Assembly (NCBI GenBank): GCA_013115145.1
Contig: JAAPAO010000241.1
Span: 1 to 48,419 of the forward strand
Length of the DNA: 48,419 nt
From: Perkinsus chesapeaki ATCC PRA-425
Taxonomy: Eukaryota > Protista > Perkinsozoa
Reading direction: 5' to 3'
In this document: piece after piece, positions 1 to 48,419 of the stretch
Layout: each line of letters begins with the position of its first letter
Position numbering within the stretch: the first letter of the stretch is position 1
The notes under the pieces: model-generated
The model's database searches: none
Seen by the model: the letters and a program-made list of their open reading frames with translations, nothing else
Told to the model about the DNA's origin: nothing
Position numbers and translations under genes: made by a program

Positions 1-2
1 GC

Positions 3-881
3 GGCCCGATCAAGCCTCCGGTGTCTTCCTTGCGAAGCACCATCCAGGTTAACGATCGTTGGTTTCTGGACACGGTAGGACCGCTACCAGCCAGTTCTGT
101 CCATAACTTCCGGCATGTGCTATCTATCCAAGACGCGGCCAGCTCACTGGTGTTCTTCTTGCCCTTATGTGCTACTAGTACTGCGGCCATCATTGCAGCC
201 ATCGAAGAGAAACTTTTTAGTTTCATTCAGCCTCCCCGGTGTTTTACTGTTGACAACGCCGCCTCTTTCCAAGCAGTAGCTTTCAAGGGCTGGGCAGCCA
301 GCTGGGGCGTTAGGGTATTCTTTAACCCGCCGTATAGTGCACATCGCAATGGGAGTTTGGAACGGCAGCATGGAGTGTTGAAGCAGGTTCTGAAGTGCCT
401 CTGTAGGGGCAACATTGACGAATGGCCATCGTTCCTTCCAGTTGCGCAGCGGCGGTGTAACTCTCGTACTATCTATGGTGACTACACCCCCTACCAGCTG
501 TATTTTGGTATGGAAGACTCGTCTTTCTTCGCTCGTCGGTTTGAAGACATTGCGCCTTCCTTAGATGCCGATACGGTGAAGTTTGAGGCGAAGCGCCGGG
601 CAGCTCGGCGTGAAGCCAATCTCCGACATGTCCATCAAGCTTTGGATGCCGCCGAGGCCGATACTCTACTGAAGTTGTCGACGGCAAGAAGGATAGTATC
701 CCGAAGACGAGTGTTCCAAGTTGGCCAGAAGGTGTTAAAGTGGACAGGTTCGACTACTTCGCTAGGTGTCAACTGGAGCGGCCCTCATGTTATCACTGAG
801 TGCTGCGGTCCTAACCAGATGACCTACCGTTTAAGTGATGGATCCACTCAAGATTCTCATAATCTGTGCCTCTATCATTAA
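3..881 (+). CDS. Retrotransposon integrase (rve core plus GPY/F-like C-terminus), 5'-truncated by window edge
   Basis: Frame open from base 3. DDE residues in LDTVGPL, TVDNA and NGSLERQH. C-terminal WSGPHVI resembles the Gypsy GPY/F motif. No chromodomain seen. Confidence 0.9.
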   Translation, partial: GPIKPPVSSLRSTIQVNDRWFLDTVGPLPASSVHNFRHVLSIQDAASSLVFFLPLCATSTAAIIAAIEEKLFSFIQPPRCFTVDNAASFQAVAFKGWAASWGVRVFFNPPYSAHRNGSLERQHGVLKQVLKCLCRGNIDEWPSFLPVAQRRCNSRTIYGDYTPYQLYFGMEDSSFFARRFEDIAPSLDADTVKFEAKRRAARREANLRHVHQALDAAEADTLLKLSTARRIVSRRRVFQVGQKVLKWTGSTTSLGVNWSGPHVITECCGPNQMTYRLSDGSTQDSHNLCLYH

Positions 882-1014
882 TTTATTGATCTCATATTTC
901 TCACTATGTATATGATTCTGATCCGATGATGCATATATTTGGATCGTCTGATTCGAGTAGATGCGATATTGTATATCTGTGCATTTCATTCGTATATACG
1001 ATGGCATTTCCTAC

Positions 1015-1025
1015 GGTGGGAGGAG
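1015..1025 (+). other. Polypurine tract (plus-strand primer)
   Basis: GGTGGGAGGAG directly abuts the TG that starts the LTR. Confidence 0.7.
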
Positions 1026-1216
1026 TGTTATGATAGTGTCTCCCATTGTGTCTGAGAGGGTCCGTCGCGCCCGCCCCAGGCTAGGCTAGTAACGGCTGAG
1101 TAACCGTATCTCTCAGTTCGATGTATTGCACTATTATACCCATTATTTTATCTCTCACAATGCCGGCGTCGGGTTCACAGGGATCTGGTGAAGCGGAACT
1201 ACCGTTTATTATAACA
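1026..1216 (+). repeat. 3' LTR (191 bp)
   Basis: Starts TGTTAT, ends ATAACA (perfect 6-bp inverted repeat), immediately after the PPT. Partner 5' LTR is not in the window. Confidence 0.7.
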
Positions 1217-1354
1217 GCGCTGAGAATCGATCAGTATGGCGAGCGCTAATGCACGTTACTTTTTCGGGTCCCGCCGGTCCTGGCTTATGCCATCCATCCT
1301 GGCTTCACCTATCTAACATTCAGGGTTTTTCAACGGACCATTGCGTTCCGTGTC

Positions 1355-1433
1355 TCCTTGTTCGTCTCTCCATCTACTCGTTTTCTCCTCCTCCCCTTCC
1401 CGGTTACCTCTATTCTACCTCGGCTGTGCCAAG
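1355..1433 (+). promoter_or_regulatory. Pyrimidine-rich tract plus AG just upstream of the MetRS ATG; possible spliced-leader trans-splice acceptor
   Basis: C/T-rich run ending ...gtgccAAG|caaccATG. The function is inferred only. Confidence 0.3.
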
Positions 1434-1438
1434 CAACC

Positions 1439-4338
<2,900 letters not shown>

Positions 4339-4458
4339 GCTATGGCAACGATGAGATCTATCATTCACGATTCTGTGTTTCTCTTGCACTGTCGAACTAC
4401 ATGTTGTGCGGTTAATTGAGGGGTGAGTGCCTGTTGGGGACAGTTAATTCGGTCTGGA

Positions 4459-6347
4459 ATGCAAAGAGAGACTAATAACACGATATCGGAGGAAAAGGTG
4501 GAACGGATACGGCGCAAGTAAGGAGTCATCGTAGTTGGAGAGGAGTGGATATTAGGATGGCAAACGAGAACAGTCTAAGGCAGCAAGCAGGCATGAGCAT
4601 AATGAATGATAGAAGGGTCCATAGGGGGAACACTTATGCTAGGCTAGCACACAAGGGAGGGCTTGGGATCGATGCTGGTAGGGTGGTGGAGATGGGTAGG
4701 TAGAGTAGGAGAAGGAGGCTTAGGTGTAATTGAGAAGGAGCGCGAGATGCAGCGGAGGAAGCTGCAGCAAGCAGATCGAGCAAGGAAGGCTGATGAAGTG
4801 AGGCGATCTCATCTTGACAGTCCAAGAGGGATCTTAGGTTGGCCGAGGCCGCCGCACTCCTGATCCGGTAGCGAACCGTCGACATATGGACATCCAGACG
4901 GATGAGTATTACGAAAAGTTGACGGCAATGATAAGAGAGTAACTGTTGGTGAGTGTCGGTAGTGCATGATGATGATGGTATTGCCAGGCATGATGCGGAG
5001 ACACAGACACCTTTCGAGAATGACAGGCCACCTAGCCCGTTGTTTATACCAGCCAAGAGCGGTAGTGATGCCGGTACTCAAATATTAGACGGTGAACTAT
5101 TCGACTTTGATAAGGAGGTAGGGGGGCTAATAAGGGCTGTCCAATATCCTGTACCCGGCGGTGGTACGCCATCGGCTTGAGCTCATCTGGTGATCTATGG
5201 CCGGTAATGAGATACTGCCGCATAAGTGATGCTTATTTATATAAGATAGTACACAGGCAGTGCGTTGGGGGTGTTCTGCTTGATCGTTAAGTTAACTATT
5301 GCTTACTATTTACGACTATTATCTCAACTGTTATGGGGTTCTTTGAGTCGTTTGTGAAAGAGTTAGCGGAAGTCCTCCTGATGTGAAGTTGTATAGGTGA
5401 TACCTATACTAGAGGTTGTGGTGGGAAGGACCATTGAACGAGCATTGATGGAGGTGTTAGAAGAAGAGGAGTTGAAGGCTATACGACAAAGGCAGACAGA
5501 GTAGCGAGACTTAGCTTGGAGCCAACACTGGGGGAGGGTGCTCTCAGATTTGCCGCACTTCGACACGCAGAGTTGCTGGAGGCTCAGCGCATGGAAGGCG
5601 TTGAGCAGCGTAGGTCAGATGAGAAGGCCAGGAGGGTGGCCCAGGAGCAGCTAAGGCTTCGAGTTGAGGAGGTGAGCCACCGCTGCAACTGCCGCTGGTG
5701 ATTGCCTCTACAAAAGGTGGTGCGACGGAAGGTGATGTCGAGGCAGCTAGCGCGGCATGTTGTTGGTGAGTTGGAGGCGGAAACATTGAGAGCATTGGAG
5801 AAGCTTGGCAAGTTCGATGACCCGCGAATGGTGAGCGTCGGGCTCGATCGTCCGGTGCAGCAGTCGGTTTAGATCGAAGTGGACACCAAGATATTCCCGC
5901 AAATGATGGCGATGGCAGCTGAGGAGGCGAGGCTGAGGAAGGCCTGCTCGCGGGTTACTGCTGAGCTGGTTGTGGCTGCCTGTTCGAAACGGATAAGCAA
6001 ATTCACAGAATGTCGCGATAAGTAAGGCGTGAAGGGCGCAGGTTCGACTCCTGGCAACGATGATCGCTCTCAGATGGCTAGCGGGGCGGGGTGCTGTGGA
6101 GGACATTGTATCGGCTGCCGAGAAGGAGAGTAAGAATATATCAGACATCGAAGAGCTGGAGGCGGCTCGGATAGAAGAAGAAAGGAATTTGTTGAAGTCG
6201 TGGGACGCTTACGAAGTGAGTTCTGCTGCTCGACACAGAGCATGTCCCTGTCAGGATCCCGCGACACCGGTTCCGGAACCAGTAGAGGAGGAGGGTGAGC
6301 AAGTCGAAGGGGAAGCAGCAGAGGGCGAAGGTGAGCAGGAACTGTAA
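4459..6347 (+). CDS. RSP3: Radial spoke protein 3 (multi-exon; start approximate)
   Basis: IMNDRRVHRGNTYA, DAETQTPFENDRPPSPLFIPAKSGSDAGTQILDGELFDFDKE / VIPILEVVVGRTIERALMEVLEEEEL / RHAELLEAQRME match the RSP3 domain. Acidic tail ends EGEQEL*. Confidence 0.9.
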
Positions 6348-6526
6348 ATTTGGCTGCTATGGCTGTTTTTAGGAGATGACGTCGATGCGTGATTGCCGAT
6401 GAGAATCTTTGTTGTTCATGATGAATGAGAAGTTGTGACTACTGTCGTCGTATATACAAAAGGTGTTGTGTTGCCTAGTAAAGTGTCATAGTTGCAGCAA
6501 CTTGTTGACGGGAAAGATCGGCGATA

Positions 6527-9500
6527 ATGTCACACCAAGTGACCACAATGCGATACTCGGAGGGAGATAATCTCGATCCAATAACACCTGTCGAAAGATC
6601 GCCTCCGCGTCGCAGGAAGGTTCCACTGTGGAACAAGCAGGATGCTCTGAAGTATGTCGAGTAGCTGTCCACGGTAGAGTGAAGCACTCTCGTAGGCTAC
6701 CAGTGCTAACGACAATGAATCGGTGGCAGAGACAACGAAAGCATTGGGGTCATCGAAAACTGAAGCCATCGGAGACCAGCCGTACATCTTCTAGACGTAA
6801 GGATTCTCGTCTGTTATACGTCCCCTCTCGAGGCAGGAATGACATCCACAGAAGAGTCTTCATTGACGTCGATAATGCCACTGGAGCGATCTGACAGTCT
6901 GGACCACCGGCACGGCACAGAGATACTTCGCATGCTGGCTGATGGGCTGGACCAGAGCGAAACCTACGACATTGTTCTGCCTCCGATTGAGAGTCGGCAT
7001 CGAGCAGCTCCGCGGCGATACCACGAGCATTCGGCAAGATCTCGAAGAGTGAGGCAATAGTGCGAGTCTGCGAAGAAGAGCATCTGCTGGTCAGGTCGCG
7101 GCAAGTGCTGCCGTGATGAAAACGCATAGAGAAACGTACCAGGATTTGAAGCGACAAGCTGTGGAGGCGAGCCGTACATTGGCGAAATCGATTGCGGCCA
7201 GGGACTCGGCAGCGGCACAGCTCAGACGGGAGGAAGAGGAACTCGAGACGCTTATGGTGACGGTCGACCACACGGCCTGCGGATTTTGCATACGCTGACT
7301 TCAGGCCAGAGTGTACGAGTTGGCGGACGGTGACAATGAAGCCTTTTATGAGTACAGAACTGCAAGGGCAAAAGGGACTGAAGATTTACACTGGTGGCTC
7401 ATGCCGACAGCGTTTAGGGGTCGGCAACGGATTTCTGTGTGCTTCTCTTAGGCATGGGGGCGATGTGGATGGGCAACGTGTACTCTCGAGATGCGACGCT
7501 GCTGCTTCGGGCGGTGAGGTAGGTCCGATTGGAATTGGAGTGTTCGAGAGCATAGTGTGGTAGGCCACACCAGCAGCAACGCCGTCTGCATTATGTGAGC
7601 CGAGTAGCCAAGCCAGGAGTTCATCTGGCGATCATCAACGACAGAGATGCCATGATCGAGAGAAGAAAGCGCAGCGGTGCCTCAAGGAATTGCGTGACTC
7701 CTTGAAGATGTGTGCGCGGCAAGAAGCGCCGTGCTGGCTGGACTGCTATAACAGAGCGGTTGACGAGGTTATGAGCGTGCTGCGCGAAGAGATAATGGAG
7801 TCGATGAATCCCGAAGAGAGTGCAAAAGAATTGAAGGACATTCTTCACGCAATTGAGGATGAACTGTCTCGCCCTGCACGGGAGCTCCCCAGAAGCCTTC
7901 TCATGCCTCGAGGAACACCTCCACTACCACTGCCGTTTGATGAACTTTGCGAGGCTTTAGAAAAACAAATGGCTGTGGACGAGGAGTCGGCCCAGGACAG
8001 GGCGAAAACTTCCTTTGAAATTGCTCGAGCTCATGCGGAGACCAAGGAAGCCTTGAAGAATGAGCGAGCCTATCATGCTGCTTTGGAAGAGGAATTCAGC
8101 AGGGATTTCGAGATCGGCGAACGTCGGTTGAACGACTTGCGAGAAAAAGAGGCACTCCCGGGAGGAGACGAATGGTGGATGGCTTCTTTCCATACATTCT
8201 TATTAAGGGAAATGAGAGAAATAGAAAGGCAAGTTGAAATAGACGAAGTGGATCTAAAGACCATAGCCGCGCTCAAACCGAGGGCCGTCGAAGGACAGGT
8301 GGGAGCTTCTAGTGATGAAGTCGATAGGGAGATTGAGCAGCTTGTTAGCAGGCGGCATATGACTGATAGGGCGCGCCTTAGGACGATAGAGTTGTGGCTG
8401 GAGAACGCTAGGCGAGATACTGCGACGCAACTTGAAGAAAGCTGCGAGCCGGGCGAACTCCGAGAGACGCTCATACCATATCATTGCCAACTGTCGAGAG
8501 CTGAAACTAGAACATCGTATGGCCAAACGGATTCGGAAACCTATGTGAGCTCGTGGAAGGCATGGCAAGGCGAGCGCGAACTGACAGACGGTGCGCGTAT
8601 CGAAACAACTATAACATATCGTAGGAATAACGAAGACATGTTAATAGAAGTGTCTCTCGAGGACATGAGCCATCCTCTTTACCACTACACTCAAATTGCT
8701 TCCATTTTTATGCCCTCTGTGGGAGCGATAGAACTGGACCTTGGACTGGCCGACCCATCGTGGGGAGAGGCTTCGCAGAGCTCCAGATCAACCACACGGA
8801 AGGGAAGCGAAAGTAAAGGAACAGTGCCTCACTTGGAGATTGAGGAACAACTCAAAGAGGCAGCCTCCAGGGTGGCGGACCTCATCGATGTTGATTACGT
8901 TAAGGGTCTGCCTGTTGTATCTCTCCGAAAGCAGTGTGTTGCTTGGCGAGATGGCAGCGTTGCATTGAAGACGACCACCAAAAAATTAGACGAGATGGTG
9001 GGAAAATAGATAGTGATACGTCCGCAATCACCTTTTCTCAGGCCATTCAGAAAGAGCTCGTCGAGTTGGTCTCTCAAGATGTGCTCACCGATGGTATCCA
9101 GCTGCCATTTCACGCGTCGTTGTTTGTTCCCCGAGACCCCCTGGTAAGGGAATATGTTGCTTCATCAGACGATTCATGCTAGGTTGGGTTGCGAGTGTGT
9201 TTACTAGTCGTCTCTTCAAGACTGCTGGAGCTGAAACTCCCTCCGATCGCGACGTCGGTCGTCCGTGCATTGAGAGCGCTGAACGTAGAGTGCAACTCAA
9301 GAGGGATTGAAGCACTAGCAGGCGCGCGGTCGAGGGGAAGTGATCCGTCTCTATGGATTGACACATCCAAGAGAACCGAGGTGGCACTAACCCAACACCA
9401 TTATGCCTAGCAATCATTTAGGCTCTGGTGCGAGCAATGCTCATCGAGACGAACCTTTTTGCGAGTCTCGCGGAGTGCCCTACCCTTCTGCCTTCTCTTA

Positions 9501-9637
9501 CCCTTACCGAGATTTGTATACGAGGAGAACTCACAGAGGAAGATTCGGAGACGTTGGGGTTCCGCCCTCTAGCCGTCGACATTTTGGTTCATCCGGACGG
9601 GCGCCTGGGCATGAGATGCACGCGACAGCATCCTTGA
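6527..9637 (+). CDS. Hypothetical coiled-coil protein (multi-exon, one ~1.3-kb exon); family not recognised
   Basis: Successive + strand ORFs (7113-7298, 7690-9009, 9189-9410, 9428-9637) with Glu/Arg/Leu-rich helical composition and GT-AG breaks. Boundaries uncertain. Confidence 0.5.
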
Positions 9638-9940
9638 ACAGCCGGTTTAGAACCAAACTCTTCAACTAGGAGTCCAGTTCACTTGTCCATGGGAAGATGC
9701 GCATGATTACTTATTCACGGTGTACTATTGTAAAATTACTGTTTCTTCATCCAGTGTGCTTCTTTTGTTTGGAGCTACCGGAATCGCCAAGGCAAACTAG
9801 TAGTTTTAATCTACACTTCAACTTGAACCATTTAAAGACATAAATGCATTGGATCCTGGCCATTCGCTGTTATGGCATATGCAATGTGCACTTCAATTCA
9901 CACTGCACAATGGCACATTCACGTAGGAATGTCAAACGCG

Positions 9941-9944
9941 AAAA
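9941..9944 (-). terminator. Pol III oligo-T terminator of tRNA-Leu
   Basis: TTTT on the minus strand immediately after the discriminator base. Confidence 0.6.
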
Positions 9945-10026
9945 TGAGTGCTGTGGGGTTCGAACCCACGCGGACACTGTCCAGTGGATCTTAAGTCCAC
10001 CCCCTTAACCACTCGGGCAAACACTC
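9945..10026 (-). tRNA. trnL-TAA: tRNA-Leu (anticodon TAA), intronless, long variable arm
   Basis: Minus strand reads GAGTGTTTGCCCGAGTGGTTAAGGGGGTGGACTTAAGATCCACTGGACAGTGTCCGCGTGGGTTCGAACCCCACAGCACTCA. Acceptor stem GAGTGTT/AGCACTC, anticodon stem GTGGA/TCCAC, T-loop GTTCGAA. Confidence 0.97.
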
Positions 10027-10285
10027 TGATACCGAGAAGATCAGTGAGTTAACCTCGCCTCGAAGCTCATGCTCATAATCGGTCGAAGCCCGGTAGAATC
10101 CGAGTGTTCCATTCAAATCTGTACGCATGACTTCGAAGGGCTGGAAACCCCGACTTGCGCAGCTGGGCAATCGCGACGGCTACAGGTGAGTGCGTAAATA
10201 CAATGTCACCGACTATCATCCCCGGTATCCCTACTTCGTGACTTGAAACTCAACTCGCAGTAAAGTAATTGGTAAACGTAACGTC

Positions 10286-11484
10286 TCACATACGTTTCTG
10301 TCGCTTATTAGACATTTTGTAATCTTGATGAGTACCAGTTTTCCTACCCCAGGACTCGCTACTGCCATGGTCGCCTTGGAACTTATTTTTTCGCTTCTGC
10401 GACTTCATTATATTTCGCTGGCGCTTATACTCAGGATCGTATTGGTCATAGTAAGTTAGAGGCAGCTCATGAACATCCTTAACCGCGAGAACGCCCTCCA
10501 TGTCAGCCATGGCAGACTGCATCTCTTCTGCAGTACAGACATCGCAACCGTTGATAAACCAAAACGAAGGAAAGGGGCTCGTTTTCGCCTCATCGGCGCT
10601 AGCTCGCAGATGCTTAGGGGTTTGATAAACTAAAGAAAAACAGTTGTCGATTCACCTCAAGCTTAGAATGGGATCGGTCAGACGAAAGAACAGGAATCGC
10701 AGAGTCTATTTGAATGGCTCAGTTTGTAATGCGCGGTCTCACCGTATCGCTTTTTGGGGGCCACGAAGAACATGCCAGACTGGCCAGGCATCGCAATTAG
10801 ATCCTTATAATAGTCCTTCATGTACACCCAGTTCGGGACTAACCACAACCAAGGTTTCCCCTTCTTGCCGACGAACGTAGCGAGTCTCGCAGGCTAAGGA
10901 GACGATGATAGAATCGAGCTGGATTCACGGTGATCGAGACAGCGACATCACGTCAGTTGATTACGATACTCGATTCGGTTGGCGCAACACTTACATGGTC
11001 TCCGCTGTAGGGTGGATTAGTGAGAAGAACGTCGAAATCGGGGGACTCGGCTGTGTAGAAATCTTCGCACTTGTTGTATACACTTTTGAAGCCAAGCGCC
11101 TCCAAGTTCGCAACAACAGCGCCATCACAGTAGTATCTGAGGGATACTACTCTTTTGTCGATAGGATACAGCCTCTACGGATCGTAGATCTTGAGCTCAT
11201 CCTTTGCCTTCCCTAGTTTCCTCGCTATTAGCTCCAATATCGGCGCAATATGGCCGTATCTGAAGAACTCACTCAACTCTGTCAAAAGGTTGTCGGTCAA
11301 CAGCATACGCTCTCGCGGGAGATTCAGCGTGATCTAGAGATTCTGTCGGGTACGGAAATGCCTTGGCCAGAACCTCTTCGACGGTCTCAGTGGTTGTCGG
11401 ACTCTCTGCCGTCGAAGCTTGATTATCCAAGGGCTTCTTTTGCTGCTTCTTATTCTTACGTCGGTTTGGCTTTGTTCTGGCCAT
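10286..11484 (-). CDS. Putative SAM-dependent amino-methyltransferase (NPPY motif; N6-adenine MTase-like), 5 exons, ~297 aa
   Basis: Exons 11484-11309, 11259-11179, 11136-10995, 10893-10743 and 10629-10286 join in frame through GT-AG introns. Motifs DHAESP, IYDPYYCDG, EDFY, FDVLLTNPPYSGDH, KTSPFPSFWF. Basic N- and C-termini. Confidence 0.8.
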
Positions 11485-11658
11485 GGCTTGCTGAACTATT
11501 CAAGGACGGTGGTTGCAGTGTAGACGTGTGGAGTAAGCCTCGGATACGGTGCCAACAAACACTTGGGAAAATAGGAAAAGCGACTAGATTGACAGGAGGC
11601 AATAAAGCCGAAACATGTTGCGGCTATTAAACAATAGTAGTACCATTTCTAGAAATAT

Positions 11659-14218
11659 TCATACTGCAAATTCATCTGGCAGGGAGCGAGTCGAAGATAG
11701 GTTGCAGCAGCCAGTGGAACATGTAGTAGCCTCCACGGCAAATTCAACTGCACTATGGACCTGAGAGAGTAAATAAACAAGATGACCACTATACCTGCTG
11801 CTTACGTCGGTGAAGAAGGGACGGTACATGTCGGACTTCTGAAATGACTCCGATGCCTTACGTAGTCTCTGGTCAATATGGGCATCCTCGAGACATTTAG
11901 CAACTTTACATTTACACGAGGCTAGAACTATAAAACGTCTGCCTTCGTAGCGGCTATGTACAACATCGATGAGGTCGCCAAGAGTGTCTATGCCGGTCGA
12001 GTCGATGAACGAGACTGCCGACATATCTATGACAACCACTTCGACATGGTCCAGCGAGACTTCCTCTAATATACGATCCTTGAAGTAATCGCTATTGGCG
12101 TACCACAACGGAGCTTGGAAGTCTAATACTACAACGCTTGGTATAAGTGCCAGAGCACGGCGCTTCTTGACCGGCACATACGTGATGGTACCGGGAACCC
12201 TACCAAGGCGCTTTATCTTGGTACGCATGCTTGAACGGAAGATGAAGACCAATAGAGTAATGCCAACTGCGGTTGGTACTGCAATCTGTATACCAGTGAA
12301 GACCACAAGACAGAAGGTAAGTATCCATACGATGAAATCTATGAATTGTGACATCTTGAACAACCGCAATGGAGCTCTAAAATCCACCATTTTCATCACA
12401 GCGACGACGACATTAGCAGCCAGCACGGCTTCGGGAAGGTAGTAGAAGACGGACGTCAGTAACAGCAGCACAATCGCTATAACGATAGATCTTACTATAG
12501 CAGTTACTTGTGTCCTGCCACCACATAGTATAGCGGCCGAGGTGTTGCACAAGGAGCCCATCATAGGGAAGCCTCCGAAGACCATTTGGGCACTGTTGGC
12601 AACACCAAGTGAGACGAATTCTCTATTTGGCGATATTGCCTTTCGGCCGCCATACTCTTTATATATTTTTTTAGATAAAGCTATAGACTCTAAGTATCCA
12701 GCAAGACTGGCACTCACGGCCGTCGGGATGAGAGAGACAAAATTCTCGCGCCAGAGGGACTCCCCGGGGAAGAGCGAGAACGGTACCGGGATTCCGCGCG
12801 GTATCTGAAAACAGCGCACAGTAAGCATCATTGGCGACGACAAGGCGACAACTCACATAACCGACTATCTTAATTCCATGCTCATCGTATTGTATGGCAT
12901 ACCCCAACGATATGGATAAGATGAGTGTCGCCAAGGCAGCGTACGGGCGGGTAAGCTTGAACCATCTCATAGTAAATATCTAAACGTAGGCAAGAGCTAT
13001 ACTCGGAAGGAAGTTGGAGATAGGGACTATTACAATAAGAAAAGCTATGCACGAGATGATCACTGTATAAGGGTTGATCTCGTTGAGATTGGTAAATATC
13101 TTAGCCAGAGCGCTTTGGACCAACGTGCTACTCTGGACGTCAATGCCTGAAGTACAGGGGCTTTGGGAGGAGACGATAGAGTCGATCATTCTTCGTACCG
13201 AGGAGCAGTTTCAGTTGTGAGCTGATCACAACCACTGCGATGGAGGTTAGCAGGGCTGACATCAATGGTCTTGAAAGGAACTTCACTATCCAACCGAAGC
13301 GAAGAGTTCCAAGACCGAGATACAAAACTCCGACCTGTGCAGAGGCAGCTGTCCCTTCAGGAAGCCCAGGGAAGACAACTACCATAATGCTTGTCATTAT
13401 TGCCAATGAGCCCTTGTCCTCCGGTGAGATGGGTAAACTCCCGAGGTGAGCTCCGACCAGGAGGCATGGCATAGCCATTGGACCAACGGTCACCAATGAA
13501 GATGATCCCTGAAAACATGAATTCTCCGGAAGCAGTTTTAATGAGATCTTTACTAGTAATGCATAGATAACAGGTGGCAGGATAACCGCATATAGGCCAT
13601 AGACCGGCGGTAGCGCTGCCAAGGAGGAGTAGGCCAGAGCTTGGGGTATCGTAATAGACGAAAGTGCTATAGCTGCTATTATCTCTGCTAAAAGATTCTT
13701 CCGCCAATCATACGGCAACCTATCGGCAAAGTTTGATATACCCAGCCCAAGCGCGTCGGGTACTACCATGCAGGAACCATGTCCTTCAAGAATCTCCTCC
13801 ACCACACACAAACGGCCTTACGCTTCCCAGTGCCTTTGAATCTCTTCCAGATGCCTTTATCGCGGCCGCCAGTGTTCAGAGCCTCCCTGCTCTCATGCGT
13901 GATGATGTTTGAAGTTGGACGCTGCAGCGAGCTGTCGTCTGGCTTATCCACTCCCAAACATAACGATTCATAACCATGAGAGATCTCCTCCAGAAGCGCG
14001 GCTTTCTCCGGTGATATTTTCCTGTACTGCACCGTTAGCAGCTGCAATTGCTGGCGAAAAAGCTCCAATCGCAAGGTGGAGTTATCCTCCAGGCAATTCT
14101 CCTGTGACCACATCACTTGTCGTTCAGATTCTTTTATATAATAATCGAGATCCAACGGTGATTGGGTCGGCAGGTCTAAGAGAGAGATGCCCCTCGGACT
14201 AAGATGCCAACCTACCAT
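11659..14218 (-). CDS. SLC26/SulP family anion (sulfate) transporter with C-terminal STAS domain
   Basis: IPQALAYSSLAALPPVYGLY, GSSSLVTVGP, NREFVSLGVAN, GGRTQVTAIV. STAS motifs FQAPLWYANSDYF and VIDMSAVSFIDSTG. Confidence 0.93.
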
Positions 14219-14842
14219 GCTCGAGGGCCCGCAGTAGCGCCGCTCGACAAGCTGCCGAGTCCGTTATTAAATTACTACTCTGTACTATACTACTACCACT
14301 ACCGCAGCACCATGATGCATTCCTCTTAGAGTCGTTACTCAAAGGATAAGACATTAATAATAGGCAAACCCCTAAAGTGATGACAATGCTACCTTACATG
14401 AAATGAACGACGGTTTTATTCTGGTACTAGGTGCTTAATACTGTAAAAGCAGTTACAGCACGCGAAGAAATCGGTACCACTGATATCCGCAGAGTTCCTC
14501 AATATGGCCATCATCCACCGTTCGAGTAGGACAAATCAACACCAGCAGAATTACCATTTGATACATTGAATTGACACTTGTAATAGATTTGCGACCAGGC
14601 GGGAATAACATATTTCGATACTACGAGATTCAATTAGAGCATGAACGACAACTCCAACTCAACACTATTGCAGCCAGCGCGACATAAGTCATCCACTGCT
14701 ATTCACCAGGCGTCTTCTTTCACTTTACAACAATTAACAAATGCTGCGGGCACCACCGTCCAGGGGTGAGATATTCTACTAGCCCGACTTATCATTATAT
14801 TAGCATGCAATAACAACTATAAGGCCAATGATGGCAGTACCG

Positions 14843-15525
14843 TTACATGGCACGCTTTTTCTTATGGTAGGGTGTCTTCACAGTGAGGCTTTGATGGATA
14901 TATGGTACCACTCCACCTAAGACAGATCATTACATTAGAGAGGAGCTGGTAGTGTTACCTCCTGCAATAGTAGCACGAATAAGTACATCAAGCTCATCAT
15001 CTCCTCTGATGGCCAGTTGTAAATGTCGTGGAGTTATACGTTTTACCTAAGACGTATGATGTGGCGACCTATTCGAGGCTCCGTTTACCTTTTGATCCTT
15101 GGCAGCATTGCCAGCAAGTTCTAAGACCTCAGCTGTAAGGTACTCCAGAATGGCGGCTGTGTAAACGGCCGCAGTTGAGCCCACTCGGCAGTTGGTCGTG
15201 GTGCGACTCTTCAGATAGCGTTGGACTCTTCCCACAGGGAACTGGAGGCCGGCTCTTGCGGATCTCGCCATGGAAGCTCCCTTGCCACCGCCAACCTTCC
15301 CTTTACCGCCATGAACCTTACAATGCACAATTAAATAGGACGTCACCAATAAGAATCCTCTCACCTTGGCGCCCTTGCCACCTTTGCCACCCTTGCCACC
15401 TTGAAGACCAGTGCTCTTGAGGCCCTTACCCCCGGCTAGAAGGAGACACGGTAACAAGACGTGGTACAACGCTCTTATCTGAACTCACCTAGTTGGGTAA
15501 CAACCGGAACGGACTGTGGCATCAT
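14843..15525 (-). CDS. H2A.Z: Histone H2A.Z paralogue 1 (multi-exon; start approximate)
   Basis: [79 protein letters not shown] (H2A.Z docking signature). GGK-rich N-tail. Confidence 0.9.
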
Positions 15526-15893
15526 ACCGACGTCGGGCTGATTGGACATTGTGGAGTTGATAAGGACGCAGTAATGTACTGACAATTGCAAGCATGAAGT
15601 GACGTTCTAAGATTCGAGAAGTGGGGCGTTGACAGAGTCAAGCCAGCTGGAGCAATATTTTTAACGATTCAATTGTTTACGGTATGAATACATCCTCCAC
15701 GCGCACTTCGAAGAAACCGTTAGAAGCAAGATACCGTCTTGCAATCTTGCGCGGTCGCACTGGAAAGGATAATTGAGGAGATGCAAGATTGCAAGATTTG
15801 TCACCACCCGCAACTGCGCAACTCTGTTCGCTCAATGAAGCCGTCCAAACTTGGGATGCAAAGGGTGTTATTAGTAAGGATTGTTAATCTGGT

Positions 15894-16528
15894 CTACTTC
15901 TGGACATATTGCGGCATCGACATAGAAAAGGGTTGCTGACGCTGCTGCTGCTGTTGTTGTTGAGATGCCCCGAAGGGCTTCTTCTTCCCCTTCGATGGCT
16001 TCATGGCTAAACTCGAGTGTATTTGAGGTATAACACCACCTGATAATGCCCACAGTCAACTATAGTAGCTGAGAGTAGTGACAGGTCAAACCTCCAGAAA
16101 TGGTGGCCTTAATTAACTTGTCGAGTTCATCATCTCCTCTGATGGCCAGTTGTAGATGACGAGGAGTTATCCTTTTGACCTGATAAGAATCCTACCAGCT
16201 CCAACCACCAAGTAAGGCCACCTTGAGGTCCTTAGCGGCATTGCCGGCCAATTCCAGCACTTCCGCGGTAAGGTACTCGAGTACCGCTGCCGTGTAAACA
16301 GCGGCAGTAGCACCGACTCTCACATGAGACGTCGCTCTGTTCTTCAATTGCCGATACATACGGCCCACTGGGAACTGCAGCCCAGCTCTAGCTGATCTTG
16401 ATGTTGATCTCTTCACAGTGTGGCCGCCGCCTTTACCCCCACCGACCATCTAAAATGCTGACACTGTTTGCTACTGTTTTTGAGTGTTAGCGTACCTTAG
16501 TGGCCTTGCCGCCCTTACCCCCTGACAT
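15894..16528 (-). CDS. H2A.Z: Histone H2A.Z paralogue 2 with Gln-rich C-terminal extension
   Basis: [11 protein letters not shown] / ...[15 protein letters not shown]...RVGATAAVY...KDLK / [29 protein letters not shown] / [46 protein letters not shown]. Confidence 0.9.
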
Positions 16529-16749
16529 AATAGGGGTCTTCATTGCTCGCCCACCTCCTACATCAAGAACATCGCGAAGGTGGTGAATGAGAAGAACGCC
16601 GTTATTATTTACCGAGTATCGAGGCGGTGCTCAAAGGAGTCGAAGGCGAGGCTGTTTCCTGTACCATTGAGAAAATATAGGGCGGAGACTGCGCAGTATT
16701 CCATCCACTTGGTGACTCAACACACATTACTTCACATGAAGGACACAAC

Positions 16750-18670
16750 TCATGATTCGATACCTTGGACTTCGATTCCAAGCTCAATTTCACAGCTTCT
16801 TGCCGCTGCATTTTTACCATGCAAAATAACTGCACCACGGAAGGACATTTGCTCGCATTCTACCACGTCACTTAAACTTATATCTCCAACAAAATCAATT
16901 ATCTCTCCACCCAGGAAGGATCGTCCTTTCCTAAGCACTTCCATCCGAAGTTTGACTTCTCTCAAGTCGGCACCTTCCGGCACACTGAGCAGCATGTACA
17001 GAGCTTGGTTCCATACCACATCCAGTGACGGTTTCGCTTCGACCACCTTCTCTATTATAGCGGGCTCAACCTCCACGATCGATGCAACCTCCTGAACGCC
17101 CATCATGTGCTCTTTCCGGAGCCTCTCGATGATTCGCTGTATCCGAGGCTCGCAGGAGAGGAAGCTCCTAGAGCTTGGTTCCCGCCGTGAGCCTGGCTTC
17201 GACACCATTACCGGAGGCGAGGCCCCTGGCAGGGAAACTCTAACGCGTGAACCGACATCAACGAGACCTCCTGCGCAATACAGATCCGTCGACACCAACA
17301 GCTGACGGAATCTTTTCAAGGGCCTATACCCGTGGTCAAGCTGCCTCACTCGACCGGTAAGATGCACCGCAACTTCATCAAATATCCTGACCCAGTAATC
17401 ACCGTTATTCTCGATGAGATCTCGGACGCGAATCTTTGTGGTGGCGAACTGCTCGCCTTGAACGCAGAGCCTGATGACAATTGGCTGGTTGTGGGTGTAG
17501 ACGAAGAATTCTGCGGTGCTAGCGGGAAGCCAGTCGTAGCGTTCCTCCTCTTTGCTGAACTTGCCCTTGCTCGTCGACACCAGTTTCGAACCAAGAGACA
17601 GTTCAACATGGGGGTTCTTGCCCTTGCGGAGGCCTCGTACGTGTTGGACTGATAAATCTAGGATGGCGCTTGGCTTCGGGTAGGCCCATTCGAGGTGGGG
17701 ATGGACTTCTTCCTCACGTAGTGGTATGTACACGCAGTTCGGCAGCAGCAGTGTGTCGCGGATGACCTTCTCGATGGTTGTCTGCAGTAAAGTGCTGATT
17801 CCAGGCATATCGGCGATATTGGCCAGACCAGAGAACGCCCAGGATATGTCAGGAAGTGATACCAAAGTGACCTGCAAACAACAGGCTCAAAGCAGTCCAG
17901 GCCCGAGCCGTTACCTGGACGCCGCCTACTAGCGGCACCTCGTCTATCAGGGGGTCGAGGGAGATACAGAGATCACCACGGAAGCCAACGTGACCAATGC
18001 CGACACTCAGCATCCCGAAAGAGAATGCTATCCGAGCATCACAATCGTAGTCTATACGTATATTGATATCTAACGATTCATGCGTACCATGGTCCCTTCT
18101 AGACGTTCGTATAGGGCCCAGAGTTGGAGTGTTGTTACCGAGGCTGAACTCCTTCAACTCGATAGAACGACCAAGTGTCTCCCTCATCATCGGCAACACT
18201 TCGGTATCAAGCTTATCCTGGACAATAACATTCAGCTTAGGCCAGACCTGCTGAAGCAGCCAATTGACCCAGGCCAGTTGGTCCGCCCCACAGACCGTCG
18301 TTGTCGCCGCTGTACCCCCCTCCGTATCGGGTGTACCGGAAAAGCGCTGCTCCATGATGTGGTGGCTGACCATGCGTCGTACACGCCTTCTACGGTTCAC
18401 TCTAGACATTGACAGTCTACCAAGATGCTCTTCATAAGAGCCAGGAATGTCGCTAGGACGTTGGGAGATAAACGCCCCTCTACTCATCCTGCGACGGTCT
18501 CTTATAGAGACTGCGGTCACAGGTGCCTGGCAACACAGGTAGCTCCACCAGGACGCAGGGCGGGCTTCTTGAGAAGGTTCCGGTGGTAACTCATCTACGT
18601 CGTAGAATTCTTCATCGGCGTTATCACTGGAGTCACTTGATAGAAGTGACGGTCGAAGAGAGAACTTCAT
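16750..18670 (-). CDS. Extended-synaptotagmin/tricalbin-like protein (SMP domain plus C2 domain), probably 2 exons
   Basis: SMP-like WVNWLLQQVWP...LKEFSLGNNTP...LDPLIDEVPLVGGVQV / PDISWAFSGLANIADMPGISTLLQTTIEKVI...LPN. C2-like LDLSVQHVRGL...NPHVELSLG. No clear N-terminal TM seen. Confidence 0.75.
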
Positions 18671-19044
18671 TAGTCGGCGAAGAACTGCTATTTACCAGCC
18701 CGAGGATACTCATCCGAATTGTCCACAACACAATAGATGGGTTAATAAGGTTAACAAGTCTATAACTACCCCAGCGAAGTGACGGTTGCCATAGATAACG
18801 ACGACGAAGGCGACAACGTAGCTACAACTTATATAAGGCCAGCTGATCCTCGATGTCGTACACTGATTACACTCGTACACTACTATAACGTATAATACGA
18901 TAACCGGTATGAATAGCAGTGGTAATATCAGTATCGACTCGAAATCGCCAACAAATGGTTGATGAAGTAATCATATAGACTGCACTGTGGAGACATAAGA
19001 AGACGGGAGGCAGGACGCCATAGGCTTTGCCACGGGTAAAAGTA

Positions 19045-19431
19045 TCATGCCGAATTCCCGCTTGGCTTTTGCCCTTTGTCGTCGTCTTCATTATCGGACT
19101 CCTTTGTGCATAAAACAACGGGTATGTCGCCGTAATAGGCGAAGTCGTCATTGCTGCTACTGTACGAATGTTGGTGGCATTGATGTCGAATGCACCCCGT
19201 ACAAGTGCATTCTTCGATCTCAAAGCGCCCAACTCGTTTGACTTCCGGTGATGCAGCATTGGAAAATGGGATGCACTGCGGCATTGAGTCAGCACGAGGT
19301 CGTTTAGGCTTCCCAGAGTCTTTCACGCCTTCACACCGGCGACCCTTTGGGCCACTGGATGCTTGCTTGCGGCCATCGACTCTGTGAGCTGCTTGCCCAT
19401 TGCGGCGTCTATGGGTGCTGTTACGGGACAT
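19045..19431 (-). CDS. Hypothetical low-complexity protein with one GRFEI motif (may be spliced to the upstream ORF)
   Basis: ATG at 19431 inside ORF 19045-19485. Basic N-half, acidic C-end. Confidence 0.35.
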   Translation of the reverse strand: MSRNSTHRRRNGQAAHRVDGRKQASSGPKGRRCEGVKDSGKPKRPRADSMPQCIPFSNAASPEVKRVGRFEIEECTCTGCIRHQCHQHSYSSSNDDFAYYGDIPVVLCTKESDNEDDDKGQKPSGNSA

Positions 19432-19821
19432 TATCAAAATTAGGGATATAGCATCTATCTGAAATGCCAAACTATTCAGTACCACTCTTCTGGTTGAACT
19501 ATCATACAGTAGAAGGTCTAAATTTCACGAGCATTTTAAGCGGTCGGCGTGGTGACTCACCACTAGTGAGGACTCCAACAGCAAAGCTATTGCGCCAGGA
19601 GGAGTTTTCAGAGAGCTTGGGATTTTCAAACGACAAATATGAGCCAAGGAATCACCCCTCCAGAACACCACAATATGGAGGAGTAATAAAAGTAGTACTG
19701 TGTGGATCGAAGCAATCGTGGCATAGGATTGACTACGACCAGAATGATGATGACTAATTGAATGTGTGCAAAACATAACTTAACAATCATGCTCATCATC
19801 CTACTCCCTCTACCACGAAGC

Positions 19822-20418
19822 TTAAGCATCTTCACGGGAGGATGCCTTGGTCCTTTCGAGAACTGGGTAAACCAGCAAAGTCGGAGTCACAGCTCCGCTT
19901 CGTTCATGTGGAATCACCTCAAACCTTCCAATTCGACGATTGCTCGGGAGACAGAGTGAATCTGGCTCCCTGCTAGGTTCGGACTCCGCGGGCCTATCCT
20001 CGATATCTTCCACTATGAACCGACCAACTCTTCTGGAGATCGTCTTCTTCGTCCGCGTAGGCTCGGGTGGTAGCACCATGATGCAGCTGGAACTGGGCAC
20101 CGGCGACAATGAAGGGTCGCAGTTCGCGTGTGTGACGAGAAGATGCTCAGTGTGTTGATCATGGGCTTCTTTCTCGACCAGCTCCAGTATGAAGCGGCCT
20201 CTTCTTGACGGGGTTGAGTCGTCGCCAGTGGAGCTTCCTCCCTTTTTGGCCATAGAAGCATCGACGACCTTGTGATCAGAATCTGCCTCAATTCTTGTGC
20301 CACATAACGGTACTGATGTAGACGGCAAAGCCATTAATTCTTTATAGTGCAGCTGCAGCGTTTGGCGTAACTGTTGTTTGTCTGTAGAAAACAATGTTAA
20401 ATGCAAGTGATGACGCAA
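19822..20418 (-). CDS. Hypothetical disordered protein with three GRFx[VL] motifs
   Basis: 198-aa ORF containing SRRGRFIL, SRRVGRFIV and NRRIGRFEV. True start and splicing unresolved. Confidence 0.45.
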   Translation of the reverse strand: MRHHLHLTLFSTDKQQLRQTLQLHYKELMALPSTSVPLCGTRIEADSDHKVVDASMAKKGGSSTGDDSTPSRRGRFILELVEKEAHDQHTEHLLVTHANCDPSLSPVPSSSCIMVLPPEPTRTKKTISRRVGRFIVEDIEDRPAESEPSREPDSLCLPSNRRIGRFEVIPHERSGAVTPTLLVYPVLERTKASSREDA

Positions 20419-20668
20419 CTACGAGGCAGAATGGCATATAAGCGAACGGGACCTCATCAACTCTACAGGAGTTGGAGAGAGGAAAATGCTGGTAATGTTT
20501 ACAAAAGATAGGTTTGTTCGCTGACGGCCAAACCACAGAACACAACTGTCCCTCTTTCCCTGTCATAGGGCAGATAAATCGATGACAGTTAGAACACGGC
20601 AATATTAGTAACAGTAACCCGGTAAATGATGCTTCGCCTCGAAGTGAGATAAACTCGGTAAACCGGAC

Positions 20669-21941
20669 CTATGCAGCTCTGGAACGGAATGCCCTGAAGT
20701 CGTCCAATGCCCTCAACACCTGAATGCAGCCGATCACCAAACAGTGGACATCCTTTCCGGCCTACCTCCGAGTTCAGTGATAAAGCAGTGTCCATCATAT
20801 CACCAGGTTCAAGAAGTTCTATCCATAACTGCAACTGAATGGAGTACCGGTCCAAGTTGCCTGAACAGGATGAGTTATTGCTGACCCCCACCCCCAGAAG
20901 ACGCTAACGAGCTTCTTGCCTGCTAGAGATATGAGAGCCTCATTGGTAGAGACATCAGAAGCATTCTCACGCTTGGCCTTGTTAAAACATTCGTGCCAAA
21001 GATCCAAGGTCTGCTGTACCTGAAAGGCAAAGAGGTAGTTTAACACGCAGCTGAAAGATACGATGTCGAGCGCCCACCTCCGGGATGAAAGTCTCTGGAT
21101 CCTGCCCCTCTGCATCATGCTCGTATGTGAGGTCCATGAGATTCTGACTCGGCGGTTGATACCCCGATCCGTTCTCCACTACCGTCGCCGTGGCCACTGG
21201 AGTAGCCTGAGCTGAATACACCACAATTGCGGCAACCTGCTAAGTGGCCAGAGCCTCACCAACACCCGGTAGCTTGAAGCCCTCGTCCTGTAGACGGGCA
21301 TAAAAGGATTGGAAGTTCGGGAGAATATCAGCGTCTCGGGCATACCTATGAAGCGTGGGGCCTGCGCGGATGACGGAGGGGCAAAGCTCACCTGACCGCC
21401 CATTCGCTGGCCAGCCGCAAGATCGTCGACTTCACTTCGGAGTCGCAATCAGGGCGCTGTAAAACCTGACAAACCTCGCTGGAAATAAGACGAGTGGTCT
21501 GGAGGCAACACCGACCTTCGACAAACTAGTTAGGAATTCGGTATCGGCCACATTGAGATGGAAAGTGACATCGGTGTGCTGCATTATGCTGTCTAATAGC
21601 AGCAATGCCGCCCACTGTATCCTGCTGGACTCGTGAGTCGTTATCTTCTTCCTCAGCTCAGATATCACAGCACGGCCTACCAGCCGTAAATACCTCCTAT
21701 CAAAAAGCCTATCACTCACCGCTATCATTCGACATGTCAACAGCATCGCTTATCTGTGACACAAATGATGTAGATGGAGTAGGCGGCGAATGACTAAGAA
21801 AAAAAGAGATGGGCACCACCACAGGGAGCCTATTGTCTACGACTGAGCAGTCCTATCAAGTGCCTCCTTGATGGCATTCTCAACTAGCTCGGCTTCATCC
21901 CGTTTGCCATTCTTTACTGGAGTAGTAGTTGCAGCAGCCAT
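20669..21941 (-). CDS. VHS-domain protein with GAT-like C-terminal helices (TOM1/GGA-like)
   Basis: ELRKKITTHESSRIQWAALLLLDSIMQHTDVTFHLNVADTEFLTSLSK / VKSTILRLASEWA / FYARLQDEGFKLP match the VHS pattern. Helical C-terminal exons follow. Confidence 0.75.
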
Positions 21942-22345
21942 TTCGCAGCCCTGGCAATAGTGAATCCTACCAGTAGATTTGACGAGAAATCTCGAACACA
22001 ACACCAGCAAGGAAGTGGTCATTCAAAAATGTAAAAGCGCGCTGCGAATGGTGCTCGCCGCCGCCGCAGGCGTCATCACCGTTGGGATGGTGATGATCCT
22101 CAATGGTTCAGAAGATGCTACCAGGTAGAGAACTCTCGAGCGTCGGCGGTGGATCAGTGCCGGCTTCGAGGAGAGACAAACATACTCGTACTTACAGCTA
22201 CTACCAAGCTACCAATCGTCATCATTATCACTTCTAACTGTGGTGTCATTATGACTTAGTAATTGTACAATAGGCAGCTACGGTCGCCGCCTCCGCTGTT
22301 GTTATCTCACAGCAGCAACAACAACAACAAAGCGTATCGTCATTA

Positions 22346-24972
22346 TCACGATAAAGATGCATGATGATGCTGCTGCGCTTCTAGACCACCACCTCCGCCT
22401 CCATCGAGCATATCGATTAATCCTGAGTAATGGTAACACTATAAGATACAACTCCTCTATACCATCGCCAAACTCCTCCTCTTCATCTCCCACTGGACTC
22501 TGCTGTACTTGTTGTAGCGGTGATGAGACGCTGGTAGACGGCGCATGGCCCTACAGGCGCAGTAGCGGCAGTGTCAGCAAAGTTAAATGCACTTATTCTT
22601 ACCTGTACAAGGAACTTCCATAAATCGTACGCATCAATGACAGCCAAAACCGATCTGTCGTTAGGATCAACGATAACCTGATGACAGACACTGTTGTTAT
22701 GCATTGTCCTTAGCTGGTGAAAGAAAGCTACCATCGAGTGGGACTCCGAGCCTAGCAGCATCGATCGCAAAATGGCCTTCAATGATACTGGGAAGTCCGA
22801 GGATAAATACACAGGTGCTATCTCTCCGTCCACCTCCTGAAACATAGAAAACTAACTGAGGTGGTAAACCCGAAGATTCATTCCCCCTAGAGGCTTCAAG
22901 TGGCATCAGCGCGGAGATATTACAGCAACTGCGTTTCTAGCGGAACTGTAAACGCTGGTGCGAACCGGTCATCTCCAAATCCTTCATGCCTTCCTAATCG
23001 CCAGTGAGCTTACCTCCTCTTCGTCCTCATCATCATCCAACTCATGCACAGTTATCCCAGCCTGCCGCTTCCTTCTAACCTCCGAGGCTTTAGTCTCTCG
23101 AACATACCGCTTAGTGAGCTCTAATGCTTCACCAGCACGCATGCCCAAAGATATGCTATGGCCCAATACAGAGTACTCGCAATTGGTATACCTAAACCAT
23201 GGGACCCGAGTAATATCTACAGTGTGCCGCCGGAAATAGCGCTACAAGTAATTCACAGATTCTGTAATGAGTTGGTTCACTGAGGTGAGGGTGAATGAAC
23301 CGATGTACCGTCCATCCTTCAACACTGGTAAAATCTGCCGCTGACACGTGCCTGCGGGAAGATCCCCTCAAGAGTAAAATATGCCTTGCGGCTCACTGAT
23401 GAGATCCATGACATCTGCTAGCGTCTGGCTATCAGCATCGACCGTTGCAACATATCCTCGGGAGAGAGCACCTGCACGCATGAACCTCTGTTCACAGGAG
23501 GGTGCTGCACAAGACATACTATAGTCCTGAACTGGCAGATCAAACACTGGGGCCAGGAAGGGCCCTTTGCAGTGTATGGCAACGTACGCCATTATTTGGG
23601 TTAAGGTGAGCTCAGTGAACATTTCCACTTGAGTGTTGAATTCTGTCTCGCTCGATAGCAGAATGCTGTGCGCTCCCGCAGTAGCTATTATCAGCGACAC
23701 CTATCCAACACCACTCTCCACTCGCTCTGGACGCGGCAGGTTGCTTACCGCTTGTAGCACAGAAGTATCCTGATCCAACTGCAGCACAGGTACCTCCCTA
23801 GGCTTCAAGGTTCTACTGGCAATCCAGTCCTCCACTGTGATGCACTGGGATGCCTCCTCGGGGTTCCGATAGCACCAGAGGGTGTACTGTAGCAAATCGA
23901 GCGTGGTAAGCCAGTCGGTAGGAGCATCCACTTCAAGTGGCGGAGAACACGACCCTGTCTGGTCAATTAGTAACGGTGTCGGTATGGAACTGTTGGTATT
24001 TCCGAGGCTCGCATAGGCCAAATCATCCACACGTGGAGCCGTCCCTGAGCACCCTGCACTATCGCCCTTGTGGATTTATGCTTTAAGGCTCACCTGTAGC
24101 ATTCGGTAGCAGTCCAAACTCCCCATGGACGTCACTAGGGTTGTTATTCGATGAGCAGTAGGTTTGATTCACCGACACTGCCTCGAGCGTGCCAAGTGGC
24201 CGTGACCGTCGCAATACCCTCACACGCCGTAACGGCCCCACTAGCGTTCCCGTCATAGTAGAGCTCGGTCGAGCCGTAGCTGAAGATAATGACCGCTACT
24301 ACAAAGGGGCATTAGTAATGCTCATCGTACGGGGAGTGGCCTCATCCCGCCTTTGCTCATACTCTCCCGTGAGGCCCGTCAACAGCAGCACACAAGCCTG
24401 GCCCATAGGCACATCATCAGCCACCTGGAGGACGGACATATCCACCAGGAAGGCAGGAGACACAGTCGACTTACGCAAGCTGTCAAACTCCGATCAGGTA
24501 TGGTTTCATAGACCGTAAGTGAGGCCATAAAGTCTAGGAAGGTGTCCAAGGGGTCATCTCCCTGAACAGCAACAATGAGGATCGATGGTGCCAGCGACTC
24601 GTACCGGGATGGCCTCATTGACGTGGTGAATCGCGGCTGGAGGAGATGTGGGTTCTGCACACCGCTCGGGGGACTCTGAAGCAACAAGTGGTGATTCAGG
24701 ATGCTATCGGAGAGCTGAGTGTCACCATTGGTGCCATCCGATCTCGACGTGGCGGCCTCTTCACGGACACTCGAATGGATCATTGAAATAGTATCCGGAG
24801 GAAGAAGCCCTGCGTTATGACAAAACTGCAGCAGCAGCACCACCGAACGAGATAGCCAACACAACCACGAGTGGTGTGGAAACACGCTGTGCCTCGAGCA
24901 ATGGTGAAGTAATAGAGAAGTGACATCGCGATGGTAGCGCCGGTAGCGGCCGGACAAGTAGGACATGAACAA
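22346..24972 (-). CDS. CBS-domain protein, loosely AMPK-gamma/SNF4-like (multi-exon; ends approximate)
   Basis: RYESLAPSILIVAVQGDDPLDTFLDF, VPVLQLDQDTSVLQAV, VATVDADSQTLADVMDLI and VIVDPNDRSVLAVIDAYDLWKFL resemble CBS repeats. Confidence 0.55.
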
Positions 24973-25017
24973 TAGCGCTAGCCGACGGAACGTAGTACTG
25001 GCCTGGGAACAGAGCCA

Positions 25018-26084
25018 CTAAGCGGCGAGGATGGGGGGATGAGCTGTCTCAGTTGTTGAAGAGGATGATGATGACGAGGATGCTACTACACCTGAGAAGC
25101 GTGACCGTACTATTTACCGCTTCCTAAGACCAAGCTACCAGTAGCCCCTCTGATAGCCGAACCAGCACCAGCGCTGGTGGGTGACCTGGCTGAGCGGAAG
25201 AACCTGAGGCATCCAACGACCCTATCCGACTCCCTCCACCATAGCACCTCACCGATAGGTAGACGAAGTTGTCATACTCCTCAACATTGCCACGGTTAAG
25301 TCCCCCGGCCTCTCCCACATGGGGTACCATCTCATACCACTATTACCATAAACCTAAACCATCGCATACCCCAACTACCAGCAAGTACTATCCAACCTCT
25401 GCACTGCACTGCAGCTCCTCCTCCTCATCATCATCCAGCCACGGATCCTTAACATCTTCATCCGTAATAGGACCGCTACTCCCGATTTGCTGGAAGAGTG
25501 GCGGCATCCATCCCTTCTGGTGGCAAGCCCTATCCGTAGTACTACGATACGGGCTCCTCGTGGTCACCCTCAGACTCGCGGGGCCGCTACTTGGTGTCCA
25601 CTCAGCTGCCATCCGATGGACCTGTGTAACCGATGAGAGCTTCCAACGCCCCGTGTTCCTCCTCTTCCCACCTGGACGGCATGGCCCAGTATAAGCAAGA
25701 GCCACGGGGCTATCCACGCTGCTCTAGAGCTCGAACAAGCATTCGGCGGCAGCACTCTATTCGGGTCCCGATCCTCCCAGTCCTCCACCAAGGCATTGGA
25801 GACGTTAACATGCAGCGTAAAGGTGCCCTCTGTCCGCTGGCGAGGAACAATAGCGGATGTTAGCACTTCGGGCAGGAATGATTTCTCCTAAGACCCAAAC
25901 CATCCCACCCGCCACCTCCCCTGCCCCGACCCTCCTACCTGTGTGCACACTGATGAGGATTGGCGACCAAAGAGGGCCCCATAGACCATCTAAGCGAACA
26001 AAGCATTGAGTATTGTGATTCAAGGGCGCCACTCATTACCACAAAAAAGTATACCCAAGCAATAAGAATGTGAAGGCTGAACAT
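25018..26084 (-). CDS. Hypothetical protein with signal-peptide-like N-terminus
   Basis: MFSLHILIAWVYFFVVMSGALES followed by several short open segments. Exon chain not resolved. Confidence 0.3.
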
Positions 26085-26723
26085 CACTTGCCGTGTTAAA
26101 GCTACATTACCATACAAAGCCTGATAATTGTCATTAACCTCCAGGAAGGGCTATAAGTAACAGAACTACCGTGCAGACATGTTGAAATAAGCCACCGTGT
26201 TTGCTGGGCCGAATGGTGCTCATAGGGGCCTGTGCCTCATAGTAGCGTCCATTGTCTCTAACTATACATCCCTAACATTAACAGGCATCCTTTCCATCCC
26301 AAATCATCCGCCAATACTACCTCACTATAGGGACACTGCTTAGCTGACCATTCGGGAATCTTTGCATTATTCAGAGCCGCAGGCGCCGGCGAAGGATGTC
26401 CTCCTTTTCCGGTCTAATTGAGTTGCATATTCGAAGCTGGACTACCCTATCCCTACGGTTGTCGCCTGCCCTCCTGCTTGCACCTTTATTAGGGCCGACT
26501 GCTCTGTTATCAGCTTCCACTTCCCCAGCAGGTGAGTGAGGTGCCTGAAGCCATCCATAAGAGTAAGACCGTGACTGGAGTGGCCGTACTGAAGCTCCAG
26601 AGGTTCGGTATTGAGATCTGTGCATAAGACAATAAGTAAGACATGCAAAGTGAAAGTGGCCGTCATGAAACACCTAACGGAAGGGCCTAGTCAGATCCGT
26701 CATTATCCCTTAGCCCTCAAGGA

Positions 26724-28460
26724 CTACATCGCCACGTTGGGACCGCCAGGCACTCCCGAGCTGGCTGAGACACTGAGAAAGTCCAATAAGCTGACGCGAG
26801 TGTCGGTCATGGATACATCACTAGATGAAGGCCCACGAGCGAAGCGACAAGGCAGAACTCCGAGGCACCATATCGCCTGATCACAGCGCGCTGGGCTGTT
26901 GCTGGTGCATGGCCGACGGTACCTCTGCTGCATAGACCAGCAGCCTCCTCAAGCTCTGTGCCAGTGTGGCTGGAAATAGGTTATCTGTGGCATTGACTCG
27001 GGCATCTAGTGCCTCCTGTGTGAGATCAGTCGACATAAGGTCGGGGCTTCTACATAAAGGAGATGCAAATACGGTAGAGTGGCGTTTAGTACTGTCTTAA
27101 TAAAACAACCGATAAACTAGATAACAATAAGGGAGGTAGGAAGAACTGAAATAAAGAGCATGAAAAACCTAAGCAAGGCCAAGACTCCACTAACCTCTGT
27201 TGCCAGTACATAACCATAGAAGGCCGAATGTTTATCCTCCCCCTGAGCCACCAGGTCCTGCTGGACTACCGCAGCAGTGCAGTATCCAACATCAAGGAAA
27301 GTGATAGCTGATCGAGATCGCCTACTTACGGTGCATTATACAGGTTATTACCAAGAAGGATGAATCTAGCCAAGTCACGTATTACGGAGATTCCTGTTCG
27401 ATCCTCGCCTAATCAGCGACGCTGCTATGCCACGGTGTCCGTTCTACCCCTACCGAAGTCCTCCGGCCTTATCAACGAGCTCCGCCTGCGAGGCGGCGAT
27501 CCTCCCCAAAATGCGTAAAATAGCCTTTGGGACATCAGAAACGTTATTACTACCACCAGGTGGAGGTTGCACTCCCAAGGTGCCTGAGCAACCTCCTCAG
27601 AACACCGGCGGTGGCTTCCCTTACCCCCGAAATGAAGGCAATCTGTATGAAAGCCGCACAGGCACAGCACAAGGCATGTAGCAGCTCCCACGACCAATCT
27701 ACTGGTGTCTCCGACCATGTCCGCATAAAGGACGGTCCGGTGAAGTATCCCGTCTCAGTATGGAAGGCCGAATAGTCGACATGATCTCCCACGTTAAGGT
27801 CCTTGTCTGACCAGCACAGGTTTATCTTCCAGTTCCCGTTCCCCCTAATACCAGTGACTGCATCCACCTCATTTGGCAGCCTCGGTGTGTAGACCTCCGC
27901 TCGACCATCAGTTTTCTGATGGCCATTCTCCGACGGCTCTGCTCGTCGAGCCATTATATGCGGTACAACAACAAAGGCCACCGCCTCCTAAAATCTTCCA
28001 TTAACCTCGAGCGTATCTTTCAAGCCTTCTCAACGACAACAAGATGCGTTCATAAAGGAGTTAGCTTCCTGTCTGACTCCCCCAAAGACACACCAAAGCC
28101 ATTCAACATGACCCCCGCCGCCACGTTGAGCACATTCCAAGTTCCAGTCGTCTTCCAAAGCGATCTGATGCGTTGAGGAAATGCAAGACATCCAAGATGG
28201 CTCAAGTAGATCACCACGGTTGCAAAGATGAGAATCCTTCAATCACACGGTTATCCCTACATATCTCATGAGTGGACGTTCCAAGCAACCGCTGGCCATA
28301 TTCGTACCTCTTTGCCCTCACTTGGAACGCTCTTGCTTTCGAAGTTATTACCTCGTTTGCAGTGCCGTCGGTGGGGTCATCATGGCCGCCGGGCTCCCTT
28401 GTTCACCCTGCGTTTGCCTACAGGTCACTACGTTTACCCACCTGCCTCTTCTTGAACCAT
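26724..28460 (-). CDS. Hypothetical multi-pass membrane protein (multi-exon)
   Basis: Hydrophobic exons ILIFATVVIYLSHLGCL, LLHALCCACAAFIQIAFI and YGYVLATE/FFLPPLLLSSLSVVLL. The 3' exons splice in frame to the stop at 26724. Family not recognised. Confidence 0.5.
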
Positions 28461-28581
28461 AATGCAACTTATCGATTGTGGAACCTGCCTTAGTATCTAT
28501 TGACAGTTCCTTTCTCGACACTGTGTTTCGGCCAATTGGTGTGCTGAACTACTCATCAGTTTTCCAATACCGTTTTATTCG
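28461..28581. promoter_or_regulatory. Candidate bidirectional promoter / divergent strand-switch region
   Basis: Only 121 bp separate the opposing putative ATGs. Contains the palindrome CCAATTGG at 28532-28539. Confidence 0.35.
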
Positions 28582-31500
28582 ATGACGCCGTCCCCTCCTG
28601 CCACAGAGCCAGGACCGGATAATGCCAACGTTACTCTGCGTAAGATAAGGCACTCTATCGACTTGAATGAATCTTTTCAGCCTCTCTAAGCAGCGATGGT
28701 TCTTACGTATACCCGATTGACACTAGCGAAGGTGAACTTGGCGAGCTTAACTGCAAACCTGCTCGATTGGTCCTTGAGGATGGCACCGAGTTCGCAGGGT
28801 AGACAGCAGTCTTTTAAACAAAACTTCTCAGCTTCAACCTTAGATACTCCTTCGGTTATCATGGGTCTGTCGCCGGTGAGCTGGTATTCAACACCGGCAT
28901 GGTTGGGTACCCTGAAAGTCTGACAGACCCTAGCTATACCGGTCAGCTCCTCTGCATAACCTTCCCTCTTGTCGGCAACTATGGTGTGCCCTCTGATGAG
29001 CTTGACCACCTTGGTCTTCCTCGGCATTTCGAAGGCAAGAGAGTTCACGTTAAGGCGCTGGTCATCAGCGACTACAGCTTCGCCAGCAGTCATTATACGG
29101 CCAAAAGAACCCTGTCGGAGTGGCTTAGGAAGGAGAAGGTCCCCGGTATCTTTGGTGTCGACACTCGAGCTGTTACCAAGCACATACGGTCTTGTGGTGC
29201 TATGCTGGCCAAGCTAGTGGTCTTGGATGATGGTCCCAACGGTAAGGAGGCCTGGCAGGACGTTGAGTGGGATGATCCCAATGTTCGCATCTTACAGAAG
29301 GAAGTATCTTGCACCGACGTTCGGACCTTCTATCCGGCTGCTCCTGGTCAAGACGTCGACGTTGGTAGTCCGGTGAAGTCCATCAGGCGTATTGGTGGTG
29401 GACCTGATCCGGACAGGCCTATCCACATCTTGGCCGTCGACTGCGGTATGAAATATAATATTATACGTTATTTTGTGAACGTCCTCAGAGTCCAGCTAAC
29501 TGTGGTACCGTGGGATTACGACTTCACCGAGATGGAGTTCGATGGTCTCTTCCTCTCCAACGGACCTGGTGACCCAACAATGTGCACGGACACCATCAAG
29601 CATGTACGGAAGATAATCGAGACTCCACGCGAGAGGCCTATTCCCATATTCGGTATCTGTCTTGGTAACCAGATCCTGGCATTGGCGGCCGGCGCCAAAA
29701 CGTACAAAATGGTATTCGGTAATCGCGGTATGAACCAGCCTGTGATCGACCTGAGGACGGCCAAGTGTTACATCACTCCTCAGAATCACGGTTTCGCGGT
29801 CGATACTGACTCCCTCCCAGAGAATTGGACATCGCTTTTCGTCAATGCTAATGATGGCACTAATGAGGGCATTATTCATAGATATCATCCATGGTTCTCG
29901 GTGCAGTTTCACCCCGAGGCCTGCGGCGGTCCTACTGACACCAGCTTCCTCTTCACCTACTTTATCAATGCCGTTGTCAACCCTACAGCCTTGCCGGTCA
30001 CCACTGTACCCTACAGACTGCCCAGCCCTGTCAAGAAGGTGCTGGTTCTCGGTTCCGGTGGCCTTAGTATTGGCCAGGCAGGTGAGTTTGACTATTCCGG
30101 CTCCCAATGCATTAAGGCTCTGAAGGAGGCCAATATCAGGTCTGTTCTGATCAACCCAAATATTGCCACTGTACAGACCAGCAAGGGTCTCGCGGATAAG
30201 GTATACTTCTTGCCGGTCACTCCCGAGTTCGTCACTCGCGTCATTGAGATCGAGAAGCCCGATGGGTTGTTCTGCACCTTCGGCGGTCAGACCGCTTTGA
30301 ACTGCGCAGTTGCCCTCCATGAGGCAGGTGTGCTCGAGAAGCACAACGTGAGAGTGTTGGGCACACCAATATCGAGCATAGTCATGACCGAGGATAGAGA
30401 GCTCTTCGCGAAGGCTGTGGAGACGGTCGGCTACAAAGTGGCAGAGTCCGCTTCGTGTACCACCGTACAGGAGGCAGTCGATGCTGCCGCCGACCTCGGG
30501 TATCCTGTTTTGGTCCGAGCGGCTTATGCTCTGGGTGGCCTTGGCTCCGGGTTCGCGGCTAACGAGACGGAACTGAGAGACCTGCTTCAAGTCAGCTTGG
30601 CGGCGTCGAATCAGGTTATTGTCGACAAAAGCCTAAGGGGGTGGAAGGAGGTCGAATATGAAGTTGTTCGTGATAGTCAGGATAACTGCATCACCGTTTG
30701 CAATATGGAGAACTTCGACCCGATGGGCATCCACACTGGCGACTCGATCGTGGTGGCTCCCTCCCAGACACTATCTAACGCGGAGTACTACCGACTTCGC
30801 AAATGTGCGATACAGATGATACGTCATATTGGTATTGTCGGTGAATGCAACATACAGTATGCTGTGGACCCCCACTCTGACCAGTTCCGCATCATTGAGG
30901 TCAACGCTCGTCTGTCGAGGTCATCAGCCTTGGCGTCGAAGGCCACTGGGTATCCCCTAGCCTATGTTGCGGCCAAGTTGGCGCTAGGCACCGATCTTGT
31001 CACTTTGAGGAATATGGTCACCAAGTCCACAACGGCCTGCTTTGAGCCCAGTCTTGACTACTGTGTCATCAAGGTGCCGAGATGGGACCTAAAGAAGTTC
31101 TCCACTGTAGACCCCCGGGTTGGATCTTGTATGAAGAGCGTGGGTGAGGTTATGGCGATCGGCAGAAAGTTCGAGGAGACCATGCAGAAGGCGCTGAGGA
31201 TGGTCGACGAATCCTGCGATGGGTTCACGTCTGAGCGCTACGATCTCGAGTTCGAGGCCAACCCGTTCCTGGGCAAGTCCAGTGATGAGAAGATGCTCAG
31301 AGAGGAGCTAGCTCAGCCATCACCGTTGAGGGTCTGGGCGGTCGCTAAGGCGTTCGAGCTCGGATACGGTGTGGAGGAGCTACACCAGCTCACTAGGATT
31401 GATAGGTGGTTCCTGTCAAAGCTTAACAACGTGCATCTGATGAAGCAGCAATTGCAGGGTGTCGACCTTAATACCTTACGACAGAACTCGAGGCTCTTCC

Positions 31501-34360
31501 AGGCGGCGAAGCAGACTGGTTTTAGTGACAAGTACATCTCACGCATCATCAAGGACGGTATTCCGCCGAGCCTGTCATCGCGGTATCTACGTATCCCGCA
31601 AGCCTACATAGAGTCCGGCATCCTAAGTCCTGAGATGGGCTCGGTGAAGATATCGGCCTCCCAGTTGGGCAACAATAATGCTACTACAGACTCACGGGCG
31701 AGTACCGAGTCGAACGGTCGACAGGTGGATGAGTGGCATGTTCGCTGTATTCGGAAGCATTTGGGCATAATACCTGTCACCAAGCAAATTGATACCTTGG
31801 CCGCTGAGTTCCCAGCGCAGACGAACTATCTCTACATGACTTACAATGGTGTTGAGGATGACGTATCTCCGGCTTCCTCTGAACAGCCACTCGGTCTGCA
31901 ATCTGGCCAGATGGATCCTAAGAGAGACATCCGCGGCAAGGCCTTCGTCCAAGGGGAGTTGTCGCCGCTGACCCGTCTAGAGTTGGCCCAGGAGCTCCCC
32001 CATTCGGAGGCCATGAAGTACATGATGTTGCCACCAGTGAAGAAGAGTGCAAAGAAGCCAGCTGTTGGTTCCATTACCGGCTCAGACAGTAAGTTTGATA
32101 CACCTAGTTGCACTGGGTAGATTGCTGTCTTTAGGATCGGGTGGCAGGAGCTCACGGAACAGCGTGCTGGTCCTGGGATGCGGCTGCTATCGCATCGGCT
32201 CAAGCGTCGAGTTTGATTGGTGCTCGGTGTCCTGCGTGAGAGAAGTCAGAAGGAACGGCAATACGGCAATTGTTGTCAATTGCAATCCTGAGACTGTCTC
32301 CACCGATTACGACGAGTCGGACAGGCTTTATTTCGAGGAGCTATCGCTGGTGAGTTCGGCTTGAAGGCTTTCCCCCCTTCGGGCCATGGCTGCTGTGTAG
32401 GAAAGAGTTCTCGACGTTAATGATTTTGAGAACCCTGAGGGTGTAGTGATTTCGGTCGGTGGGCAAACTCCGAACAACCTGGCCACGGCTCTCACCAGGA
32501 ACGGCGCCAGCATCCTCGGCACCAGTGTTGAAAGTAGTACCGCTTGATCTCGGTAAGGCGTGAATATCTTAGTGCAGGTATCGATACGGCTGAAGATAGG
32601 TCGAAATTTTCCATGCTCTGCGACTCGCTAGGAATTGACCAGCCTGAGTGGAGCGCCTTTGCTACCTTTGAAGAGGTGCTCTGCTGGTCCCTGGTCTGTC
32701 TCTCCCGTTGACCATTGTGTCAGGCCCGTCACTTTGCCAACCGAGTCAAGTATCCGGTATTGGTGAGGCCTTCATACGTGTTGTCTGGTGCCGCCATGCG
32801 ATGTGTTTACGACGACGAGGAGCTTGAGAGGTTAGCACGGCTAGTGGCGTATTCAGACTCGTTGGGGTTGGTAGGTTCTTGAAGACGGCAGCAGTGGTAG
32901 CTCAAGACCATCCGGTGGTGGTATCGAAGTACATTGAGAATGCCAAGGAGGTCGAAATGGACGCTGTTGGCTGCGCAGGTGTGCCGAACACTTGTGTTGT
33001 TGTCTTGTGCTACTTCGATTGTTAGGTGAGATAGTGAACTATGCCATCTCGGAGCACGTCCAGAATGCCGGTGTCCACTCGGGTGATGCCACTATACTGC
33101 TGCCCGCACAGAAGCTGTAGGCGGGAGGGACTCCTGGTGGTGGGAGGGGAAGCATAATGTGTCAGATACGTCGAAACTCATAGACGGATTAAGAAGGTAT
33201 CCCAGAAGTTATGTAAAGCTTTGAACATCTCGGGGCCATTTAATATACAGTTTATGTGCAAGGAGAATGAAGTAAGTTGAGACGAAAGTGAAGTGGACCA
33301 TTTCAAATGTAATGGATTCTTACTACAGCCTACTTGAGGTATAGCAACAGACCATATATTTTTAATGAAGCTGCTGGAGATACCAGATGGGTTCGATATT
33401 CAGTGTCCCTCCGTCGCCCTCTTAAATGATCGAGTAGAGTATCGTTGTCAGGTTAAAGTGATCGAATGCAACTTGAGGGCCTCGCGTACAGTACCTTTCA
33501 TCAGCAAGACTTTTAATGTTAACTTCATCGAAATCGCTACTAAAGTGAGCCGAGACTGAGGGGCGCCGTATCGGTGATACCTGGCCGTAGGTGATGCTGC
33601 GTGTGCCTGTGAGGCCGTGGAACATCCATCCGATCGACACCGAGTTTGTGGGCTGCAAGGCTCCGGTGTTCAGCTTCCAACGGCTGAAGAACTCTGACCC
33701 TAGACTTGGCGTTGAAATGCAAAGTACGCCGGACAGGGGGGCTGCGACGGTTGTTGAGAGAATCTGCTCAGGTACGGGCGAGGTGGCTTGCTTCGGTAGG
33801 ACGCCATATGAAGCATACTTGAAGGCTTGGCTGTCGGCGGGATACAACCTGCCAACAAAGACAATACTTGTCAGTATTGGTCACCAACAACAGAAGGAAG
33901 AGTTCTTGCCATGGGCAAAGGTATCCGAGTGGCCGCCTCTGATGGCATCCCACGCCGCTTTGCAGGTTCTTATCGACCTCGGCTATCACTTGTTCGCCAC
34001 TCGGTCGACTTATCAAATGATGAAGGACAAGCTTGATCCATGTCAGAGCTCCCTCACTCTTGTGTAAGCCTTGCTTCTCCATATCTCTTCTGAATAGTTC
34101 GTTCTGCAGCCACAAGCCATACGCACGTCGAGAACCGAATGTGAAGACTCTGATACAGACGGGAAAGGTGGACATGTGTATCGTCATTCCTAGCAGTGCC
34201 GATTCCTGCGCGGTAAGCTATCATGACTTGGTGGATTAATTTCGCTTCTTAGATCACCGAGGGATTCGAAATGAGAAGGCTGGCTGTCGACACCCGCACT
34301 CCACTTATCAACGACATTAAAGAGGCCACCTTCTTTGTGTTGTCGCTACAGAAGAAGTAA
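28582..34360 (+). CDS. CPSII: Carbamoyl phosphate synthetase II (fused glutaminase plus synthetase, no DHOase/ATCase)
   Basis: [27 protein letters not shown] (catalytic Cys), [40 protein letters not shown], second ATP-grasp exons and MGS domain ending LSLQKK*. Confidence 0.97.
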
Positions 34361-34640
34361 CCATGCTGCTGCCGGTGATGTCGTTTAATTCAAACGTTTT
34401 ATGTCAGGGCTGATAGGGAACGTGATGGTAAGATATTCTTTGGTATTGAGACCTGGCAGCGATACCAAGAGTTGCAGTAGAGGCTGGCTGCTGCTGCTGC
34501 TGCTGCTTCTGTGGATGGAAGCCTCTCCAGTCTTTTCATTGATTTTTTGCATCATCCACAAGTCTACCGAGCTTAATTGCCGCCACTGCTATTCTGAATA
34601 CGGAGTTTTTCTTGCATCACTTTCTCTATGGCCTCTCGTT

Positions 34641-34697
34641 GGCGGGGTTCGGGGGCGGCGGCGGCGGGGGCGGCGGCGGCGGCGGCGGGGGGGGGTG
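34641..34697 (+). repeat. G-rich (GGC)n / poly-G tract with G-quadruplex potential
   Basis: ggcggggttcgggggcggcggcggcgggggcggcggcggcggcggcgggggggggtgg seen directly. Confidence 0.8.
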
Positions 34698-34739
34698 GTT
34701 CATGTAGAGATCCTCTTGTAGAAGACGATTTGTTCAACC

Positions 34740-36092
34740 ATGCCAACTCCTAAAGATACATCGCCGGACATGATGAAAGTGAGCCAGTGGCTTTCTAGTG
34801 GGAAGCTCGTGCATCCACTCTCTGGCTTCACTTCGGTAGATGCTGAGACTGCCCTTGTAGGCAAGCCTCGGACGGAGGTTTCTAAAGGCCTCCATAAGAC
34901 TATATTCTCGAAGCCAGTCGAACACACTATATTCGTCATCCTAGACGGCTGTGGTGTGAATCTGCTGGGAAGTTATCTGGACGAGAACGCCTTCCTCAGG
35001 CGCAATCTCGTTGGTACGCTTAACAGTGTGTTCCCGGCCACTACCAGTGCCGCCCTAACTTCATATGGCACAGGGGAGTATCCTGCCCAGCATGGTTTGT
35101 TGGGTTGGACCACCGAAGTGGACCATCGGTTGGCTATCAATCCATTACCTTGGGTGGATGCTGTTACAGGTGAGAGTCTGGAGGACACCGAAGAAATGAG
35201 AGCTAAGGTGTTCCATTTCAATTCTATGTATGATAAGCTTGATCCTGCTAAAGAAGTGAGGATTTATCAATACTATGATGACAGCCCGTTTACCAGAGCT
35301 ATACGGGGCATCGGTCCGAAGGTCATAAAAACCAGTCTAATCGATTTGGAGATGGTGGTGGCCGAGGTGCCCAAGTACCTAAGGGAGAAGAGCGAGCGGC
35401 ATGAGGAGACCTTTATCTATATTTACTGTCCAGAGCCGGATACTACTGAGCATGCGTTGGGCATATCCAGCCCGGCAATCGGCGTTAAACTGTCCCAGCT
35501 TGACAAACAGCTGGAGGAGCTTTGGAGGTTGCTTACTAAGATACCTGCATCGTTTCGCATGGTGGTATCCGCTGACCACGGTCAGTTAAATCTTGAACAT
35601 GTCGACGTTTATGATGCCCAGGACGATGATGGCTCAAGAAGGAACGTACTTCCACTCGGGAGTCTACTTAAACTTCCTCCCACTGTTGAGCCGCGATCGT
35701 TCGCCTTGCATCTCGCCGAGGGTGTGACAGTGGAGGAGGCTCGTGCTAGGATCACAGAAGGCGCCCCGGATGTTGCTGAACATTGGGCGTTGTTAACACC
35801 GGACGAGGTTGAGCAGTTGCACATCCTCGGACCTGGAAAAATATCAGATGCGGCTCGGGAGCAGCTTGGTGACCTTTTCGGTATCACCGATGGCCCATAT
35901 CATTTATCATATTTTGTCGATGGTAAAAGTAGTACAGAGAAGATGGTCGGGAATCACGGAGGTCTTCTACCAGCTGAGGTGCATATTCCCTTTGTAGTTG
36001 CTGATACAGCACAAAGCGCTGAGACAATGAAGGCCCAATTCGCAACGCTCCAGCAGGTGTACTCTGCCGATTTCTCTTCGTATCTGCCATAA
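34740..36092 (+). CDS. Alkaline-phosphatase-superfamily nucleotide pyrophosphatase/phosphodiesterase, intronless, 450 aa
   Basis: VILDGCG, SVFPATTSAALTSYGTGEYPAQHGLLGW, YCPEPDTTEHALG, VVSADHGQ, GNHGGLLPAEVHIPF. Confidence 0.9.
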   Translation: MPTPKDTSPDMMKVSQWLSSGKLVHPLSGFTSVDAETALVGKPRTEVSKGLHKTIFSKPVEHTIFVILDGCGVNLLGSYLDENAFLRRNLVGTLNSVFPATTSAALTSYGTGEYPAQHGLLGWTTEVDHRLAINPLPWVDAVTGESLEDTEEMRAKVFHFNSMYDKLDPAKEVRIYQYYDDSPFTRAIRGIGPKVIKTSLIDLEMVVAEVPKYLREKSERHEETFIYIYCPEPDTTEHALGISSPAIGVKLSQLDKQLEELWRLLTKIPASFRMVVSADHGQLNLEHVDVYDAQDDDGSRRNVLPLGSLLKLPPTVEPRSFALHLAEGVTVEEARARITEGAPDVAEHWALLTPDEVEQLHILGPGKISDAAREQLGDLFGITDGPYHLSYFVDGKSSTEKMVGNHGGLLPAEVHIPFVVADTAQSAETMKAQFATLQQVYSADFSSYLP

Positions 36093-36188
36093 TTGGCTCT
36101 AGCTGGATTTCCCCTTTTTGTTGCCTTGTTGTTGAGTTCGGGGAAGTTGGCGGAGAGAGCGGTATAGGCTTTGTTCAGCTATGTTTTT

Positions 36189-39100
36189 ATGGGGTCCACG
36201 CGAGACCATTTTGTAAGTCAAGAATCTCTATCGCACAGATCATTCGCAACAATTGCCTTACTTATCGGTTTAACAACTTCCCTCATCGTTACTGTCATCA
36301 TTGATAACGTTATGAGTACAAAAGCGAAAGAGAATAGTTTGCTGGAGAGCTCACCGGCACACGCATGGCCTGCAATATTTGGAGACAGCGGGGTGGCGTT
36401 GTCGGAGTCTCCGGCCTCTACAACGACCAGTAGTGTCCGGGAGAATCAGTGTGAGGCTTGGTAATACCGAAAGGGGGTTGGGGGGAGTGGGTACATGCTG
36501 CTGCAGGCAATCGCCTCGTAATAGTAATGAAGGAGAGATGGGCTCGTCGATGGTGCGGCAAGCTGCCCCTGGAGATGTGGTGGTGGCACCTAGTGGACAG
36601 AAGTTTTTACTCATCCAGAAACTGTGGAACTCTGGTAGGGTCTCAAACATAAAGTTTGGTCCAGGGAATCATATAACCTCGCAGAAATGTCTACAAAGGC
36701 CCGCTGTCAACGGGGAGCAAACATTGCCTCTAGTGCGGCGATTTCGCAGTGGAAATTTTGTTAGAAAACATGTCCCAAGACTGCATGCCTTTTGGGGACA
36801 TCTTTAGCCGTATATTATAGTTTGATATATTACTATATTAAGATGCATATCTGACTGCCAAATATGGACTGAGTCGTGTCCATCCTTTCTCCAAACGGAC
36901 CTTTCTGTCTGGCTTTTGGAGGATCGTCCCTTCTGTGATTCGCAACTGTCAGGCCAGCCAGTGGAGAAGAACCCAATACCATTGCTGCCGCCCAGCCCGG
37001 GCGGTCTCATCCGGTATCTTCCCTCGCCCGACGCTTCAATAGGGAGGGCAGTACCAGGAATTGAGGACGTCACTACCAAGGAGCCGTTGGAACAGCAGCA
37101 GCCCTCGAATGGGAATACAGCGAGTAGGCTGGGGCGATGTTGTCGATCGGCTAGTCGGTATGGCTCGTGATAGGACCGTCTTGCCCGGCCACCAACGGAA
37201 CTTTGGACCCAGCTCTGCGTGAGTACGTGGCATCGCAGCGGAAGGCTTCATATGTGTTCGACACGCTAGCAGGGCGCGGGGCCTATGGGGAGGCTTGGAG
37301 GGCTGTGATGATGGATGGAACTTGCAGAGTAGGCCCAGACGCCTAGTGCCAAGGTTCACATTGGCTCTTCGTCGCTGTCAGGAAGTTGTTCTCAAAAGGA
37401 TGTTTTTGGAGAAAGGGGAACATGTTCGACTATCGGGGCTCAGAGAGATCTACTTCGGTGAACTTCTCCGTAATGAGAACCAAGATGGGAATCACCACAC
37501 GGCACGGTATCTCGGTCACTTCATGTCTAATGAGGCGGGGAAGGGAGAGGAGCTCTGGCTGGTGTTCGAGAACGAAGGCTTCTCTTTGGTCCATTGGATG
37601 TTCCAGCCCACCGGTGGTATGGTCAGACGAAGCCTCTTCTGGCGGACTCTTCGAACTGAAAATGACAAACTCCTGGACATCATGCGGCAGCTCTTTGAGG
37701 CCTTAGATGAGATACATTCGAGGGGCATCACTCATAGGGATGTGAAGCTTGAGAATATACTATTGAAAATCACAGAGTCGGGCGAGATACAACTCAAGTT
37801 AGCCGATTTCGGCAGTGCGGTAACCTCTGATGCGGTGTACTACGGCCAGAATGGCCCCACCATCGCCGAGGAAACTGCGCGGTATGCTCCGCCACCAGGC
37901 TCTGGTAAGCCCGATATCGCTCGCTCATTCCAAGTTGCACCTCCGTCTTAGGCGATCCGTGCTGTACAAGGCAGCCGTCCTTTGATATGTGGTGCGCTGG
38001 GGTGCTCTGGCTGGAGCTGTTCCTTGGTCATCGTGGTGTGTTCGAGCCTGATACGGCCATTGACCCGAGGCACAGAGTAAGTTGTAAAATGTGGAGCTGT
38101 GTAGTGGAAGCGGCTGCGTTTAGAATTTGTTCGAACATCGCTTGAGGGCAGTTGGTGTCCAATCTGATGAAGAGATCGATCGGGCCCTGCGAGTGGAGGC
38201 GTTTCGACTATGGGGCATTACCGAGCAGCCCACCGGGGACCAAGCTGAGGTAGGGCCGTCTCTGTTCCATATTGGTGCTGTATCATTATCTTAGGTGGCC
38301 TTCCAAGCAGCTCTGAACGAACAGGATCCGCTAGAGTCGGGTCTGATGCCCCGAAGCTGCATGGACCTGCTCCGTTCACTGCTATCTTGGCACCCGAAGG
38401 ACCGCCCTTCGGCTCGGGAGGCCCTCAACAGCGCATGCTTTTCTCGCCATGTTGTCGAGCCCAAGTACCCCCACGTCAAACTGCTACCGCCACCTAAGGA
38501 CATTGTCCTCCACCGGGAGGATTCACGGAGGTTGACCGCTGATTGGCTGAGCTCAAACTTGCCCGTGGAGAGCCTCGTTAGCGCCACCAACACGGACATT
38601 GGCGTGCGGAGCAGGATGGAGGACCGTCATAGTCAGTCGGTAATTATCGATCCGAAGACGGGAAAGCAATACTTCCTCGGATGTGTTATGGACGGACACA
38701 ATGGTCCTACTGTGGCCTCGATTCTGGCACATCAACTGGAGGGTCAGGTGAGTCATTTGTGCGGCCGACACAGTGACTTCCTGACTAGGTTGCCGGGCGC
38801 CTGCGGTATGGCATGGACCCACCAACGGCGTTGCGAACAGCTATACTTGATATTGATGGCGCAGTGACGGACACGGATGAGCTAACTGGAATAGTGGGCA
38901 GCACGGTAGGCATCTTTTGACATCTTGGCGGGCCATGGTATTCTCAGGTCGTCTGTTTAATGACCGACGGTGAGTCTTTGTGGACAGCCAACACCGGTGA
39001 CTGTAGAGCTGTGAAGGCGGAGCTAGTAGACGATAAGGAATGGTCGCCTACTGTAAGAAGTGAAAACCGTTTCGACCATGTCTAGATTGATGCTAGGTTG

Positions 39101-40010
39101 GCGGTCGAGTGTCCTGGGGTGACGATTACTCTGGTGTGGTGCTCGGATCCGCTCCCCATGGTCGAGTATTGGTGCAACCAGATGACATGCCAAATAAACG
39201 TAAATACTTGTCGAGAGAGAAGTAGGTTCCTCTCTTTCTCTATTCTACCGCGTTCTGTGCTTTAGACTCCGGCCGTACCACAATCTGGCCGTGATGACCA
39301 CTCGCTTGACCACAGACCATAAGCCTTGCGATCCTCGAGAAGCCTCGAGGATCGAAGCTTCGGGAGGGAAGGTGAATGAAAGCAACGATGCCCATGACAT
39401 TGCTCTCATCATCAGGTTACCTGCAGTGACCCTTCTGACCCCGAATCAGCGACGTATCGAGTGAACGGTGCTCTCGGTGTGTCCCGATCAGTGGGTGTGC
39501 GGTCCTTCAAGCAGTACGGTGTAGTGGCGGACCCAGACGTGACGATGGTGAAGACTAATGACAAGTGAGCTAATTAACTAGGGCGGCTTCGGCGGTGCAT
39601 TCAATACTACCACTAGCGCATTGCCGTTACCGATGGTGTTGATTTCATCGTTTTCTTTTTGAGTGCCCCCGAGGTTGGGTTCGAACAGTACGGGTAGACC
39701 AGGTAACAAGCGGATGTTGGTTTGTCAGATCTCAGCAGTGGTTGATAATGATGTGCACCGATGGTGTGTGGGACGTTATGGATGACCAAACCGCTGCCGA
39801 GGTATGATGCTCTCATGGGGTAGTGATGATACTGTTGATCAGATTGCATTGAGTGTGTCACCACGAACGGTTGAGAATATGAGCCAAGCTGTCGTTGAGG
39901 AAGCCAAGAAGCGAGGCAGCCGAGACAACCTCACCTGCATGGTCGTCTATCTCAAGTGGAAAAACACCACCACGACCGCCGCCGACGGCAAGAACCGGCC
40001 GTATGATTGA
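36189..40010 (+). CDS. Protein kinase - PP2C phosphatase fusion with an N-terminal hydrophobic segment (multi-exon; start approximate)
   Basis: Kinase: GRGAYGEAW, VVLKR, HRDVKLEN, LADFGS, FDMWCAG, WHPKDRPSAREAL. PP2C: RSRMEDRH, MDGHNG, ANTGDCRAV, TDHKP, TDGVWD, GSRDNLT. The last kinase and first PP2C motifs share one ORF (38295-38867). Confidence 0.88.
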
Positions 40011-40420
40011 TTGGAGATGTGAATATCTGAAACTGTTGTAATCTTTGAAGGCGCGTACAATACTGTTGTTATTATTATTAAATACCCAAAAACCTCTCCT
40101 GTGTTGTCGCATTATTCGACTATAGCACCAGTGCGGCAGCGGGCACAACCGAAGAAGAGGACAATTCAAGACGGAGAAGACGAGAAGCTCGCGGCAGCCG
40201 TTTGACGATTTAACGCTGGCAGATCGCGAAAGCGGCGTCAATCCCGAAGTGTTGTGTTGTTACCCGACTCTGGTAGGGAGTAAAGATACTGGGCGCGCGC
40301 GTCCTCGTTAACCGTTAGATTAATCTCGCTCGCCCAAAAAGATACTCTCGAGACACTTGGATGTTCCAAGGAATAGCCTATTTGAATTTCGTATAATCTC
40401 GTGGCAGTTGATAATAGGTA

Positions 40421-43130
40421 ATGACTACTCTCCGGTACACTAAGACAATCGCATTCGTCACCATGAGTACATGGACGATTCTCCCCTCGAGTGCTTGGGA
40501 GAGTGAGGTTTCACCTGAAGATTTCACTGTCTCACGCGTACAGTATGGTGGTCATGGCCGCCGTCTTGGTTCAAACGATGACACCTGTGAAGCGAGTATA
40601 GCTGGTCAGCCCTGGCAACCTCTCCGTCTGGGTGTCCATTACATCGACCTCGAGACCGATCTACCCGACACAGCCATGCGTGATTACGTCAGAAAGGAAG
40701 CTGTTCCTCGCGCTGTGAGTTACTGGCAGAAAACCCTCAAGGTTCGTCGCGCCCAAGCTCCCATCAGAGCCGCAAGATCCTGCAGAAGTGAGTGGCTTCC
40801 TGGCAAATGTGCCAGAGTTCGTTACGAAGGCGGCGGTGCCTCTTGTGGATCCATTAACGGTTCGCCTATTATGATTCCGGAAGATTATTTGGACGAGCTC
40901 ATCACGTATGGTGGCTGCTACACTGACGGTACCTGTATTTATCCCACTGTTCATCCAGCTGGCAGTGGTTTCACTGATGTTGATATGGTTATTCTTGTTA
41001 CAGCTAAGGCGGACAATGACTGCGGTGCTAATGGCGTAGGCACCTTTGCTTTTGCTTTAAGCTGTCAAAGAGACCAGTGTGATAGACCAACATTCGGTCT
41101 CATCAATATATGCCCTCAAATGATAGACCTAAGATCACAGTATGCCAAGGATGAGCTTGTTGGTACTATGATTCATGAGCTTACTCATGCCTTGGTATTC
41201 TCTTCGAGCAAGTTCCCCTTGTTCCGGTATGCGGATGGATCCCCTCGTGTGCCGAGAGACCCCTCGGATGGCGAGCTTCGACCCTACAGCACTAGGTGAG
41301 ACCTGTGACCGTGTGTTATAAGTGTTAATTGTGCAGGTACCAATGTTCTACATCTGGCGGCCTTTCTGTCACCTACCCCAAGTCAAACGGCAATTATATG
41401 TACGTGGACGCTCCAGGTGTTGTGGAGGTTGGCTCTGCTCGTGGAATGAATAAAGAAGACTGCAAGTGCCCTGTGGGTCGTATGGGATCGACGTCGAGCT
41501 CGGACATGCAGAAGTGCTTGCTCGCGCCTAAGGGCAACTGCGTGTTCAAGGTCGTGACGCCCAAGGTAAGTTGAGCTACCCTCTGATTGCGCTATAACGT
41601 GGCCGATAGGTGGTTGAGAAAGCCCGTGAGTATTTCGGATGTTCTACCCTCGACGGCATGGAGCTGGAAAATCATGGCTCTGGTCAAGGCTGTAGGGTTC
41701 TGGAGTCCCACTGGGAACAGAGGATTCTCGAGGGCGAGTTGATGGTAAGATATTTGCTGATACTTCGGGCTGGGGAATAGTGGTCGATCAGGTACCGGTC
41801 ACTGGTTTCTCATATAACTTTATGTCGGAGATTACATTAGCCCTGTTCGAGGACAGTGGGTGGTATCTCCCAGACTACTCTATGTCCGCTAAGATGTACA
41901 AGGGCATGTTCTTTGGGTGAGTTTGCTGTCACGGTGAAGTATACTTTGCACGGTCATGCAATCAGATACAAGCAAGGCTGCTCATTTGTGAATGATAAGT
42001 GTATTAACAGCGGCGGAGATGTCACCTTTGAGGCTGGTGGAAAGAAGACCAGCCATTTCTGCACTGCTGAGGACGATACCGAAAGCCGGTAGGTTACCGT
42101 TGTTATTCTCTAGGCTTAGTCTCTCCACCCTCTAGATGCTCGTTGGACCTGAACTCTAAGGTTAAATGTACCATCAAAGATGAGGCAGCTCCCTTCTCTC
42201 AATATCTGTACGTTTGCGGATTTGCAAAAAGTCAATAGTGCCGCGGCGGGCGTTAGGTACGGTGGTCCCGTGAAGCATGGCAAGTCTTATTACGGTGACT
42301 ACTGCCCGATATGGGAGAGCGCCTCATCATGGGATTGTGAAATGGGTCGATGTAAGTCTCAGGCTGGGAGCCATGATATAACCGTCTTTCAGTTGATGAC
42401 ATGTCTCGGCTCAACGGTGAGCTATTTGCCAGTGATAGTGTCTGCCTTATGAGCTCTCTACGGCGGTCCCAATACCTAGGAGGTGGTAAGGTGAAGATTT
42501 TACCAAATCCAAAGCAGGTAGGACCATCAGCCAAACTGCCATTTCTTATGAAAACCTTTTCAGGTCAGTGCTTGCCATAGAGTGGAATGCAGTGCTGACC
42601 GTCAGAGCTACACGGTTTTCGTGGCTGTGGGATTTGCCGGGGACAGCAATGACGTCCGTCCTCTGGGAACCTGTGAGCTATTATGACTGTGGTTGTTCGC
42701 TTGCTCTTATTGGTTATTCTCAGGCCGCACTGAGGGGCAGATTATTTATGATCCTAATAATGAATATTCGAAGGAAGTCAGCGCATTTAAATATGAAAAA
42801 GGCTATCTCACTTGTGCAGATCCAGCCTTGGTGTGCGCAGTGAGAAAGTGAGTATCTTATATCGAGCCTTATCTGAGGACGCACGATGTTTGTCTTAGTT
42901 ACCCTCATTTGTCATTGAAGTCCAACAACGAGCTCTCGGACGGCTCTTCGGGTACGCTGGTTTGTTCGGCGAATGACACTCGCTACACGAGCAGAAATAT
43001 GTCGTGTTACTATGAGCCCGATTATAGCGCCGCCACCGCCGCATTCTATGGCCTTCGAACAGCAACAATATGGGGCAGCATCCTACGTTTTGTGATGTAT
43101 GGTTTATTATTGATTATATACCTTCTCTAA
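40421..43130 (+). CDS. Leishmanolysin/GP63-like M8 zinc metalloprotease with hydrophobic C-terminus (GPI or TM)
   Basis: CQRDQCDRPTFGLINICP, IHELTHALVFS (HExxH), ELENHG, SHWEQR, Cys-rich C-half, ends ILRFVMYGLLLIIYLL*. Confidence 0.9.
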
Positions 43131-43942
43131 ATGCCTAATTCTACAGTCAATTTAATCTATTTTTATGTTCACTGTGACGTGAATTTCGAAGGTGCCGACG
43201 TACACTACGTTATGAATTGCTTTCACATCATTCCCCTTTACTATTATTATTGCTATCTGTTGTATAAATTAAGTACCTATTGGTGCGCGTAGAGTATAAT
43301 GGTTGTAACAACAATGATATAAGTTGTATTAGCAATGTTACTGCATACCCCTGCTAATACTAGCAGTGGGGAGGATGTTGACTTCGACATGCGTTTTTCT
43401 AGCGCCGCTAGCGGGAAGCGTGTGAATATAATGCGTTTTGTTTCTCGAGTGTCTGAATTAGTTCACTTGACGTATGTTTTAGGTCCGGGGCCCGATCTTG
43501 GGGCGGAAGGCTTTGCTGGAAATCTTCGCCCGGGATTGAGTCTGCTAACTGTGATGATAGTTATCATCCTCTCCATCACTTTGAACTAAATATGTTTATC
43601 ATACCAATTATCATTCCCTTTATGTCTATCAATCGTCAAATGCTCAAAACTTGTAACACTCTACTTGTTAACAAATTGATTCATAGTCATTCGGGTCCTT
43701 CAAGCTCTTCAACTGTCTATTCTCATCATCGTCGTCGAAAAGAAGAAGTATATTCAGATGTGAGTCGAATTCGCTTTTCAATGGATTTAATGTTGCATGT
43801 CAATGTCACTTAGCTTTAAATATCACTCAGCATGTTAAGGTATAGTCAGAATTGCGTCCATAGTCTGCCAATCGCTGTATTTGGTGCTGACTGTTATTTC
43901 TCGACTGTTGGCGTTTACTTCTGTTTGGCGGTCTTCACTTTA

Positions 43943-44116
43943 ATGACAAAGCCGGAAATAGACCCTGCGGTGGCGGAAGCGATAGAGGAAGCTCTCCGAG
44001 AAGTTGCAGCGCTGAGGCCAGCTGATCCGGTGGCATTCGTGGCCGACAAGTTAGCTGCAAAGAGCCAGTACGAAACCAAGAAAGCTTACCTGCCGTGCGA
44101 CACTGAAATGCCATAA
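43943..44116 (+). CDS. Dpy-30-like dimerisation/docking motif ORF (57 aa, or first exon of the downstream gene)
   Basis: VAEAIEEALREVAALRPADPVAFVADKL fits the Dpy-30 pattern L..L...RP.DP..F.A..L. Confidence 0.55.
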   Translation: MTKPEIDPAVAEAIEEALREVAALRPADPVAFVADKLAAKSQYETKKAYLPCDTEMP

Positions 44117-44119
44117 ATA

Positions 44120-46695
44120 AGCGTCTTCCTACCTGCTCAAATCGTGCATTGAAGAATGCTGGGAACCTTACGCTAGTGGGAGTCCGTTGTACAATCGTGT
44201 TATACTGGTAGGATACACCTCGTTGATCAGGCTCGATGTCGATGCGTATTCTTCCACATACAAGGAACACAAATCCCAGCTGAGGTGTGCCACTAGTTGG
44301 AGCCTGAGTAGTCTGTCAGACGAACGAATAGATACGAACTAGATTGGGCATGTCCCAATTCCACAAATCCATTTTCGTGGGTGCCGACTGCCTACTTCGA
44401 CTACAAGGCTCTTAAGTATGACGTTGACAAAGGCTGGTCACATTAGCTGAATAATAAACCTCTCAGGGATCTCAACCGGAGAGTAGAAGACTTCTGGCAG
44501 AGGGTTCTGGAGGATCCCGAGCATTTGATAGATAGAAGAGCTTTGGCAGAGGTCAGCGGTCAGAGATTAGGCGAATCTTCAACTGTGCAGGGTTGATGCG
44601 CGGTGTTCCCTGATGGAGTCGCTGTTGCCTCGACGATACCTATCAGGTTTACCCGGAGCTTTACTACTTTACAATACTTGAGGATGATTCTGAGGAAGCA
44701 TCGGCGATTGATGCCATATGCGAAGCCATTAGAATCATCAAGGACGTCGTTACGGCCGATCCGGGCCTATTACCACACTTTAGGCCATTCGACGGTGTCG
44801 GTGACTATAGGAGAACTATAGGGCATGTAAGCGTCCTATTTATAGTAGCACAGCCGAGTCTGAGTTCGTGGCCATGGGGGCTCTCATGTCGGACAGGATC
44901 GCCCGGTATTTTTCAGGAGTACTCCCGCCATTCTGTAGCGCAGTTTCTGGGGGCGATGATACCGGGGTTAGTGGGTCGGGCTAAAGGAGCCAACAGTTTG
45001 GAGAAGCTCGTGCCGAACATTCATGACCCATTCCACCCAAGAGGCCACCGTAAGCCTTGTTCGGTCTCACGGCTTCCGATGGTCTATGGGCCTCATTCAG
45101 TGGTTCCTCTGCCGGATGATGAGGTGAGTGAAAGAGATGTTTTAAGAATCAAAGGTGATCAAATGAACCACACGCTCTCCAGCGCTCGTACGACAAGTCT
45201 GTCGAGCTGTGGAGCACTGTTAGATGGTCGAGACTGGATGCAATGGGATACAGTCGCCCATCGGCTAGACCTGCTCACTGTGAGGCTTATATTGCTTCGG
45301 TTGTTGGAAAAAGACCAAGTCCACGAGAAGCTCGACCAATACACCAAAGACTACAGTGAGCACTCTGTATGGGATGGAATGGGTCCCAAGGATGGTTCTG
45401 GCAAGTACTGGCTGAAATCTGGTCGGCGAGGGTGACTGCTCGGTTTCAGATATTACTCAATGCTTGTTGATTCCCCTCGTCTCTTGTCCCTCTTCCCTTC
45501 ATTCAAGAAGTTGGACACAGAACACAAATCAGTACCGTGTTAGCGCTCTAAACTTCGTGGGATTTGTCACATGCAGTTCATCCTGTCGTGGCTGAGGACA
45601 GGTTTCCCTCTGCGCGATTTACCTTGTGGGCGATTCGTCGCTGCTCACTTCCACATATTCCGTGAAGGTAGCTCTCGATTTGCGTGTCGGGATTGAAGCA
45701 TGTGGTTCTAGAGACGCTCACAGAGTTCCCTCCACTGTCGCTGGAGATAGTGGTTCAAGGATTGGTCAGTGAAGCCGTCTACGACCATTGGGATGATATC
45801 ATTACTCCCTTCGATCCTGATATATTCAGCGTGGAAGTCCAGATAGCAGCCGAGGTGCAGCGCGGTGATGGCGGAAGTCCACAACTGCATTGCTATAGGC
45901 CATGTGTGTTTGCCGTTATTATCGCGCTAAAGCTGTTATGTCCTACCTTGGTCTGCGATACAAACATGTTATAACGCCGGCTTGCCTTAAACTTGGTCAC
46001 ACTCTACCATCACAGTGGTGGGAGGCATCGAAGGCTGTTAAGAGGACCATTGTGAGGGATACCTCGGCTTGCCTCTTGGATTTGGTGGAGCTGTTTAGGT
46101 AAAGCTTTCCTACATGCCTAGGCACTTTGTAGCCCTACGAAACGTTCTCCATGGCAAAGTTCTCACGGAGGATCAGCTCATATCACTTATCACGTAGGAG
46201 GGTATGCTCTTTTCATTCCGACCTGGTAAATGGCACTGTAGTCAACTAAACAAGGATGGGATGACTCAGCGACCAGCACTGTTACTGGAAGGTGTCGTGG
46301 AGTATCTCGATGCATGTATCGACAATCAGAATATCGGGCCGTCGTGGGGGCTTGCGGTAGTCTGGCCACTTGGCCACGTTGTGCTTCAAACCGTTGCTTG
46401 TCTTTGACGGTAGACGCTGGCCAATATTCTTGCTAGAGCTGGAAAGGTGTTTGGAAAGCTTCATCCAAGTGAATGTCTCCTCGTGTTGGACCTGTCTCAG
46501 CTAGCTAAGAGTATCTCAGACCATCCAGATGAATATGGTGAGATGTATTCCCTCATAGACTTCAATACATAATCAGGTTTCGGTGGCCATCTTGAAGAAG
46601 CTCACTTCGACGAGGTTTACCCCATCGACAGGGGACCCCTAATTCGTAGGACTGGAAGGATCATCCCTTTTTTGGCGCCTCATGATACGGAATAA
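44120..46695 (+). CDS. Hypothetical multi-exon protein; family not recognised
   Basis: Chain of short open segments bounded by GT-AG, ending PFLAPHDTE* at 46695. Start unresolved. Confidence 0.4.
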
Positions 46696-47878
46696 AATCC
46701 ATGTTCGTCGGCATAAGGAGCTCATAATTAAGAGGTTGTGTTAGTGGCCAGTAACCAATTAATACTGACGTCATTGAGGTGTCCACATACCATTCGAGCA
46801 TTCATGAAGGCATTGGTCCGCCGAGTTACGGTAATTATTCTCGACATCGCGCCACTCAGCTTGCCTATTATAAAGCTATACAAATCGCCAAACGCTTCAT
46901 TCTCGCTCCAGTACTGTGGGCTGACTATCGTAACTCATTTGGTAAACCTCTACTACGAACTAACTTTGCCCTATATGGAGGCAGACATTACACAAGGACT
47001 CAGCAGTACTGATTCATGCAAAGAAGGTTTCATATAGCGCAAGTCTAATACATCACCAACCAAGGAAGCGGAAGGTTCTGGTCAGAGTTGCGGTAATCCC
47101 ATTGGCCATTCGAACCCTAGCCATAAGCGTCACTGCAAGCAGTAATCGCCAGGAGTTCGCGAGCTGTTATAAACCTTATCAACGTTACACTGTGTAACTT
47201 ACTTTTTTAGAGTTGTCTTAGTTGGACGTAGAGAGCGTACTGAGATTCTAATAACTTAAGAGGTCTTGTTGAACTCGGGAACGCCCAGATGAAAAGTTCT
47301 AATAGCGAACTACCCGAACTACAAGGTGACCTTTTCAAGAGAGCGAATATTTCGGCTACGCATGTGGCGTTGGAAAGCTCCTGAGAGTGGCTTTCTTTTG
47401 TTGCCGCTAGCAGTTTGCCTGATTTGAAAAGCACGAAGTGCTGAAGGTACAGTTCGAGCCGGAGTCGGTTTCTCATGTGTCTATTTGTGAATTCTTTGTC
47501 AATACTTCTCCATGAATTCGGAACCCACAGTGGGTTACCCACTGACACCACAAACAGCGCCCAGCAATCGTGCTTTCCAAAACAATGCATGATAGCGTGT
47601 ACACATCCTCTTCCTTTTGCGAAGTCCTTTTGCGATTTCTGGCAAGCTCCACGAGGAATAATTTTCAGTGTGGCCCACTGTGTATCAGCTTTACTTCACC
47701 AACACAAGAGTAAACATTACGAATTGAGTCAGCTTATACTGATGCATGCAATGAATGTCCGAAATAACGATGAAAACCTCATCATGGGATGAATGAGTTA
47801 TATACTTTAGACGGGGTGCCGCCATATTCAGTCCCGTCTTACGGGCCTTAGGCCGGCCAAGCCACATAGGTTCGGCCT

Positions 47879-48418
47879 TTAGGGCGAGAAAGTAGTGGCG
47901 GCTGGAGTGGTAGCTGCAGGTGTAGTAGCTGCTGGAGTGGTAGCTGCAGGCGTAGTAGCTGCTGGAGTGGTAGCTGCAGGCGTAGCTGCTGGAGTGGTAG
48001 CTGCAGGCGTAGTAGCTGCAGGAGTGGTAGCCGCTGGAGTGGTAGGAGCCACAGTAGTAGCTCCTGGAGTAGTAGCCGCTGGAGTGGTAGGAGCCACAGT
48101 AGTAGCTGGTGGAGTAGTAGCCGCTGGAGTGGTGGTCTCTCCGAATGTGTCGCACACACTGGGTCCACATGGCTGGTCACCATCGAAGCAGACAGGAACA
48201 TGTAGCCACCACTTGCAGTAGGAGACTCTATCACCGCCAAGAGCAGGGTTAACGGATGTGCAATAAGCATCACAATTCGGGCTCGGGCCATCATGAGAGT
48301 CCGGAGGTCCCTGGGTAGGAGCGGCAGTCCCAGTGTCACAATCGGTAGAGCTGCACGGCTGGTCACCACCATAGCAGACAGGTTCAGCCTTCCACCATTT
48401 GCAATATGATGTCGGTCC
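47879..48418 (-). CDS. Cys-rich repeat protein with a Thr/Pro/Ala mucin-like tail; 5' part outside the window
   Basis: Frame open from 48418: SYCKWWKAEPVCYGGDQPC...CDAYCTSVNPALGGDRVSYCKWWLHVPVCFDGDQPC, then TTPAA-type repeats to TFSP*. Confidence 0.8.
   Translation of the reverse strand, partial: GPTSYCKWWKAEPVCYGGDQPCSSTDCDTGTAAPTQGPPDSHDGPSPNCDAYCTSVNPALGGDRVSYCKWWLHVPVCFDGDQPCGPSVCDTFGETTTPAATTPPATTVAPTTPAATTPGATTVAPTTPAATTPAATTPAATTPAATPAATTPAATTPAATTPAATTPAATTPAATTFSP
47892..48135 (-). repeat. 15-bp coding tandem repeat (TTPAA units)
   Basis: gtagctgc[at]gg[ac]gt[ag]-type units repeated about 15 times with variants. Confidence 0.95.
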
Positions 48419-48419
48419 A

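Follow-up and report, generated by a model that had tools for sequence, protein, structure and literature searches.

The window analysed here, the whole 48,419-nt stretch of Perkinsus chesapeaki contig JAAPAO010000241.1, carries on its minus strand (11484..10286) a gene of five exons separated by four GT-AG introns of 49, 42, 101 and 113 nt. The spliced frame comprises 894 nt, corresponding to 297 codons plus a stop codon (TGA at 10288..10286), has no internal stops and is single-copy in the P. chesapeaki genome. A tRNA-Leu(TAA) gene on the minus strand (9945..10026) lies 259 nt past this stop codon, and two H2A-type histone ORFs (15047..15469 and 16192..16449) lie about 3.6 and 4.7 kb upstream of the gene. 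A previous, sequence-only reading of this DNA had proposed a hidden five-exon gene with a 297-residue frame, a tRNA gene about 260 bp away and two H2A.Z genes at a distance of about 3.4 kb. The gene and the tRNA gene are indeed found as proposed; the two H2A-type ORFs are likewise present, at the distances given above.

Exon-intron structure and the Perkinsus olseni orthologue

Exon 1 (11309..11484, 176 nt; minus strand, as are all exons and introns of the gene) contains the start codon, a basic N-terminal tail (MARTKPNRRKNKK...) and the motif DHAESP (11334..11317), in which D, E and P are invariant in the family described below. This exon is supported by tblastn with residues 1-63 of the P. 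olseni orthologue, P0152, and by positions 22-76 of the family profile (E 2.5e-5). Intron 1 (11260..11308, 49 nt, GTATGC...TTCAG, phase 2) is 41.7% identical to its P. olseni counterpart, and its acceptor was set by the orthologue sequence ...SPAKAYGHVGP... An alternative intron 1 of 37 nt, giving a protein of 301 residues, was dropped, as the orthologue sequence and the common splice site fix the length at 49 nt. Exon 2 (11179..11259, 81 nt) encodes the helix past the N-terminal motif as well as KIYDP, the first part of motif I, and aligns to P. olseni with 74.1% nucleotide identity and no indels. Intron 2 (11137..11178, 42 nt, GTAGAG...CCTCAG, phase 2), with an in-frame TAG just past the donor, corresponds to a 63-nt intron of 45% identity in P. 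olseni. Exon 3 (10995..11136, 142 nt) provides the remainder of motif I (YYCDG), the EDFY motif and motif IV, DVLLTNPPYS, with NPPY at 11018..11007; motif I as a whole, YDPYYCDG, straddles the junction of exons 2 and 3, with YDP on one side and YYCDG on the other.

Intron 3 (10894..10994, 101 nt, GTAAGT...CCTTAG, phase 0; 146 nt in P. olseni, 48% identity) leads to exon 4 (10743..10893, 151 nt), which encodes the KPWLWLVPNW strand and the FFVAPKKRY hairpin, bearing an R and a Y that are invariant or nearly so across the family. Intron 4 (10630..10742, 113 nt, GTGAGA...CTTTAG, phase 1; 143 nt in P. olseni, 49.5% identity) precedes exon 5 (10286..10629, 344 nt including TGA), with the motif SPFPSFWF, a C-terminal module (LPLTYYDQYDPEYKRQRN...) and a basic tail. 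Every motif listed in the sequence-only reading (DHAESP, YDPYYCDG, EDFY, DVLLTNPPYS and SPFPSFWF) is found in these translations, and both termini, encoded in exons 1 and 5, are Lys/Arg-rich as it had noted. Exons 4 and 5 match family profile positions 153-206 (E 6.8e-14) and 203-292 (E 4.2e-14), respectively, and the profile matches run collinearly through the exons in abutting ranges (22-76, 75-154, 153-206 and 203-292), an arrangement far beyond what chance would produce.

The P. olseni orthologue, a protein of 299 residues annotated as "hypothetical protein", is encoded by a gene with the same four intron positions and GT..AG sites, and the SulP/STAS and H2A neighbours are syntenic in that species as well. 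Nucleotide identity between the two genes is 65-74% in exons and 41.7-50% in introns, and indels fall in introns rather than exons. Identity by codon position 1/2/3 amounts to 84/87/44%, which shows that the spliced frame is under purifying selection. One could suppose that the ORF fragments arose by chance, or that the locus is a pseudogene or encodes a dead enzyme, given that a prokaryote-style ORF list yields only fragments. Such a view is already contradicted by the uninterrupted frame, the codon-position pattern, the confinement of indels to introns, the intron positions matching P. olseni and the presence of all 20 of the 20 family-invariant residues in the P. chesapeaki exons, and we consider it exceedingly improbable.

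Family distribution, conserved residues and predicted fold

A search with exon 3 retrieved 773 library cluster representatives at E<=1e-3, the best of them 60-82% identical over the exon. A word-index search with exon 5, whose length window leaves out full-length relatives, gave no matches. The family ranges over perkinsids, dinoflagellates, diatoms and other stramenopiles, green algae including Ostreococcus, and choanoflagellates, and complete ORFs of it occur in transcriptomes. Named members, all from unicellular lineages, include Perkinsus olseni, Effrenium, Triparma, Chaetoceros, Chromulina, Phaeothamnion, Ostreococcus tauri, Salpingoeca rosetta, Monosiga brevicollis and Savillea. Judged by these comparisons, the methyltransferase belongs to an old, eukaryote-wide and unnamed family. 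With members from alveolates, stramenopiles, green algae and choanoflagellates that cluster together in the tree, a viral domestication specific to Perkinsus or to alveolates is not supported. Neither a eukaryotic nor a phage member with tested activity was found, and a literature search for the orthologues PTSG_07527, MONBRDRAFT_26429 and FOZ61_004970 gave no papers.

Twenty columns are invariant among family members, including D..E.P, DP..C.G, D.Y, D....NPPYS, Y and SP....W; N, P, P, Y and S of motif IV and D, P, C and G of motif I are invariant in 68 members. A motif IV of the form [NDS]PP[YF] at the end of strand 4 together with a glycine-containing motif I, as expected of class I SAM-dependent amino-methyltransferases, is present as DVLLTNPPYS and YDPYYCDG. 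At about 170 residues, the catalytic domain is unusually compact; it has the linear order D-H-x-E-[ST]-P helix, YDPYYCxG (motif I), acidic EDFY, NPPY (motif IV), R-Y and SPFxSFW hairpins, and is flanked by a eukaryote-specific C-terminal module and Lys/Arg-rich tails. The basic tails are found family-wide (K+R 20-25% overall, 37% over the last 30 residues) and suggest a nuclear location. A Pfam scan of 96 long members revealed no recurrent fusions to RNA-binding, chromatin-reader or DNA-binding domains; four one-off extra domains were observed, probably representing merged gene models, and no domain beyond the core and the C-terminal module was detected. The CCCH/KH fusions and paired paralogues of the CHLREDRAFT_205675 clade (PMC4738411) were not seen in the family.

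The fold was predicted for the 299-residue P. olseni orthologue (P0152) as a proxy for the P. chesapeaki protein. The AlphaFold2 model has a pLDDT of 86.6 and a pTM of 0.78; in its C-terminal part, block-mean pLDDT is 90-98 for residues 201-270 and about 75 for residues 271-280. VIA gave Z scores of 9-11 to many class I methyltransferases over residues 49-247, with many adenine-N6 enzymes among the neighbours (lmo1582, MmeI, DrdV, M.TaqI, RlmJ, METTL16, METTL5, KsgA/DIMT1 and HsdM), and Foldseek returned a probability of 1.0 for RlmJ, PacII and lmo1582. DNA, rRNA, snRNA, cap and protein methyltransferases all occur among the neighbours with the same Z and no clear winner. In PDB sequence searches, neither one relative nor the family profile found a match below E 0.2. 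Based on the model, the orthologue is predicted to be a class I Rossmann methyltransferase; together with the intact family-invariant residues, this prediction upholds the proposal of a Rossmann-fold NPPY amino-methyltransferase.

Relation to known methyltransferases and to phage proteins

M.TaqI, EcoKI HsdM and Eco57I, N6-adenine DNA methyltransferases of the gamma type or group 2, have an E-T-P helix ahead of motif I and NPPY on strand 4, as does the present gene, and an N-terminal D-H-x-E-[ST]-P helix is a hallmark of the M.TaqI/EcoKI nucleic-acid adenine methylases (PMC4738411). The N-terminal helix and unpermuted motif order of group 2/gamma are seen here, with DHAESP in exon 1 as the counterpart of the N-terminal E-T/S-P motif. 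The orthologue model aligns to M.TaqI from residue 21 on, the aligned M.TaqI segment presumably including the E-T-P-type motif, and VIA Z is 9-10 for M.TaqI/HsdM/Eco57I-type enzymes. However, the present protein is much smaller than these enzymes and lacks a target-recognition domain or S subunit; neither a curated-model match nor the target-recognition domain or specificity subunit that also mark group 2 were found. The best Pfam and PDB sequence matches were weak (Eco57I, E 0.004-0.04; PacII, type I M subunit and BsaXI, E 0.2-0.6), and the Pfam models Eco57I (12-18 bits, cut-off 25.3) and N6_Mtase (10.7 bits, cut-off 20.4) both scored below threshold.

PCIF1, the cap-adjacent m6Am writer, falls into the same broad Iyer-Aravind group and has an NPP[FY] pocket, but the present protein lacks a WW or helical cap-binding domain and any sequence-level match to PCIF1, with no Pfam match to PCIF1_WW (PF12237) in it or its relatives. 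In Foldseek, human and zebrafish PCIF1 matched weakly, as did PCIF1-like proteins of giant viruses; the PCIF1 entry 6irv gave E 4e-3 and TM 0.29. A separate PCIF1-domain gene resides elsewhere in the genome (contig C2307, E 1e-31). The MT-A70 enzymes (METTL3/14, METTL4 and AMT1), eukaryotic adenine-N6 writers of prokaryotic or phage descent, are circularly permuted and carry DPPW, in contrast to the unpermuted order and NPPY seen here, and PF05063 (MT-A70) matched neither this protein nor any other genome-wide. Members of the PF10237 family (EEF1AKMT1, ZCCHC4 and oomycete DAMT1-3) are compact with a [DN]PP[FY] motif, yet have DPPF/DPPY rather than NPPY; PF10237 did not match this protein or its relatives. 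Oomycete PF10237 members are reported as DNA 6mA writers (PMC6211444). The oomycete DAMTs and retrotransposon DAM domains were also checked and represent different families. The protein is distinct from MT-A70/AMT1, PCIF1, ZCCHC4 and EEF1AKMT1; two PF10237 genes and a METTL16-type gene are encoded separately in the genome, besides PCIF1. A genome-wide search detected no MT-A70, Dam or N6_N4 family genes, while the same tool found other eukaryote-only families.

Viral relatives were found by an alignment-based scan of viral contigs; single-exon searches were blank in this respect, with tblastn of exon 3 against phages reaching E 0.1-0.8 at best and single-exon scans against Pfam, NCBIfam and PHROG giving only sub-threshold matches on the NPPY strand (E 7e-4 for exon 3 alone against phrog_799). 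When the eukaryotic and viral alignments were compared by hhalign, they matched at 99.7% (E 1.4e-25, 149 columns). The PHROG model phrog_799 scores the viral relatives at E 1e-36 to 1e-37 and the virophage copy at 2e-14, but the eukaryotic orthologues only at E 1.5e-4 and 1.7e-6, over part of the domain. The strong profile-profile match and the weak phrog_799 scores of the eukaryotic proteins together indicate that the family is homologous to phrog_799 yet forms a separate clade. This homology with the phrog_799 methylases of phages and virophages extends end to end.

Members of phrog_799 include proteins of Thermus phages phiYS40/TMA, Podophage Lau218, Listeria/Staphylococcus myophages, Prochlorococcus phages P-SSM2/5 and a virophage contig. 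They share with the eukaryotic family D-x-x-[EQ]-T-P, motif I, an acidic D-F, [IV]TNPPY, KPF..LLP, R-[IV]-x-F and S.WF..AWF, as well as compactness and the lack of a target-recognition domain. The phage proteins (165-260 residues) stop just past the core, whereas in the eukaryotic family about 10 residues are added past the N-terminal helix and the core is followed by a conserved C-terminal module of some 70 residues, with basic tails besides; in pairs, members of the two groups are only 24-33% identical. The best BFVD matches of the orthologue model are small phage methylases (TM up to 0.63 of target length). The closest viral copy is on a virophage contig, and on virophage contig L002 the methylase gene adjoins a C5-methylase-like gene and a gene for the RNR small subunit. 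Pfam Dam (PF05869) did not match the exons or seven eukaryotic relatives, and the virophage copy remained below its threshold (15.9 bits, cut-off 28.1). The compact, phage-like layout that had been contrasted with METTL3/AMT1 is borne out by homology to small phage and virophage methylases, but the family in question is phrog_799 and not Pfam Dam. On another viral contig, L003, the methylase adjoins an ORF that reads as uracil-DNA-glycosylase-like.

Candidate substrates and significance

These results establish the gene model, selection on its frame, the fold class, intact catalytic motifs, membership of a eukaryotic family and kinship with viral proteins: the locus is a real, spliced, single-copy nuclear gene for a 297-residue SAM-dependent amino-methyltransferase. 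We think this explanation as a whole, with adenine N6 as the probable target, rather probable. SAM would bind at motif I and EDFY, and a base of the target would flip into the NPPY pocket, where its exocyclic amino group would be methylated, adenine N6 being the likeliest acceptor; the basic tails would keep the enzyme on a nucleic acid, either in the nucleus or in the nucleolus. That the chemistry is on adenine N6, that the substrate is a nucleic acid and that the enzyme is nuclear is what we infer. Against this stands that NPPY pockets are also used by guanine-N2, cytosine-N4 and glutamine-N5 methyltransferases; HemK/PrmC and Mtq2 occur among the weak sequence and structure matches. As to the substrate, RNA has the best, if less than even, chance, DNA a lesser one, and protein or other targets taken together about the same as DNA.

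We tentatively lean towards an RNA methyltransferase, placing m6A or a related amino methylation on rRNA, snRNA, tRNA or mRNA. The gene is single-copy here and retained in the streamlined Ostreococcus genome, its catalytic exon is 60-80% identical across supergroups, the top structural ties include METTL5, METTL16, KsgA/DIMT1, RlmJ, Erm and PH1948, and METTL3/14-type MT-A70 genes are absent from the genome. In addition, a catalytic domain that stands alone but for long Lys/Arg-rich tails, as found here with no recurrent accessory fusions, is in our view typical of nucleolar RNA-modifying factors. An RNA-binding domain was not seen, however, the phage relatives are presumably DNA enzymes, and it would be unusual for the writer of a universal mark on rRNA or snRNA to be missing, as this family apparently is, from animals, Dikarya and land plants. 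A DNA N6-adenine (6mA) writer on nuclear DNA, the main proposal of the sequence-only reading, we regard as possible but doubtful. Outside the eukaryotes, the nearest kin are proteins of phages and virophages that carry the annotation DNA methyltransferase and occur in DNA-metabolism contexts, and if Perkinsus DNA carries 6mA, there are few other candidate writers, since no MT-A70, Dam or N6_N4 gene was detected. Moreover, the restriction of named members to unicellular lineages resembles the loss pattern reported for the AMT1 6mA pathway, AMT1 being likewise absent from animals, Dikarya and land plants (PMC12695648). Yet the family co-occurs with AMT1 in green algae and is thus not simply an AMT1 replacement, no report of 6mA in Perkinsus DNA was found in the literature, chromatin-reader or DNA-binding fusions are absent from the 96 long members, as is a target-recognition domain, and ancient eukaryotic recruits of restriction-modification-type adenine methylases are known to act mostly on RNA (PMC4738411).

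A protein methyltransferase, modifying glutamine N5, lysine or an N-terminal amine through the NPPY pocket in the manner of HemK/Mtq2 or EEF1AKMT1, is in our view rather unlikely. Mtq2 scores level with the nucleic-acid enzymes (VIA Z 9.4) and PrmC/HemK models give weak, motif-level matches (E 0.005-0.2), but the HemK model matches are confined to the NPPY strand, and the homology to phage methylases and the N-terminal D-H-x-E-[ST]-P helix, the M.TaqI/EcoKI hallmark (PMC4738411), point elsewhere. Methylation of the spliced-leader cap or of a cap-adjacent adenosine, which had been offered as an alternative to DNA, finds PCIF1-type proteins among the weak structural matches. It is weakened by the occurrence of the family in diatoms, green algae and choanoflagellates, none of which, to our knowledge, uses spliced leaders, and by the genome having its own PCIF1 gene, the WW/helical cap-binding domain being absent here; we consider it highly unlikely.

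Eukaryotic adenine methylation is explained almost entirely by MT-A70 enzymes together with METTL5, METTL16, ZCCHC4 and PCIF1. It is conceivable, though we consider it unlikely, that the present family acts on adenine N6 in nuclear nucleic acid as a second eukaryotic writer, independent of MT-A70 and dating back perhaps to LECA, derived from or shared with the orphan methylases of phages and virophages, lost in animals, Dikarya and land plants, and responsible for any DNA 6mA or internal mRNA m6A in Perkinsus. This NPPY methyltransferase family is conserved and apparently catalytically intact, and it has no Pfam model or solved structure; Ostreococcus, diatoms and Salpingoeca are genetically tractable. 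Should the enzyme act on some routine site in rRNA or protein, the result would be a useful annotation and little beyond. Otherwise, the identity of the substrate would either add a new writer of a eukaryotic DNA or RNA mark or show a phage-type minimal methylase in a housekeeping role of its host.

Gene model, neighbourhood and comparison with Perkinsus olseni

Minus-strand positions 10286–11484 appear in the prokaryote-style ORF list only as fragments; read directly, this stretch yields five coding pieces and four GT-AG introns. Exons 1–5 (11484..11309, 176 nt; 11259..11179, 81 nt; 11136..10995, 142 nt; 10893..10743, 151 nt; and 10629..10286, 344 nt including the TGA stop codon) alternate with introns 1–4 (11308..11260, 49 nt; 11178..11137, 42 nt; 10994..10894, 101 nt; and 10742..10630, 113 nt), all on the minus strand. 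The spliced model comprises the 297 codons claimed by the sequence-only reading, and every motif listed there is present in the exon translations, with the NPPY codons at 11018..11007. The acceptor of the 49-nt intron 1 was placed on the basis of the P. olseni orthologue P0152 (299 aa; database name "hypothetical protein FOZ61_004970"), which reads ...SPAKAYGHVGP... there; a 37-nt intron 1 was thus ruled out, the acceptor lying 12 nt further on.

The reality of the gene was assessed by three independent checks (tblastn, a family profile and alignment to the P. olseni locus). Residues 1–299 of P0152 map collinearly onto the window exons in tblastn, and a 68-member family profile matches the whole assembly at this gene only, in four segments with abutting ranges (22–76, 75–154, 153–206 and 203–292). 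In the locus alignment, all four introns lie at positions common to both species, with GT..AG boundaries in both. The exons are 65–74% identical and differ by one indel only (6 nt, in-frame), while the introns are 42–50% identical with many indels. Identity at first, second and third codon positions is 84%, 87% and 44%, respectively, indicating that purifying selection acts on precisely this spliced frame. Synteny is kept as well, the SulP/STAS transporter and H2A genes lying upstream in both species; orthology and gene order both accord with a Perkinsus origin of the window. Moreover, transcriptome entries in EukProt and MMETSP contain complete ORFs of homologues from other species. Judged from these sequence comparisons, the window contains a real gene under purifying selection in its spliced frame.

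A tRNA had also been noted close by; it is a tRNA-Leu(TAA) on the same, minus strand (9945–10026; Rfam, 57.7 bits), 259 nt past the methyltransferase stop codon. Next upstream comes a SulP/STAS gene of the sulfate-transporter type with several exons (11659–14218, minus), and at 3.6 and 4.7 kb upstream lie two histone ORFs of H2A type (15047–15469 and 16192–16449, minus), which are rich in glycine and lysine at their N-termini and were taken for H2A.Z in the sequence-only reading. The P. olseni annotation (locus L027, 1–2540) joins the SulP/STAS gene and a Histone_H2A_C match into a single 879-aa product, which is probably a gene-model fusion. The P. olseni methyltransferase itself begins with MARTKQT (residues 1–7), identical to the start of the histone H3 tail, and the window protein with MARTKPN (11463–11484, minus). 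No other family member among 341 sequences has a MARTKQT-like start; the resemblance may be accidental, or it may be a mimic of the H3 tail specific to Perkinsus.

The eukaryotic family and its viral relatives

Single-exon scans gave only sub-threshold matches, at the NPPY strand of Eco57I, MTS, PrmC and phrog_799 models, the last a PHROG model of a small phage "DNA methyltransferase". A full HMMER scan with exon 3 (47 residues) returned 773 cluster representatives at E≤1e-3, the best being 60–82% identical over the exon. Full-length relatives span 220–500 aa; none of those checked carries a precomputed Pfam domain, and nearly all named ones are labelled hypothetical or uncharacterised. Named members come from alveolates (P. 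olseni and the dinoflagellate Effrenium), stramenopiles (Triparma, Chaetoceros, Chromulina, Phaeothamnion), choanoflagellates (Salpingoeca rosetta, Monosiga brevicollis, Savillea) and the green alga Ostreococcus tauri, whose protein is named from a PROSITE N6-methylase signature alone; chlorophyte and diatom clusters turn up in the ESM Atlas as well. Among the best 120 matches of either word search, none bears the name of an animal, fungus or land plant, and a choanoflagellate query retrieved, after choanoflagellates, other protists as next-best matches. Loss of the family in animals, fungi and land plants is suggested, albeit not proven, by this distribution.

The 68-member alignment has 20 invariant columns (P. 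olseni numbering: D53, E56, P58; D87, P88, C91, G93; D113, Y115; D123, N128, P129, P130, Y131, S132; P155; Y185; S203, P204, W209), and the window exons keep all 20 residues. With 75–80 residues from the N-terminal motif to NPPY and ~75 from NPPY to SPFxSFW, the catalytic core covers only ~170 residues. Lys/Arg-rich N- and C-terminal extensions occur throughout the family, and no recurrent Pfam domain was found in them among 96 long members. A subgroup of longer relatives (P0001 and P0008) bears an extra N-terminal motif, …LSDWLNP.H..(Y/F)W..LK..WK…, before the catalytic domain, and residues 61–108 of P0001 form a weak second methyltransferase-like region. Another member, P0014 (480 aa, JGI metagenome), carries the source label 'flagellum-specific peptidoglycan hydrolase FlgJ', apparently through misannotation or because gene calls were merged.

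Pattern scans with the family alignment identified 14 loci in IMG/VR and five in prokaryotic genomes, including a 233-aa archaeal ORF. The viral ORFs (165–264 aa) match phrog_799 at E ~1e-37, the eukaryotic orthologues only weakly (E 1.5e-4 and 1.7e-6). In a profile-profile comparison, the eukaryotic and viral alignments matched with 99.7% probability (E 1.4e-25, 149 columns) from the D-x-x-E/Q-T-P motif to the ...WF hairpin and are, therefore, homologous end to end, bearing out the earlier remark that the compact layout resembles small phage enzymes. Annotated phages with a phrog_799-type gene include Thermus phages phiYS40 and TMA, Podophage Lau218, Prochlorococcus phages P-SSM2/5, and Fusobacterium, Staphylococcus and Listeria phages; the methylase labels on these genes are predictions. 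Among the viral copies, the one nearest the eukaryotic family (motifs IYDPYYCSG, EDFY and NPPF) resides on a virophage contig (IMGVR_UViG_3300017770_000391) encoding major (Sputnik-type) and minor (V18/19) capsid proteins; there (2265–6117), the NPPF methylase gene is flanked by a C5-methylase-like gene and the gene for the small subunit of ribonucleotide reductase.

A quick maximum-likelihood tree places the 49 eukaryotic sequences in a single group, with modest support (SH-aLRT 83). Its sister, at the end of a long branch, is the virophage copy; those of phages fall outside. A viral domestication specific to Perkinsus is thus disfavoured; with the same modest support, the tree suggests a single old eukaryotic clade instead of a recent capture by Perkinsus.

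Predicted fold and proposed mechanism

An AlphaFold2 model of P0152, which stood in for the full-length window protein, was computed with the family alignment and had a mean pLDDT of 86.6 and a pTM of 0.78; block means across residues 61–270 (the core and the module following it) were 82–98, mostly >90. All-against-all structural search gave Z scores of 9–11 against a broad range of class I methyltransferases, with lmo1582, PH1948/METTL5, DIMT1/KsgA, MmeI, DrdV, METTL16, M.TaqI, ErmC', RlmJ, M.BseCI, type I HsdM subunits, Mtq2 and also a spermidine synthase among those tied at the top. Foldseek agreed (E ~2e-4, TM 0.3–0.36), and BFVD matches comprised small phage methylases (TM up to 0.63 of target length) as well as giant-virus PCIF1-like proteins; PDB sequence searches gave no match below E 0.2. 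The model thus confirms a Rossmann methyltransferase fold, as predicted for the orthologue. Adenine-N6 enzymes are enriched among its structural neighbours, but none stands out, and the modelled fold does not give the substrate.

According to Iyer, Zhang and Aravind (PMC4738411), an E-[ST]-P helix at the N-terminus characterises the M.TaqI/EcoKI group and serves there to position the catalytic asparagine. The window protein has this helix and intact SAM-binding and NPPY motifs; together with the predicted fold, these uphold the original assignment as an NPPY-type amino-methyltransferase. We suggest that motif I and EDFY would hold SAM, while a base flipped into the NPPY pocket would receive the methyl group on its exocyclic amine, adenine N6 being the most likely target. 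Two hairpins that are conserved from phage to eukaryotic proteins, R-Y and SPFxSFW, may line the substrate cleft, and the eukaryote-specific C-terminal module and tails may bind nucleic acid. The protein would work like gamma-type N6-adenine methyltransferases; it has no target-recognition domain.

Methyltransferase complement and candidate substrates

Six-frame Pfam searches of the whole, fragmented 41.7-Mb assembly detected no MT-A70 (PF05063), MethyltransfD12/Dam (PF02086) or N6_N4_Mtase (PF01555) locus. They did detect two PF10237 loci (EEF1AKMT1/ZCCHC4-type; C1895:29095-29595 and C2183:68211-68567) and one each for PF00145 (C5 DNA-methylase-type; C138:655-1557), PCIF1_WW (PF12237; C2307:27710-28114) and METTL16-type (PF05971; C3433:3898-4677). 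No positive control accompanied the MT-A70 search; however, because the eukaryote-only PF10237 and PF12237 were found by the same search with equally silent controls, the absence of MT-A70 is probably meaningful for this fragmented assembly. Without any MT-A70 gene, a eukaryote would be missing the usual writers of mRNA m6A and DNA 6mA. We found no report of 6mA in Perkinsus in the literature. As PCIF1 and ZCCHC4/EEF1AKMT1 are encoded at other loci, the window gene is neither.

Among candidate substrates, RNA is slightly favoured, at less than even odds, given the strong conservation, the single-copy gene lacking accessory domains, the nucleolar-type tails and the precedent of other restriction-modification-type methylases recruited in ancient times. 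Methylation of the spliced-leader cap, raised earlier as an alternative, loses force since the family is also present in lineages for which trans-splicing is not known. DNA is only somewhat less probable than RNA: the viral kin and their DNA-metabolism neighbourhoods count for it, as does a loss pattern resembling that of the AMT1 pathway (PMC12695648). A protein (HemK type) or other substrate is about as probable as DNA.

The family reaches none of the curated family models, and its eukaryotic proteins form their own clade beside phrog_799. Oomycete DAMTs, which are PF10237 proteins (PMC6211444), and retrotransposon DAM domains belong to different families. In a catalogue of 13 eukaryotic methylase clades (PMC4738411), the CHLREDRAFT_205675 clade is the closest as compared by description, but the paired paralogues and CCCH/KH fusions described for it were not seen in the window family. 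A literature search for the S. rosetta, M. brevicollis and P. olseni proteins by name turned up no paper. What the sequence-only reading observed is confirmed, and its interpretation as a candidate N6-adenine writer is partly supported: by sequence criteria, the gene represents a eukaryotic branch of minimal phage-type NPPY methyltransferases that is widely conserved and uncharacterised. Were DNA 6mA or internal mRNA m6A to occur in Perkinsus, the usual writers would be missing, and this gene would be a candidate.
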